NCBI GenBank assembly: GCA_963814585.1
Contig: CAWFDF010000008.1
Coordinates: 576,001-640,000, forward strand
Source of the DNA: an uncultured delta proteobacterium
GTDB lineage: Bacteria > Myxococcota > Myxococcia > Myxococcales > Anaeromyxobacteraceae
Direction of reading: 5' to 3'
DNA length: 64,000 nt
Shown here in pieces: positions 1 through 64,000 of the stretch. The position numbers were made by a program, and so were the translations under genes. A model generated the notes under the pieces. The model worked only from the letters and a program-made list of their open reading frames with translations, made no database searches and was not told where the DNA came from. The stretch's first letter is position 1. Each line of letters begins with the position of its first letter.

Positions 1-1401
1 GACCACGGCATGGGTGGTGGCCTGGCCCGAGCCGGCGACGCAGCACAGCTCGATGTCGCCCGAGCGGTTGAGCAGGTTCTCGATCGGCGCCGGCGCCACG
101 TACTTGCCCTTGCTGGTCTTGAAGAGCTCCTTGACCCGGCCGGTGATCATGAGCCGGCCCTCGGCGTCGATGACCCCCAGGTCGCCGGTCCTGAGGAAGC
201 CGTCGGGGGTGAACGACTCGCGCGTCAGCTCCGGCTCCTTGTGGTAACCGGCCATGTTCCCGGGGCTCTTCACCAGGATCTCGCCGTCCTCGCCCAGCCG
301 GCACTCCACCCCCTCGTAGGGCTGCCCCACGAAGCCGGGCAGGCCGCCGCCGGGCCGGGTGGCGTGCGAGTAGCCGACGTTCTCGGTCAGCCCGTAGCCC
401 TCCAGCAGCTCGAGGCCGAGGTCGCGGTACCAGGTGATCAGCTCGGGCGGGATGGGGGCCGAGGCGCTGGCGGCGAAGCGCACCCGGTCGAGGCCCAGGC
501 CCCTGAGGACCTTCTTCTTGACGAACGCCGACAGGATCGGGACCCGGAGCAGGAGCGCCAGCCGCCGCTCCGGCAGCCTGGCGAAGACGCCCCGCTGGAA
601 CTTGAGCCACAGGCGCGGCACCGATGCGAAGAGCGTGGGCCGGGCGCGCTGGAGGTCCTCCAGGAAGGTGTCGATGCTCTCGGCGAAGGAGACCCGGTAC
701 CCGGTCGCCAGCGAGCCGCACTCGGAGATCAGCCGATCCATGATGTGCGCCAGCGGCAGGTAGGAGAAGCCGCTGTCGCTGCCCCGGATCCCGAGCATCC
801 GGACCAGGCCGTTCACCGAGTTCGAGAGCGACGCGAAGGTGTGGATCACGCCCTTGGGCTGGCCGGTGCTGCCCGAGGTGTAGACGATGAGGGCCCAGTC
901 GTCGGCCGGCCGGCGCGGCTCGCCGTCGAGGGGCTCCTGGCTGGCGACGATGGCCTCCCACTTCGGCAGCGCCGTCGGCGGCGCCAGCGGCAGGGCCACG
1001 CAGGGCAGTCCCCGCGGAACCCCACGGGCGATCTCGTCCCAGGCGTCGAGCTTGCCGACGAAGAGCAGGCGGCTGTCGCTGTGCTCGAGGACGAAGCGCA
1101 CCGTGGCCGCCTGGTAGGTGGGGAAGAGCGCCACCGAGACGTGGCCCGCCATCCAGATGGCGAGGTCGGTGAGGAAGAAGTGGGCGCAGTTCTTGGAGGC
1201 GATGGCAATGCGGCTCCCCGGCGGGAGGCCGAGCGAGGCCAGGTAGGCCGCCATCCGCTTCGACTCGTCGAGCACCCGCCCGAAGGTGAAGTCCTCGACG
1301 CGCCCCCCACCCAGCGGCTGGGTCAGGTAGACGTCGTCGCGACGCGCGGCCGCGACCCGGTAGAAGGCGTGGAGGACGTGCTCGTCTTCGCGGACACTCA
1401 T
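1..1401 (-). CDS. Long-chain acyl-CoA synthetase (AMP-binding), truncated at the window edge
   Basis: Minus-strand reading from ATG 1401 gives MSVREDEHVLHAFYR..., with the adenylation motifs YTSGSTGQPKGV and EGYGLTE. The frame stays open to the window start. Confidence 0.88.
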   Translation of the reverse strand, partial: MSVREDEHVLHAFYRVAAARRDDVYLTQPLGGGRVEDFTFGRVLDESKRMAAYLASLGLPPGSRIAIASKNCAHFFLTDLAIWMAGHVSVALFPTYQAATVRFVLEHSDSRLLFVGKLDAWDEIARGVPRGLPCVALPLAPPTALPKWEAIVASQEPLDGEPRRPADDWALIVYTSGSTGQPKGVIHTFASLSNSVNGLVRMLGIRGSDSGFSYLPLAHIMDRLISECGSLATGYRVSFAESIDTFLEDLQRARPTLFASVPRLWLKFQRGVFARLPERRLALLLRVPILSAFVKKKVLRGLGLDRVRFAASASAPIPPELITWYRDLGLELLEGYGLTENVGYSHATRPGGGLPGFVGQPYEGVECRLGEDGEILVKSPGNMAGYHKEPELTRESFTPDGFLRTGDLGVIDAEGRLMITGRVKELFKTSKGKYVAPAPIENLLNRSGDIELCCVAGSGQATTHAVV

Positions 1402-1531
1402 GCGTGGAGCCCCGGATCAGACCCCATCGAGGTGCCGATGTCGAGTCGGGACGGACCAGCAGGTCCAGCCCGGGCCGGCCGATGCTCGGCCACGGGTCGA
1501 GCCGGGGAGCGCTGGCCCGGAGGAGGGGCGC

Positions 1532-2161
1532 CTACCTCAGCGTCCGGACTGCGGCCATCGCCTCGGGGAAGATGGCGTCGGCGGTCTCGGCGGCGTGGAG
1601 CAGCTTCAGGCTGCCGGCCGGGAGGCGTCCCAGCTCGGCGAGGTAGAGCGCCCGCTGCTTCCGCAGGTCGTCGACCGTGAAGAGCCCCTTCATCTTGTCG
1701 CCCAGCTCCTGCGCCGCGGCCTCCGGGGCGAGATCGACGAAGATGGTCAGGTCGGGCGAGAGCGGTGGAGCGCCCGACATGCCGCGCGCTCGCGACTCCA
1801 GCACGTTCAGGTCCTCACGGAACCAGTCGTGGCCCTTCAGCTCGGCGTAGACCACCGAGGAGAGCGTGTAGCTCTTGCAGAGCACCGTCTTCCCGGCGGC
1901 CAGCTTCTCGCGGGCCACCGCCGAGACCCGCGCCCTCGACGCCAGCTCGAAGAAGAAGTCGGCGTCGAACCGGCCGTAGCGCCAGTTGCCGTCGAGGGCC
2001 GCGGCCCCCATGAGCTGGGCCCGGCCGCTGTCGGGGCTGTCGAGCTCGTAGACCTCGATCCCCTCGGCGGCCAGCCCGGCGCGCACCTTGTCCACCAGCG
2101 CCACCACCAGCCGTCCCGCGCCGTAGATGCCCTCGAAGACGATGAACTTACCCTGCTTCAT
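1532..2161 (-). CDS. Thymidylate-kinase-fold protein with degenerate P-loop
   Basis: GKFIVFEGIYGAGR N-terminus and PDLTIFVD motif as in dTMP kinases, but the GK(S/T) and DRY motifs are altered. Confidence 0.75.
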   Translation of the reverse strand: MKQGKFIVFEGIYGAGRLVVALVDKVRAGLAAEGIEVYELDSPDSGRAQLMGAAALDGNWRYGRFDADFFFELASRARVSAVAREKLAAGKTVLCKSYTLSSVVYAELKGHDWFREDLNVLESRARGMSGAPPLSPDLTIFVDLAPEAAAQELGDKMKGLFTVDDLRKQRALYLAELGRLPAGSLKLLHAAETADAIFPEAMAAVRTLR

Positions 2162-2201
2162 CCGTGTGCCCCCAGGCGCCCTTCAACGAGCGCGGACGAG
2201 T

Positions 2202-5093
2202 TCACTGCAAGACCGCCTTGAGCGCCTCGCCCGTGGTGGAACGACGCTGCTTCTCCACCTCGCGCGGATCGACCTCGACGTGCTTCTCGTCCGGGGTGAT
2301 CTTGAACAGGGGCTGCCCCTTCTGGACGATGGACCCCTCGCCGCCCTGGATGATGATCCTGTCGAGCGTGCCGGAGAAGGGCGCGCGGACCGTGTTGAAC
2401 ATCTTCATCACCTCGATGATGTAGAGCGGCTGCCCCTTGTCGAAGTGCATCCCCTCGGTGACGAAGCGCGGCCGGCCCGGGGCCTCCTGCCCGTAGTACA
2501 TGCCGCCGCTCACCGCCACGATCTCGTCCGCCTTGGTCTGCGGCGGCGGGACCAGCACCTTCTTCATGCGGGCCTGCAGGTCGGCGTCGTTGAGGTGGGC
2601 CGGGATGGTGACGTCGAGGTTGTCCTCGACGCGGAACCCGAAGAACTTCACCTTCTCGGCGATGGTGAAGAGCATGCCGAGCAGCTCGTTGCCGGCCTCG
2701 AAGCCGAGGTGGGCCGATTGAATCCGCTCCCACGCCGCGGCGTCGTATCCGCCCTGCGGCGACTCCTTGCGGAGCACCTCGTCGAGCTCGTTGAACTGCC
2801 CCTCGCCGAGGCCGAACCTGGAGCGCAGCTCGGCGTAGAAGCGGGTGGCCCGCGACAGCAGCGCCTGGTCGTGCTCCCAGATGACCTCGGCGGCGGGGGC
2901 CTTCGGGTCCCAGGCCATGTTGAGGTACTCGTAGGTCTCCTGGAGGATCCCCAGCGGGTTGCGGCGCCACGCCAGCTTCCCGCCCTCGATCCGGAAGTCG
3001 TTCCGGTGAAGGCTGAGCCAGCCGGAGAGCAGGTGCGGGTCCTCGAGGAGCCGGTCCATGGGGCGCGTCAGCAGCGTCCCCTTGCGGTCGAGCACCTCGG
3101 ACATGGCCTTGACCATGGCCGGATCGTCGGGGTGGCTCGCCGCCGCGCGCTTGGCGTAGTGCTTCTTCATCTCCAGGAAGGCGAAGACCGTGTCGATCCT
3201 GGTCGACTCCTCCTTGAGCTGGCCCACCAGCGTCAGGTAGGGCACCACGAAGCGGGTGGTCGGCTTGGCCATCACGTTCTGGCCGATGAACCAGTTGACC
3301 AGGCCGTAGTGGAACTCGAGGTTGGTGGCGACGTCCTGGCCGCGGAGGCTGGTCCGGGCCAGCACCGTGGAGAGGTGCTGGTAGCTGGCCAGCCGGTCCT
3401 CTCCCTTGGTCAGCAGCAGCGCGATGTTGGAGTCGTAGGCGCCGGCCACCCGGTAGCGCATGAACATGCCGGTGTCCGGGTTGGGCAGGCTGATGCCCTG
3501 GTCGTCGCGGATCTCGCCCTCGATGGGCGTCGACCAGAAGCGGATGACGCCGCCGGCGTGGGGCGAGAGCGAGGCGTCGGTGGCGTTGAGCCGCGCCTCG
3601 GCGGCGGCGCCGAAGCGCGGGAGCCGCACCGGCCTGGGGAGCCGCCTCTTGTGGCGCGCCAGCAGCGCCATGGCCTCGACCAGCGACTCGACGACGAAGG
3701 CGTCGCTCGGATCGTCCGGATTGGTGAACTTGAGGCTGTAGCAGAGCTCCGAGACCCGGTGCTCCACCTGGATGCGGGTGTTGACCTCCATGAAGTAGTA
3801 GCGATCGCGATCGACGATGCACTCGAAGGTGGAGGCCGAGTCGAGCCCGACCGCCTGTCCGAAGCGCGCCGCGTCGGCCTCCATCCGCTTGAGGATCTCG
3901 AGATCGGTGGCCAGTGACTTCGCCTCGGCCTTCCGGCCGGCCTTCTCGGCGCGCTCGACGGCGTCGGCCAGCCCTTCCTGGGTCACCGAGATCTCCAGGA
4001 GCTTCTGCTCGTGCATCTGCAGCGAGCAGTCGCGGCCGCCCAGGGAGACGCACCAGTCGCCGTTGCCGAGCAGCTGGATCTCGTTGTGGCGGGTCTGCTC
4101 GATGTTGAGCTCGATGAGGACGTTCTTGTTGTCGCCGACGCCGGTGGCCTTGACCTCGCTGAGCACCTCGCGCACCAGCGCGGGGGCCTCGGCCGAGGCC
4201 GCGGCGACGTCCTTGTCGGTGGCCTTGGCCAGGGTCAGCAGCGAGCCGCCCAGGATGCGCTGGCCCTTGCCGCCTCCGCCGCCGATGGCCTTCAGTCGCA
4301 CCCGGCTCTGCGGGTGCTCCTTGAACATGGCGGCGACCTCCTTCTCCACCTGCGCGCCCAGCTCGTCGATGGTGTAGAGATCCTGGCCGCTGGCGTAGCA
4401 GGCCGCCAGGATCTGGTCGGCCAGGTCCTCGAGCGAGAGCTTCTCGTTGGCCACGACCTTGGGGTCGACGCTCAGCTTGCGGGCCTCGATGACCGCCAGC
4501 AGCTGCTTCCGCGTGGGGAACTTGGCCACCACGGTGCGAGCCGTGACGTTGTTGATGCCCGGGGTGACGCTGACCTTCACCTCCAGCGCGGTCCGCTTGG
4601 CCTCGTCCTTCTTGCCGGCGCGGGCCTGGGTCGTCGAGTTGGGGCCGATGAACTTGAGGCCGGCCTTCTCGAGGGTGGCGACGAACTCCTCGTCCTCGGC
4701 CATGAAGCCGTAGCCGGCGAACACCGAGTCGTAGCCGTTGTCGTGCGCGATCTGCACGATCTGGTTCATGCGCTCGACGCGCTCCTCCTTGCTGGCGCCG
4801 GAGTAGTCGGGCACCCGGTGGACGCGGCTGGTGTCGTTGAACTGGCGCAGCTCGGGCGCCAGCGCGTTGGGGTAGACGATCGAGTCCTTCTCGGAGAGCA
4901 GGATCCCGTAGTGGCTGATCCCCATCTCCTCGAAGACGTCCATGGCCTCCTTGCGGATGGGGCCTCGGCAGACGATGAGCGGCTTCAGGTCGGTGCAGGC
5001 GAAGGAGCGGACCCACTCCGACTTCGACTCCCCGAGGCGGCGGTCGCGGTGGATGAGCGGGTTGTGGCGGTACAGGTCGGTGGGCAGGGCCAT
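2202..5093 (-). CDS. Biotin carboxylase-BCCP fusion (acyl-CoA carboxylase alpha subunit, long form, 963 aa)
   Basis: AGYGFMAE, KAIGGGGGKG, RDCSLQ and FMEVNTRIQVEH motifs; C-terminal biotinylation motif EVMKM. Confidence 0.93.
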   Translation of the reverse strand: MALPTDLYRHNPLIHRDRRLGESKSEWVRSFACTDLKPLIVCRGPIRKEAMDVFEEMGISHYGILLSEKDSIVYPNALAPELRQFNDTSRVHRVPDYSGASKEERVERMNQIVQIAHDNGYDSVFAGYGFMAEDEEFVATLEKAGLKFIGPNSTTQARAGKKDEAKRTALEVKVSVTPGINNVTARTVVAKFPTRKQLLAVIEARKLSVDPKVVANEKLSLEDLADQILAACYASGQDLYTIDELGAQVEKEVAAMFKEHPQSRVRLKAIGGGGGKGQRILGGSLLTLAKATDKDVAAASAEAPALVREVLSEVKATGVGDNKNVLIELNIEQTRHNEIQLLGNGDWCVSLGGRDCSLQMHEQKLLEISVTQEGLADAVERAEKAGRKAEAKSLATDLEILKRMEADAARFGQAVGLDSASTFECIVDRDRYYFMEVNTRIQVEHRVSELCYSLKFTNPDDPSDAFVVESLVEAMALLARHKRRLPRPVRLPRFGAAAEARLNATDASLSPHAGGVIRFWSTPIEGEIRDDQGISLPNPDTGMFMRYRVAGAYDSNIALLLTKGEDRLASYQHLSTVLARTSLRGQDVATNLEFHYGLVNWFIGQNVMAKPTTRFVVPYLTLVGQLKEESTRIDTVFAFLEMKKHYAKRAAASHPDDPAMVKAMSEVLDRKGTLLTRPMDRLLEDPHLLSGWLSLHRNDFRIEGGKLAWRRNPLGILQETYEYLNMAWDPKAPAAEVIWEHDQALLSRATRFYAELRSRFGLGEGQFNELDEVLRKESPQGGYDAAAWERIQSAHLGFEAGNELLGMLFTIAEKVKFFGFRVEDNLDVTIPAHLNDADLQARMKKVLVPPPQTKADEIVAVSGGMYYGQEAPGRPRFVTEGMHFDKGQPLYIIEVMKMFNTVRAPFSGTLDRIIIQGGEGSIVQKGQPLFKITPDEKHVEVDPREVEKQRRSTTGEALKAVLQ

Positions 5094-5142
5094 CGGTCTC
5101 TCTCTCTGGACGAGCGGCGGGCGGTGGGCGACGGGCCTTCGC

Positions 5143-6867
5143 TCAGTGGAACTCGCGCTGTGGGCCGGTCATCGCGGAGGGCTGGTAGTGGCGCATCAGG
5201 AAGCCGATGTTCTCGGCCAGCGCCTGCCGCAGGTCGGTCGGCATGACGATGGAGGAGATGGAGCCGAGCGAGAGCCCTTCCTTCGGGTTCATCAGCTCCC
5301 GCTCGTACCGCTGGTTGAGCAGGGTCTCCTGCGCCTTCACCCAGTCGGCCGCCTCCTTCTCGGCGTCCCGCTTGGCCTCGGCGCCGTCCATGCCGGCGGA
5401 GGTGCGCGTGGCGATCCCCTTCTTGACCAGCTCGGCGACCGCGCCGCGGATCTTGCGGAGCTCGTCCTTGTAGACGAACTCCTTCCCGGCCGGCCCCATC
5501 ACCGCGAGCCGGGTGGTGGGGAGCGCCAGCACCAGGTCGGCGCCGGTGGGGTAGTTGTTGTAGGAGGCGTAGGCGCCGCCGAAGGCGTTGCGCAGGATGA
5601 GCAGGATGCGCGGCGTTCGCACGTCGACGATGGCGTCGAGCATGGAGCGGCCGGCCTGGACGATGCCGCGGGCTTCCTGCTCGCGGCCGGGGAGGAAGCC
5701 GGTGGTGTCCTCCATGAAGATGATGGGGATGTTGTAGATGTTGCAGAAGCGGACGAACCTGGCGATCTTGACGGCGCTGTCGCAGTCGATCTGGCCGGAG
5801 CCGACGGCGCTGTTGTTGGCCACGAAGCCGACCACCTGCCCGCCCAGCCGGCCGAAGGCGGTGACCGCCTCGCGGGCGCGCTCCGGCTGGATCTCGAAGT
5901 AGTCGCCGTAGTCGCAGACGCCCTGGATGATGATGGAGACGTCGAAGGGCGTGTTGAAGCCGGATGGAGAGTTGAAGGCCTTCTTCAGCAGCGTGTTGAT
6001 CTCCCAGGTCTTGCGGTCGATGGGATCGCTGGTGGGCTGGAACGGCGCCGACGTGCGGTTGTTGTCCGGGATGTAGGAGAGCAGCCGCACCGCCTGGCGC
6101 AGCGCCGCCAGCTCGTCCTGCACCGTGAGGTCGGCGACGCCGGAGGCGCCGTGGACCTTGGGGCCGCCCAGCTCCTCGGGCGTGATGTCCTCTCCCAGCA
6201 CCGACTTGACGACGCCGGGGCCGGTCAGTCCGAAGAAGGTGTCGCCGGGCTGGATGACGAAGCTGCCCTGCCTCGGCAGGTAGGAGCCGCCACCGGCGTT
6301 GAAGCCGAACATGCACATGATCGACGGGACCACGCCGCTGATCTTGCGGAGCGCGGTGAAGGCCTCGGCGTAGCCGTCGAGCCCGCCGACGCCGGCCGGC
6401 ACGAAGGCGCCGGCGGAGTCGTTCATGCCGATGAGCGGCATCCCCTTGTCGCCGGCCATGCGGAACAGGCGCGCCAGCTTGTTGCCGTTGGTGGCGTCCA
6501 TCGAGCCGGCCCGGACCGTGAAGTCGTGGCCGTACACCGCCACGTCCCGGCCGCCGATGTCGAGGATGGCGGTGACCAGCGAGGCGCCGTCGAGGTTCTT
6601 GCCCCAGTTCTGGTAGAGGACGTTGGGCGGCTTCTGGGAGAGCACCTTGAGCCGCTCCCAGACCGTCATGCGCTTCTTGAGGTGCTGCTTCTCGATGGCG
6701 TCGACCGGCACCGAGCGGATGGGGCGCAGGATGAGGTCGTACCCCTCCTTCATCGCCTCCTCGTAGGGGCCGGTGGCTCGGGAGATCTCGCCGGGGATGG
6801 TGAACTCCACCTTCTCCGGCGGATCGAACGGATTGATCAGGGACGGTCTGATGGCCTTCGTGGTCAT
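5143..6867 (-). CDS. Acyl-CoA carboxylase carboxyltransferase (beta) subunit
   Basis: [33 protein letters not shown] and AFGGAY motifs; probable start MTTKAIRP at 6867. Confidence 0.93.
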
Positions 6868-7217
6868 GTGTCGCGTTCCTCGTGCGTTCCGGCTGGCGCG
6901 GCGATAATCGAGCGGATAGGTCAATCAACCCGAACGGTTGCAGCGCTGCGTCTTCCCGATTGGGAGGCGCATCCTGACAAGGCGGGGGCCACGAGGCAAG
7001 CCATTCGAGATCCCGAACGTTCGATGTTTGCTGGCACATCGCGTCATCCAGGGTGGGGCGGGGCACGAGACCCTGCATGGCCGCGGGACTTCTGGTATAG
7101 GTGTCCCGGCAGTGCGGACCTGGATTCCAGCCGCACGCCGAACAACGCCAGCGCCTACGCCGACAACGCGAGCCTGGCCGCCGCCCGAAAGAGCGAGCGC
7201 CTTCCCTGAGTGGTTGA

Positions 7218-7535
7218 TTGGAGCACCGCAACTTGAACGAACCTCGCCACACCAAGCCGCGGCACGACCGCCCGGCCCGTCGCCAGCGCCGCACCCTCCG
7301 CGGAGCGGGTCCGCAGGCCCAGTTCATCCCCGTCACCGCAGAGGGCTTTCCGGCGGCCGTGCCAGACGTCCCGCCACCATCCCCGGCGGTGTTCACCACC
7401 GAGGCCGCGCGCGCCACCTACCCGTGGCTCCCGGCCCGGGTCATCGCCGGGAGCATCTGGCGCGGCCCGGCGCACGTGAAGGTCCGCGTCGACGCCGCGG
7501 GCGAGGCCGCCCCCTGGCCGCCTCCGCGCCCGTGA
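7218..7535 (+). CDS. Hypothetical protein (105 aa)
   Basis: TTG-started ORF filling the intergenic space, with GC3-biased codons; no recognisable motif. Confidence 0.4.
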   Translation: MEHRNLNEPRHTKPRHDRPARRQRRTLRGAGPQAQFIPVTAEGFPAAVPDVPPPSPAVFTTEAARATYPWLPARVIAGSIWRGPAHVKVRVDAAGEAAPWPPPRP

Positions 7536-7565
7536 GCTGAATCGCCTCCGCGCCCATGAGCTGAA
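7519..7565 (+). repeat. Tandem 23-bp direct repeat (24-nt period)
   Basis: cgcctccgcgcccgtgagctgaa (7519-7541) and cgcctccgcgcccatgagctgaa (7543-7565), 1 mismatch. Confidence 0.85.
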
Positions 7566-7823
7566 GGCCTCGGTGTCCCGATTGAGGACGTCTCCGGTCC
7601 TCGCAATTCTTGCGAGTTCTCCAGGTGGGGCGCAGCCGACGCGCACCGCGCTGGCCAGGCGATCCTGGCCGAGTCGTGAAAGCACTTGCGATTCGCGGTC
7701 TTCCGGCGGACCCCTGGTTGGTGCGCTACGTGCATCCACCTGGAACTTCAGAGGATTCAGACCGGTCGACTCCATTTTGGCGTCCGGGCAGACCTCGAAC
7801 AACCCGAACGACGGAGAAGAACG

Positions 7824-8012
7824 ATGGCGAACCAGATCACCGAGGACTGCACCAGCTGTGGCGCCTGCGAGGCCGAGTGTCCGAGCGGGGCGATCGCCGA
7901 GGGCGACGACCGCTACGTGATCGACGCGGCCAAGTGCGACGAGTGCGCCTCCCATGGCGGCACGTCGGCGTGCCTGGAGGTCTGCCCGACCGAGTGCATC
8001 GTCAAGCTCTAG
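7824..8012 (+). CDS. 2[4Fe-4S] ferredoxin (62 aa)
   Basis: CTSCGACEAECP and CDEC-x8-CLEVCP motifs; GGAGA SD upstream. Confidence 0.95.
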   Translation: MANQITEDCTSCGACEAECPSGAIAEGDDRYVIDAAKCDECASHGGTSACLEVCPTECIVKL

Positions 8013-8048
8013 GTCGAAGCCGCCCCGAGGCCATGGCCTCGCCGGCCC

Positions 8049-8077
8049 AGGAGACCCCGCCCTTGGCGGGGTCTCCT
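8049..8077 (+). terminator. 13-bp GC hairpin downstream of ferredoxin
   Basis: aggagaccccgcc-ctt-ggcggggtctcct perfect stem; weak U-tract. Confidence 0.6.
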
Positions 8078-8139
8078 CGTCTGGGGACCGGCCCCGGCGC
8101 TGGAGTTTGTCTCGCCGGCGCACTAGCGTGCGCTCCTCG

Positions 8140-9945
8140 ATGACTCCGGCCTCGACCCAGCGGCTCGCGCTGGTCCTTCGCGCCTTCACCGGGGTGCTGG
8201 CCTCGTCCCTGGCGCTCTCCCTGGCGAGCGCGGGCGAGGCCGCCCCGGTGCGAGGCCCTCCGACCTGCGCCGACGCCTGGCGAATGATCGACTTCGCGGT
8301 CGCTCGCCACGTGGCCCATGATCGGCTCACGCCAGACCTGGCGACGAGAGCGCGCGACCTGCTCGCGGAAGCGCTGATCGCCGACCACCCCTGGTTGATG
8401 GCCGAGGACCTCGCCGCGCTCAAGGGGCGCGCCGCCGCCACCAGCGGCGCCACCTTGCTGGCCGAGCGCGCTGCCGGACGATGTGGCCACCTCGATGCGC
8501 AGCTGTCGCGGGTCGAGGCCGCGCTGACCCGGGCCGCCAGCCTCTTCCCTGACCCGGGCATGCTCAGCACCGCGCTGCCCGACGAGCCGCCGGAAGATGA
8601 ACCTCAGGAGGCCGAGACGCCCCCGGTCTCGGTCGACGGGCTGCGCACGCTGATCTCGGGTGATGCGCTCGTCGAGGCCTGGCGCGTTCGCGGTGCTTCG
8701 GAGTGGCCGGTCGCCCGGGCCTTCGGGGCCAGGCGCGCGCTGCGCTGGCTGGAGCTCTCGCGGCAGCGCCTGGCCAGCCGTGGAACCGCCGACCTGGTCA
8801 ATGCCTTCGCGCACGCCCTCGACCCACACAGCCGCTACGAGACCGAGGAGGAGGCCGACCAGTCCGATCGAGAGCTCAACCCTCCGATCGGCCTGCTCGG
8901 GCTGGACTTCGGCGACCCGGTGCCCGGAGGCATGCCGGTGGTCGGGCTCCATCCCGGCTCACCGGCCGCGCGCCATCGCGGGTTGCGCGTCGGCGACGTC
9001 ATGACCGCGGTCGGGGCCACCTCGATCGCGGACCGAGACGCCGACGAGGTCTCCGCCTTGCTCGACGCCTACGAGGAGGCGGTTCCCCTGACCTTCGCGC
9101 GTCCGTCGGGACGGAAGCTGGGGCCGCCGAGGCGCTTGCAGCTGGTGCGCGAGGTGCTGAAGGATCGGAACATGTCGGTCACGGCGACGCCCCAGGTCGA
9201 GAAGGGGCAGCGCGTGCTGGTGGCGAGCGTGGAGGAGGTCGACCAGGACACGGCGGACGGCGTGGAGCGAGCGCTTCACCTCGGGCGCCGACCTCCGGAC
9301 GCGGTGGTGCTGGACCTGCGGGGCTGCACCGGCGGCTACCTCACGACCTCGGTGGCGATCGCCGGACTCTTCCTCGCCGGTGGGCCGGTCGTGCGCCTGC
9401 ACAGGCTGGGCATTCCCGACGAGGTGATCGGTGATCCCGAGCCGACCCGAGCCTACGCCGGCCCGGTGCTGGTGCTGGTCGACGAGGAGACCGCCTCTGG
9501 CTGCGAGATCGTCGCGGGCGCCCTGCGGGCGCGTGGGCGGGCGCTGGTGATCGGCGCGCCTCGGACGTTCGGCAAGGGGACGATGCAGGACATCTTCGAC
9601 GGCGAGATCCCGACGGGAGCCCTCTACGTCACCACCGGCATCTTCTACCTTCCGGACGGCACCTCTCCGCAGGGTGCCGGCGTCCCGGTCGACCTGGTGG
9701 TCGCGCCTCCGACCGACGGGCTGGTGACCGAGTCTTCCTTGCCGTGGGCGCTACCCTCCCCGCCGCCGGTCCCGCCTCTCGACGGAGGCGATGCCGACCG
9801 CGACCCGACGCTGCAGGAGTCGCTCGAGCGGCTCGGCGCGGTGGTCCCGGAATCGAGGCGATCGCAGCGGGAGGGGACCGACATGGTCCTGGTTCGGGCG
9901 ACCGAGCTGGCGGCTCGACTCGTGGCGGAGCGGCGGAAGCGCTAG
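8140..9945 (+). CDS. S41 family carboxy-terminal processing protease (PDZ + peptidase), secreted
   Basis: Signal peptide, ALDPHSRY, PDZ (HPGSPAA), VLDLRGCTGG, ETASGCE (catalytic Ser) and TFGKG (Lys). Confidence 0.9.
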   Translation: MTPASTQRLALVLRAFTGVLASSLALSLASAGEAAPVRGPPTCADAWRMIDFAVARHVAHDRLTPDLATRARDLLAEALIADHPWLMAEDLAALKGRAAATSGATLLAERAAGRCGHLDAQLSRVEAALTRAASLFPDPGMLSTALPDEPPEDEPQEAETPPVSVDGLRTLISGDALVEAWRVRGASEWPVARAFGARRALRWLELSRQRLASRGTADLVNAFAHALDPHSRYETEEEADQSDRELNPPIGLLGLDFGDPVPGGMPVVGLHPGSPAARHRGLRVGDVMTAVGATSIADRDADEVSALLDAYEEAVPLTFARPSGRKLGPPRRLQLVREVLKDRNMSVTATPQVEKGQRVLVASVEEVDQDTADGVERALHLGRRPPDAVVLDLRGCTGGYLTTSVAIAGLFLAGGPVVRLHRLGIPDEVIGDPEPTRAYAGPVLVLVDEETASGCEIVAGALRARGRALVIGAPRTFGKGTMQDIFDGEIPTGALYVTTGIFYLPDGTSPQGAGVPVDLVVAPPTDGLVTESSLPWALPSPPPVPPLDGGDADRDPTLQESLERLGAVVPESRRSQREGTDMVLVRATELAARLVAERRKR

Positions 9946-10030
9946 CGGCCCCCGCCCAGCTGCTCGGCCACGCCGCGACCACGTGCTCCGACCACTGGCG
10001 ACCACCTGCCCGGGTCGGGAGGGGAACTCC

Positions 10031-11194
10031 TCACGGACGGGAGGACGGAGGAGGAGGCGGCGGCGGAAACCTCTCGAGCGGGAGCTTCCCCTCATGCAGC
10101 GTCCCGTCCACCACGAAGGTGGGCGTCGACCGGATGTTCGCCTTCATCCCGGCCGCGATGTCGGCCGCCAGGCGCGCCTCGGTCGCCGGCGATCCCAGGC
10201 ACGCCTTGAACCGGCCCACGTCGAGCTTCAACCGGGCCGCCAGCTCCTCGGGAGTCGCCGGCGACCTCTGGCTCGCGTACAGCGCGTCGTCCATCGCCTC
10301 GAACTGCCCTTGCGCCTCGGCGCAGATGGCGGCGCGCGCCAGCGAGCAGGCCCTCTGGTGGAACGGCCGCTTCAGCACGGGGTTGCACGCCTGGTCGAGC
10401 GGGAAGTGGCGCCGCACCACCTGGATGTCCGGCCTGATTCGCAGCACCTCCCGCAGCTCGGCGTGGGCGAGGGCGCAGTAGGGACACTCGTAGTCGCTGA
10501 ACAGCACCGCCGGCCCGGTGGCGGCCGGCAGCGGCGGGAGGATCGACAGGACGTTGCCCGCCGCCGTCGAGCCACTCGGCGGCCTCGCCCGCACCTCGAC
10601 GCGCGGGTAGGTGGCGATGAGGAGCATCACCCCCACCAGGCCGGCCACCACCACGGCCGCCGCCCGGCGTGGATGGCTCCAGGCCGCCCGCAGGTCGGCC
10701 CGCACGGAGGCGGCCGCCCCCACCGGCCGGGAGGCCAGCCAGCCGGTCACCAGCAGCCCGAGCGACACCGCCCAGGACCCCATGCACAGCAGGCACCACG
10801 CGCCCACGCCCAGCTTGGAGATGAACGCCAGCGCCACCGACGTGGCCGCGGTGAAGCCTCCCAGGACCAGCAGCAATCCCGCCGGCCATCGAGGGTGGAG
10901 CCGCCCCGCCGAGAGCCCCCACGCCGAGAGCGACGCGACCACGGCATAGCCGACCACGCCCCAGGCCGCGATCGGCACGCCGAAGAGCACCGACCAGCCG
11001 CTCAAGGCCACCTTGTCGCAGTCGACCTCCTCGCTGATGGTGCAGAAGCTCGTCAACCCGGCCGCGGCGTCGTGGTGGACGCGCACCAGGAGGGCAGCCA
11101 TCGCCATGCCGGCCAGGGCGAGCAGCAGCGAGGCCGCGAAGGCCGCGCGAGGCGTGGGCGGCGTTGGCGTCCTGGGCGCGGGCTGACGGGCCAT
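10031..11194 (-). CDS. VKOR-DsbA/thioredoxin fusion (disulfide bond formation)
   Basis: VKOR loop cysteines (FCTISEEVDC), WCLLC, several TM helices, then FSDYECPYC and STPTF of the DsbA fold. Confidence 0.92.
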   Translation of the reverse strand: MARQPAPRTPTPPTPRAAFAASLLLALAGMAMAALLVRVHHDAAAGLTSFCTISEEVDCDKVALSGWSVLFGVPIAAWGVVGYAVVASLSAWGLSAGRLHPRWPAGLLLVLGGFTAATSVALAFISKLGVGAWCLLCMGSWAVSLGLLVTGWLASRPVGAAASVRADLRAAWSHPRRAAAVVVAGLVGVMLLIATYPRVEVRARPPSGSTAAGNVLSILPPLPAATGPAVLFSDYECPYCALAHAELREVLRIRPDIQVVRRHFPLDQACNPVLKRPFHQRACSLARAAICAEAQGQFEAMDDALYASQRSPATPEELAARLKLDVGRFKACLGSPATEARLAADIAAGMKANIRSTPTFVVDGTLHEGKLPLERFPPPPPPPSSRP

Positions 11195-11209
11195 CGAGGG
11201 GGTGGAGCG

Positions 11210-11512
11210 CTAGTCGATCGAGCAGGGCTTGATAGGCTCACAGGGCTTGGCGTCCGCTGCCTTGCCCGGCTCGACCGTCTTGCCGGTGCCCGCCGCCTTG
11301 CTGGCATCCTCCACCCGGGCCGGAGCGGGCTTCGTGGGTGGCTCGGTCGCCTTGGCCGGGGTGCCTTTGGCCGGGGTGCCCCGGGCTGGCGCCGTCTGGG
11401 CCGGCGCCGCCGCGCTGGAGGACGCATCGGCCGGCGCCTTGTCGATCGTGCCATCCGAGATCGAGATGATCGCCAGAGAGGCGGCGAGCGATTGGGCGAT
11501 GAACTGGTTCAT
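11210..11512 (-). CDS. Small Pro/Ala/Lys-rich protein with C-terminal C-x5-C
   Basis: 100-aa ORF with hydrophobic N-terminus, low-complexity middle, ending KPCEPIKPCSID; 15 bp upstream of VKOR-DsbA. Confidence 0.7.
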   Translation of the reverse strand: MNQFIAQSLAASLAIISISDGTIDKAPADASSSAAAPAQTAPARGTPAKGTPAKATEPPTKPAPARVEDASKAAGTGKTVEPGKAADAKPCEPIKPCSID

Positions 11513-11572
11513 GTGGTGTCTGACCTCGCTGCGGGAGTTAACCCGGACCTCACCTCCCGCGCAACCACCACG

Positions 11573-13393
11573 TCAGCGTGCGGGCTCTCCGCCAGGCGTC
11601 CCGGCCCCGCCGGCGCCGGCGCCGGCCCGAGCTCGCAGCCCGTCCCGCTCCCGCTCCGCGGCCGCCGCCCGCGCCGCCTCGCGCTCCGCCACCGCCCGCG
11701 CCGCCCCGAGCGCCGCGGCGTTGTCGCGAAGCTCCTTCTCCAGGGCCGCCCGCCTCGCCTCCAGCGACCGCGCCTGTCCCTCGGCGTCCCCGACCCGGCG
11801 CCGCGCCTCGTCCCGCTCTCCGCCCAGGCGCCCCGCCTCCTTGAGCGCCGCGGCCTCCCGACGCCCGGCCTCGGCCGCCGCCTCCCGGGCCGTCGCCAGC
11901 TGTGCCTCCACCCCGGCCAGACGCTTGAGCGCCCCCTTGGCCTCCCCCTCCGCCCGGGTGGCGACCTCCCGCCCGTGATCGGCCTCCTGCCGGGCGGCGC
12001 CCAGCGCCTGCTCCAGCCTGGGGAGCTGGGCCAGCCGCGCCTCGACCCGCTTCAGCTCCTTCTGCTTGGAGTCGGCAGCGCCTTCCAGCCGGGCGATCTC
12101 CGCCTCCAGCGTCCCTCGCGAGCGATCGAGCTCCTCGAGCTTCCGTCCCAGCGAGGCCTCACGCGCCGTCAACTCGAGCAGCTTCCCGGTGAGCAGCTGG
12201 TAGCCGGCCACCACCAGGGGAAGGAGCACCGCCACCACCGCGGCGGCCGCGGCCAGCTCGCTCCGGTGGCGCCGGATGAAGAGCGCCGCGCGCCTCAGCC
12301 CGGAGCGGCGCTCGTGCCAGGTCGGCTCCAGCTTGCGGAAGCGGCGCAGCTCATCGGCCAGCGCCCCCGCCGTGCTCGGCCGATCCTCCGGGCGCTGCGC
12401 CAGGGCCCTGGCCACGATCTCGCGCAGCCGCGGGGGGACTCCGCTCGGGAGCGGAGGTGGCCTGGGATCGGCGTCGCCGCTCCGGCCGGCGTGAGGTGCC
12501 GTGCCCGAGAGGAGGAAGTAGAGCGTCCCGCCGAGCGTGTAGACGTCCGAGGCCGGCGTCGGCGGCAGCCGCTCGCGCCACTGCTCCGGCGCCATGTACG
12601 CGACCGTGCCGATGGGGAGCGAGCGCCCGGTCGCCGTTCCACCCCAATCCGGCGCGCTCCGCCGCCCGTCCTGCCGGGCCCGGCCTTCGGCGCCCGGGGC
12701 CGCCTCGTCCGGCTGCGCCGCCGCCAGCGAGGTGGCGATGCCGAAGTCGGCCAGCATCACCCGCCGGCTCTCCGGCGTGAGCAGGACGTTCTCCGGCTTG
12801 ACGTCGCCGTGGACGATGCCGGTCCGGTGCGCGGCATGGACCGCGCCGGCCAGGTCCTCCACCAGCCGGGCTGCGTCCAGCGGGGAGAGCCCGGGCTGCG
12901 CCTCCCGAAGGGAGCGGCCGATCCGGATCGAACCGGGCGCCTCCTCGTCCGGATCGGCGCAGACCGCCATCTCCACGTAGAAGGGACCGCCCTCGATGCG
13001 GCCGGCGTCGAAGACCGGCACCACGTGGGCACTGGGAATGCGCCGCGCCCGTCCGGCCTCGCGCCGCACCTGCTCGACGAACTCGCTCATCCCGGGTCCC
13101 GGGCGCAGCAGCTTGAGCGCCACGTAGCCGTCGAGCGGTGGCCGCCGCGCCAGGTAGACCTTGCCGTGCGCCCCCGCGCCCAGCTCGCGCTCCAGCGTGA
13201 ACGGCCCCAGCTCCACCGGGTACGGTCCCGAGGGCAGTGGCCCGTCCGGCCGGTCGTAGTGGGCCAGCAGCGCGTGGACCAGCTCGGCCAGCGCGGCGTC
13301 GCCGCCGCACAGCTCGTCGACCAGCCTCGCCCACTCGGCCCGGTCCTGCTTGAGGACCAGCTCCACCACCACGTCAGCGCCCAGCCTGGTCAC
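11573..13393 (-). CDS. Hanks-type Ser/Thr protein kinase with one TM helix and C-terminal coiled coil
   Basis: GAGAHGKV, VALK, HGDVKPEN, DFG, GTVAYMAPE and DVYTLG; TM segment LAAAAAVVAVLLPLVVAGY; GTG start overlaps the upstream TGA (GTGA). Confidence 0.92.
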   Translation of the reverse strand: MTRLGADVVVELVLKQDRAEWARLVDELCGGDAALAELVHALLAHYDRPDGPLPSGPYPVELGPFTLERELGAGAHGKVYLARRPPLDGYVALKLLRPGPGMSEFVEQVRREAGRARRIPSAHVVPVFDAGRIEGGPFYVEMAVCADPDEEAPGSIRIGRSLREAQPGLSPLDAARLVEDLAGAVHAAHRTGIVHGDVKPENVLLTPESRRVMLADFGIATSLAAAQPDEAAPGAEGRARQDGRRSAPDWGGTATGRSLPIGTVAYMAPEQWRERLPPTPASDVYTLGGTLYFLLSGTAPHAGRSGDADPRPPPLPSGVPPRLREIVARALAQRPEDRPSTAGALADELRRFRKLEPTWHERRSGLRRAALFIRRHRSELAAAAAVVAVLLPLVVAGYQLLTGKLLELTAREASLGRKLEELDRSRGTLEAEIARLEGAADSKQKELKRVEARLAQLPRLEQALGAARQEADHGREVATRAEGEAKGALKRLAGVEAQLATAREAAAEAGRREAAALKEAGRLGGERDEARRRVGDAEGQARSLEARRAALEKELRDNAAALGAARAVAEREAARAAAAERERDGLRARAGAGAGGAGTPGGEPAR

Positions 13394-14169
13394 GCGTCCG
13401 CCTCCTCTCCCGCCCTGCCCCTCACCTGGCGCGCCGCCACCCACGCCGCGAAGAGCCGCAGGTCCTGCTCCACCCGCGCCGGCGTCGAGCCGAGGGCCGC
13501 GGCGATGGCTGACCGTGACTCCCCGTGAAGGTAGTACCTCCGCGCCGACTCGGAGATGGCCACCCGCCGCCCCAGGCGCGGGTCGACGGCCGCCGCCGCC
13601 GCCGCCCGCTCCACCAGTCCCAGGTCCGGCGCCACCGCCAGCCGCGCCCAGGCGAGGAAGAAGGCGAGCCGCTGCTGGACCATCCCCTTCGACTCGCCGA
13701 GCAGCTCGGCCGTCTCCGACTGGGTGAAGCCGGCCACCAGGTGGCACTCCACCGCACGGGCGATGCGCCGGCGGCGCGAGATGTTGGGATCGGCGCGGAG
13801 CTGCGCCAGCAGCTCCAGCACCGCCAGCGAGTCCTCACGGGAGCCCGTCAGCGCCTCGCCGTGGATCAGCGTGAGCACGGGCAGCAGCGAGGCGGCCTCG
13901 CGCCCACGCCGCCGCGCCGTGGCCCGCCAGCGGGAGATCCAGAGCCGGCGGATGAGGAAGAGGCAGTAGGCGGTGAAGTGGCGGGCGTCCCGGAAGGTGG
14001 TGCGCCGGCGGAGGATCCTCTCCAGCGCGGTGTGCAGGCCGGCGGTGCCGGCCAGCGTCGGCGGAGCGCCCCGGCTCATGGCGCGGACGCGCTCGCGCAG
14101 CTCGTCGTAGGCCTCGGCGACCAGCTGCTCGGTGCTCGGGCCCTGTCCCGCTGTCGCCGCCGTCTCCAT
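13390..14169 (-). CDS. ECF sigma factor (TIGR02999/ECF43-like) with duplicated sigma4
   Basis: LVAEAYDELR...PTLAGTAGLHTAL...FRDARHF resembles the family pattern LLPLVYDELR..HTLQPTALVHEAY..WNDRAHF; two HTH units follow. Confidence 0.82.
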   Translation of the reverse strand: METAATAGQGPSTEQLVAEAYDELRERVRAMSRGAPPTLAGTAGLHTALERILRRRTTFRDARHFTAYCLFLIRRLWISRWRATARRRGREAASLLPVLTLIHGEALTGSREDSLAVLELLAQLRADPNISRRRRIARAVECHLVAGFTQSETAELLGESKGMVQQRLAFFLAWARLAVAPDLGLVERAAAAAAVDPRLGRRVAISESARRYYLHGESRSAIAAALGSTPARVEQDLRLFAAWVAARQVRGRAGEEADA

Positions 14170-14361
14170 CGGAGCGCCCGAGGGTATCCCGGACCGGGGC
14201 TCCAGGGCAGGGGCGGCCGGAATCTCGCCGCGGTGAAAAGGCCCGTTTCGGTCGTGGTGGCGGCAGCTTGGAGGTCCTGCCGGCCCGGGCCCGGTAGCCA
14301 GATGGGCGAGCGGCGGCGTCTGTGGATCACGGGGGCACGTCGCCCCGAGGAGAACACGACC

Positions 14362-14913
14362 ATGCCGACCAGCCAGACCGAGCGACCTTCGCTCGCCACC
14401 GTGCCCGCCATCGCCGACGCCCAGCGCTGGGCCCACCTGCTCGACCACGCCCGCGCCGTCGCCGCCAAGGTGCTCCGCCGGCCCAGGACCCACCCCGACG
14501 TCGAGGACCGCGCGCAGGACGCGCTGGTGGCGTTCCTGGTCTCCGGGATGCCTCGCTTCGACGCCGCGCTGGGAACGCCCGAGGCCCTGCTCGGCACCAT
14601 CGTCCGCAACGGGGCGCTGTCGCAGCTTCGTGACGGCGCCACCCAATCCCGCCTCGGCGCCCAGCTGGCCGCCGAGACGCCCACCTCGAGCCCCGGCTCC
14701 CAGCGCCGTGCCGAGGCGGTCCGCGACCTCGGCCGCGTCCTCTCCCGCCTCTGCCCCGGGCACGCCGAGGCGCTGGTCAGCATCGACCTGGTGGGCGAGG
14801 GGATCGCCGAGGCCGCCCGCCGCCTCGGCAAGAGCTACCAGGCCATGAACGGCCAGGTGGGGCATGCTCGCGCCGCGGCCCGGCGGGTCGCGCTGGAGCT
14901 CGTGGCGGCCTAG
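14362..14913 (+). CDS. ECF RNA polymerase sigma factor
   Basis: GAGGAG SD; sigma2 (DVEDRAQDAL, RFD, TIVRN) and sigma4 (LSRLCPGHAEAL...EAARRLGKS). Confidence 0.85.
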   Translation: MPTSQTERPSLATVPAIADAQRWAHLLDHARAVAAKVLRRPRTHPDVEDRAQDALVAFLVSGMPRFDAALGTPEALLGTIVRNGALSQLRDGATQSRLGAQLAAETPTSSPGSQRRAEAVRDLGRVLSRLCPGHAEALVSIDLVGEGIAEAARRLGKSYQAMNGQVGHARAAARRVALELVAA

Positions 14914-14957
14914 CGTTCCAGCCGCCACGAGCCCAGCCTCCCCGGCCCCACCCCGCC

Positions 14958-15506
14958 CTACCGGCGAGCGACCTGCTGGCCATCGGAGCGCTGGTCGCCC
15001 GGCAGGCGCAGCTCGGCGCGGCGGTTCTGGCTCCAGGCCTCCTCACCCGCACCGCTCACCAGCGGAAGCTCCTTGCCGAACGAGACCGTCTTCAGGGCCG
15101 CCCCGACACCGAGATCCACCAGGTAGGCACGGACCGAGTCGGCGCGGCGGTTGCCGAGCGCCAGGTTGTAGGCGGTGGTCCCGCGCTCGTCGGTGTGCCC
15201 CTCGATGACGACCGAGACCGGCCGCCTCTGCTCGAGGCAGGAGGCGGTGGTCTTCAGCTCGGCGCGGGCGCCGGCGTCGAGGCTCGCCGAGTCGAAGGCG
15301 AAGTGGACCCGCGAGACGGAGCAGGCGGGCGGGTCGGCGACCGGCCGCGGCTCGATGGACGGGGCGGCGGGCGTCGCGGACGAGGCGACGACGTCGCGGA
15401 CCTCGGTCTCGGGCCGAGCGACCGTGGCCGGCGAGGCGCAGCCGGCGGCGAGCGCGGCCAGCAGGGCGCCGAGGAAGAGGGGGGTGACGATACGGTCCAC
15501 GCGCAT
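14958..15506 (-). CDS. pal: Peptidoglycan-associated lipoprotein (OmpA/Pal family)
   Basis: Lipobox LAAGC; VHFAFDS, IEGHTDERGTTAYNLALGNRRA, SFGKE and NRRAE. Confidence 0.9.
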   Translation of the reverse strand: MRVDRIVTPLFLGALLAALAAGCASPATVARPETEVRDVVASSATPAAPSIEPRPVADPPACSVSRVHFAFDSASLDAGARAELKTTASCLEQRRPVSVVIEGHTDERGTTAYNLALGNRRADSVRAYLVDLGVGAALKTVSFGKELPLVSGAGEEAWSQNRRAELRLPGDQRSDGQQVARR

Positions 15507-15606
15507 GTGGGGCCTCCGGGCCTGGTGGCGGGATCGGACCCGCACCCGTGCTACCCACCACCCCTGGAGTTCTCTCGCGCCGCCCCGGGCCTGGCGGCCA
15601 GGACCG

Positions 15607-15993
15607 TCAGCGGACTGGTCCTCCGGGACCAGGTGGCCCGGGGAGGCGCCCCGGCTCTAGGGCGCCCGCCTCGGCGTCGACCGGGCCGCCGGCACGCGAC
15701 GCCTTCGGCAGGGCGTCGACCACCGGCCCTTCCTCGCTGGCTGCCCCGTGATGCGATCCCTCCGCCCAGCCGGGATCGATGCGGACGGTCCGGAAGGTCA
15801 CCGGTCGAAGCGGCGGCGGCGTCCGGCCCGTCAGCCGGTACCAGAGCGAGCGCGCCAGCCCGAGGATCAGCAGCGCGCCGGCCACCGGAAGCAGCACCGC
15901 GAGGCTGGCGGAGACCACCAGCGCCGTCAGCGCCCCGAGCACGACCAGCAGGAGGATGGCCGGAAGGCAGCCGCGGACCTGGACCTGGCGCAT
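15607..15993 (-). CDS. Hypothetical membrane protein
   Basis: Two hydrophobic segments (GCLPAILLLVVLG...); TATACT 6 nt upstream of the ATG. Confidence 0.65.
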   Translation of the reverse strand: MRQVQVRGCLPAILLLVVLGALTALVVSASLAVLLPVAGALLILGLARSLWYRLTGRTPPPLRPVTFRTVRIDPGWAEGSHHGAASEEGPVVDALPKASRAGGPVDAEAGALEPGRLPGPPGPGGPVR

Positions 15994-16053
15994 CACGGGA
16001 GTATAGCCCCCGACCGTGGAGCCCCGTCACGGCGCCCCCCGCAGCGGTGCGGG

Positions 16054-17535
16054 CTAGAGCTGGGGGGTCAGCAGGCGCGCCAGCGACGAGAAGAGCCGGG
16101 CGGGAAACCGCTCCCGCCGCCCCTCCGGCGAGCAGGGCCGCGCCCGCTCCAGGTCGCGGAGGAAGAAGGCGGCCAGCTCCTCCACCGCGGGCCCGCCGTG
16201 GATCGCCGCCACCACCTCGAAGTTGAGCCGCAGGCTCCGGTTGTCGAGGTTGGCCGTGCCGACGATGCCCAGGTCGTCCATCACGCAGGTCTTGGCGTGG
16301 ACCATGGGGGGCCCGTACCGGTGGATGGCCGCGCCGGCCGCCAGCAGCCCCTGGTGGAAGGTCCGGCTGGCCGCGTCCACCAGCCGGGAGTCGGTCCGCG
16401 CCGGCACCAGCAGGCGGACGTCGACGCCGCGAAGGGCCGCGCTCTCCAGCGCCGCGGCCATCGGCTCGCTCGGCAGCAGGTACGGCGTGGTGAGCCAGAT
16501 CCGGCTCCGCGCCCCGGCGATGGCCGCGAAGTAGAGCGCCTCGACGGCGTGGCCGGTCTCGTCGAGCCGCGACTGGCGCGGGCCGGTCTCGTCGGGTCCG
16601 GAGGCGACGATCTGCACCAGGTGGTCTCCGCGGTCCGCCTCGGGGAAGTAGCGGGCCCGGAGGCCCTCGGACTCCGGCGGTGGCTCGCCCGGGCGGGAGA
16701 AGAGCCAGTCCTCCAGGAAGGCCAGCTGCAGCCCGTGGACCGCGTTGCCGGCCAGGCGCACCTGGGTGTCGCGCCAGGCCGCATCGCCCTGCGCCTCGCG
16801 GCTGTGGTTGTCGCTGATGTTGACGCCGCCGGTGAAGCCGGTGAGCCCGTCGCAGACCACGATCTTCCGGTGGGAGCGGAAGTTGAAGAACCGGGCCGAG
16901 GCCTTTCCGCCGAAGGCCGGGTTGAAGCGCGCCACCTGGCCGCCGGCCGCGAGCAGCGGCGCCAGGAAGGCGCGGGTCAGGGCCGAGGAGCCCGCGGCGT
17001 CCACCAGCAGCCGCACGGTGACCCCGGCGCGAGCCCGCTCCACCAGGGCGTCGCGCACCCGGGTCCCGATCCGATCCGGCGCGAAGATATAGTACTCCAG
17101 GTGAACATGGTCCCGGGCGGCGGCGATGGCCTCGACGATGGCCTGGAAGGCCCGGTCCCCGTCGTCGTAGAGCGTGACCGAGGTGGCGGTCTCGGCCGGC
17201 ACGGCGGTGAGCGTGCGCGCCAGCTGGAGCAGCTGCCGGGTCGGCAGCGGCGCGGCGGCCTCCAGCGCCTCCCAGGCCTCGGGCTTGCCCGGGACGCTCT
17301 TGCGGGCCGCGGCGCGGCGGAGCAGGCGACGCTTCAGCCGGCGCGGGCCGAGGAAGAGGTAGACCGGCACGCCGACCACGGGCAACATCGCCAGACCGAG
17401 GATCCAGGCCAGCGTGGTGACCGGCGGCCGCCGCTCCTGCAGCATCCACCCCGCCATGAGGACGAGCCAGAGCGCCTCCAGCCCCACCAGCGTGGCGGGG
17501 GATCCGAGCGTCTCGAGGAGGCGGGCTCCCGTCAT
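16054..17535 (-). CDS. cls: Cardiolipin synthase (PLD family)
   Basis: N-terminal two-TM PLDc_N domain; two HKD motifs, HRKIVVCD and HAKTCVMD; NLDNRSLRLNFE. Confidence 0.93.
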   Translation of the reverse strand: MTGARLLETLGSPATLVGLEALWLVLMAGWMLQERRPPVTTLAWILGLAMLPVVGVPVYLFLGPRRLKRRLLRRAAARKSVPGKPEAWEALEAAAPLPTRQLLQLARTLTAVPAETATSVTLYDDGDRAFQAIVEAIAAARDHVHLEYYIFAPDRIGTRVRDALVERARAGVTVRLLVDAAGSSALTRAFLAPLLAAGGQVARFNPAFGGKASARFFNFRSHRKIVVCDGLTGFTGGVNISDNHSREAQGDAAWRDTQVRLAGNAVHGLQLAFLEDWLFSRPGEPPPESEGLRARYFPEADRGDHLVQIVASGPDETGPRQSRLDETGHAVEALYFAAIAGARSRIWLTTPYLLPSEPMAAALESAALRGVDVRLLVPARTDSRLVDAASRTFHQGLLAAGAAIHRYGPPMVHAKTCVMDDLGIVGTANLDNRSLRLNFEVVAAIHGGPAVEELAAFFLRDLERARPCSPEGRRERFPARLFSSLARLLTPQL

Positions 17536-17634
17536 CTCGCTGCTCCTATCACGGAAGGCCGACCGTCGGCGTCAGGCCCTTGCCGGTGGCCGGGAATGTG
17601 ATTTACGCGCCACCTTTGGGTACATTCCTCGCAG

Positions 17635-18747
17635 ATGATCGATGCCGTCCATTGCGGAAGTTGCGGCCGAGAGGTCCCCCGGCCGTCCGGCCCCGGCGCG
17701 GCCTGTCCCGCCTGCCGGGCGCCGCTGGCACCGGGCGCCCAGGCCGTTCCGGCCCGGACCGTGCCGGCCGGGGTCGAGGCCGTCGAGGTCCCGTTCCTGG
17801 CGGGCGACTTCGAGGACCTGGAGCTGGGCCCGGAGCCGGGCACGGCGCCCTCCCCGCCGTCACCCAGCCGACCCGACGCCCTCGGCGAGGCGCCCGCCTC
17901 GCGCCACACCCAGAGCGAGTCCTCGCGAGCCGCGGCCCGCATGGCCAACGTCCCGACCTTCAAGGCCGCCAGCGCGCGAGGCGGGTTCCCCATCCTCCCC
18001 ATCGGCATGGGCCTGGCGCTGATCCTCGGCGTCACCGCCTTCGCCCTGCTTCGGGGTCGGCCGGCGGCCCCTGCCGTCGTCGCGGCGCCCTCCAGGGAGC
18101 TGGAGGTCGCCAGGATCGGACGGCCGCCCGAGCCGTCCCCGTCGGTCTCCTCCGAGCCGGATCCTCCCGCCCCGGTGGTGACGATGGACCTCCCGGCCGA
18201 CGAGATCCGGGTGCCTCGGCCTCGGCCCAAACCCCACGAACGCGAGGCTCGGGCTCGCCCGGCCCGCCCGGCCGCACCGCCGGCTCGCGAGGTCACCCGC
18301 CCGGACAAGCCAGCCAGCAACCGCCTCGCCCCCGCGCCGGCGCCGGCGCCGGCGCCGAGAGTCGAGCCCGATCCCGTGCCGCCGCCCCAGTTCGTGGCCG
18401 CCCCACCGGCCGAGCCCCCGAGCCTCCCGGCGCCACTGGCCATCGGCCCGAGCTTCGCCCGCGAGGGCTACCAGAAGGCCCGGCCCTCGACGCCGGGCTG
18501 CGTCGCCGCCTCGCTCCGCCTGCCTCGTGACATCGCCGACGTCAGCGGAGCGAGCGCCACCGTGAAGTTCGCGGTGGACGAGACCGGGAAGGTCTCGCAG
18601 TTCAGCTACCTCTCGGGGCCCGACGAACCGCGAATCGGCGCCGCCATCTGGGCCGCGGTCCAGCGCTGCGAGTGGACCCCCGGCGCCACCGGGCAAGGGA
18701 AGCCCATCGCGCTCTGGGTGACCATGCCGATCAAGTTCGGCAGGTAG
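17635..18747 (+). CDS. Zn-ribbon / TM / Pro-rich / TonB C-terminal domain protein
   Basis: N-terminal CGSC...CPAC, single TM, Pro-rich linker, and VKFAVDETGKV...AVQRCEWTPG..GKPIALWVTMPIKF (TonB_C). Confidence 0.8.
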   Translation: MIDAVHCGSCGREVPRPSGPGAACPACRAPLAPGAQAVPARTVPAGVEAVEVPFLAGDFEDLELGPEPGTAPSPPSPSRPDALGEAPASRHTQSESSRAAARMANVPTFKAASARGGFPILPIGMGLALILGVTAFALLRGRPAAPAVVAAPSRELEVARIGRPPEPSPSVSSEPDPPAPVVTMDLPADEIRVPRPRPKPHEREARARPARPAAPPAREVTRPDKPASNRLAPAPAPAPAPRVEPDPVPPPQFVAAPPAEPPSLPAPLAIGPSFAREGYQKARPSTPGCVAASLRLPRDIADVSGASATVKFAVDETGKVSQFSYLSGPDEPRIGAAIWAAVQRCEWTPGATGQGKPIALWVTMPIKFGR

Positions 18748-18753
18748 CAGGCG

Positions 18754-19392
18754 TCACCCCCTGTTGACGCCGGCGAGATCGGTGCCCACCATCCCGGACC
18801 GGAACGAGCGGGGGTCGATCCGCGTCAGCCGGCCCTCCTGCGCCGGCGTCAGCAAGGGCCGGTGAGGGCCGTCGTCGAGCCGCTCCGCGAGGCGCGGCGC
18901 CGCGGCCTCGTCGAACTCCCAGCGAAGCCGATCGAAGCGGCGCAGGTCGAGCGGGCGCGCCGAGTAGGCGCGCAGGGTCCGCTGCCTCCTCAGGCTGTAG
19001 TAGGGCTCGAAGTAGCTGAGCGCGAGCTCGCGCAGCGTCCGGTGGATCGGCTCGCGGTAGCGCAGGCCGGCGAAGTTGGACTTGGCGAGCGCGCCCCAGG
19101 CCCCGTCCACCTTGAACACGGCGAGGACGTGGTCGTCGTCTCGGGTGGCCCGGAGGTCGAGCAGCAGCGGCGGGTGGCCATGGAAGCGGAGCGCCGCAGC
19201 CGCCAGCAGGGCGCCGTCGAAGCAGTGGGCGCGCCGCTCGGCGAGGGCGCGACGAGGTGATGCCGGGGCATCCTCGGTCCGGTAGGCGAACTGGTCGATC
19301 AGGTCCTGGATGCGCCGCGGGGTCGAGAGGCGGCGCAGGGCGGCGCGCTCGGCGCGGCTCCAGGGCTGGGGGTGGGGGCGTGGGTCGGTCAT
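18754..19392 (-). CDS. Conserved transglutaminase-like hypothetical protein
   Basis: HCFDGALLAAAAL, DDDHV and WGALAKSN suggest a Cys-His papain/transglutaminase-like core. Confidence 0.65.
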   Translation of the reverse strand: MTDPRPHPQPWSRAERAALRRLSTPRRIQDLIDQFAYRTEDAPASPRRALAERRAHCFDGALLAAAALRFHGHPPLLLDLRATRDDDHVLAVFKVDGAWGALAKSNFAGLRYREPIHRTLRELALSYFEPYYSLRRQRTLRAYSARPLDLRRFDRLRWEFDEAAAPRLAERLDDGPHRPLLTPAQEGRLTRIDPRSFRSGMVGTDLAGVNRG

Positions 19393-19559
19393 GGGCGGGG
19401 CGAGAACGTACCCTCCCCGGCGCCGCCACGTCGAGCAGGACCCGGCGGAGCACCAGGAGCACGGCGGAATGCCGGCAGGAGCTCCACACTCCGGGCGCGA
19501 GGTGTGCCAATATCCGCGCCCGTCGCGGCGCCCTCCTGGCGCCCTGGAGGCTCTGGATC

Positions 19560-20192
19560 ATGAACAAGAACCTGTTGCTCGGCGCCGTCGGTGGCCTGCT
19601 GATCGGCATCCTCGTCGGCTACACCATCGGCCTCTCCAAGGGGATGAGCGAGGCCCAGAAGCTGCTCGGATCCGCCCCGCTCCCGGCCTTCGACGCGGCG
19701 CCGCCGATGCCGGCCGGCATGCCACCTGGCGTGCCTGCCGGGATGCCGGCGCCCGGTCCTTCGCCGGAGGTCTTCCAGCGCATCGAGATGAACCAGAAGC
19801 TGGCCGCCAGGGATCCCAAGCAGGTGGGCGTCTGGATCCAGCTCGGCAACGACTACTTCGACACCAGGCAACACCAGAAGGCCATCGACGCCTACGCCAA
19901 GGCGCTGGCCCTCGACCCCAACAACCCCGACGTGCTGACCGACCAGGGGGTCATGTACCGGGACACCGGCCGCTTCGACGAGGCCATCGCCAACTTCGAG
20001 AAGGCCAACAAGATCGACCCCAGGCACGTGCAGAGCGCCTTCAACCTGGGGGTGGTCTGGGCCAACGACAAGCACGACGGCGCCAAGGCGGCGGCCGCCT
20101 ACAAGAAGGTCATCTCCATCGCCCCCAACAGCCCGCAGGCCAGCGAGGCCCGCAGGGCGCTGGCCGGCCTCACCCAGGGTCAGCAGAGGTGA
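19560..20192 (+). CDS. Membrane-anchored TPR protein
   Basis: N-terminal TM; TPRs WIQLGNDYFD..KAIDAYAKALALDP and DQGVMYRD..AIANFEKA. Confidence 0.88.
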   Translation: MNKNLLLGAVGGLLIGILVGYTIGLSKGMSEAQKLLGSAPLPAFDAAPPMPAGMPPGVPAGMPAPGPSPEVFQRIEMNQKLAARDPKQVGVWIQLGNDYFDTRQHQKAIDAYAKALALDPNNPDVLTDQGVMYRDTGRFDEAIANFEKANKIDPRHVQSAFNLGVVWANDKHDGAKAAAAYKKVISIAPNSPQASEARRALAGLTQGQQR

Positions 20193-21283
20193 CGGGCCCG
20201 GAGCGCCCGGCGCCTCCCGCCTCCGCGGCAGGCGCCACGCTCCTCATCTACGGGGCCAACGGCTACAGCGGCGAGCTGATGGCACGGCGCGCGGTGCAGC
20301 GCGGCCTGCACCCCGTCCTCGCCGGCCGGACCGCCGGGCCGGTGCAGCGGCTGGCGGCCGAGCTGGGGCTTCCGCACCGAGTCTTCTCACTCGACGATCC
20401 GGCCGCGATCGACGCCGGCCTGGAGGGAGTGGCCGCGCTGCTCCACGCCGCCGGCCCGTTCTCGCGCACCTCGCGCCCCATGGCCGACGGCTGCCTGCGC
20501 CGCCGCGTCCACTACCTCGACATCACTGGCGAAGGCGCGGTCTTCGCGGCGCTGGCGCGGCGCGACGGCGAGGCCAGGGCGGCCGGCGTGACGCTGCTTC
20601 CCGGGGTCGGCTTCGACGTGATCCCGTCGGACGGCCTGGCCGCCCACCTGGCGCGCCGCCTCCCCGGAGCCGCGCGGCTCACGCTCGCCTTCAAGGGCAT
20701 CGGCCAGCCATCCCGGGGCACCGCCCTCACCGCGCTGGAGGGACTCCACCTCGGCGGGATGATCCGGCGCGGGGGGAAGCTCGTGCGCGTGCCGGCCGCG
20801 TGGCGGACCCGCGACTTCGACTTCGGCCGAGGCCCGCTCACCTGCATGACCATCCCCTGGGGCGACGTCTGGACCGCGTGGCACTCCACTGGCATCCCCG
20901 ACATCGAGGTCTACATGGCGGCGTCGCCTGGCATGCGCGCCTTCGCCCGGGCCTCGCGCTCCCTCGGCCCGCTGCTCGGGTCACGCCCGGTGCAGCGAGC
21001 GCTGCAGGCACTGGTCCGCTCCCGGCTCACCGGGCCGGATGCCGCGGCGCGCGCGCGCGGACGCTCGCTGCTCCACGGCGAGGTGGAGCACGCCGACGGC
21101 CGGCGCGCCTCGGCGCGGATCACCACGCCCGAGGCCTACGCCTTCACGGCGCTGGCCGCGGTCGAGTGCGCCGAGCGGGTGCTGGCCGGGCGCGCCCCCT
21201 CCGGCTTCCAGACCCCCTCGCTCGCCTTCGGCCCCGACCTGGCGCTCTCCATCGCCGGCGTCGAGCGCGTCGACCTCGAGTAG
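20189..21283 (+). CDS. Saccharopine dehydrogenase-like NADP-binding oxidoreductase
   Basis: IYGANGYSG, AGPF, HYLDITGE and GVGFDVIPSD; GTGA overlap with the TPR gene. Confidence 0.88.
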   Translation: MTGPERPAPPASAAGATLLIYGANGYSGELMARRAVQRGLHPVLAGRTAGPVQRLAAELGLPHRVFSLDDPAAIDAGLEGVAALLHAAGPFSRTSRPMADGCLRRRVHYLDITGEGAVFAALARRDGEARAAGVTLLPGVGFDVIPSDGLAAHLARRLPGAARLTLAFKGIGQPSRGTALTALEGLHLGGMIRRGGKLVRVPAAWRTRDFDFGRGPLTCMTIPWGDVWTAWHSTGIPDIEVYMAASPGMRAFARASRSLGPLLGSRPVQRALQALVRSRLTGPDAAARARGRSLLHGEVEHADGRRASARITTPEAYAFTALAAVECAERVLAGRAPSGFQTPSLAFGPDLALSIAGVERVDLE

Positions 21284-21409
21284 CTCGCCCTCCATTCGCG
21301 CCCGGCCGGCCCCTTCCACGACTCGCGTTGCCGGGGCGGACCTGCTAGGACCCCGCCACCACACGCCCCGGCGCGCGAGCCGCGCCCGGTGCGCCACCCT
21401 GGAGCCGTC

Positions 21410-22696
21410 GTGTCGACCTTTGCCCAGCTTGGACTCTCCGAGAAGTCGCTGCAGTCGCTGACCCGCGCCGGCTTCGAGCACCCCACGCCGATCCAGGCCC
21501 GCGCCATCCCGCCGGCCCTGGAGGGAAAGGACGTCATCGGCACCGCCGCCACCGGCACCGGCAAGACCGCGGCCTTCCTGCTGCCCATCATCGAGCGGCT
21601 GGCCGGCAAGCCGGGGACCCGCGCCCTGGTGCTGGCCCCCACCCGGGAGCTGGCGCTCCAGATCGGGGAGGAGCTGGAGCGCTTCGGCAAGGCCCGCCAC
21701 GTGCGCGGCGCCGTGGTGATCGGCGGCGTGGGGATGGGCCAGCAGGAGCGGGCCTTCCGGGACCGGATCGAGGTGATCATCGCCACGCCCGGCCGACTGG
21801 TCGATCTCCTCCAGCAGGGCCTGGCCCGGCTCGACCTGATCGAGGTGCTGGTGCTCGACGAGGCCGACCGGATGCTCGACATGGGGTTCAAGCCGCAGCT
21901 CACCAAGATCCTGCAGAAGCTCCCGCGCACCCGGCAGACGCTCCTCTTCTCGGCCACCACGGCGGGCGAGGTGGCCGAGTTCGCCCAGACCCACCTGAAG
22001 GCACCGGTGCGGGTCGAGGTGGCGCGCAGCGGCACCACCGCGGCGCGCGCCGAGCAGCGGGTCTTCCTCTGCGGGCAGGAGGAGAAGACCCCGCTCCTCC
22101 TGACCCTGCTGGCCGAGGACGACCTCTCCACGCTGGTCTTCACGCGCACCAAGCGGCGCGCCGATCGCGTCGCCAAGGCCGTGGAGCGTGCCGGCCACAA
22201 GGTGGCTCGCATCCACGCCGACCGATCGCAGGGGCAGCGCAAGCAGGCGCTCGACGGCTTCAAGGACGGCCGCTACCGGGTCCTGGTGGCCACCGACATC
22301 GCGGCGCGCGGCATCGACGTCGCCGACATCGGCCACGTGGTCAACTTCGACCTCCCGCACGTCCCGGAGGACTACGTCCACCGCGTCGGCCGGACGGCCC
22401 GCGCCGAGGCCAGCGGCCGAGCCTCCGCCTTCTGCGCCCCCGACGAGATCGACCTGCTGCGCGCCATCGAGCGGCTCACCCGGGTGCTGCTGCCGCGAGC
22501 CGAGGTGCCACGCGAGGCCGAGGTCTTCAGGTCAGAGCACGCCCGGGCCGAGGAAGGGCGCAAGCATCAGGGCACCCCGCCACACCGGCGCCCCGGCCCC
22601 GGCGGTGCCGGTGGCACCGGCCGCGGCGGAGGCGGGCGCGGCGGCGGCCGGGGCGGCTGGAAGGGCAAGCGCCCGGGCGGCAGGGCCTCGGCTTGA
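21410..22696 (+). CDS. DEAD-box ATP-dependent RNA helicase
   Basis: Q motif (PTPIQ), ATGTGKT, PTRELA, TPGRL, DEAD, SAT and HRVGRTAR; RGG tail. Confidence 0.96.
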   Translation: MSTFAQLGLSEKSLQSLTRAGFEHPTPIQARAIPPALEGKDVIGTAATGTGKTAAFLLPIIERLAGKPGTRALVLAPTRELALQIGEELERFGKARHVRGAVVIGGVGMGQQERAFRDRIEVIIATPGRLVDLLQQGLARLDLIEVLVLDEADRMLDMGFKPQLTKILQKLPRTRQTLLFSATTAGEVAEFAQTHLKAPVRVEVARSGTTAARAEQRVFLCGQEEKTPLLLTLLAEDDLSTLVFTRTKRRADRVAKAVERAGHKVARIHADRSQGQRKQALDGFKDGRYRVLVATDIAARGIDVADIGHVVNFDLPHVPEDYVHRVGRTARAEASGRASAFCAPDEIDLLRAIERLTRVLLPRAEVPREAEVFRSEHARAEEGRKHQGTPPHRRPGPGGAGGTGRGGGGRGGGRGGWKGKRPGGRASA

Positions 22697-23355
22697 CCTC
22701 GCCCGACCAGCTGGCTCGCTGGCGCGACTTCGTCCGGCGGCAGACGGCGCCGACGCCGGTGGCCCTGGTCCCCGAGATCTCGCTCTACCAGGCCACCGAG
22801 CTGACGCCGCTCTGGCACGCCACCTCGGCCCAGCTGGACCGGTACGACGCCTCGCCGTTCTGGGCCTTCCCGTGGGCGGGCGGCCAGGCCCTGGCCCGCC
22901 ACCTGCTCGACCGGTCGGAGCTGGTGCGAGGGCGACGGGTGCTCGACTTCGCCACCGGCTCGGGGCTGGTGGGGATCGCGGCGCTGCTGGCCGGCGCCGC
23001 CTCCGTCGACTCCACCGATCTCGCCCCGTTCTGCGAGGTGGTGGTCCCCATGAACGCCTCCCTCAACGGCGTGTCGCTCACGCCCCGGCTGGTCGACGTC
23101 ATGGGCCAGCCGGTCGACGGGATCGACGTGGTGCTGGCCGGCGACGTCTTCTACGAGCGGCCGCTCGCCGAGGCGTCGCTGGCCTGGTTCCGCGCCCTGG
23201 CGGCCCGCGGCGTGATGGTGCTGGTGGGCGATCCCGGCCGGCTCTACTCGCCCCGCCAGGGCGTCTCCGACCGGGCCTGCTTCGAGGTGCCGGTCTCGCT
23301 GGAGATCGAGGAGCGCTCCCCCATGCGCGCCTGGGTGCTCCAGATCCTCCCTTGA
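22693..23355 (+). CDS. Class I SAM-dependent protein methyltransferase (ETFbeta-KMT/PrmA-like)
   Basis: PFWAFPWAGGQALAR, VLDFATGSGLV, AGDVFYE and GDPGR. Confidence 0.85.
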   Translation: MTSPDQLARWRDFVRRQTAPTPVALVPEISLYQATELTPLWHATSAQLDRYDASPFWAFPWAGGQALARHLLDRSELVRGRRVLDFATGSGLVGIAALLAGAASVDSTDLAPFCEVVVPMNASLNGVSLTPRLVDVMGQPVDGIDVVLAGDVFYERPLAEASLAWFRALAARGVMVLVGDPGRLYSPRQGVSDRACFEVPVSLEIEERSPMRAWVLQILP

Positions 23356-23424
23356 GAGGAGCCCGCCGGGTGCGTCCCGTTCGGGGTTTGGCCGCTCTTC
23401 GCGAAGCGCCGTACAAGGGGCCTC

Positions 23425-26358
23425 ATGGATAACGCCTCCGAGGTCGCGCCGCCCCCTCCGCCCCGGCCCTGGCGCCGCCGGCTGATCCGCACCGCCATCG
23501 CGGCGGGCGTGCTGGTCGCCGTGACGGCCGTGCTCGGCTTCCTGGTGGCGCCCCGGGTGATCCGCAACGCGCTGGAGAAGGACGGGAGCGCCTTCCTGGG
23601 AAGGCGAGTGACCGTCGCCGAGGTCAAGGTCAACCCCTTCACGCTCACCATCGACGTGAACGGGCTGGTGGTCGCCGACCGGGATGCGCCCCGCCTGGTG
23701 GCCTGGGAGCAGCTCCACGTCCGCCTGGCGCCCTGGCGGCTCCTGCAGGGGCTCGCTGGCGTGGCCGAGGTGAGGCTCATCCGCCCCTTCTTCCGGACCG
23801 CGCTCGACGGCACCGGTCGGCTGAACGTGCAGGACCTGTTGGGAGAGGAGGGCGCGCCACCGCCCGTGACGCCTGGGCAGGAGCGGCGCCGCCGGCTGGG
23901 CGTGGCGCTCGACCTGCTGGAGGTCGTCGAGGCCCGGGTGGCCTTCGCCGACGCCACCCGCAAGCCCACGTTCGAGTCCGAGGCGGGGCCGCTCTCCTTC
24001 CGGATGGAGAACTTCAGGACCACCGGCGACACCGACAGCCCGTACTCGCTCCGGGGCGCCACCGAGGCCGGTGAGTCCTTCGCGTGGCAAGGAACCTTCC
24101 ACTCCGACCCGCTCCGCTCGGCCGGCACCATCTCCTTCCAGGGGCTGTCGCTCCCCAAGTACGGCCCCTACCAGGTCGACGCGGCCCCGGCGCTGCTGGT
24201 GGAGCGCGGGACCGCCTCGGTGGAGGCCCGCTACGCGCTGGAGCTGGGGACCGGGAAGCGCACCTTCACGGTGAGCGGGCTCTCGCTGCTGGTCGAGGAC
24301 CTGGTGCTGGCGCGCCGCCGGGACGCCAGCCGCGCCCTGGAGCTGCCGCGCGTGGAGGTGACCGGCGTCGACGTGGACCTGCTCGGGAAGACCGCCTCGG
24401 TGGCCGGCGTGAAGGTGACTGGCGGCCGGATCTCGCCCCGGCGGGAGCGAGATGGCCACTTCGCCCTCCTCGACATGCTGGAGACCACCCCCGGCCCCCC
24501 CTCCCCCTCCCCCTGGCGCTGGTCGGTGGCGACGGTGGCCGTCGAGCGGCTCTCGGTCGCCGCCGAGGACCTGCTGGCGCCCCGGCCGGTCCGCCTCGAC
24601 CTCTTCGACGTGAACGTCAGGCTCGACGGCCTGAGGCCGGACCCTGCGGCGGCCTGCCCGCTGGACGCCTCGTTCCGCGTCGGCGAAGGCGGGACCGTCT
24701 CGGTGAAGGGCACGCTCCGCCCGTTCGCCAGCGCTGGCGAGCTGGCGCTGGAGGTGGCCGGGCTCGACCTGGTGCCGGTCTCCCCCTACGCCGCGGACGC
24801 CACGCCGCTGCGCATGGCGGCCGGGACCCTCGGACTCAAGGCGCGGATCACCTTCGACGCCTCCGGCGCTGCCGCCCGCTGGACCGTCGCCGGCGACCTG
24901 CGGGTCGATGGCCTGAACCTTCGCCACCCCCGGCGAGACGAGGACCTGGTCCGCTGGCGCTCCCTGGAGCTGCTCGGCCTCGACGCCGCCTCGTCGCGCC
25001 GGGCCGCGGTGCGGGTGGTCCGGGTCACCGAGCCCAGGCTTCGCGCCGTCGTCTTCGAGGACGGCGCCACCGGCCTGGAGCCCACCGGTCCCGCGCCGGG
25101 CCAGGACGCCCCCGCTGCCAGGGCGGCCGCGGCGACGCCTCCTCCCGGCGCACCGGGCGGCGGCGCGCCGTGGCGCACCGCCGTCGGGCTCTTCCAGGTG
25201 GTGCGCGGGCGCGTCAGCTTCACCGATCGCTCGCTCCAGCCGCCGGTCCACGCCGCCCTCACCGACGTCGAGGTCCGCATCGCCAGCCTCTCGTCGGACC
25301 CGCAGGTCCGCTCCACGGTGGACGTCAAGGCGCAGGTGGATGGCGCCGCCCCGTTCACGGCAACCGGCACGCTCAACCCCCTGCGTCAGGAGGCCTTCAC
25401 CGACCTCGCGGTCACCGCCCGGGGCGTCGACCTGACGCCGCTCGGCCCCCTCGCCGGTCGGCACCTCGGCTACCTGATCCAGAAGGGGAAGCTCGACCTC
25501 GACCTGGCCTGGAGGGTCGAGGAGCGGCGGCTCAAGGCCGGCAACGTCGTCCGCCTCGACCAGTTCACGCTCGGCGAGGCCGTCGAGAGCCAGGAGGCCA
25601 CCTCGCTCCCGGTCCGCCTGGCGCTGGCCATCCTCACCGACAAGGACGGGGTCATCCTGCTCGACGTCCCCGTGGAGGGTCGCCTCGACGACCCGGAGTT
25701 CCGGCTCGGCCGGGTCATCTGGCACACCATCACCTCCCTGCTGGTCAAGGTGGCGGCCTCCCCGTTCAGCGCCCTGGCCTCGCTGGTTGGCGGCGGCCAG
25801 GACGACCTCTCGCTGGTCGAGTTCGCCCCGGGCGCGGCCGCGCTCGACGAGGCCGCCCTCAAGCGGGTCCAGCTGCTGGCCAGGTCGCTGGCGGAGCGGC
25901 CCCGGCTCAACCTCGAGCTGGACGGGGCCGCCGACCCCGCCGCCGACGGTGCCACCCTTCGTCGCGCCGGCCTGGAGCTGCTGCTGCGGCAGGCCAAGGC
26001 GGCGGCGCAGCGCCCGCCGGTGGCGGCCGACTCGGTGCAGGTGACGCCCGAGGAGCGACCCCGCTGGCTGGCCAGCGCCTGGGCATCCGCCAGCCCGCCC
26101 CCGCTGCAGCCGGCCGTCGCGGCCAGGCCGGGCGCGTCGCCGTCGTCACCGCCCGACGCGGCCGTCATGGAGGCGCGCCTGCTGGCCGGCGTGAGCCTCC
26201 CGCCGGAGGCGCTGGGCGAGCTGGCGGCCGCCCGGGCCCAGGCCGTCCGGGAGGCGCTGCTCGCGGCCGGCCTGGATCGGTCCCGCCTCTTCCTGGTGGA
26301 GGGTGGGGAGCGCGCCCGCAAGGAGCCGGCGCCACGGGTCTACTTCGGCGTCAGGTAG
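23425..26358 (+). CDS. DUF748-family (AsmA-like) envelope protein
   Basis: N-terminal TM, NPFTL, repeated beta-rich units, GKLDLDL, LDQFTLG, PVRLALAILTDKDGVILLDVPVEG, and an OmpA-like end. Confidence 0.85.
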   Translation: MDNASEVAPPPPPRPWRRRLIRTAIAAGVLVAVTAVLGFLVAPRVIRNALEKDGSAFLGRRVTVAEVKVNPFTLTIDVNGLVVADRDAPRLVAWEQLHVRLAPWRLLQGLAGVAEVRLIRPFFRTALDGTGRLNVQDLLGEEGAPPPVTPGQERRRRLGVALDLLEVVEARVAFADATRKPTFESEAGPLSFRMENFRTTGDTDSPYSLRGATEAGESFAWQGTFHSDPLRSAGTISFQGLSLPKYGPYQVDAAPALLVERGTASVEARYALELGTGKRTFTVSGLSLLVEDLVLARRRDASRALELPRVEVTGVDVDLLGKTASVAGVKVTGGRISPRRERDGHFALLDMLETTPGPPSPSPWRWSVATVAVERLSVAAEDLLAPRPVRLDLFDVNVRLDGLRPDPAAACPLDASFRVGEGGTVSVKGTLRPFASAGELALEVAGLDLVPVSPYAADATPLRMAAGTLGLKARITFDASGAAARWTVAGDLRVDGLNLRHPRRDEDLVRWRSLELLGLDAASSRRAAVRVVRVTEPRLRAVVFEDGATGLEPTGPAPGQDAPAARAAAATPPPGAPGGGAPWRTAVGLFQVVRGRVSFTDRSLQPPVHAALTDVEVRIASLSSDPQVRSTVDVKAQVDGAAPFTATGTLNPLRQEAFTDLAVTARGVDLTPLGPLAGRHLGYLIQKGKLDLDLAWRVEERRLKAGNVVRLDQFTLGEAVESQEATSLPVRLALAILTDKDGVILLDVPVEGRLDDPEFRLGRVIWHTITSLLVKVAASPFSALASLVGGGQDDLSLVEFAPGAAALDEAALKRVQLLARSLAERPRLNLELDGAADPAADGATLRRAGLELLLRQAKAAAQRPPVAADSVQVTPEERPRWLASAWASASPPPLQPAVAARPGASPSSPPDAAVMEARLLAGVSLPPEALGELAAARAQAVREALLAAGLDRSRLFLVEGGERARKEPAPRVYFGVR

Positions 26359-26360
26359 GG

Positions 26361-26389
26361 TTGACAAGGATGCGCGAACGGACGATAAC
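26361..26389 (+). promoter_or_regulatory. Probable sigma70 promoter of the tetR-RND operon
   Basis: Perfect TTGACA at 26361-26366, 17-nt spacer, weak -10 GATAAC, and ATG at 26399 with no SD. Confidence 0.55.
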
Positions 26390-26398
26390 GCGCCGCGA

Positions 26399-27040
26399 AT
26401 GAGCGTTCGCGTCGCCACCTCCTCCGCCCGGTCGCGGCAGCGGCAGGCCCATGAGCGGGTCCGCCGCGAGATCCTGATGGCCGCGGCGGCGGTCTTCGCG
26501 CGGCACGGCTACGCCGCCGCCACCCTGGCCGACCTGGCCGAGGCGGCCGGCTACGCCCCGCCCTCCCTCTACCGGTACTTCGAGAGCAAGGAGGAGATCT
26601 TCTCCAGCCTCATCCAGCTGCTGAAGCGGGAGCTGTTTGCCACCTTCGAGCTCCCCGTCGACCGCGACCTGCCGCTGGCGGCCCGGCTCGAGGCGCTGCT
26701 GCGCGCCCAGTTCGCGCTGATGCGCGACCGGCGCGAGGTCTTCGCCGTCCTGCTGGCGAGCCGGCCGGCTGCCGATCCCGGGGAGCCGCCGATGCCCGAC
26801 CTGCGCGCCGGGATGGCCCTCTACGAGTCGCACATCGCCGGGTGGCTGCGCCGCCACGTGGCCCGCCGCGAGCTGCGCTGCCCGGTGGAGCTGGCCGCCC
26901 GCGCCTTGACCGGCCTCTCGCACGCCTTCCACAGCTGCCACGTGGGCGGCCACCGCGAGTCCACGGTCGCCGAGCAGGCCAGGCAGGTCGTCGAACTCGC
27001 CCTCCACGGCGTCCAGGCCGCCGCCCCTTCGTCGCACTGA
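26399..27040 (+). CDS. TetR/AcrR family regulator
   Basis: ILMAAAAVFARHGYAAATLADLAEAAG..SLYRYFESKEEI HTH. Confidence 0.93.
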   Translation: MSVRVATSSARSRQRQAHERVRREILMAAAAVFARHGYAAATLADLAEAAGYAPPSLYRYFESKEEIFSSLIQLLKRELFATFELPVDRDLPLAARLEALLRAQFALMRDRREVFAVLLASRPAADPGEPPMPDLRAGMALYESHIAGWLRRHVARRELRCPVELAARALTGLSHAFHSCHVGGHRESTVAEQARQVVELALHGVQAAAPSSH

Positions 27041-27065
27041 GCCATCGAACCCAGGAGTCCTCGAC

Positions 27066-28151
27066 ATGCACGGCCGTCACCTCTTCCCCGCCGCCATCGC
27101 CGCCCTCGCGCTCGCCGCCTGCGGCCACAAGTCCGACAAGGCGGCGCTCCCCGACGCCGGGACCCCGACCCGCGCCGTCAAGGTCACGAAGCCCACCACA
27201 CGGCTGGAGACCGGCCTGGCGCGGGCCACCGGCCCCATCCGGGCCCGCGAGGACGCGGTGCTCGCGGCCAAGGGCTCGGGGCAGATCAAGCGGGTGCTCG
27301 TCCAGGTGGGCGACCGGGTCAAGGCCGGCCAGCCGCTGGTGGAGATGGACGCCGCCATGCAGGCCATCGGCACCGAGAACGCCCGGGCCGCGCTCAAGGT
27401 GGCCGAGGCCAGCCTGGCCTCGGCGCAGCGTGAGCTGAAGCGCGGCCAGGAGCTGAGCGAGCAGCAGGTGCTGCCCGAGGCCAGCTTCGACCGCCTCAAG
27501 ACCGGCGCCGAGATGGCCGCCGCGCAGGCCGAGCAGGCGCGGGCCGGCCTGCGGGCCGCCGAGCAGCAGCTGGCCGACTCGGTCATCACCGCCCCCTTCA
27601 CCGGCGTGATCACCGGCCGCTTCAAGAACGCGGGCGACTCGGTCACCGCCATGCCGCTCACCCCCATCGTCTCCATCGCCGACGTCGACCACCTCGAGGC
27701 CCGGCTGGCCGTGCCCGAGGGCGTGGAGCCCTTCGTCAAGGTCGGCCAGAAGGTCACCGGCGTCACCACCCCGGGCGCCCAGAGGTTCGAGGCGGTGGTC
27801 CGGGTCAAGAACGCCGTGGTCGACCCCGGCAGCCGGACCATCGAGGTGCTGGCCGACGTGATCAAGGTGGAGGGGGTGCCGCTCCGCCCCGGCACGCTGG
27901 CCAACGTCGACTTCGGCGGCTTCGGCGACCGGGACGGGCTCTACGTGCCGTCCAGCGCCGTCCAGGCCGCCGGCAACGAGGCCTGGGTCTTCGTGATCGT
28001 GAACGGCAAGGCCGAGAAGCGCGCCATCAAGCCGGTGCAGGTGAACCCCGGCACGGTGGCGGTGGAGGGCGGGCTCGACGCCAGCGCCGCCGTCATCCTC
28101 GACCCTGGAACGCTGGCGGCGGGCGACGCGGTCGCCCCGCTGGCCGACTGA
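27066..28151 (+). CDS. RND efflux periplasmic adaptor (MFP) lipoprotein
   Basis: Lipobox LAAC; GDRVKAGQPL, ITAPFTGVI and LRPG. Confidence 0.93.
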   Translation: MHGRHLFPAAIAALALAACGHKSDKAALPDAGTPTRAVKVTKPTTRLETGLARATGPIRAREDAVLAAKGSGQIKRVLVQVGDRVKAGQPLVEMDAAMQAIGTENARAALKVAEASLASAQRELKRGQELSEQQVLPEASFDRLKTGAEMAAAQAEQARAGLRAAEQQLADSVITAPFTGVITGRFKNAGDSVTAMPLTPIVSIADVDHLEARLAVPEGVEPFVKVGQKVTGVTTPGAQRFEAVVRVKNAVVDPGSRTIEVLADVIKVEGVPLRPGTLANVDFGGFGDRDGLYVPSSAVQAAGNEAWVFVIVNGKAEKRAIKPVQVNPGTVAVEGGLDASAAVILDPGTLAAGDAVAPLAD

Positions 28152-28179
28152 CGCGGCGCCCGCCCGCCCCGGAGCCGCC

Positions 28180-31306
<3,127 letters not shown>

Positions 31307-31366
31307 GGCCCCGACGGCCGAGGGGCGGACGCGGGCTGGTGGCCACCTGAGCGGCGCGCCTCCGGC

Positions 31367-31906
31367 CTACTTCTTGGGGTGGGCGTGCGCCCTCGGCAGG
31401 TACGAGGCGTCGGCCGTGGGGTGGCACTTCGCGCAGAACTCGGCGGTCTGGAAGATCAGCCCGGCCGCCTTGGCCGCGGCCGGGTTCTTCATCACCGAGG
31501 CCTTGGCGTACTCCGACCCGTTGCCGTGGCACCCCTCGCAGTCGAGGGCCTTGCGGGCGTGGCCGGACTTGACCCAGGAGTCGTACTGGAGCTTGTGGCA
31601 GGTCCGGCACTGGCCGGCGCCGAGCTTCTCGCGCTGCGGTGGCGGAGGCGCCTTCCCGACCGTGGACGCCGGTGGCCGGGTGACGGCCCTCTCCGTGGCC
31701 GGAGGCCTGGCCTGGGCAGCCGGCGCCGGCGCCGAACCGGGTTGCTGCGGCGCGGTCGCCGGGACCGACGGGGGTGGTGGTGCCGGCGCCTCGGCAGGTG
31801 CCTTCGCCACCGGCTGCGATGCCTTCGGCGCCTGCTCACCGCACCCGCTCGCGAACAGGGCGAGCACCGAGAAGGCCGTGAGACGGGCTGAGCGTGTCGT
31901 GCACAT
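31367..31906 (-). CDS. Triheme c-type cytochrome lipoprotein
   Basis: Lipobox FASGC, Pro-rich linker, then CRTCH, CEGCH and CAKCH; an alternative start lies at 31933. Confidence 0.85.
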   Translation of the reverse strand: MCTTRSARLTAFSVLALFASGCGEQAPKASQPVAKAPAEAPAPPPPSVPATAPQQPGSAPAPAAQARPPATERAVTRPPASTVGKAPPPPQREKLGAGQCRTCHKLQYDSWVKSGHARKALDCEGCHGNGSEYAKASVMKNPAAAKAAGLIFQTAEFCAKCHPTADASYLPRAHAHPKK

Positions 31907-32128
31907 GAAGAACGTCGGTCCTTTCGCTGCCACCGGCTGACGCCAGCGAGCTTACCCGGTCCCGGGCCACCGCCCAAGCAGGCCGCGACGCTCCGGCCCG
32001 GCCGGGGAATGACGACGCACCGCGTCCGACGATTCCCGTGCCCGGTGACACTGGCATGACACCGCCTCCGTAGCCTCGCTCCCCTCGACGCCCGCATCCA
32101 CCCTCCTCGCGGGCCCAGGAGCGAGCAC

Positions 32129-33292
32129 ATGAGTGCCCCGACGACCGCCCAGGCCACCCCCGCCAGGCTGCCCGACGTGAGCCAGCTGGCGCCGCTGGCG
32201 AGGCTCGACCGCGCCGCCGTCGAGGCCATCGTCGCCTCCGGACGCCGCCTCCTGGTCCAGGGGGGCATGGGCATCCACGCCTCCGACGGCCTGGCCGGCA
32301 AGGTGGCCGCTCACCGGGGCGCGCGGCTGGTCGGCGTCGGCACCATCTCGGCCGTGGTGAAGACCCCCGATCACCTCCGTCGCGAGATCCGCCGCGCCCG
32401 CGCCGAGGCGCCGGGGGGCTTCGTCGGCCTCAACCTGATGGCGGCCATCAACAAGGCGGAGTTCGAGCTCTCGACGCGCATCGCCATCGAGGAGGGGATC
32501 TCCTTCATCGTGCAGGGAGCCGGCATCTCGCGCGAGATCATCAAGTGGTGCCGGGCCGGCAACGTGCCGTTCGCCGGCATCGTCTCCTCGGGGCGGCTCG
32601 CCGCCATGTACGAGAAGTGGGGCGCCGACTTCGTGGTCGCCGAGGGGGCCGAGGCGGGCGGCCACATCGGCGACATCGGGCATCCCCTGCCCGGGCTGGT
32701 GGACGAGGTGGTGGCTGCCACCTCGCTTCCGGTGGTGGCGGCGGGCGGCGTCGACGCCTCCGACGTGGCCCGCTACTTCGCGGCCGGCGCGGCCGGCGTG
32801 CAGATGGCGTCGCGCTTCCTCGCCTGCTCCGACGGCGACGCCCACCCCACCTTCAAGCAGATGCACCTCGGCAAGACCGACGCCGAGATCACCCTCATCA
32901 CCAGCTGCGTGAAGGGGATGAAGGCCCGGGCGGTGCGCAGCCCCTTCACCGAGGCCCTGGCCCGCGGCGAGCGGTTCCCGCCGCGCAGCAAGGCCTGGTA
33001 CTTCGGTCCCGAGGGCTTCCACGGCCGCAAGAAGGCGTGCGTCGAGTGCCTGGCCGAGGAGCTCTGCCTGTGCCGGGCCTCGGAGTTCCGCGAGAGCTTC
33101 TGCATCACCGACGCGCTGCTGGCGGCCGCCATCAAGGGTGACACCGAGAAGGGGCTGTTCTACACCGGCTCCTCCATCACCCGGATCCCCGAGCAGACCG
33201 TGGCGGAGCTCCCCACCGTCAAGGCCTTGCTGGAGGACCTGGAAGGTCGCCTGGCCGTGGCCGAGCCCTCCCGGCTCGCCGCTGCGGGGTAG
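32129..33292 (+). CDS. Nitronate monooxygenase/FabK-superfamily flavoprotein with Cys cluster (FabX-like)
   Basis: VQGGMG, EGAEAGGHIG, AAGGV and GVQMASRF; C-terminal CVEC..CLC..FCI..GLFYTG. Confidence 0.85.
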   Translation: MSAPTTAQATPARLPDVSQLAPLARLDRAAVEAIVASGRRLLVQGGMGIHASDGLAGKVAAHRGARLVGVGTISAVVKTPDHLRREIRRARAEAPGGFVGLNLMAAINKAEFELSTRIAIEEGISFIVQGAGISREIIKWCRAGNVPFAGIVSSGRLAAMYEKWGADFVVAEGAEAGGHIGDIGHPLPGLVDEVVAATSLPVVAAGGVDASDVARYFAAGAAGVQMASRFLACSDGDAHPTFKQMHLGKTDAEITLITSCVKGMKARAVRSPFTEALARGERFPPRSKAWYFGPEGFHGRKKACVECLAEELCLCRASEFRESFCITDALLAAAIKGDTEKGLFYTGSSITRIPEQTVAELPTVKALLEDLEGRLAVAEPSRLAAAG

Positions 33293-33481
33293 CGCCCCAC
33301 CCGCTCCCCCCCGGCCCGTTCCGGGCGCCCTCCCCGCCTCCTTCCCTGCTCCGCGCGACGGGGCGCGGACGCGCCTTTTTCCGCGTGCCTCTGCGAACGC
33401 CGCGCGGTATGACGCCCGCGTCGCCGTCGCTCCGCTCCTGGATCCGGCCGGCCGACGGACCGACCAGCGCACGGAGACGTC

Positions 33482-33985
33482 ATGAAGGTGGGCAAGGGCA
33501 GCGTGGTCTCGCTGGAGTACAGGCTTCACCTCGGCGACGGCGTCGTCGTCGATTCCTCCGAGCCGGGCGATCCGCTGGTCTACCTCCACGGCCAGTCGCA
33601 GATCGTCCCCGGGCTGGAACGGGCCCTCGAGGGGCTCGAGGCCGGCGTCCGCAAGCAGGCCACCGTCGCGCCGGTCGATGGGTACGGCGACGCCGACCCG
33701 ACCGCCCTCCAGCAGGTCCCCCGGAGCGCCTTCCCGGACGGCTTCGAGCCGAAGGTCGGGCTGGAGCTGGTGGCCCAGGGGCCGGAGGGCGAGCCGCTCC
33801 CCTTCACCATCCGCGCCGTGATCGGCGACACCGTGACCGTGGACTTCAACCACCCGCTGGCCGGGCGCACGCTCCACTTCGACGTGACCATCACCGAGGT
33901 CCGGGCCGCGACCGAGGAGGAGCTGGCGCACGGCCACCCGCACGGCCCCGAGGGCCACGGGCACGCGCACGGGCACGGTGGCTAG
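33482..33985 (+). CDS. slyD: FKBP-type peptidyl-prolyl isomerase SlyD
   Basis: YLHG, IVPGLERALEG, DFNHPLAG and RAATEEELAHGH, with a His-rich tail. Confidence 0.95.
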   Translation: MKVGKGSVVSLEYRLHLGDGVVVDSSEPGDPLVYLHGQSQIVPGLERALEGLEAGVRKQATVAPVDGYGDADPTALQQVPRSAFPDGFEPKVGLELVAQGPEGEPLPFTIRAVIGDTVTVDFNHPLAGRTLHFDVTITEVRAATEEELAHGHPHGPEGHGHAHGHGG

Positions 33986-34011
33986 CGACTCCGGCCGGCC
34001 GGCGACGCCCT

Positions 34012-34362
34012 CTACGGCCCGGGAGCCCACCGTGCCGTGATGGCCTGCCAGAGCCGGGCGATGAGCTGCTCCGCCTCGCCGGCCTCCTCGTCCGGCCATC
34101 CCGGTGCCGGGGAGACCCCGTGGAGCCGGGCCAGCCCCTGGATGGCGTACTTCAGGATCACGTCCTCGGCGATCGACGCGTCGGCCAGGTGGTCGCCGAT
34201 CTCGCGCTCGGGCTCTCCGGCGGCCAGCACGCAGGCCGCCGTCCAGTCGTCGTCGCCGCTGACCCGCCGGACCGCGAGGAAGCGGCCGCCTGGCGTGCCG
34301 GGTGGATCGAGGTGAAGCACGCGCTCGGCACCACCGTCGATCCAGTTGAGCTTCTCGGACAT
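34012..34362 (-). CDS. Hypothetical protein (116 aa)
   Basis: ATG ORF co-oriented with the upstream methyltransferase; protein-like composition. Confidence 0.6.
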   Translation of the reverse strand: MSEKLNWIDGGAERVLHLDPPGTPGGRFLAVRRVSGDDDWTAACVLAAGEPEREIGDHLADASIAEDVILKYAIQGLARLHGVSPAPGWPDEEAGEAEQLIARLWQAITARWAPGP

Positions 34363-34404
34363 GCACCCTTCTACCCCGGCGGCGCGCCGCTGGCCCGGAC
34401 TCCG

Positions 34405-35151
34405 TCACCCCGGTCGGGCCTTCCCGAGCGCCCGCAGCGCCGTCTCCCAGAGCCTCGCCTCGCGAGGTGACGGCGTCCCGCGGCGGAGCACGCCCACCAG
34501 ATCGCGCACGGCGTGCCGCTCGGGCCCGGTCAGGAAGCCGCCCGAGCGAAGCAGGTCCCGGAGCGCGGCCTCCACCGCCTGCAGCTGGGCGTCGGTGGCC
34601 AGGGCCCCGGTTCGCCGCCTGACCGGGGCGTCCTGCCCTGGCGCCTCCCCGGCGCCCTCCGGGGCGGTGCTCTCCCCGCTCACCGCCCGGCGGGTCTCCC
34701 AGGCATAGAGCAGCACCGCCTGGGCCAGGTTGAGCGACGGCTGGGCGATGCTGGTGGGGACCGCCGAGAGCGCGTGGCAGCGATCAATCTCTGCCGCCGT
34801 GAGGCCGCTGCGCTCCTCACCGAAGACGATGGCGGTCCGGCCCGGACGACGGGCCGCCGCCTCCCGCCCCACCACCTCGGGGCGCAGCCGCTGCCGGCCA
34901 CGCACCTTCCGGGCGCTGGTGCCGACCACCCAGGCGCAGTCGGCGATCGCCTCATCGAGCGTCGCGCAGAGCCGCGGCGTGTCGAGGAGCTCCTCGGCGT
35001 GGACTGCCACGCGCCTCGCGGTGGCGAAGTCGTGGGTGCCGAGCGCCACGATGGCCCAGTCGTGCAGCCCGAAGTTGCGCATGGCGCGGGCCACGGCGCC
35101 GATGTTCTCCGGGTTGCGGGGCCGGACCAGCACGATGCGGACGTGGTCCAT
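34405..35151 (-). CDS. trmJ: tRNA (C/U32-2'-O)-methyltransferase TrmJ/LasT (SPOUT)
   Basis: IVLVRP..PENIGAVARAMRNFG, VFGEERSGL and SLNLAQAV. Confidence 0.9.
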   Translation of the reverse strand: MDHVRIVLVRPRNPENIGAVARAMRNFGLHDWAIVALGTHDFATARRVAVHAEELLDTPRLCATLDEAIADCAWVVGTSARKVRGRQRLRPEVVGREAAARRPGRTAIVFGEERSGLTAAEIDRCHALSAVPTSIAQPSLNLAQAVLLYAWETRRAVSGESTAPEGAGEAPGQDAPVRRRTGALATDAQLQAVEAALRDLLRSGGFLTGPERHAVRDLVGVLRRGTPSPREARLWETALRALGKARPG

Positions 35152-35170
35152 CGGCCGGCGAATCCGTTGG

Positions 35171-35524
35171 TCAGTTCAGGAACTCCCGCCTGGCGCCGCG
35201 ACCGGCACCGGCCCGAGGCGGTATCACGCCCGCCAGGTCGAGCCCTTGCCGCGTCAGCAGGTAGCGGACCTTGCCGCTGCCACGGGCGGTGTCGAGCTCC
35301 GCCTCGAAGGCCGGGCCGGCGATGGCGCCGAGCGAGAAGCTCCTCTTCAGGTTGACGACCCGGCCGGAGATCACGTCTCCGGCCACCGGGCCAAACCCCT
35401 GATCCCGGCGGTAGAGGTCGAGCGCGGCGGAGTGGAGCGTGGCCGCCACCGAGGCATCGAGCGGGAAGGTGCTGAAGAGCACCGAGATGAGCGTCGAGCC
35501 AGGCGGGAGGGCTTCGCGTGCCAT
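35171..35524 (-). CDS. Hypothetical protein (117 aa)
   Basis: MAREALPPGSTLISVLFSTFPLD...; TACACT 6 nt upstream of the ATG. Confidence 0.65.
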   Translation of the reverse strand: MAREALPPGSTLISVLFSTFPLDASVAATLHSAALDLYRRDQGFGPVAGDVISGRVVNLKRSFSLGAIAGPAFEAELDTARGSGKVRYLLTRQGLDLAGVIPPRAGAGRGARREFLN

Positions 35525-35585
35525 GGGGGGAGTGTAGCGCGTCGGGCCCGCCGGCGCTCCTGCCACTCCTTCCGGCACTCCCTCT

Positions 35586-35648
35586 GCCGCCCTCGCCGCC
35601 TTCCCGCTGCCCTCCCACCTCCCCGCCGCCCTCGCCGCCTTCCCGCTG
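35586..35648 (+). repeat. Perfect 24-bp direct repeat (39-nt period) in a pyrimidine-skewed intergenic region
   Basis: gccgccctcgccgccttcccgctg at 35586-35609 and 35625-35648. Confidence 0.85.
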
Positions 35649-35734
35649 GCTTCCGGCCACTCCTCCCGCCCCGGCCGCCCTCCCGCCGCCGGGCCGGTTG
35701 ACTCGAGCCCGGAGGCGGGTGACCCTCCCGCCGA

Positions 35735-36487
35735 GTGAACCTCCTCCTCCTCGAGCCGGCCGAGCTCGGTCCGGACGGCATGGCACACCTGGGTGGACGG
35801 CGCGCCCTCCACGTGCGGGAGGTGCTGCGATGCCGGCCCGGCGAGACGGTCGCGGTGGGTGTCGTGGGCGGCCGCCTCGGAACGGCCGAGGTCCTGTCCT
35901 GCAACGAGGGCGAGCTGACCTTGCGCGCCAGGCTCGACCGCCCGCCTCCTTCGCCGTCGCCGGCGACCTTGCTGCTGGCGCTCCCGCGCCCCAAGATCCT
36001 CCGCAAGGTGCTGCAGGGGATCGCCGCCATGGGCGTGAGGCGGCTGGTGCTGCTCGGCAGCTGGAAGGTCGAGAAGGCCTACTGGGGCTCCCCTCTCCTC
36101 ACGCCGGGAGGGCTGCGGCAGGAACTGCTGCTCGGCCTCGAGCAGGGGCGCGACACCATCCTTCCCGAGGTCCTCCTGCGCCGGTTCTTCAAGCCGTTCG
36201 TGGAGGACGAGCTCGACACCTTGCTCGGGCCAGCGCGTCTGCTGCTCGACCTCGCCGCCTCCGAGCCGCTCTCGGCGCGCACGCCACCGGCCACGGGCGG
36301 CGTGACGCTGGCCATCGGCCCCGAGGGCGGCTGGACCCCGTACGAGGCGGCCGAGCTCACCCGCCGAGGCTTCGCGCCGGTCAGCCTCGGGCCGCGGCCG
36401 CTGCGGGTCGATCAGGCCGTCCCATTCGCCGTCGGGCAGGCCGAGCTCTGGCTCGGGCGCGGCGCCCGCTGGGGACCGGACCGTTGA
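35735..36487 (+). CDS. rsmE: 16S rRNA m3U1498 methyltransferase RsmE
   Basis: HVREVLR, ALPRPK, GLEQG, AIGPEGGW and SLGPRPLRV. Confidence 0.9.
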   Translation: MNLLLLEPAELGPDGMAHLGGRRALHVREVLRCRPGETVAVGVVGGRLGTAEVLSCNEGELTLRARLDRPPPSPSPATLLLALPRPKILRKVLQGIAAMGVRRLVLLGSWKVEKAYWGSPLLTPGGLRQELLLGLEQGRDTILPEVLLRRFFKPFVEDELDTLLGPARLLLDLAASEPLSARTPPATGGVTLAIGPEGGWTPYEAAELTRRGFAPVSLGPRPLRVDQAVPFAVGQAELWLGRGARWGPDR

Positions 36488-36615
36488 CGGAGCCCAGCCG
36501 CCGGGACGTCGCCGTCCTCTTCTCCTCGGTCAAGCCGCCGGAGGGGCGGTCGCCCGAGAGGCAGGAGCTCCGGCCCCCTGCACGGAGGCCGGAATCCGGG
36601 AACCGGGGAAACACC

Positions 36616-37011
36616 CTAGGCCGGCTGGGGTGACTCGGTCGGCGCCAGCAGCCGCTCCACCGCCGCGAGCAGCGTGGCTTCCTTCCACGGCTTGCGCAGC
36701 GTGATGGCCGCGCCAGCCGCCAGCAGCTCGCGCTCGCCCCCCTCGTAGGCGGTGAGCCCGATGACCGGCACCCCCCGCAGGCGATGGTCGGGAGAGGCGT
36801 GCAGCTCCTGGATGAGCTGGGCCCCGCTCATCCCGGGCATGAAGAAGTCGACCACGCACAGGTCGGGGGGATCGTACGCGGCGGCCTCCAGCGCGGCCTC
36901 GCCAGACTCCGCCGCCACCGTCACGTAGCCGTGCTCCTCGAGGGCCTGCGCCACCAGGAGGCGCAGTGGCAGGTTGTCGTCGACGATGAGTATATGGGCG
37001 GCGCGGTTCAC
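36616..37011 (-). CDS. Single-domain response regulator (receiver)
   Basis: ILIVDDN, VVDFFMPGMSG, LTA and RKP; probable GTG start at 37011. Confidence 0.88.
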   Translation of the reverse strand: MNRAAHILIVDDNLPLRLLVAQALEEHGYVTVAAESGEAALEAAAYDPPDLCVVDFFMPGMSGAQLIQELHASPDHRLRGVPVIGLTAYEGGERELLAAGAAITLRKPWKEATLLAAVERLLAPTESPQPA

Positions 37012-37347
37012 GGGCGGCAGGACGGTACAGGTGAAGTGCCGGGGAAGGTAGTCCCGCGCCCAGGCGACTCGGGGAGCGACCCCGCCGGGATGTGGCGGCT
37101 GACGCCGGTGCCGGCCGCTTCGCGCGGCCGGCCATGCCGCTCGGAGTCCACCGCCCTGGCCACGTCGCCTGGAGCCTGGAGCCCTGGAGCTTCCAGGTCG
37201 CGGCACCGGGAGTCCATGGCCGGGCGTGCCCGCCGCGCCGCCCCCGGCGAGCGCCCTGGACGGGAGCCCCGTCCGGGGCTGCGCTTTTCGTGGCGCTCCC
37301 GCGATCCTGGGGTAACGAGACGCCTACCCCCCAGGTGAGGAGGCACC

Positions 37348-37764
37348 ATGTCCAGCATCAGGAAGCACGTGGCTCGCAAGGTGATCACGCTCGCGGCCGA
37401 CGTCCCGTGCCGCGAGGCGGCCCGGCTCATGGTCGACCTCAAGATCGGCTCGGTCGGGATCCGGGTCGACGGCCAGCTCACCGGGCTGGTCACCGAGCGT
37501 GACCTGGTGGCGGCGGTGGTGGCCAAGGGCGGCGACGGGTCGCTGCCGGTCAGCGCGGCGGCGAGGGCGCTGCCCCGGGTGACGCCGGAGGCCACCGAGG
37601 TCGAGTGCGCCGGGCTGATGCGCGACAACGCCACGCGCCACCTCCTCGTCGAGGAGGGTGGCGAGGTGGTCGGGCTGATCTCCATGCGGGACATCATCCA
37701 GCTCATGCACGACGAGAAGCAGTTCGTCATCGAGCAGCTCAACACCTACATCTCCGGGCGCTGA
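37348..37764 (+). CDS. CBS-pair protein
   Basis: GLVTERDL and RHLLV..GLISMRD; GAGGAGG SD. Confidence 0.9.
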   Translation: MSSIRKHVARKVITLAADVPCREAARLMVDLKIGSVGIRVDGQLTGLVTERDLVAAVVAKGGDGSLPVSAAARALPRVTPEATEVECAGLMRDNATRHLLVEEGGEVVGLISMRDIIQLMHDEKQFVIEQLNTYISGR

Positions 37765-37808
37765 GCCGCACCCCGCCCGCGGCCCGGTCCAGCCCGGCGG
37801 CACCGGCA

Positions 37809-38777
37809 TCAGGGTATGAGCAGGAGCGAGCCGGTGGTGGCGCGCGACTGGAGGGCCCGATGGGCCTCGGCCGCCTGCGCCAGCGGCCAGCGGCCGCCCA
37901 CCGCCACCCTGACCTTCCCCTCCGCCAGCTTCGCGAAGACGGCCTCCGCGGCCCGCTCCAGGTCGGCCCTCGACGCAATGTGGTGGAACACCGTCGGACG
38001 GCACAGCGAGAGCGAGCCCTTGCGGGAGAGCAGGCCCGTGTCGACGGGCGGCACCGGGCCAGAGGCGTTCCCGTAGGTGACCAGGAGCCCGAAGGGGGCC
38101 AGGCAATCGAGCGACGCCTCGAAGCTGGCCGCGCCGATCGAGTCGTAGACCACCGGCACGCCGCCACCGCTGAGCGCCTTCACGCGGGCCGGCACGTCCT
38201 CGGTGCCCGAGACCACCACCGCCTCGGCGCCGAGCGCCCTCACCCGCTCCGCCTTGGCCGCCGAGCCGACCACGCCGATCACCCGCGCGCCGATGGCGGC
38301 CAGCCACTGCACCAGCACCTGCCCCACCCCGCCAGCCGCGGCCGTCACCACCACCACCTCGCCGGCCCGGACCGGGTGGACCCGGGTGACCAGCATGTGG
38401 GTGGTGAGCCCCTTCACCAGCGCCGCCGCGCCCAGCTCGCCGTCCACGCCGGCCGGGAGCCTCACCAGCCGATCGGCCGGCAGCAGCCGCGCCTCGGCAT
38501 AGGCCCCCGGCCCGGCCATGTAAGCGACGCGATCGCCCGGCTTCACCAGGGTGACCCCGGCGCCGACCGCCTCGACCACCCCGGCCGCCTCGACGCCCAG
38601 GCCGCTCGGCAGCGGCAGCGGGTAGAGACCGGACCGGTGATAGGTGTCGACGTAGTTGACGCCGATGGCCTCGTGGCGCACCCGCGCCTCGCCCGCCCCG
38701 GGCGCGCCCACCTCCAGCTCCTCGACCCGCATGACCTCCGGGCCGCCCACCTGGTGAATCCGGATCGCCTTTCCCAT
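37809..38777 (-). CDS. qor: NADPH:quinone oxidoreductase (zeta-crystallin family)
   Basis: IGVNYVDTYHRSGLYP, AAAGGVG, VYDSIG, GNASG and TTGSLLL. Confidence 0.93.
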   Translation of the reverse strand: MGKAIRIHQVGGPEVMRVEELEVGAPGAGEARVRHEAIGVNYVDTYHRSGLYPLPLPSGLGVEAAGVVEAVGAGVTLVKPGDRVAYMAGPGAYAEARLLPADRLVRLPAGVDGELGAAALVKGLTTHMLVTRVHPVRAGEVVVVTAAAGGVGQVLVQWLAAIGARVIGVVGSAAKAERVRALGAEAVVVSGTEDVPARVKALSGGGVPVVYDSIGAASFEASLDCLAPFGLLVTYGNASGPVPPVDTGLLSRKGSLSLCRPTVFHHIASRADLERAAEAVFAKLAEGKVRVAVGGRWPLAQAAEAHRALQSRATTGSLLLIP

Positions 38778-38816
38778 GTCCGTCTCCGTCCCGCCGGGCT
38801 CGCCGGCCTGGTGCCG

Positions 38817-41800
38817 TCAAGCCAGCACGACGATCAGGTCCTCCTTCTCGACCTTGTCGCCTTCCTTGAACTTCACCTCGGCCACGATGCAGTCGGCCTT
38901 GGCCTTGATGTTGGTCTCCATCTTCATCGCCTCGGTGACCATCAGCACCGCTCCGGCCTTCAGCTCGTCGCCGGCCTTGACGTTCACCTTGAGCACCTTG
39001 CCCGGCATGGGGGCGCCGACGTGGGTGGCGTTCCCCTTGTCGGCCTTGTCGCCGGACCGCGGCGCCGGTGACCGCCGCCTGGTCGCGGACCGTGACGGTG
39101 CGCCCCTCGCCGTTCAGCTCGAAGAAGAGGTCGCGGGTGCCGTCGGCGTGCAGCTTGCCCACCGTCACCAGCTTCACGATCAGCGTCTTGCCCGGCTCGA
39201 TCTCCAGGCTGGTCTCCTGCCCCGGCTCGAGGCCGTAGAAGAAGACCGGCGTGGGGATGACCGAGGTGTCGGAGAACTCCTCGCGGTGGCGCTCGAACTC
39301 GGGGTAGACGTTCGGGTAGAGCAGCCACGAGGCCAGCGCCTTGTCGTCCACCGCCTGGCCGGTCTTCTCGGACGCCCTCTTCCGCTCGGCCTCGAGGTCG
39401 GCGGGCTCGATCAGCTCGCCGGGGCGGTAGGTGATCGGCTCCGCCCCCTTGAGGATGATCTTCTGCAGCTCCGGCGGGAACCCGCCGTAGGGCTGGCCCA
39501 GCATGCCCTTGACGAGCCCGATCACCGACTCCGGGAAGGCCAGGTCGTTCCCCTTCTCGGTGAAGAGGTCCTCCGGCTGCAGGTTGTTCTTCACCAGGAA
39601 CATGGCCATGTCGCCCACCACCTTGGAGGACGGCGTGACCTTGATGAGATCGCCGAACAGCAGGTTCACCTTGCGGTACATCTCCTTGCACTCGTCCCAC
39701 CGGTCGAGGAGGCCCAGCCCGGCCACCTGCGGCTTGTAGTTGGAGTACTGGCCGCCCGGGATCTCGTGGTGGTAGACCTCGGCGGTGCCGCTCTTCAGCC
39801 CCGACTCGAAGGGCGCGTAGAACTCGCGGACCGTCTCCCAGTAGTTCGCCAGCTGCTGCAGGCCGTCCTGGTCGAGCCAGCGGATCCCACTCGCTCCCGT
39901 CCAGCACCGCCACCAGCGAGTTCAGGTTGGGCTGGGCGGTCAGTCCCGAGAGCGAGGAGAGCGCCGCGTCGACGACGTCGACGCCGGCCCGGGTAGCCTC
40001 CAGGATGGTGGCCGCCGAGAGCCCGAGGTGTCGTGGGTGTGGAGGTGCACCGGGATGCCCACCTTCTGCTTGAGCGCCTTGACCAGCTGGTCGGCCGCGA
40101 AGGGCTTGAGCAGCCCCGCCATGTCCTTGATGGCGAGCATGTGGGCGCCCATCCGCTCCAGCTCCCTGGCCAGCTTCACGTAGTAGTCCAGCGGGTACTT
40201 GTTGCGCGAGGGGTCCGAGATGTCGCCCGTGTAGCAGAGCGCGGCCTCGAGGATCTTGCCCTCCTTGCGCACCGCCTCGCAGGCCACCGTCATCCCCCTG
40301 GTCCAGTTGAGCGAGTCGAAGACGCGGAACACGTCGACGCCGCTCAGCGCCGCCTCGTCGACGAACTTCTCCACCACGTTGTCCGGGTAGTTGGTGTAGC
40401 CGACGGCGTTGGAGCCGCGCAGCAGCATCTGGAAGAGGATGTTGGGGATCTCGGCGCGCAGCGCGTGGAGCCGCGCCCAGGGATCCTCCCTGAGGAAGCG
40501 CATGGCCACGTCGAAGGTGGCGCCGCCCCAGCACTCCAGCGAGAAGAGGCCTGCCCCGAGCCGGGCCGTGGCCGGGGCCACCTTGAGCAGGTCGTGGGTC
40601 CGCACCCGCGTCGCCAGCAGCGACTGGTGTGCGTCGCGCATGGTGGTGTCGGTGAAGAGCAGCCTCTTCTGCTCCAGCACCCACTTCGCCAGGCCCTCGG
40701 GGCCGCGCTGCTCGAGGATCTGCCTGGTGCCGGGCGGCGGCGGCCGGGCCAGGTCGACCGCCGGCGGCCGCGCCTCGCGCAGCTCGGTGGGCCTGAGCGG
40801 CCTGGCGACGCCCGGCGAGCCGTTGACGGTGACTTCGGAGAGGTACTTGAGCAGCTTGGTGGCGCGGTCCTTCTTCTGCGGAACCACCATGAGCTCGGGG
40901 TGGGTCTCGATGAAGGAGGTGTCACAGGTCCCCGCCAGGAAGACCGGGTGGCTCATCACGTTCTCGAGGAACGGGATGTTGGTCTTGACGCCACGGATGC
41001 GGAACTCCGCCAGGCAGCGCCGCATCACGCTGGCGGCGGCGTCGAAGCGCAGCCCCCAGGTCGAGACCTTCACCAGCAGCGAGTCGTAGTGGGGGGTGAT
41101 GACCGCGCCGCCGAAGGCCGAACCGGCGTCGAGCCGCACCCCGGCGCCGCCCGGCGAGCGGTAGGCCTTGAGCACGCCGTAGTCGGGGGCGAAGCCGTTC
41201 TGGGCGTCCTCGGTGGTGATGCGGCACTGGATGGCGAAGCCGCGCATCTGCACGTCGGCCTGGCTGCCGATGGCGATCTCCGGATCCGAGAGCTTCTTCC
41301 CCTGCGCCACCAGGATCTGCGCCTGGACCAGGTTGCGCCCGGTGATCATCTCGGTGACGGTGTGCTCCACCTGGATGCGCGGGTTCACCTCGATGAAGTA
41401 GTGGTGCCCCTCCTGGTCGAGCAGGAACTCCCAGGTGCCGGCGTTCCGGTAGGCGACCGATCGGGCGATCCTGAGGGCGTCGGCGCAGATGGCCTCGCGC
41501 TGCGCGGGCGTGATGGCCAGCGACGGCGCGAACTCGACCACCTTCTGGTGGCGGCGCTGCACCGAGCAGTCGCGCTCGAAGAGGTGGACCAGGTTGCCGT
41601 GCTGGTCGCCCAGCACCTGCACCTCGATGTGCTTGGGCCGCTCGATGTAGCGCTCCAGGAAGACGGCCGCGTTGCCGAAGGCGGCCTTGGCCTCGCTCCT
41701 CGCGCTGGTCAGCCCTTCCAGCAGCTCCTTCTGGTTGGTCGCCACCCGCATGCCGCGTCCGCCGCCGCCGCCGGCCGCCTTGACGATGATCGGGTAGCCG

Positions 41801-42264
41801 TGCTGCCTGGCGAAGACCAGCGCCTCCTCGTCGTGGAGGACCGGCTCCGGCGTGCCTGGCACCACCGGGACGCCGGCGGCGATGGCCGCCTTGCGCCCGG
41901 CCACCTTGTCGCCGAGGCGGCGCTGCATGTCGGCCGTCGGGCCGATGAAGACGATGCCGGCCCGCTCGCAGGCCTCGGCGAAGTCGGCGTTCTCGGAGAG
42001 AAACCCGTACCCGGGGTGGATGGCGTCGATCTCCAGCCGCCTGGCCAGCCCCACGATCTCCTCGATGCCGAGGTAGGCGTCGATGGGAGGCTTGCCCTTG
42101 CCGATCAGGTAGGCCTCGTCGGCCTTGTACCGGTGCAGGGAGAGCCGGTCCTCCTCCGAGTAGATGGCGATGGTCTGGATGCCCAGCTCGGTGCAGGCGC
42201 GGAAGATGCGGATGGCGATCTCGCCGCGATTCGCGGCCATGACCCGGCGAAACGGGACCGTCAT
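38817..42264 (-). CDS. pyc: Pyruvate carboxylase, with three frameshifts (about 40020, 39880 and 39052)
   Basis: ANRGEIAIR, RDAHQSLLATR, WGGATFD, IKDMAGLL, HTHDT, KVTPSSKVVGD and EAMKME lie in successive frames. Confidence 0.93.
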
Positions 42265-42413
42265 GACGACTCCAGGGGTGGGGCCGGGTGCGCCGGCGCC
42301 TTCGTACGTCGTGCCACGGGAACGGGAAGGAGAGCACGCCGGCGCGAGGGAAGTCGAGGCCTTCGCGACGCGCCGCGGCGATTCAGGGGGCCTGCTCCCG
42401 GCGAGACGGGCTC

Positions 42414-42836
42414 TCAGCGCACGGGAGCGGGGGAGGCGTCGTGGACGGTCACCCAGCGCCCCAGGCTCCGGTCCTCGCCGCCGATGTGCTCGCGCAGCCA
42501 GGCCTCCAGCCAGAGGTGCAGCGATTCGGCCACCTCGGCGGTGGGCCCGTGGCGGCGGTACTGCACGGTCACCCGGTGGAGCCGATCGGCGAAGTCCCGG
42601 TGGGCCTCGCGGTGCCCCTCCAGCGACGGGAACTCGGCCCGGCGCATCCACCGCTCCTCGAACTCGAAGTGGGAGAGGACGAAGTCGCGGAACGAGGCGA
42701 GCATCTGCTCGGCGAAGGCCGGCTCCCCCTGGAGCATGGCGTGGTGGAGCCGCTCGCCGCGCCGGAAGAGCTCGCGGTGCTGGTCGTCGATCTCGTCGAT
42801 CCCGAGCTCCAGGCTGTCTGTCCAGGCGAACGGCAT
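42414..42836 (-). CDS. Single-domain bacteriohemerythrin
   Basis: MPFAWTDSLELGIDEIDDQH, HFEFEE, HREAH and WLREHIGGED. Confidence 0.93.
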   Translation of the reverse strand: MPFAWTDSLELGIDEIDDQHRELFRRGERLHHAMLQGEPAFAEQMLASFRDFVLSHFEFEERWMRRAEFPSLEGHREAHRDFADRLHRVTVQYRRHGPTAEVAESLHLWLEAWLREHIGGEDRSLGRWVTVHDASPAPVR

Positions 42837-43037
42837 GCACGCTCCCCGCTGCAGGATGAGAGCACCGACGCCGCGGCGATCGCAAGGCCCCGGGTGGACG
42901 GCGGCGCGATGCCTCAGGGGCAGCTCCGCGGCCGGCGTAAGGGGGCGCTTACCGCGGTGCGACGGCCACGCCGCTCCCTGGTGCCCGGTGGTATCCTCCC
43001 CACCCCGGCGCCCCCAGGCCGCCGCCCACCGCCCCCG

Positions 43038-46000
43038 ATGACCGAACCCGCCGCCACCCCCCGCGAGATCCCCTTCAACTACACGTCCGCCGACGACCGC
43101 CAGGCCGTCACCTTCCTGCTGGGCGAGGAGGTCTGGACCAAGCTGGAGACGCTGCGCGGCCGGCGCGTCACTGGCCGCTCGGCGCGCCTGCTGATGCGGG
43201 TGCTGGGCGAGGTCCTGGTCCACCGCCGCAACGCCTTCCTGCTGCAGGAGCTGGTCGATTCGGCGCGCCGCCGCCGCCGCCTGCTCGAGAACATCGAGAA
43301 GGATCTCGCGGTCATCGACCGGAGCGCCGCCGGCGAGCCGCTGGTCCAGGAGGTGCTGGCCGCCTGCCGGACGCTGGTGACCCGCTTCCGCGCCGAGATC
43401 GACGGCCTCCCCGACCTGCGCCGCAGGATGGCGCGCGAGCTGGGGGCGGTCGTCGGCCGCAAGAACGTCCTCTTCGACCCGTTCACGCTGGTCTCCCACG
43501 CCACCGACGCCACCGACTGGCGGCTCCACCTCCCGGTGGCGGTGGTGATGCCGGACGACGAGGGGCAGGTGGCGCCGGCGCTGGCCGCCATCGCCCGGCT
43601 CGGCCTCAAGGCCATCCCTCGCGGAGCCGGCACCGGCCTCACCGGCGGCGCCGTGCCGCTGCGCGCCGACTGCGTGGTGGTCAACACCGAGAAGCTCAAC
43701 CGCATCCGCGGCCTCGGCCAGCGCGACGTGACCCTGCGCGACGGCACCACCGGCCGGGCCCATGTCCTGGAGGTGGAGGCGGGCGTCATCACCGAGAAGG
43801 CCATGGAGTTCGCCGCCGAGCGCGGCCTGGTCTTCGCCACCGATCCCACCAGCGCCTGGGCGTGCACGGTGGGCGGCAACATCGCCGAGAACGCCGGCGG
43901 CAAGGACTGCGTGCTGTGGGGCACCTGCATCGACAACCTGATCTCCTGGCGGATGGCCATGCCGAGCGGCCGGCGCTGGACGGTGCGGCGCGCCGACCAC
44001 CAGCTCCGCAAGATCCTCCCCGAGGACACGGTCACCTTCGAGGTGCTCGACGAGGCCGGGGCCGCGGTGAGGCGGATCGCCCTCTCCGGGGGCGAGATCC
44101 GCAAGAAGGGGCTGTGGAAGGACATCACCAACAAGGCGCTGGGCGGTGTCCCCGGGCTGCAGAAGGAGGGGACCGACGGCGTCATCACCTCCGCCGAGTT
44201 CATCCTCTACCCGGAGTACGAGGCGAAGCGGACCCTGTGCCTGGAGTTCTTCGGCGCCGACATGGAGGAGGCCAGCCAGGTCATCGTCGACCTCTCCCGC
44301 GCCTTCCCCTTCCCCAACCGGGGCCAGGAAGCGCTCATGGCGCTCGAGCACTTCGACGACGAGTACGTGCGGGCCATCGGCTACGAGGTCAAGGCGCCGC
44401 GGGCCGAGACGCCCCGAGGCGGTGCTCCTCATCGACGTGGTGGGCCACTCGGCGGCCGAGGCGGCGCGGGGGGTGGACACCATCCGCGCCATCCTCGCCC
44501 CGCACCCCAACACCCTGCTCTTCGAGGCCCGAGATCCGGCCGAGGCGAAGAAGTTCTGGGCCGACCGGAAGAAGCTGGGCGCCATCGCCCGGCGCACCAA
44601 CGCCTTCAAGATGAACGAGGACGTGGTGCTCCCGCTCTCCGCGCTGGCGGAGTTCGCCCGCTTCACCGACGCCCTCAACGTGGAGGAGGAGCGGTACGCG
44701 CAGGGGCGGTTCGTCGATCGCGCCGAGGCGCTGCTGCAGGCCGCCACCGCCGGGCAGGACGATCCGGAGTGGCTGCTGGCCAAGATCCCGGCCGCGCTGG
44801 CCCGCTGCCAGCAGGCCCGCGCCGAGCTCGCCGCCGCCGGCGTCCAGGTGCTCCGGGCGGTCGACGTGGTGGCCGACCTGCGCCACGACCTCGCCGAGCT
44901 GGTCCGTGGCTACCCCAAGCTCTCCGCCGGACTCGACCAGGTCCACAAGGAGGTCCGGGACCGCCGCATCGTCATCGCCACCCACATGCACGCCGGCGAC
45001 GGCAACGTCCACGTCAACGTGCCGGTCCTCTCCAACGACCGGCCCATGCTGGACCGGTGCGACCACGTCCTCGACACGGTGATGGCGCGGGTCATGGCGC
45101 TGGGCGGCGTGGTCTCGGGCGAGCACGGCATCGGCATCACCAAGCTCAAGTACCTCGAGCCCCGCCGCGTCGAGGAGCTCCGCGCCCACCGCCACCAGGT
45201 GGACCCGCACGGCCTGATGAACCCCGGCAAGCTCGACGACCTCGACGTGCTCGAGCGGGTCTTCACCCCGTCCTTCAACCTGCTCGAGCTGGAGGCGCGC
45301 ATCCTCCAGCACGGGCAGCTGGAGGAGCTGGCCCGGGCCATCGCCCACTGCGTCCGCTGCGGCAAGTGCAAGCCCGACTGCTGCGTCTACCACCCGGCGC
45401 GCGGCATGTTCTTCCACCCGCGCAACAAGAACCTGGCCATCGGCGCGCTCATCGAGGCGCTCCTCTACGACGCCCAGCGCGAGCGCTCCACGCGCTTCGA
45501 GCTGCTGGGCTGGCTGGAGGAGGTGGCGGACCACTGCACCATCTGCCACAAGTGCCTGAAGCCCTGCCCGGTCGACATCGACACTGGCGAGGTCTCGGTG
45601 CTGGAGCGCGGCATCCTCGGCGCCCTCGGCTACAAGCGGACCACCTTCGCCACCGCCGCCACGCTCCGCTACCTCGACAGCCGCTCGCCGGCGCTCAACG
45701 CCGCCTTCCGGGCCACGGTGCTGCGGCTCGGTGGGGCGGTGCAGCGGGCCGGCTGCGCCATGGTCGCGCCCATCCAGCCGGCCGACCACGCTCCCCGCTA
45801 CTACCCGCTGCAGCTGCTCCGCTCGCCGGTCCCGCCGGTGCCGGCCGAGACCCTCCACGATCTCCTGCCCGCCTGCGAGCCCGACCAGGTCCTGCTGCTG
45901 GAGCCGGAGGGCGAGGCGGCCCGCACCGTCTTCTACTTCCCCGGCTGCGGCTCGGAGCGCCTCCACAGCCAGATCTCCATGGCGGCGCTGCACGTCCTGC

Positions 46001-46671
46001 TCTCCACCGGCACCCGCGTGGTGCTGCCGCCGCCCTTCCTCTGCTGCGGCTTCCCCCACCACGCCAACGCCAGGGAACACCAGCACTCGCGGATGGTGCT
46101 GCGCGACACCATCCTCTTCAGCCAGATCCGCGAGATGTTCTCCTACCTGCAGTTCGACGCCTGCGTGATCACCTGCGGCACCTGCCGGGAGGGGCTCGAG
46201 CAGATGGGGGCGGCGACGATCTTCGGCGGGCGCCTGGTGGACGTGGCGGCCTTCGCGGCCGAAGGCGGACTCCGGGTGGAGGGCGGCGGCGACTACCTCT
46301 ACCACCCCCCCTGCCACGACTCCCTCGACGGCAGGGCCGGCGAGCTGATCACCCGGCTCGGCGGCTTCACCACGGTGAAGCCGGTCGGCCACTGCTGCTC
46401 CGAGGCCGGCACGCTCGCCCTCTCCCGCCCCGACATCACCGACGCCATGCTCCACCGCAAGCGCGAGGCCCTGGCGGAGGCCATGCACGGTCAGCCGAGC
46501 GCCACCATCCTCACCAACTGCCCATCCTGCGTGCAGGGGCTGGGGCGGAACCTGCCGCTCGGCGTCACACCACAGCACCTGGTGGTGGCGCTGGCGGAGC
46601 GGCTCTCCGGCGCCGGCTGGCAGGAGCGCTTCCGCGTCCAGGTGGCCGGGGCCCGGGCCGTCCAGTTCTAG
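43038..46671 (+). CDS. DUF3683-type FAD-linked oxidase / 4Fe-4S / CCG fusion, one frameshift near 44413
   Basis: REIPFNYTSADD, PRGAGTGLTGG, GGNIAENAGG, HAGDGNVH, GEHGIG, CVRCGKC, CTICHKC..CP and CCG. An extra C in acgccccgag restores ETPEAV. Confidence 0.88.
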
Positions 46672-46693
46672 GTCGCCGGCCTCGCGACCACCC

Positions 46694-48079
46694 TCACCCG
46701 CCGCCGAGGACGAGCGGCACCTCGTGGTGGTACGGATCGCCCTGGAACCTCGGGAAGATCATGAGCCGCGCCGCGCTCTTCAGGCACTGGCCCATCTCGG
46801 TGGTGTTGAGCGCCTGGTCGTCCAGCGTCGGGTAGGTGACGGTGCCGTTGGTGTTGATGGTGATGCGGAGCGCCACCCGGCGGCCGTCGAGCTTCACGCC
46901 GGAGGTGCTGGCGCTGGCGATGCATGCGCTGAAGGCCCTCCGGTTGGCCCCCACCACCCGGTCCACCACCTCCGGCGTCAACGCCGCCGAGGCGTCCGGC
47001 AGGTCGGGCTGGCGTGGCTCGCTGCGCGGCTCCATGACCTCCGGTGCCGGAGGCGGCTCCGGGGGCGGCGCCGGCTTCCTCTCCGCCACCCTGGGCTCTG
47101 GCGCCCGCTCTGGCCTCCGTTCGGGCGCCCTGGCCCTGGGCTCCGGCCTGGGCTCGGGACTCCTCTCCTCCTCCCTGGGTGCGGGCGCACTCCCGGCCGC
47201 CGGCCCCGGCGCGGCGAGCCTGGTCTCGGCTTCCGGCGGCCTGGGTGGCTCGGGGGCGGGCGCGGCCACCGGTACGACCGCCACCGACGGTGCTGGCGCT
47301 GGGGTGCCTCCCGTTCCTCGCAGCGCGTAGGCGGCGATCCCGACGAGGGCCAGCAGCCCCAGGCCGATGATGGCGAGGGGCACGGGACCCAGGCCGCTCT
47401 TCGGCGGCCTGGCCCGGGGCGGCGCCGGCCTGGCCGGCCGCGGCGCGGGCGGCGGGGGCGGCGCGGCGATCGGCGTCGCGCCCGACCAGGAGTCCGGGAG
47501 CGAGGCGCGGGCCGCCGCGGCGAAGGTGTCCTCCACCGGGCTCCTCGCGCCGCCCCCGGGATCGAGGAAGCCAGCGCCACCGGCCTGCCCGGCGGCCCCG
47601 CCGATCGGCCCTTCCATCGCCTCGGCGGCGGCGGCGGCGAAGTCCGCGAGCTCGTCCTTGTCGGGCGATGGCGGCGTCAGCGCGGGGTCCAGCAGCTGCG
47701 GCGTGGCCCCGGGCGCCTCGCCGGCCCGGGTCGGTGGCCCCTGGAACTCGGGCCCCTGGGCGCCGGCGGCGGAGTCGACGGCCATGGCCACTTCGGGCGG
47801 CAAGGGCAGCGGCTCGCCGGGCGGCACCGGCTGGAGCGGCACGATGGCGTCCTCGGAGATTGGCTCGGGCCACCCTGCCGGAGGAGGAGTCAGGGCCGGC
47901 TCCAGCGACAGCGTGGCCGAGGCGGCGGCGACGACCGGGATGCCGGTCTCGGTCCCGGCCTGACCCCTCACGGCGATGAGGTGGCCGCAGGCCCTGCACT
48001 TCAGCCTGTAGAGCTTGCCAGGCGCCGGATCTCCCGCGGTGGCGTACTTCTTCCCGCACCGGTCGCAGACGAATTTCAT
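46694..48079 (-). CDS. Zn-ribbon / TM / Pro-rich / AgmX-PglI-type C-terminal protein
   Basis: MKFVCDRC..CRAC, TM, Pro-rich linker, then LTPEVVDRVV..AFSACI..ITINTNGTV..GQCL..FPRF. Confidence 0.8.
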   Translation of the reverse strand: MKFVCDRCGKKYATAGDPAPGKLYRLKCRACGHLIAVRGQAGTETGIPVVAAASATLSLEPALTPPPAGWPEPISEDAIVPLQPVPPGEPLPLPPEVAMAVDSAAGAQGPEFQGPPTRAGEAPGATPQLLDPALTPPSPDKDELADFAAAAAEAMEGPIGGAAGQAGGAGFLDPGGGARSPVEDTFAAAARASLPDSWSGATPIAAPPPPPAPRPARPAPPRARPPKSGLGPVPLAIIGLGLLALVGIAAYALRGTGGTPAPAPSVAVVPVAAPAPEPPRPPEAETRLAAPGPAAGSAPAPREEERSPEPRPEPRARAPERRPERAPEPRVAERKPAPPPEPPPAPEVMEPRSEPRQPDLPDASAALTPEVVDRVVGANRRAFSACIASASTSGVKLDGRRVALRITINTNGTVTYPTLDDQALNTTEMGQCLKSAARLMIFPRFQGDPYHHEVPLVLGGG

Positions 48080-48186
48080 CCCCGGAGCGTACTGTCGCGC
48101 TCGCCGCCAGCGCAAGGATTCGCGAGGAACCCGGGCCCTCGTCCTCGAGGCCAGGCGCCAGTCCGTGGGGCAGGTAGAGTGCGGCC

Positions 48187-48945
48187 ATGGTCGCCTCGCC
48201 TCGCCTGGTCACGCCCGCCCTCCTGGCCGTCCTCGGCATGCTCCTCGCCATCGCCCCGCGGGCGGCGTCGGCTGTCGCGAAGCGGGCAGGCCTCCCCGGC
48301 CGTGTCGTGCTCGACGGGCAGCCGACCGAGGTGCGCTGGACCGACGGGGACTCCTTCCAGGTGGAGTCGGGGCCGCTCCGGGGCTTCGGCGCGAGGCTGC
48401 AGGGCTACAACACGCTCGAGGCCTACGGGCCGGTCCACCGCATCGCCGGGATGGGACCGGTGGCCCTGGAGGAGGTCGCCACCTCGACGGCGGCCCTGCT
48501 GGCCGGATCGATCTGGACCTGCGCGACCGAAGGGAAGCGGGACGGCTATGGCCGCGCCCTGGTGGCGTGCGCCGATGCCGCGGCGGCGCTGGTCCGCGCC
48601 GGCCATGCCATGGTCTTCGCCGTCGAGACCCGCCCCGACCCCTCCCTGCTGGCGCTGCAGCGGGAGGCGCAGGCGGCGAGGCGAGGCCTATGGGGAGGCG
48701 GCGTTCCGTCCGAGATCGTCACCAGCCTCCACTCGGCCGGGGAGCAGGCCCTGAAGGGGAAGCCACCCTACGATCGGCTGGTCGACACGCGAACCGGCGT
48801 GACCCGGCTGCGGCACCACCGGTCGAGCTACCGGACCTGCGAGGAGGTCTGCGTGGGCGAGCCGCCGGGCCGCAGCTGCATGGTCTACGTGCCCTTCGAG
48901 CGACGCTACCGCGACCGTCCGCCCTGTCTCGGCCCGAAGCGCTGA
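48187..48945 (+). CDS. Secreted thermonuclease (SNase) family protein
   Basis: Signal peptide; WTDGDSF, RLQGYNTLE, DGYGRAL and AQAARRGLW. Confidence 0.82.
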   Translation: MVASPRLVTPALLAVLGMLLAIAPRAASAVAKRAGLPGRVVLDGQPTEVRWTDGDSFQVESGPLRGFGARLQGYNTLEAYGPVHRIAGMGPVALEEVATSTAALLAGSIWTCATEGKRDGYGRALVACADAAAALVRAGHAMVFAVETRPDPSLLALQREAQAARRGLWGGGVPSEIVTSLHSAGEQALKGKPPYDRLVDTRTGVTRLRHHRSSYRTCEEVCVGEPPGRSCMVYVPFERRYRDRPPCLGPKR

Positions 48946-50384
48946 AGGTAGGCGCGCAGCCGGTGCTTGCGGGCGGCGCTCTCGCTGCTCATGAAGCGGA
49001 CCGTCCCGAGGATGGGCCGCTCCGGACCCCAGGCCCGGTCGTGCCGGCCCAGGCACCAGAGCAGTCCGCTCGCCGAGTTCGGATCACGCCCGTCCAGGGC
49101 CCAGCGGTCGTTGAGGGCGAAGAGGGTGTCGAGCGCCTCCTGCGCATCCCGGCTCCACTCCAGGATCTTCTTGCCCCAGAGCATGCGGAGCCGGTTGTGG
49201 ATGGTGCCGGCCTCCAGCAGCTGCCGCTGCGCCGCATTCCAGAGCGGATCGTGGGTCTCGGCCGCCTCCAGCGCGCGGAGGGTGTAGCGGGGGTCGCGCG
49301 GGTCCGAGGCGTGGCGCCGCAGCGTGGCCAGCGCCCAGGCCGGCAGCGAGGAGAGCTCCCGGTGATCGGCGCGGAACGCCGCCCAGCCGAAGCCGAGCTC
49401 GCGCCAGGTGATCACCTGGTCCAGGAAGGCCTCCGCCGAGGGAGAAAGCCCCCACCAGCCCTGGCGCGCGCCGCCGGCCGTCCCGGCCAGCCGCCCGGGC
49501 GTCCAGCCCTCGCGGTCGAGCACCGCCGCCACCACCTCCTCGGCGGCGAGGTGGCCATGGTGGAGCCACGGCGAGAGCGCGCTGGTCCCGTCGAGGTCGG
49601 GCTCGTCGCGGTCGGCGAGGTAGCCGTCGATCGGACCAGCCAGGAAGGCTGCCAGCCGGGCCTCGGCCGCCGCGGAGCCCCCCAGGCCCACCGGGGCGAC
49701 CGCGTGGTCGATGGGGAGGCTGGCGAGCAGCCGCGCCGGCGCGGCCAGGTCGCGTGGCGTGCAGCCCGGCCAGCGCCGCTGGAGCTCGCGCGGAAGGCCC
49801 GGCGCCGGCGGGAGGCGGACCCGGGCCAGGGGATCGGCGGCGGGACGGCGCTCCAGCCACGGTGGCAGGTGGCGCTGCAGCTGGCGGCGGAAGAGGAAGG
49901 CGGTGAGGAACTCCCGACCCGAGAGCCGGAACGGGAAGACGGTGGCGGCGTCGACCGCCTCCAGCCGGACGTCCAGCCCCTGGCCGAGGGCGTCCACCGC
50001 CCGCGCCGGCTCCCCCGGGACGTCGTCGGTCACCACCGCAGACGCCCGCGGCGCCATCGCCCGCAGCAGGCCCTCCACCGCTCCCGGCTTCGAGCCCACC
50101 AGCGGGTGGTAGGTGACCGGCCTCCGCGCCAGCCGCCGCTGGTTCTCCGCCATTCCGCCCAGCACGAAGGCGTGGTGGCGATCCGACGCCCGGGGCTCGT
50201 CGCAGGCGATGGTCTCGAGGATCAGCAGCGGCGCCTCGAGCGATCGCGCCAGCTCGACGGCCCTGGCCAGGGCGTGGTTCCAGCGGATCCGCCGCTGGGC
50301 GTGCATCCAGTAGAGGACCGGTCCACGGCCGGCGTGGAGCGGCGCGGCGTTGACGGTCCTGATCCGCTCGGCCGGGACGCTCAC
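48906..50384 (-). CDS. phr: Deoxyribodipyrimidine photolyase (class II-like)
   Basis: VLYWM, SALSPWLHHG, WRELG, THDPLWNAAQ, RMLWGKKILEW and LDGRDPNS. Confidence 0.9.
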   Translation of the reverse strand: MSVPAERIRTVNAAPLHAGRGPVLYWMHAQRRIRWNHALARAVELARSLEAPLLILETIACDEPRASDRHHAFVLGGMAENQRRLARRPVTYHPLVGSKPGAVEGLLRAMAPRASAVVTDDVPGEPARAVDALGQGLDVRLEAVDAATVFPFRLSGREFLTAFLFRRQLQRHLPPWLERRPAADPLARVRLPPAPGLPRELQRRWPGCTPRDLAAPARLLASLPIDHAVAPVGLGGSAAAEARLAAFLAGPIDGYLADRDEPDLDGTSALSPWLHHGHLAAEEVVAAVLDREGWTPGRLAGTAGGARQGWWGLSPSAEAFLDQVITWRELGFGWAAFRADHRELSSLPAWALATLRRHASDPRDPRYTLRALEAAETHDPLWNAAQRQLLEAGTIHNRLRMLWGKKILEWSRDAQEALDTLFALNDRWALDGRDPNSASGLLWCLGRHDRAWGPERPILGTVRFMSSESAARKHRLRAYLQRFGPRQGGRSR

Positions 50385-50393
50385 CGGGCGGCC

Positions 50394-51356
50394 TCAGGCG
50401 TGATTGCGGAGCATCAGCTCGCGCGGATCGGGATCGAGGTAGGCCTGCCCGAGCAGGTAGCCGGCGCCGTGGCGCCGCGCCGCGGAGCGGATCAGGGTGA
50501 GGGGCACCACCAGCGGGACGTGGCCGCGCCCGAAGTCGGCGATGGCCTCCTCCAGCTCGCGCCGCTCCTCCCGCGACGCCTCCTTGAAGTAGCCGGCGGC
50601 GTGCTGGAGCACGTTGACGTGGCGGCCCCGGGTGGCCGGGACCGCCAGCGCCCCGAGGAGCAGGGCCGCGTAGGCCTCGCCCACCACGGCGAGCGGCTTC
50701 CCCTTCACGCCGGCCACCAGCCTCCCGAGCCTGCGGTAGCCCTCCGGGCTGTGGGCCAGCACCGCGAGCTTCTGGGCGGTGTGAAAGGCCACCAGGCCGC
50801 CGCGGGTCAGCCCCTCGCCCAGCAGCGCCTTCCAGCGAGCGTGGGCGAAGATCCGCTCGACGAAGCTCTCGCGCAGGAGGGGGTCGTGGAGGCGCCCCTC
50901 CTCCTCGATGGGCAGGAGCGGCAGCCGGGCGCGGAGCACGGCGACGAAGGCACCGACGCCGTCGCGCCTGGGCGGCCCGCCCTTCGTGCCGTGGACGCGG
51001 ACCCGCTCGAGGCCGCAGGAGGGCGAGTCCTTCTTGGTGACCCAGCCGTCGAGGCCGAGGTGGCCCAGCCGTTCCACCCGCCTCGTGGCGTACGCCGCCA
51101 TCCGCCCGGTCCAGTCCTCGCCGGTGCGCTCGGCCACCAGCAGCGGCGCCTCGCTCCTCCCGGTCAGCCGGATGGAGGGCCGCGGCACCGGCATCCCCAC
51201 CTCCACCTCCGGGCAGACCGGCACCCACTCCACCAGCGGGCCGAGCAGGTCGACGCAGAAGGGGTCGCGCTTGTGGCCGCCGTCGTAGCGGACGGGCTGG
51301 CCGAGCAGGCAGGCCGAGATGCCGAGGCGGGGGCGGGGGCGGGCGGACGTGGTCAT
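50394..51356 (-). CDS. ybgA: DUF523-DUF1722 (YbgA-family; TudS/RudS-like thiouracil desulfidase)
   Basis: GISACLLG..VRYDGGHK, VCPEVEVG, SPSCG, EEEGRL, HVNVLQH and ELMLRNHA. Confidence 0.92.
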   Translation of the reverse strand: MTTSARPRPRLGISACLLGQPVRYDGGHKRDPFCVDLLGPLVEWVPVCPEVEVGMPVPRPSIRLTGRSEAPLLVAERTGEDWTGRMAAYATRRVERLGHLGLDGWVTKKDSPSCGLERVRVHGTKGGPPRRDGVGAFVAVLRARLPLLPIEEEGRLHDPLLRESFVERIFAHARWKALLGEGLTRGGLVAFHTAQKLAVLAHSPEGYRRLGRLVAGVKGKPLAVVGEAYAALLLGALAVPATRGRHVNVLQHAAGYFKEASREERRELEEAIADFGRGHVPLVVPLTLIRSAARRHGAGYLLGQAYLDPDPRELMLRNHA

Positions 51357-51424
51357 TCGCGGAGCAGGATACCCGAGCCCGCCGCACGAACCGTGCCGTG
51401 ATTCGCAGGCGGCCCGAACGCAAG

Positions 51425-51457
51425 CGGCCAGCCCCCCGGCACGGGCGGGGCTGGCCG
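51425..51457 (-). terminator. Hairpin downstream of the decaheme cytochrome gene
   Basis: cggccagcccc...ggggctggccg, an 11-bp stem about 25 nt past the stop. Confidence 0.55.
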
Positions 51458-51481
51458 AGTTGCGGAGGCGGGGCCTCCTGC

Positions 51482-53767
51482 CTACCTGATCACGCCGAGG
51501 TGGGCCTCGTCGACCGGCGCCAGCCCGCCGGGCGCATGGCAGATGGAGCACGACTCGATCTCGTCGCCGCTGTACTGGCCGGCCGGCACGTCGTACGGGG
51601 TCGGGTCGAAGGTGTTGGCGGCGATGTGGGCCTGGGTGGCGATGCCGTCGTGGCAGCTCCCGCAGGCCCGGTTGGCGAACTTCCACCTGGCGGCGTCCGT
51701 CATGGCCGCGTTGGTCTCGTCGTGGCACGCGGTGCAGTCGGACGCGTTGGGGGTCGAGGAGCTCCAGCGGACGCCCCGCGGGTACTGCAGCGCGCTGTAG
51801 TCGTGGGTGCCGTTGATGACGAACCCGTTCACCAGGTCCTTCCCCATGTGGATCTTGTGGACCACCCGCTCCAGCACGACCGCGGAGGATCCGAGCTGCG
51901 CCGTGTCGGTCGTGGTGAGGGTCGGCGTGCCGATGCCCGAGAACGGGTCGAAGCTGTTCTGGTTGTGGCAACCGACGCAGTACTCGATGGCGTACCCGGC
52001 GTGCAGCTTGGCGTCGCCGTGGCACTTGTTGCAGGCGTCACGGCTGACGATGTTGCGGGTCGCCGCCACCGCCCCCGCGACGGGCTCCGGGACGAAGTCG
52101 AAGAAGGCGTTGGTCTTGTTGTCGACGTTCCCGGTGGCCACCACCTTGGTGAAGCCCATGGCGACGCGGTGGGTCAGGTTCGGCTCGTAGGCGACCGGGT
52201 AGAGCATGGTCGGCAGCGAGGCCGCCGAGTACTGGTTCATCGCGGCCACGGAGTTGTTGTGGGCGTGGTCGATGGCGCGGATGTCACCGGGGGTCGCCGC
52301 GTTCGCGTTCAGCAGCGCGAAGGTGTAGGTGAACTGGTTGGTGGCCGCGACCGGGGTGAGCGTGCCGCCGTCCGTCAGGGCCTCGTTCCGCCCCTGGATG
52401 ACCGGAGGCCTGGTGGCGTCCTTGGTCCGGACCTTGCTCAGGTAGCTCTGCCAGTGGCTCGGCGCGTCCCCGACGCCCGGCACCAGCTTGGTCAGGGTGA
52501 AGTTGAGGCCGGTGAAGAGGGCCGGGTCGGTCACGGGCACGCCGCCGTCCGTGACGGCGAAGGTGACGGTCACGCGCCCGGTGGTGGGATCGACGGTGAC
52601 GCCGGAGATGGTCGACTCCATGGTGCGCTGGCTGGCGTCGAAGGTGGCGGCCGGCTTGTGGACCACCTCGACGGGCGCGAGACTGCCGGTCGCATGGCAC
52701 ACGCTGCAGCTGGTGTTGTCGGTGGCGGTGTGGAGCTGGCCGGGGAGGCCCTTGATGCCGGTGTAGGCCGACCCGTCGTAGGTGATGGTGGTGTGGCAGG
52801 AGTCGCAGGCGACCATGGTGGGCCGGGTCCGCCAGTGGTCGGCCTGCGCGACGGTGTTGTGGCACTTGGTGCAGGTCAGCATCGTGCCGGGGTACTTCAG
52901 GGTCGGCCAGTTGTCGCCGTGCCCGGCGGGGTGCAGCGCGCCGAGGGTCAGGGCCTTGTTGGTGTGGATCTGGTGCACCATGGTCACCATGTCGGCCTCA
53001 TGGCTGGCGATGGTGGCGTTGTAGTTGGGGCTGTGGCAGACGACGCAGAGCTTGACGTCGTTCCGGCCGTACGAGTGGATGGTCACGCCGTAGCCGTGGC
53101 ACTCCTTGCAGGAGGCGTCGTTCACCACGTCCTTGCCGGAGGCGACCGCCGTGGCCGGTGCGGCCATGGCGAAGTCATAGCCCTTGACCCCGGTGAGGAG
53201 CCCGGCCTTGGCCACCCGGACGAAGCCGCGCTGGACGCCCGATCCGGCCGGCGCGTCGGTGGAGAGCTTGTTGCTGGTGAGCAGGTAGGTCCCGGCGGGC
53301 CCCTCGACCAGCGTGACGTCGTCCACGCCCGCCCAGTACTGCCACTCGTCGGAGCCACCGCTGGATCGCGGAAGCAGGCCGGCCAGGTAGATGTTCGTCG
53401 CGGCGATGGTCAGCCCGGTCACGGGGGCGGCGCCATCGGTCACCTCGAAGCTGGCGGTGACGAAGGAGCTGGCGCTGACGCCGAACGCGAGGTTGTTGAC
53501 CACCAGGGTCTTGATGGCGGGCTGGGCGAGGCCCGCCCCGTTGGTGCCGTTGGTGCCGTTGGTCCCGTTGATACCGTTCGTCCCGTTCGTCCCGTTCGTC
53601 CCGTTGGTGCCGTTGGTGCCGTTCGTGCCGTTGGTGCCGTCGGTGCCGTTGATGCCGTCGGCGCCGGCAGGACCCTGCGGGCCGGTTGAGCCCTCGCAGG
53701 CAGCGAGAGCGAAGAAGAGCGACGCGGCCAGCAGCACCGTGCGACCCTGGAACTGACTCATCCTCAT
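51482..53767 (-). CDS. OmcA/MtrC-family decaheme outer-surface cytochrome lipoprotein
   Basis: AGGAGA SD; lipobox LAAC; 10 CxxCH motifs in 5+5 blocks separated by beta-rich domains; VHQIH/VHKIH and ESCSICH motifs. Confidence 0.93.
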   Translation of the reverse strand: MRMSQFQGRTVLLAASLFFALAACEGSTGPQGPAGADGINGTDGTNGTNGTNGTNGTNGTNGTNGINGTNGTNGTNGAGLAQPAIKTLVVNNLAFGVSASSFVTASFEVTDGAAPVTGLTIAATNIYLAGLLPRSSGGSDEWQYWAGVDDVTLVEGPAGTYLLTSNKLSTDAPAGSGVQRGFVRVAKAGLLTGVKGYDFAMAAPATAVASGKDVVNDASCKECHGYGVTIHSYGRNDVKLCVVCHSPNYNATIASHEADMVTMVHQIHTNKALTLGALHPAGHGDNWPTLKYPGTMLTCTKCHNTVAQADHWRTRPTMVACDSCHTTITYDGSAYTGIKGLPGQLHTATDNTSCSVCHATGSLAPVEVVHKPAATFDASQRTMESTISGVTVDPTTGRVTVTFAVTDGGVPVTDPALFTGLNFTLTKLVPGVGDAPSHWQSYLSKVRTKDATRPPVIQGRNEALTDGGTLTPVAATNQFTYTFALLNANAATPGDIRAIDHAHNNSVAAMNQYSAASLPTMLYPVAYEPNLTHRVAMGFTKVVATGNVDNKTNAFFDFVPEPVAGAVAATRNIVSRDACNKCHGDAKLHAGYAIEYCVGCHNQNSFDPFSGIGTPTLTTTDTAQLGSSAVVLERVVHKIHMGKDLVNGFVINGTHDYSALQYPRGVRWSSSTPNASDCTACHDETNAAMTDAARWKFANRACGSCHDGIATQAHIAANTFDPTPYDVPAGQYSGDEIESCSICHAPGGLAPVDEAHLGVIR
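53540..53692 (-). repeat. 9-bp coding tandem repeat encoding 17 Gly-X-Y triplets (mostly GTN)
   Basis: gttggtgcc/gttcgtccc-type units encode GST GPQ GPA GAD GIN GTD (GTN)7 GIN (GTN)3. Confidence 0.95.
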
Positions 53768-54024
53768 TTGGGACTCTCCTCGATACGTTGAACGGGGTGA
53801 TTGGAGCGCCATGATCTGCAGCACAGTTCGTTCCGAACCCCTTGGAAAAGCGAATCGAACGCCTGTCGAACGAATCGCGCGGGGTGCCTCTCGCAGCCTA
53901 CCCCATGAGGGACGAGCAGGGTTGCTAAATCCACCCAAAGGCTGGGTCGATTCACCCATTGGGCGCACCCGGGCGCGGCCTACGGCATGCGTCGGGCCCG
54001 CCGGAACGTGAGGTAGAGTCGCAC

Positions 54025-54186
54025 ATGCTCCGGCTGGGTTGGCCCTCGATCCTGGTGCTGGTCATGCTGGTGATCCTGCTGGCCCGGCGCCCGGGGCTCC
54101 TCGCCAGCCGCGCCTTCCTGCCGGTGCTGCTGGTCGCGGGGGCGCTCCTGCTGGTGGGCTACCGCCGCCGCCGGCCGCCGCGGTGA
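54025..54186 (+). CDS. Small two-TM membrane protein (53 aa)
   Basis: MLRLGWPSILVLVMLVILLARR...LLLVGYRRRR; TAGAGT 5 nt upstream. Confidence 0.6.
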   Translation: MLRLGWPSILVLVMLVILLARRPGLLASRAFLPVLLVAGALLLVGYRRRRPPR

Positions 54187-54242
54187 GTCCACTCCCGCTG
54201 GCTGTCAGAGGCCCCGCCTAGGCTCCGCTTCGGGGAGCGTGA

Positions 54243-55556
54243 ATGGGCAGCGGGCGCGCAGCGGGTGCGGGGCTGACGGCGGCCCAGCTGATGGACTTCT
54301 GGCTCTGGCTCTGGCTCGGCTTCACCGAGCGCGAGGAGGCGCTGGGCCGGCGGAGCCACGTCCCTGGCGCCAGCGCGGCCGAGGTCGAGCTGAACGCAGA
54401 GCTCGTGGCGCTGGAGTCGGTGTCGTCGCGCCTCTCGGCCGAGCTCCCGCCCCCCCCGCCTGGCTCGCCCGCGGGACTCACCTTCCCGCGGCTGCAGGGC
54501 GGCCTCGCCCCCGCCTCGATGGAGCGGCTGGCGTCGTGGCTGGCCGGCTCCACCGCCCCGGCGGCGACCCGCGTCGGGAGGCGCGCCGCCGAGGTGCTGC
54601 GGAAGGCCCGGGTCGAGCCGCCCCCCTCCCCCTCGCGCGCCGCGGCCGTCGAGCTCTGGACCTGGCTCAGCGGGGCCGAGGCCGATCGGCGGCGCCTCCT
54701 GGCCGGGGCCACCCGGGACCGGTCCGCCGCACGGCAGCTCGGGGACGAGCTGCGGTTCCTGCTCTCCGTCCAGGCAGGCGTGCGGCGCGGGCAGCCCGAC
54801 GTCATCCCCTCCCACCCGCACGAGGCCCGCTGGCTGGGCGCGCGGCAAGCGGTCCCGACCGCCACCGCGGCGGAGCTGGCGCGCGTGCTGAGGCGGGCCC
54901 ATCCCGACATGGCCTCCGGACGCGACGGGGCGCGGCTCGGCCAGCTGGTGGACGCCACCGCCTCACGGCTCGAGGCGCTGGCCGGGCCGCAGGCGCTGGC
55001 CGCCGCGCGGGCGCGAGAGCAGGCGGAGGCTCCCCGCTCGACCGTGCGCGGCAAGATCGCCGCCGGGCTGGCCGCCGCCGGGAGCGAGCCCGAGCGCGCT
55101 GCCGGCCGGTTCCTCGGCAAGCTGGTGGTGGCCGACGCCAGCGGGCTGGGCGCCACGCTGGTGGACGCCGACCTGGGCGAGCGGACCGCCTGGCGGGTGG
55201 TCATCACCCCTGCCGGCTTCGACGAGGCGGCCGAGTTCAGCGCCGCCGGCGCGGTCGGCTACGAGCTCTTCGTGCTGGTCGGCGCCAGCGGCGCGCTCGA
55301 GGCCGTCCACCAGCGCATCGACCGCTCTCCGCACGGCCAGCGCTGGTTCGCGCCGGCGCCGGCGCCCGGGTGGCTCCACCCGCAGGGCCCCACCCTCGAC
55401 GTGGCCTGGGTGGACGTGGCGGCGCCGGCGCGGGCCAGGATGCAGGCCCTGCTGGCGGCGCTCACCAGCGGCCGATCCGTCCCGGCCGCGGAGCGGCAGC
55501 TCCCCGGAGCGGCGCTGGCCCTGGCGGCCCGGCGCGTCCGCCGATCACGCCACTGA
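54243..55556 (+). CDS. Hypothetical protein (437 aa) with internal helical duplication
   Basis: Long ORF with GC3 bias and a GGAG SD; no recognised family. Confidence 0.65.
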   Translation: MGSGRAAGAGLTAAQLMDFWLWLWLGFTEREEALGRRSHVPGASAAEVELNAELVALESVSSRLSAELPPPPPGSPAGLTFPRLQGGLAPASMERLASWLAGSTAPAATRVGRRAAEVLRKARVEPPPSPSRAAAVELWTWLSGAEADRRRLLAGATRDRSAARQLGDELRFLLSVQAGVRRGQPDVIPSHPHEARWLGARQAVPTATAAELARVLRRAHPDMASGRDGARLGQLVDATASRLEALAGPQALAAARAREQAEAPRSTVRGKIAAGLAAAGSEPERAAGRFLGKLVVADASGLGATLVDADLGERTAWRVVITPAGFDEAAEFSAAGAVGYELFVLVGASGALEAVHQRIDRSPHGQRWFAPAPAPGWLHPQGPTLDVAWVDVAAPARARMQALLAALTSGRSVPAAERQLPGAALALAARRVRRSRH

Positions 55557-55604
55557 GCGGCCCCGAGCCGGTGGTATGTTGCCTCCCCTCCGGAGGCGCC
55601 CCAC

Positions 55605-56318
55605 GTGCTCGAGCTCGTCACCCAGCCATCGACCTGGCTCTCGCTGATCACCCTGTCCGCCATGGAGGTGGTGCTGGGGATCGACAACGTCGTCTTCCTC
55701 ACCATCCTCACGGGCCGGCTCCCGGCGGCGCAGCAACCGAGCGCCCGGCGGCTCGGCCTGGCGCTGGCGTTGCTCACCCGGCTCGCCCTGCTCTTCGCCA
55801 TCTCCTGGGTGATGGGGCTGACCGCACCGCTCTTCGCGGTGCTGGGACGCTCCGTCTCCGGACGCGACCTCATCCTGCTCGGCGGCGGGCTCTTCCTCCT
55901 CGCCAAGGCCACCTTCGAGATCCACGACAAGCTGGAGACCGGTGGCCACGCCCCCGCCTCCAGCGGGAAGAGCGCCTACTGGCTGGTGATCGGGCAGGTG
56001 GCCGTGCTCGACCTCGTCTTCTCGCTCGACTCGGTCATCACCGCGGTCGGCATGGCGCAGCACCTCTCGATCATGGTGGTGGCGATGCTGGTGGCCGTCG
56101 GCGTGATGCTGGTCTCCGCCGGGGCGGTGGGCCGGTTCGTCGAGCGCCATCCGACCATGAAGATGCTGGCGCTCTCCTTCCTCATCCTCATCGGCGTGAT
56201 GTTGATGGCCGAGGGGCTCGGGCAGCACATCGACAAGGGGTACATCTACTTCGCCATGGCCTTCTCGCTGGTGGTCGAGCTGCTCAACCTCCGGCTGCGG
56301 AAGCCGGCGAAGGCCTGA
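55605..56318 (+). CDS. TerC family membrane protein
   Basis: MEVVLGIDN, LDLVFSLDSVITAVG and KGYIYFAMAFS. Confidence 0.94.
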   Translation: MLELVTQPSTWLSLITLSAMEVVLGIDNVVFLTILTGRLPAAQQPSARRLGLALALLTRLALLFAISWVMGLTAPLFAVLGRSVSGRDLILLGGGLFLLAKATFEIHDKLETGGHAPASSGKSAYWLVIGQVAVLDLVFSLDSVITAVGMAQHLSIMVVAMLVAVGVMLVSAGAVGRFVERHPTMKMLALSFLILIGVMLMAEGLGQHIDKGYIYFAMAFSLVVELLNLRLRKPAKA

Positions 56319-56596
56319 GAAAAGACCAGCGGTGGGCGCCGGCCGGCATCGCCGACCTGCACCCACCGCCACCCCCCCCACGCTGCTCCAGTCAGCTCGA
56401 GTGCCTCTCGACGGGCCCGCGGCTACCCCCCGGTCGCCGCTCGGCACGGGCTGCCGTGCGTCAAGGCCTTGCCTTGCATCCGCCGTGCTCGGCTGGGATG
56501 CGCCAGGCAGGCGCATCGCCCCTCCCGACGTACCCCGAGTCACGGGACTCGCACCCCGGGTCACGGTACTCCGGGGATCGCCATTCCTCGATTCTC

Positions 56597-56610
56597 TTGA
56601 CTCCGGTCAA
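56597..56610. promoter_or_regulatory. FNR/Crp-type palindrome TTGAC-N4-GTCAA
   Basis: Perfect inverted repeat ttgac-tccg-gtcaa, about 90 bp upstream of the Lgt-like gene, in a locally AT-richer stretch. Confidence 0.55.
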
Positions 56611-56698
56611 GTCTCTCACTCGGACGGGTAGGTCTGGCGAGATGACCCGGGGCGAATGAAACCCGGACAATGGTGCACCTTCGCACTACAACCTGCCC

Positions 56699-57475
56699 GT
56701 GCCCTTCGCGCTCCTTCCCTGGTTCGTGCTGCCCAGCCTCACCCTCGGCCCGGTCACGCTCCAGTCCTTCGGACTGCTCTCGGCGGCCGGCATCCTCGTC
56801 GGCATGCAGGTGGCGGCGGGCGCGGCCCGGCGGGACGGCCTGGACCCGAGGAGCGTCCTCGACTTCTCGGTGGTGGCGGTGGTGGGCGGCATCGTCGGCG
56901 GCCACCTCGTCCACCTGGTCTTCTACCACCCGGAGGAGCTGGCCGACCCGGTGCGCATCCTCAAGGTCTGGGAAGGGCTCTCGTCGATGGGCGGACTGGC
57001 CGGCGCCATCGCGACGGCCGCCATCTGGTTCCGGCGCCACGGCCTCCGCTTCGAGCCGTTTGGCGACGCCTACGCGCTCGGCCTGGCGCCCGGCTGGGGG
57101 ATCGCGCGGCTCGGCTGCTTCTCGGTCCACGACCACCCCGGGATCAGGAGCGACGCCTGGCTGGCGGTGGACTTCCCCGGCGGGCCGCGCCACGACCTCG
57201 GGCTCTACGAGGCCATCCTGCTCTTCGCGCTGGCGACGCTGCTGCTCGGGCTGCGCCGGGGCGGTCGGATGAGGGGGCGGCTCCTGCCCCTCCTGGCGGT
57301 CACCTACGGCGCGGGCAGGTTCCTGCTCGACTTCCTGCGGGCGCGCCCCGGCGACGTCGCCTACGCCGACGGCCGGCAGCTCGGGCTCACCTTCGCCCAG
57401 TGGTTCGCGCTCGGGCTGGTGGCGTGGGGGATCGCCCGGTTGTCGCGGCCAGGGCCGGCCGGGGAGTCGAGATGA
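56699..57475 (+). CDS. Prolipoprotein diacylglyceryl transferase (Lgt)-family protein
   Basis: WEGLSSMGG, GWGIARLGCF, RHDLGLYE and YGAGRFLLDFLR; multi-TM. Confidence 0.85.
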   Translation: MPFALLPWFVLPSLTLGPVTLQSFGLLSAAGILVGMQVAAGAARRDGLDPRSVLDFSVVAVVGGIVGGHLVHLVFYHPEELADPVRILKVWEGLSSMGGLAGAIATAAIWFRRHGLRFEPFGDAYALGLAPGWGIARLGCFSVHDHPGIRSDAWLAVDFPGGPRHDLGLYEAILLFALATLLLGLRRGGRMRGRLLPLLAVTYGAGRFLLDFLRARPGDVAYADGRQLGLTFAQWFALGLVAWGIARLSRPGPAGESR

Positions 57476-58020
57476 CCAGACCGGAGTCACCGAAGGGGAG
57501 CTGGCGGGCGCGGCTCGCGGGGCTGGAGGAGCGGCGCTGGTTCCGCTGGGGCGGGGAGGCGCTGGTGGTGCTCGGCGCCGTGCTGGCGATCGGGCTCATC
57601 CAGACCCGCCACCACCTCGGTGGCGGGGAGCGCCCGGCCGCCACCTTCAGGACGCTCGACGGCGCCACGGTGTCGCTGCAGTCGCTGCGCGGCCAGCCTG
57701 TGGCGCTGGCCTTCTGGGCCCCGTGGTGCCAGGTCTGCGCCGCCCAGTCGGACAACCTGGCGCGCGCGGCGCGCTGGGCCGGCAGCCGGGGCCGCGTCGT
57801 CTCGGTGGCCGCCGCCTTCGGCGACGTGGACGAGGTGCGCGCCTACATGCAGGAGCACGGCGTGTCCTACCCGGTGCTCCTCGGCGACGACGAGACCGTC
57901 CGCGCCTTCCGCGTGGAGGCCTACCCGTCGGTCTACTTCCTCGACGCCGAGGGGCGGGTCAAGCGCTCGGTGGCCGGGTACACCACGACCGGTGGCCTGC
58001 TGGCGCGGCTGATCTTCTAG
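57472..58020 (+). CDS. TlpA/ResA-like membrane-anchored thioredoxin
   Basis: TM anchor, FWAPWCQVC and AYPSVYFLD; ATGA overlap with the Lgt-like gene. Confidence 0.88.
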   Translation: MTRPESPKGSWRARLAGLEERRWFRWGGEALVVLGAVLAIGLIQTRHHLGGGERPAATFRTLDGATVSLQSLRGQPVALAFWAPWCQVCAAQSDNLARAARWAGSRGRVVSVAAAFGDVDEVRAYMQEHGVSYPVLLGDDETVRAFRVEAYPSVYFLDAEGRVKRSVAGYTTTGGLLARLIF

Positions 58021-58128
58021 GCGCCGCTCGACGAGCCGATCACCGTCGAGTTGACGCCCGGAAGGAGCGGCCGGCCCCGCCACGCCCGTGGCATGGACAT
58101 GCGCCCGGGCGTCATCGTCGTCGAGTGA

Positions 58129-59523
58129 TCATCGCGCCTTGAAGTCGTCCGAGCGGATCCCGTGGCGCTTGAGCAGCCGGTGCAGGCTCTCGCGGGCCAT
58201 GCCGGCGCGCTCGGCGGCCCTGGTGACGTTCCCGTCCAGGTCGCGGAGGAGCGCCACCAGGTAGTCCCGGGTGACGCGATCCCGCGCCAGGTCGATCGCC
58301 TCGCGATAGGGCATCCTGGCCAGCTGGTCGGCCGGGATGGCCCCCTCCTGCGTGCCGCGCACGTCGGCAGGCAGGTCGCGGGGCTGGATGGCGGGTCCCT
58401 GGGCCACGGCCACCGCGCGCTCGATGGCGTTCTCCAGCTCGCGGACGTTGCCGGGCCAGGGGTAGCCGGTGAGCGCCCGGAGCGCCTCCGGCTCGAACGC
58501 GCCGAGCGGCCGTCCCAGGACCCGGGCGTGCTTCTCCAGGAAGTGGCTGGCCAGCGGCGGGATGTCCTCCCGACGCTCGCGCAGCGGCGGCAGGACGACC
58601 GGGAAGACGTTGAGCCGGTAGAAGAGATCCTCGCGGAAGCGCCCGGCCTGCACCTCGGCCTTGAGCTCGCGGTGGGTGGCGGCGATGACGCGGACGTTCA
58701 CCTTGGTGGCTGCGGTGTCGCCGACCCGCCGCGCCTCCTTCTCCTGGAGGACCCGGTTCAGCTTCACCTGGACCGGCAGCGGCAGCTCCCCGATCTCGTC
58801 GAGGAAGATGGTCCCGCCCTCCGCCTCCTCGAAGAGCCCGCGCTTCATGCCGGCGGCGCCGGTGAAGGCTCCCCGGGCGTGGCCGAAGAGCTCGCTCTCC
58901 ACCAGCTCCGCCGGCAGGGCCCCGCAGTTCACCGGGACGAAGCGGCGCTCCTTGCGGGCGCTGTGGTAGTGGACGGCCCGCGCCGCCAGCTCCTTGCCGG
59001 TGCCGGTCTCGCCCTCGAGGAGGACGGTGATGTCGAGCCTGCTGGCCTGCTCGAGCAGCGTGTAGACGTCGCGCATCCTGGCGCTCTTGCCGACCAGGTT
59101 GTGGAAGGCGTAGGCGCCCTCCGCCTCCCGCCGCAGGGTGGCCGCCTGCTCCTTGAGCCGCTTCCGCTCCAGGGCGCGGGCCACCACCAGGCTGGCGTCG
59201 TCCGGATCGAAGGGCTTCTGCAGGTAGTCGTAGGCCCCCTGCTTCATGGCCTCGACCGCGTCGCCGACCGTGGCGTAGGCCGTCATCATGATCACCTCGG
59301 TCTCGGGCGATCGGGCCTTCACGGCGCGCAGCACCTCGAACCCGTCGGCCCCCGGCATCCGCAGGTCCGTCACCACCACGTCGAAGGGCTGCGAGGCCAC
59401 CAGGGAGATGGCCCGGCCGCCGTCGGCCGCGGTGGTGAGCTGGTAGCCGTCCCCGAGGATGCGCGCGAACAGCTTGACGATGTTCTCCTTGTCGTCGACC
59501 ACCAGGATGCGGGCCCGTTCCAT
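58129..59523 (-). CDS. Sigma54-dependent response regulator (NtrC family)
   Basis: Receiver (VVDD, TDLRMP), GETGTGKE, ESELFGH, GAFTGA, FLDEIGE, DLFYRLNV, WPGNVRELEN and a Fis HTH. Confidence 0.96.
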   Translation of the reverse strand: MERARILVVDDKENIVKLFARILGDGYQLTTAADGGRAISLVASQPFDVVVTDLRMPGADGFEVLRAVKARSPETEVIMMTAYATVGDAVEAMKQGAYDYLQKPFDPDDASLVVARALERKRLKEQAATLRREAEGAYAFHNLVGKSARMRDVYTLLEQASRLDITVLLEGETGTGKELAARAVHYHSARKERRFVPVNCGALPAELVESELFGHARGAFTGAAGMKRGLFEEAEGGTIFLDEIGELPLPVQVKLNRVLQEKEARRVGDTAATKVNVRVIAATHRELKAEVQAGRFREDLFYRLNVFPVVLPPLRERREDIPPLASHFLEKHARVLGRPLGAFEPEALRALTGYPWPGNVRELENAIERAVAVAQGPAIQPRDLPADVRGTQEGAIPADQLARMPYREAIDLARDRVTRDYLVALLRDLDGNVTRAAERAGMARESLHRLLKRHGIRSDDFKAR

Positions 59524-59528
59524 TCGAG

Positions 59529-60977
59529 CTAGACCTTCCCCGGCGGCGACGCCGGCAGGCGGATGGTGAAGCGGGCGCCGCCGTCCGGCGGCGAGTCGGC
59601 CTCGATGGTGCCCCCGTGGGCGTGGACGATCCCCAGCGAGACCGCCAGCCCGAGGCCGGTGCCGCTCGGCTTGGTGGTGAAGAACGGCTCGAAGAGCCGG
59701 TGGGCGGCCTCGTCGGGGAGCCCGGGCCCGGAGTCCGAGACCGAGAGCTCGACCCCGCCTGCGGCGGCCTGGGACAGGGCCACCCGGACCCGCCCACCGG
59801 GACCGGCCGCCTCGACGCCGTTCTGGACGAGGTTGAGCAGGACCTGCCTCAGCTTCTGGGGATGCCCCTCCACCCGGGCCGCGCCGCTCACCTCGACGGT
59901 GGCCCCGGCGAGCCGGCCCGACGCGGCCAGCCTGGTCACCGCCTCGTCGCACAGCTCCCCCAGGTCCACCGGCTCCGGGGCCGCCGCCAGCGGGCGGGAC
60001 AGGTCGAGGAGCCCCTCGACGATCTCCCTCGCCCTCAGCGACTCGTCCTCGATGATCCCCAGGTCCTCGGCCAGCTGCCCCTCGGCCTGGCGCCGGAGCA
60101 GGGAGGCGTACCCGAGGATGACCGCCAGCGGGTTGTTGATCTCGTGGGCGACGCCGGCGGCCAGCCGCCCGATCCCGGCCAGCTTCTCGCTCTGCACCAG
60201 CCGCTCCTGCTGGTCCTTGATCGAGGCGGCCATGGCGTTGAACTGGCGCGCCAGGGCGCCGAACTCGTCGGGGCTGTCCTCCTCGATCCGGGCGTCGAGG
60301 TCGCCGGCCGCCAGCCTGGACGCGCCCTCGCTCAGCCGGGCCACCGGCCGGGCCACCGAGCGGTAGATGGAGAGGCCGATCCCGACGGCCAGCAGCGGCG
60401 CGCCGGCCAGGAAGAAGACGGTCCAGCGGAAGGCGGCCTGCCGCACCGCCTGGACCTGGACCTGGATGTCGCCGATCGACGTCTCGAACCGGCCGACCAG
60501 CCGGTCGGCGAGCCCCTGGATCAGCGTGACCTGCACCTGCGCCTGCCCGTGCTCCTCCATGACGTCGGTGGCCTGGCGGCGCAGGACGGCGGGGACGATG
60601 CGCTGCCGGAAGATCCGGTCGAGCTCCACCGTGGCCCGCTCGATCTCGACGACCCAGTCCAGCTCGTCCGGCTGCCGCACCCGCTGCTTCACCTCCGCCG
60701 TCAGGCCGACGACCCGGCGCTCGGCCTCCGTGTAGAAGGGGAGGTGGGAGTCGTCGCCGAGGATGATGGTGTGGGCCTGGTGGGCGTACTGATCCCGGAC
60801 GGCGCTGGCCAGCTCCAGCGCCAGCCGCACCCCCTCCTCCCGCTCCCTGATCTCGGTCAGACCTCCCTGGATCTCGCGGAGGCTGGCGAGGGCGAAGTAG
60901 GAGGACACCGCGAACACCGACAGGAGCCCGGTCAAGGCGAGGATGAGGCGGCGGGCCGTTCCGGACTTCGAGTGCAT
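59529..60977 (-). CDS. HAMP-containing sensor histidine kinase
   Basis: Two TMs, HAMP (DEFGALARQFNAM), AHEINNPL, NLVQN, DSGPG and GTGLGL. Confidence 0.95.
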   Translation of the reverse strand: MHSKSGTARRLILALTGLLSVFAVSSYFALASLREIQGGLTEIREREEGVRLALELASAVRDQYAHQAHTIILGDDSHLPFYTEAERRVVGLTAEVKQRVRQPDELDWVVEIERATVELDRIFRQRIVPAVLRRQATDVMEEHGQAQVQVTLIQGLADRLVGRFETSIGDIQVQVQAVRQAAFRWTVFFLAGAPLLAVGIGLSIYRSVARPVARLSEGASRLAAGDLDARIEEDSPDEFGALARQFNAMAASIKDQQERLVQSEKLAGIGRLAAGVAHEINNPLAVILGYASLLRRQAEGQLAEDLGIIEDESLRAREIVEGLLDLSRPLAAAPEPVDLGELCDEAVTRLAASGRLAGATVEVSGAARVEGHPQKLRQVLLNLVQNGVEAAGPGGRVRVALSQAAAGGVELSVSDSGPGLPDEAAHRLFEPFFTTKPSGTGLGLAVSLGIVHAHGGTIEADSPPDGGARFTIRLPASPPGKV

Positions 60978-61257
60978 GTGGTTCCTCTTCCGGAAGCATC
61001 GGCCGGGCCGCCGGCAGGACCGACGGTGTGCGGCCCTCGAGTCCTGACCGCGGAGGGAGACCTGTGACCTGGGCGGCTACAGTGTAGCCCCGCTCCCGCC
61101 GTCACGCCCTTCCGTGCCGGAGGGGCCGGGCGTCCGCCTGGCCCTGGCCTCGCCAGGCCTGCTCGGGCTCGAGCCATTCCCCAGGCGGCACGGGGGCTTG
61201 TCCGGCCAGTCCCTGGCGAAACTTCCGCCCGGCGGCCGCCGCGCCGTTAGGACTGGC

Positions 61258-61273
61258 TGGCACGGGGGGTGCT
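61258..61273 (+). promoter_or_regulatory. Sigma54 (-24/-12) promoter of the metal efflux operon
   Basis: TGGCACG-GGGG-GTGCT has exact GG-N10-GC spacing and lies next to an NtrC-family activator gene. Confidence 0.75.
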
Positions 61274-61288
61274 TTGGAGGTGGCCGCC

Positions 61289-62709
61289 ATGATGATCCGA
61301 CTCCAGCTGGCCGCTTCGGCGCTGCTCCTGGCCGCCGCGGTCCAGGCCCAGCCAGCGGCGGCTGGCGCGACTCCGATGCCCGCCGACCCCGTCCTCGCCG
61401 AGCTGCTCCGGGAGAGCCTCGCCCAGCGCCCCGAGCTCCGACAGGCGGACGCGCTGGTCAAGGCCGAGCGTGAGCGCGTCCCACAGGCCGGCGGCTTCCA
61501 GGACCCGATCCTGACGCTCGGCATCCAGAACGACGGCTTCAACGGGCTCCAGATCGGGAAGATGGACACCAGCTACTGGCAGGTGATGGTCACCCAGCCC
61601 CTCCCCTGGCCGGGCAAGCTCGGCCTTCGCGAGGAGGTGGCCTCCTCGGGCGTGCGCCTCGCCGAGGCCTCGGCGGCCCGCGCCCGGCTCTCGGCCGAGG
61701 CCGACGTCCGGCGCGCCTACCTGGACCTGCTGCTGGTGCGCGACCGGCCTGGCGCTGCTCGCCAGGCTCGAGGCGCTCTGGACCAAGGCCGAGGCGCTGG
61801 CGCGGACCCGCTACGAGACCGGCGAGGGTGCCCAGTCGGACATCCTGCGCGCCCAGCTCGAGCGGAACCGCCTCCGCCAGCGGCGCTGGGCCCTCGAGGC
61901 CGAGGAGCGGACCCGGGTCCAGGCCGTCAACCGGCTCCGCGACCATCCGCTCGACGAGCCGCTGGCCAGACCACCGCCCCAGTCCGCGCCCTGAGCCTGC
62001 CCGACGCCGCCCAGCCGTGCGAGGTCGCCCTGGCCGACGCCGAGCAGCGCAGCCCCGAGCTCCTCGCCGGCCCGCCTCCAGGCCGAGCGCGCCGACCAGC
62101 AGGTGGCGCTGGCGCGGCGCGAGCGCTTCCCCGACCTGGCCGTGACCGCCGCCATCATGCCGCGCGGCAGCCTCGAGCCCATGTGGGCGGCTGGCATCTC
62201 GATGACGCTGCCGATCTTCTCCGGACTCGAAGCAGTCGCGGGCGGTGGCCGAGAGCGAGTCCCGCGCGGCCGCCGGCGAGGGACGGCGCCGAGGCCGTGC
62301 TCCAGGTCCTCCGACTCCGGGTCCAGGAGCGCCAGGCCCAGCTCGCCAACCTGCTCGAGTCGGCCCAGCTCTACCGGGACGGCCTCATCGTCCAGTCGCA
62401 GGCCACCGCCGACAGCACGTGAACCAGTACCGGGTCGGCCGCGTCACCTTCGCCTCGGTGCTCGAGGCCATCGCCGGCGTCATCGACGACGAGGACGGCT
62501 ACCTGCAGACCGTGGCGGCGGCCCAGCGCGTCGCCATCGCGGCCGCCGAGGTGAGCCTGGACGCCGCCGGTGGCGGCGCCGGCACGCTGTCGACCGGCGC
62601 GGTGCCCGGGCGCCGCGCGGCAAGTGGGGGCGGCGCCCTGGCCGCGGCGGGTGCACCGCCTCGGGCGGCGGCGACGCCGGCTCATCCCTCCTCCATGAGC
62701 AAGATGTGA
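61289..62709 (+). CDS. TolC/CusC-family outer membrane efflux protein (multiple frameshifts)
   Basis: Signal peptide, QPLPWPGKL, VRRAYLDL, RYETGEG.QSD.LRAQLE, RERFPD and YRVGRVTF across several frames. Confidence 0.8.
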
Positions 62710-62723
62710 ACCGCGGAGCCTCG

Positions 62724-64000
62724 ATGACGACCGACCAGCCGACTCCCCGACCGCCTCGCACGCACCGTCCGCGGCGCTCGCCTCGCCTTCGCGCTGGTGG
62801 CGCTCGCCGGCGTCGCCCTGGGCAGCGCTCGGCACCAACGCTCTCGGCCCGGCGAGGCGGGCGATGGCCACGACCACGATCACGCCGCCGAGGTGGCCAG
62901 GACCGACGTACCAGCTGCCCCATGCACCCGACCGTCGTGCAGGACCACCCTGGCGACTGCCCCATCTGCGGCATGAAGCTGGTGAAGATGGCCGCGGCCA
63001 CGGCGGACGGCGCGGGCCAGGCCCGCGGGCCGACGCCAGGCGCCCGGTACCAGTGCCCCATGCACCCGACCATCGTCCAGGACCACCCTGGCGACTGCCC
63101 CATCTGCGGCATGAAGCTGGTTCCATGACCGCCGCCGATCAAGGGCCGGCTGGGCCCACCACCTCGGCCACGGTCGAAGTCCTCTACCAGTGCCCCATGC
63201 ACCCGACCGTCCAGCAGCATCGGCCAGGCGACTGCCCGATCTGCGGGATGAAGCTGGAGAAGGTCGATCCGAGCGGCGCCTTCGAAGTCCCGCCCGGCGA
63301 GCGGAAGATCGTCTTCTACCGCTCGCCCATGGATCCCAGGCAGACCTCGCACACGCCGCGCAAGGACGAGATGGGCATGGACTACCTGCCCGTCCACCTG
63401 GACGAGCTCCAGGGGACCGGTCCGGCCGCCGGGCTGGTCACGGTGAAGATCGACCCGGCGCGGCAGCAGCTCATCGGCCTGGTGACCGCCGAGGCCGCCC
63501 AGGGGCCGATCGGCGGGGCGCTGCGGACCACCGGCCGGGTGGCGGTGGACGAGACCCGCGTCCACCGCGTCAACGTGAAGTTCGGCGGCTTCGTCGAGCA
63601 CGTCCAGGCCGACTTCGTCGGCCAGCTGGTGCGGCGGGGCGAACCGCTCTTCTCCATCTACAGCCCGGAGCTGCTGGCCGCGCAGGAGGACTGCTGCTGG
63701 CCCTGCAGCACGCAGAAGGACCTGGCGTCGGCGCCGGGGGCTGGCCGGCGACGGCGACGACCTGGTGGCCTCGGCGCGGCGCAAGCTCGAGCTCTGGGAC
63801 GTGCCCGGCCGCCACCGTGGCGCGCATCGAGCAGACGCGGCCAGGCGGAGCGCGCCATCACCGTCCTCTCGCCCGCCAGCGGCGTGGTGGTCAAGAAGGA
63901 CGTCGTGCCCGGGCATGACGGATCGAGGCCGGCGAGATGCCCTACGAGATCTGGCGACCTCTCCTCGGTCTGGGTGCTGGCCGACGTCTACGAGACCGAC
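62724..64000 (+). CDS. CusB-type RND adaptor with three heavy-metal-binding repeats (frameshifted, truncated at the window edge)
   Basis: Three YQCPMHP..CPICGMKL units, FYRSPMDP..KDEMGMDYLPV, RQQLIG, YSPELLAAQ and DLSSVWVLADVYE. Confidence 0.85.

Follow-up and report, generated by a model that had tools for sequence, protein, structure and literature searches.

A conserved kinase-linked ECF sigma factor with a second sigma4 domain in Anaeromyxobacteraceae and its predicted sigma cascade

We analysed a 64,000-nucleotide stretch of DNA from an Anaeromyxobacteraceae genome (the window) and found a conserved module that comprises a single-pass membrane kinase, an ECF43-derived sigma factor with tandem sigma4 domains (ECF1), a second ECF sigma factor (ECF2), and a Pal-like gene (Table 1). 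Sequence comparisons point to kinase, ECF1, ECF2, and Pal-like gene as the likely order of action. The complete reading, namely a three-step envelope-stress cascade from kinase through ECF1 and ECF2 to a Pal-like lipoprotein, with sigma4b acting as a clamp, is a prediction to which we give somewhat better than even chances, on the basis of anatomy, conservation, and motif-gene co-occurrence.

Results

Organization and conservation of the locus

The open reading frames of ECF1, the kinase, and ECF2 lie where a first-pass annotation of this DNA had placed them. Its further observations on the locus also held, these being (i) a GTGA overlap of the sigma factor and kinase genes, (ii) a second ECF gene with a DVED motif, divergently transcribed across 192 bp, and (iii) the absence of a visible anti-sigma gene; indeed, domain profiles detected no anti-sigma family among the neighbouring genes scanned. 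The tandem-sigma4 sigma factor is present in 33 of 92 genomes of the family, and the kinase gene directly follows ECF1 in all 30 loci examined. The complete module, including the promoter-like motifs P1 and P2, is also present in the cultured Anaeromyxobacter oryzae Red232 (L127) and A. oryzisoli SG63 (L121).

Table 1. Positions of the module's genes, domains, and motifs in the window
Feature	Positions	Strand	Basis
Hanks-type Ser/Thr kinase, 606 aa; overlaps ECF1 stop (GTGA, 13390-13393)	11573..13393	-	ORF, PF00069
Kinase extracytoplasmic helical/coiled-coil region, aa 399-591, ~190 residues, candidate sensor	11621..12199	-	kinase-set hydrophobicity, predicted helices
Kinase transmembrane helix, aa 380-398	12200..12256	-	hydropathy 2.39
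ECF1, ECF43-derived sigma (sigma2 + sigma4a + sigma4b), 259 aa	13390..14169	-	profile matches, AlphaFold2 model, tree
sigma4b, aa 182-247, duplicated sigma4; conserved core and Arg, variable recognition-helix surface	13429..13626	-	repeat, HHalign, structure, conservation
sigma4a, aa 113-178, in the canonical place; recognition helix near-invariant, predicted to read the -35	13636..13833	-	structure alignment, conservation
Thr42 codon, predicted phospho-acceptor (AGTA = ECF43 QTTA)	14044..14046	-	alignment to TIGR02999 proteins
Thr38 codon	14056..14058	-	
TACCCT, housekeeping-type -10-like box (TAnnnT) ahead of ECF1-kinase operon	14181..14186	-	comparison of 30 loci
P1, bipartite promoter-like motif, predicted ECF1 target; -35 GGTAGCCAG (14293-14301), -10 GGCGTCT (14315-14321)	14293..14321	+	conservation
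ECF2, 183 aa, intact acidic sigma2.2 motif (DVEDRAQD), predicted transcriptionally controlled	14362..14913	+	ORF, domain profile, ECF2 profile
Pal/OmpA-like peptidoglycan-binding lipoprotein paralog, predicted cascade output	14958..15506	-	PF00691 72.1 bits; TIGR02802 112.1 bits
P2, promoter-like, predicted ECF2 target; GAGAGAA (15576-15570), GGGTAG (15556-15551)	15551..15576	-	motif comparison

Tandem sigma4 domains of ECF1

The residues reported in the first-pass annotation to pair at an exact 69-residue period are identical in each listed pair. Self-alignment of ECF1 at this period gives 21 identities over 78 positions, as against 17 over 93 for the next best among 39 other periods tested between 50 and 89, and local alignment of the sigma4 units scores 76 versus 25.6 +/- 4.7 in shuffles (none of 2000 as high). 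Profile-profile comparison of sigma4a with sigma4b by HHalign gives 98.6%, with an E of 1e-15 over 64 ungapped columns. The AlphaFold2 model of ECF1 (mean pLDDT 80.7) contains two units of four helices each, which a single unbroken helix (residues 161-195) connects. In it, residues 115-179 superpose on region 4 of SigF (Z 9.0, rmsd 1.6, 57 aligned), and residues 180-253 on region 4 of Streptomyces coelicolor SigR (Z 8.2, rmsd 2.2, 65 aligned). Because a Z of about 8 by itself may reflect a common helical arrangement, we consider the sequence repeat the stronger evidence for duplication. Both units model as sigma4, and the duplication is conserved in homologs. A Foldseek search of the model against the PDB returned nothing at E <= 0.001, with sigma factors as its top rows, and the family profile reached an E of only 0.011 at best against PDB sequences. 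In the protein atlas, ECF1 is represented by its own cluster and by generic sigma clusters. No fused or longer form (463-2000 aa) appeared at E <= 1e-15 among 8000 candidates, which is weak evidence.

All 15 tandem proteins, even those at ~30% identity, retain an intact sigma4b. The mean column entropy of sigma4b is 0.92, versus 0.41 for sigma4a, and the recognition-helix dN/dS values are 0.33 and 0.13, respectively. Within sigma4b, the core and residues R210, R211, D236, and R247 are invariant in 98 of 98 homologs, and the base-facing positions 228-231, 235, and 238 vary while P1 stays constant. Since the recognition surface of sigma4b varies and that of sigma4a is near-invariant, sigma4b is probably accessory.

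Kinship to ECF43 and the putative phospho-switch

The ECF43-like character proposed at first pass is supported by profile search and tree. The ECF43 definition, in the available part of the PMC7826278 supplement (Casas-Pastor 2021), includes the Pfam Sigma70_ECF domain, and ECF1 matches this profile (PF07638) over residues 8-176 with 37.4 bits (cut-off 21.1). Against TIGR02999 it scores 55.5 bits, under the curated cut-off of 126.15; seven of nine distant tandem homologs score 43-68.5 and the other two give no match at 1e-9, whereas all 10 single-sigma4 relatives score 146-223. In a quick tree, the 15 tandem proteins form one clade (SH-aLRT 99), which joins 35 TIGR02999-like proteins, picked by similarity to the ECF1 query, against seven other ECFs (SH-aLRT 99), with nested and sister placements not separated.

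The sigma2 domain lacks the acidic DAED motif and carries PTLAGT instead, as annotated, at residues 37-42; as in ECF43 proteins, an S/T motif with a conserved Thr (AGTA) replaces the sigma2.2 DxxD. ECF43 sigmas are switched on when their cognate kinase phosphorylates them directly. Thr42 occupies the alignment column of the third QTTA residue of TIGR02999 proteins, which is the residue phosphorylated in EcfP and EcfK (PMC13147305), and every aligned homolog has it (98 of 98 and 37 of 37). The earlier suggestion of Thr42 as the phospho-site is consistent with this equivalence, and Thr42 remains our predicted acceptor. Position 38 is always Thr or Ser in homologs, and Thr47 stands where Glu is usual, in the close clade.

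ECF43 proteins have a single sigma2 and a single sigma4, and ECF1 departs from them by its second sigma4. The P1 boxes (GTRGCC and GGCGYTT), whose reader is itself inferred, differ from the ECF43 boxes GTC (-35) and CAG (-10), which are likewise a prediction (PMC7826278 supplement, available part). We conclude that the ECF1 module is a new variant of ECF43-type signalling. Our literature search found no ECF with tandem sigma4 domains; the full ECF Hub supplement, available in part, might name such a group. A literature match to 'two sigma4 domains' (PMC10223161) was discarded, as it concerns two different proteins.

The membrane kinase

The kinase begins with a three-helix bundle (residues 6-46), followed by a non-RD (HGD) kinase domain (residues 66-346; PF00069, 88.2 bits). 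The protein, described at first pass as an intact Hanks kinase, has the Gly loop, the VAxK Lys, the alphaC Glu, the catalytic D-x-K-x-x-N, DFG, and APE: K94, E112, D197, K199, N202, D216-F217-G218, and E270 are invariant in 37 of 37 sequences, and HGD or HSD replaces HRD in 36 of 36 kinases. A hydrophobic segment follows the kinase domain in all 20 kinases compared, as well as in the window kinase, where five K/R residues precede and two follow the transmembrane helix; this charge distribution places the coiled coil outside the cytoplasm. At 0.15 nm per residue, the 190 residues of the coil would span ~28 nm. The membrane topology, like the Pal-like gene, which lies just beyond the coordinates covered, was absent from the first-pass annotation.

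A single-transmembrane Ser/Thr kinase gene at +1 is a feature of ECF43 loci that recurs here. The extracytoplasmic TPRs of ECF43 kinases do not: the region gave no TPR match and is predicted to form long helices (377-443 and 458-591). We treat this difference as soft because the outside domains of ECF43 kinases vary (PMC13147305). PknS, one such kinase, has a predicted N-terminal helical bundle (PMC13147305). A complex prediction for ECF1 (residues 10-252) with the cytoplasmic portion of the kinase (residues 1-360) scored 0.18, below the 0.32 mark, and was not used as evidence.

P1 and the ECF1-kinase operon start

Of 30 loci, 28 have a TAnnnT box close to the ECF1 start, compared with a background of 1.5% per 45 nt. 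A consensus scan of positions 9900-16100 returned no sigma70 promoters and no terminators, and we therefore regard the box only as a -10-like element.

Ahead of ECF2 lies P1, with the consensus GTRGCC-N12-GGYGGCGYTT. With the window excluded from training, P1 is the top site of its own genome (33.7 bits; next, 17.9), and 38 of the 46 metagenome loci kept out of training have a P1 score of at least 19.6; among the eight misses, seven loci have neither ECF2 nor Pal in the retrieved DNA, and the eighth, L147, carries a degenerate site (13.4 bits). P1 stays beside ECF2 where an insert parts ECF2 from ECF1 (G080, G081, and G086). It is also retained in six genomes without detected ECF2, 56-91% complete, in which the best ECF2-profile scores are 39.9-52.9 bits, versus 199-237 for true orthologs, and in which P1 is followed directly by the Pal-like gene. 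Identity across 14 ECF2-less P1 sites is 93% in the boxes, as against 45% in the spacer and 37% in the flank. Exact matches ending in GGCGYTT number 20 among the 92 genomes, all in ECF1-bearing ones, a pattern that whole-locus loss would also give; only this stricter form is informative, because the loose pattern ending in YYT occurs in 44 of 92 genomes, including some without ECF1. We found no wider regulon in the window's own genome, and a sigma factor other than ECF1 could read P1. An IHF-type site upstream of P1 was considered and dropped as unconvincing (best mean, 3.6 of 9 consensus positions, versus ~1.5-3.3 at other offsets).

P2 and the Pal-like gene

The genome has six OmpA-like matches. 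One of them, the Pal-like protein, scores under the Pal cut-off of TIGR02802 (125.35), and we treat it as a Pal-like paralog. P2 lies ahead of its gene in every held-out ECF2-positive locus (10 of 10; scores 15.7-24.5) and is present in none of 13 ECF2-less loci (all <= 4.4). Several loci of the held-out set nearly duplicate one another or genomes used in training. All ECF2-less loci group in a single clade (SH-aLRT 97), so the P1/P2 switch counts as a single evolutionary event. P2 is a weak motif: leave-one-out scores range from 0.5 to 30.8 (3 of 12 below 12), it barely ranks first in its own genome (18.1 versus 16.7), and it does not score ahead of the Pal-like gene in G058 (2.0) or in G015 (1.2, with a variant visible). 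In G049 and G051, which lack an ECF1 match, the Pal-like gene and the gene for an ECF2-related sigma diverge, with GCGAGAGA boxes ahead of both. The Pal-like gene had no match in six genus-g3 genomes with the tandem sigma, was not found in G091, and is internally deleted in G083; the output is therefore not universal.

Discussion

Proposed mechanism

In the cascade that we favour, a housekeeping-type promoter would drive the ECF1-kinase operon, and ECF1 would be idle, as its sigma2.2 lacks acidic residues. The outside coil of the kinase would sense a signal, most likely envelope disturbance, judging from the coil and the output gene; Thr42, possibly together with Thr38 and Thr47 as additional candidate sites, would then be phosphorylated, allowing ECF1 to bind core RNA polymerase. 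Sigma4a would read the P1 -35 box at the normal 17-nt spacing, so that ECF2 is transcribed, and ECF2, without needing modification, would read P2 and induce the Pal-like gene, adding tethers between outer membrane and wall. Sigma4b would read no bases; its conservation pattern suggests that its basic surface most likely clamps the holoenzyme or the upstream DNA backbone at a single GC-rich promoter. A bolder joint reading, which we hold tentatively and rather doubt as a whole, makes sigma4b a built-in activator touching upstream DNA or RNA polymerase, the kinase coil a ruler of inner-to-outer-membrane spacing, and the Pal-like tether the induced response, with one lineage short-circuiting the feedback by deleting the middle sigma.

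Alternative readings

The same cascade might employ sigma4b as a protein-interaction module that docks the N-terminal bundle of the kinase or that, by folding back, keeps ECF1 inhibited until it is phosphorylated. The lack of an anti-sigma gene among the scanned neighbours and the invariant sigma4b core and surface residues would fit such a role, as would the kinase itself, which is non-RD and keeps a PknS-like predicted bundle (PMC13147305); moreover, regulatory C-terminal extensions are common among ECFs, according to the available text of PMC8999054. In the model, however, sigma4b extends away on a continuous helix rather than forming a separate flexible module, and single-sigma4 TIGR02999 proteins adjoin related kinases in three of five loci checked, so docking needs no second sigma4. 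We consider this role unlikely, if worth keeping in mind. A kinase-to-ECF1-to-ECF2 cascade, raised in the first-pass annotation, has gained comparative support from P1, which could nevertheless be read by ECF2 or an unrelated sigma while ECF1 acts elsewhere. ECFs usually autoregulate (PMC7826278, available part), P1 moves with ECF2 when inserts split the genes, and the loss of ECF2 is one event. Yet P1 is kept after that loss, ECF2-type sigmas associate with a different (GAGAGA) box, and the exact GGCGYTT matches keep to ECF1 genomes, albeit as whole-locus loss would also produce; we judge a locus without the cascade improbable.

The first-pass interpretation also had sigma4b as a second base reader, serving a duplicated or extended -35 element or a second promoter class. 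Its fold is intact, its VEQDL-x-x-FAAW is similar to the end of the canonical ECF43 helix, and A/T is weakly conserved 53 and 74-76 nt upstream of the P1 -10 box end. Nevertheless, 50 distinct P1 sites show no second -35 at any upstream offset (best mean, -11.4 bits versus +11.6 for the true box), the base-facing positions vary against a constant P1, and the genome holds one strong P1 site; three additional pattern matches that were retrieved are either coding (two) or not ahead of a nearby gene start (one). Both forms of the idea now look very improbable, whereas the ECF43-like origin, Thr42, the conserved duplication, and the cascade are the parts of that interpretation that have support. 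Hardest to credit is an inert duplication leftover, kept as a cap for the sigma4a fold: sigma4b is the less conserved unit, but it persists whole in every tandem protein, with a constrained recognition helix and invariant surface Arg residues.

Comparison with known systems

By profile search and tree, the nearest relatives of the module are EcfP-PknT of Vibrio parahaemolyticus, EcfK-PknS of Xanthomonas citri, and TIGR02999/PF07638 proteins at large. It shares with these pairs the Sigma70_ECF domain, a Thr substituting for the acidic sigma2.2 motif, a +1 single-pass kinase with an N-terminal bundle, and no anti-sigma, and differs in its second sigma4 and sub-threshold TIGR02999 score, in a non-RD kinase with a long coiled coil in place of TPRs, and in its predicted targets, a further sigma gene plus a Pal-like gene, where those of the known pairs are T6SS or polymyxin genes. 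As in ECF41 (SnoaL), ECF42 (TPR), ECF238/CorE (Cys-rich), and ECF57 (WD40), a domain follows sigma4 in a sigma without an anti-sigma; unlike these, the extension is a sigma4 copy on a kinase-linked sigma, a type not among the ECF extensions described in the available parts of PMC8999054 and PMC7826278. ECF2 resembles HrpL/ECF32 and S. coelicolor SigE/ECF39 in its intact acidic motif, lack of an anti-sigma, and apparent transcriptional control, a class described in the available part of PMC8999054, whereas its predicted activator is a phospho-switched ECF instead of an enhancer-binding protein or two-component system. The Pal-like protein has the lipobox and OmpA-like peptidoglycan-binding domain of Pal and OmpA-family lipoproteins, and differs from Pal in its lower score and its tie to a kinase-ECF module.

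Significance

ECF sigma factors by definition have one sigma2 and one sigma4. This lineage, having kept a second sigma4 under selection, therefore offers a natural experiment on how an additional sigma4 can act on RNA polymerase. To our knowledge, phosphorylation-activated sigma factors have been studied in detail in just a few Proteobacteria, with little learned about their signals and promoters. For this module, predictions down to the single base are available for the phospho-site, for both target promoters, and for the output gene. A promoter that occurs at one site and nowhere else in the genome is also a candidate orthogonal, kinase-switched expression part.

Tandem sigma4 domains of ECF1

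The three open reading frames of the first-pass annotation were as stated, as were the GTGA overlap between ECF1 (the 259-aa sigma factor) and the kinase gene and the 192-bp gap separating ECF1 from the divergent ECF2. The tandem sigma4 repeat that it had read in ECF1 was borne out, with 21/78 identities at a period of 69. Self-alignment of ECF1 scored 76, against 25.6 ± 4.7 in shuffled sequences (0/2000 shuffles reached 76), and HHalign matched the first unit (sigma4a) with the second (sigma4b) at 98.6%, E 1e-15, in a 14-sequence alignment. An AlphaFold2 model (98 homologs, pLDDT 80.7) comprises a sigma2 bundle followed by two four-helix units linked by helix 161-195. By structure alignment of this model, unit 1 resembles SigF region 4 (Z 9.0, rmsd 1.6 over 57 residues), and SigR region 4 is the counterpart of unit 2 (Z 8.2, rmsd 2.2 over 65 residues); the second unit, for which modelling and profile-profile comparison had been proposed, thus models as a sigma4 domain. 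The duplication is almost certainly real and under selection.

Features of the locus and its neighbourhood in the window
Feature	Position	Strand	Description
S41 peptidase with PDZ	7954-9945	+	neighbouring envelope gene
VKOR-DsbA fusion	10031-11194	-	downstream of kinase and 100-aa ORF
100-aa ORF	11210-11512	-	Ala/Pro-rich, two-Cys C-terminus
Kinase	11573-13393	-	Hanks-type Ser/Thr kinase, 606 aa
ECF1	13390-14169	-	tandem-sigma4 sigma factor
P1	14293-14321	+	conserved motif, window copy
Inverted repeat	14322-14350	+	GC-rich, GGGGC...GCCCC
ECF2	14362-14913	+	second ECF sigma, 183 aa
Pal-like gene	14958-15506	-	peptidoglycan-binding lipoprotein paralog
P2	15576-15551	-	conserved motif, window copy
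Small membrane protein	15607-15996	-	neighbouring envelope gene
Cardiolipin-synthase-like PLD	16054-17535	-	neighbouring envelope gene
Zinc-ribbon/TonB-C protein	17635-18747	+	neighbouring envelope gene

Distribution and origin

A protein search with ECF1 gave 147 relatives; the 120 listed span 85-100% of the query and include three Anaeromyxobacter-named ones. An ECF1 match was present in 35 of the 92 genomes of the window's family, of which 33 carry the tandem form (one frameshifted) and two only single-sigma4 relatives, as called by our reading of match ranges and translations; the conservation of the duplication, which the annotation had proposed to examine, therefore holds in 33/92 family genomes. 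ECF1 is frameshifted at L043 (G032), which may be an assembly error. In a phylum sample, the ECF1 profile matched 130/401 genomes; among the matches listed, which omit the 44 weakest, the 25 genomes whose match reaches the second unit all belong to the window's family, and matches in other families break off close to where the first sigma4 ends. A search of 1.84 billion representative sequences returned 1202 matches, the best 150 being 12 full tandem proteins, 5 fragments and, for the remainder, core coverage only; the most distant tandem proteins, from matches without taxon names, may lie outside the family. All 10 single-sigma4 relatives tested passed TIGR02999, which ECF1 failed, and in a quick tree of the core the 15 tandem proteins form a single clade (SH-aLRT 99), adjacent to 35 TIGR02999-like proteins. 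Taken together, these sequence comparisons make a single origin of the duplication from an ECF43-type ancestor most likely.

Thr42 and the kinase

ECF43 factors carry QTTA in place of the acidic sigma2.2 motif DxxD, and EcfP and EcfK undergo phosphorylation on its Thr (PMC13147305, PMC8999054, PMC7826278). ECF1 has AGTA, and Thr42 aligns with the ECF43 phospho-Thr column; it is invariant in 98/98 close and 37/37 broad homologs. In the close set, position 38 is always Thr or Ser, and Thr47 (98%) stands where Glu is usual. On the ECF43 precedent, Thr42 is likely to act as the phospho-switch of ECF1.

The kinase gene lies directly 3' of ECF1 in 30/30 loci. Its product begins with a three-helix bundle, keeps all the catalytic residues intact, and has a non-RD motif (HGD or HSD in 36/36 loci) and one TM helix (380-398), with basic residues commoner on the kinase-domain side and long helices extending to residue 591. 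The post-TM part measures 188-261 aa in 18/20 loci, the other two changing frame after the TM helix; the frameshift just past it at L038 (G030) may be an assembly error. That the kinase senses envelope spacing is a tentative proposal, somewhat doubtful at present. A TAnnnT box stands near the ECF1 start in 28/30 loci (background 1.5% per 45 nt), which fits constitutive synthesis with control through phosphorylation. The 100-aa ORF after the kinase had no Pfam match. At L031-L034, which belong to the same genus, the VKOR gene likewise comes after the kinase; it was not found in L035-L050.

The promoter-like motif P1 and the proposed role of sigma4b

P1, a bipartite GTRGCCR-N11-GGYGGCGYTT of fixed spacing, precedes whichever gene diverges from ECF1. 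With the window excluded from training, it was the top site of its own genome (33.7 bits against 17.9 for the next), and it scored at least 19.6 in 38/46 metagenome loci, none used for training, although some held-out loci are near-copies (62 sites merge to 50 distinct); of the eight misses, seven contain neither ECF2 nor Pal in the retrieved DNA, and the eighth carries a degenerate site. Among distant homologs (G015, G070, G072, G058), P1 has drifted. Where ECF1 and ECF2 are set apart by an insert (G080, G081, G086), P1 remains with ECF2. An unrelated gene is inserted between ECF1 and P1-ECF2 in L012, L014, L146 and L009/L034; read by eye, the insert of G081 and G086 looks like a membrane acyltransferase-like gene, and that of G080 is longer.

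Six genomes, 56-91% complete, have an intact locus in which ECF2 is absent, and it was not found elsewhere in them; here the Pal-like gene sits directly behind P1. ECF2-less loci form one clade nested among ECF2-positive loci, which points to a single loss. Since that loss, the P1 boxes have stayed 93% identical, against 45% for the spacer and 37% for the flank (14 sites), so ECF2 would not be the sole reader of P1, and ECF1 is quite probably its reader. Downstream of P1, the ECF2 leader of the window and homologs contains an inverted repeat, and several ECF2-less loci have a longer conserved leader (GACTGGCAGCG...) before the Pal-like gene; both are possible 5'-UTR structures.

The TIGR02999 alignment spans ECF1 residues 7-175, which places sigma4a in the canonical position. 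From GTRGCC to CGYT, the P1 spacer is 17 nt, a length ordinary among ECF promoters. The recognition helix of sigma4a is near-invariant in the close clade, whereas sigma4b, with its core and several Arg residues fixed, varies at positions 228-231, 235 and 238; entropy (0.92 versus 0.41) and recognition-helix dN/dS (0.33 versus 0.13) are both higher in sigma4b. The suggestion that sigma4b reads a duplicated or extended -35 element gained no support, as no second -35 box lies upstream in 50 sites; counted from the end of the P1 -10 box, there is only weak A/T conservation at 53 and 74-76 nt upstream. The variable surface of sigma4b and the missing second box argue that sigma4a is likely the reader of the P1 -35 and that sigma4b, which probably does not read bases, is likely a selected accessory domain. 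For that domain, a backbone or holoenzyme clamp is narrowly favoured over kinase docking or autoinhibition.

P2 and the proposed Pal-like output

At ECF2-positive loci, the Pal-like gene is oriented back toward ECF2 behind its own motif, P2 (GAGAGAA-N13-15-G(C/G)GTAG). P2 scored 15.7-24.5 in all 10 held-out ECF2-positive loci that had sufficient upstream sequence, and none of the 13 ECF2-less loci exceeded 4.4; the matrix is weak (leave-one-out 0.5-30.8; own genome 18.1 versus 16.7) and fails in G058 and G015. This pattern makes it reasonably likely that ECF2 reads P2.

The Pal-like paralog occurs in 26/92 genomes: 22 with ECF1, one with ECF2 at a contig end (G019) and three of genus g4. The gene is internally deleted with P2 intact at L032 (G083) and was not found at L033 (G091), ECF1, kinase, P1 and ECF2 appearing intact in both. 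Genus g3 has the tandem sigma and kinase and no match to the Pal-like gene; in the g3 loci read, a sigma-like ORF lies downstream of the kinase and convergent (L048:5115-5756, L186:5620-6240), and at L048 a secreted-looking acidic low-complexity protein is encoded opposite the tandem sigma, in divergent orientation. In G028, likewise a distant member, a second sigma-like ORF diverges from the module (L046:4915-5550), with only 43.9 bits to the ECF2 profile. Linkage of the neighbouring envelope genes to the module is limited to close relatives.

In G049 and G051, of another genus and with no ECF1 match in the genome, a Pal-like paralog diverges from an ECF2-related sigma (L180:4627-6496, L181:4500-6360), and GCGAGAGA boxes precede both genes. 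This sigma has an insertion in sigma4 and is followed by a 107-aa single-TM protein, anti-sigma-like in appearance. The arrangement is possibly the ancestral ECF2-Pal unit, and its occurrence without ECF1 suggests that an older unit later came under ECF1 control.

Relation to known ECF43 pairs

The module is predicted to work like EcfP-PknT and EcfK-PknS. ECF1 differs in falling below the TIGR02999 cut-off and in having two sigma4 domains rather than one, and the TPR feature of the kinase was not found. We therefore keep the derivation implied by the original ECF43-like label and drop membership, classing ECF1 as an ECF43-derived lineage. No description of a tandem-sigma4 ECF was found in the open-access papers searched. 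ECF43-type signalling is already known; what appears new here is its tandem-sigma4 variant.
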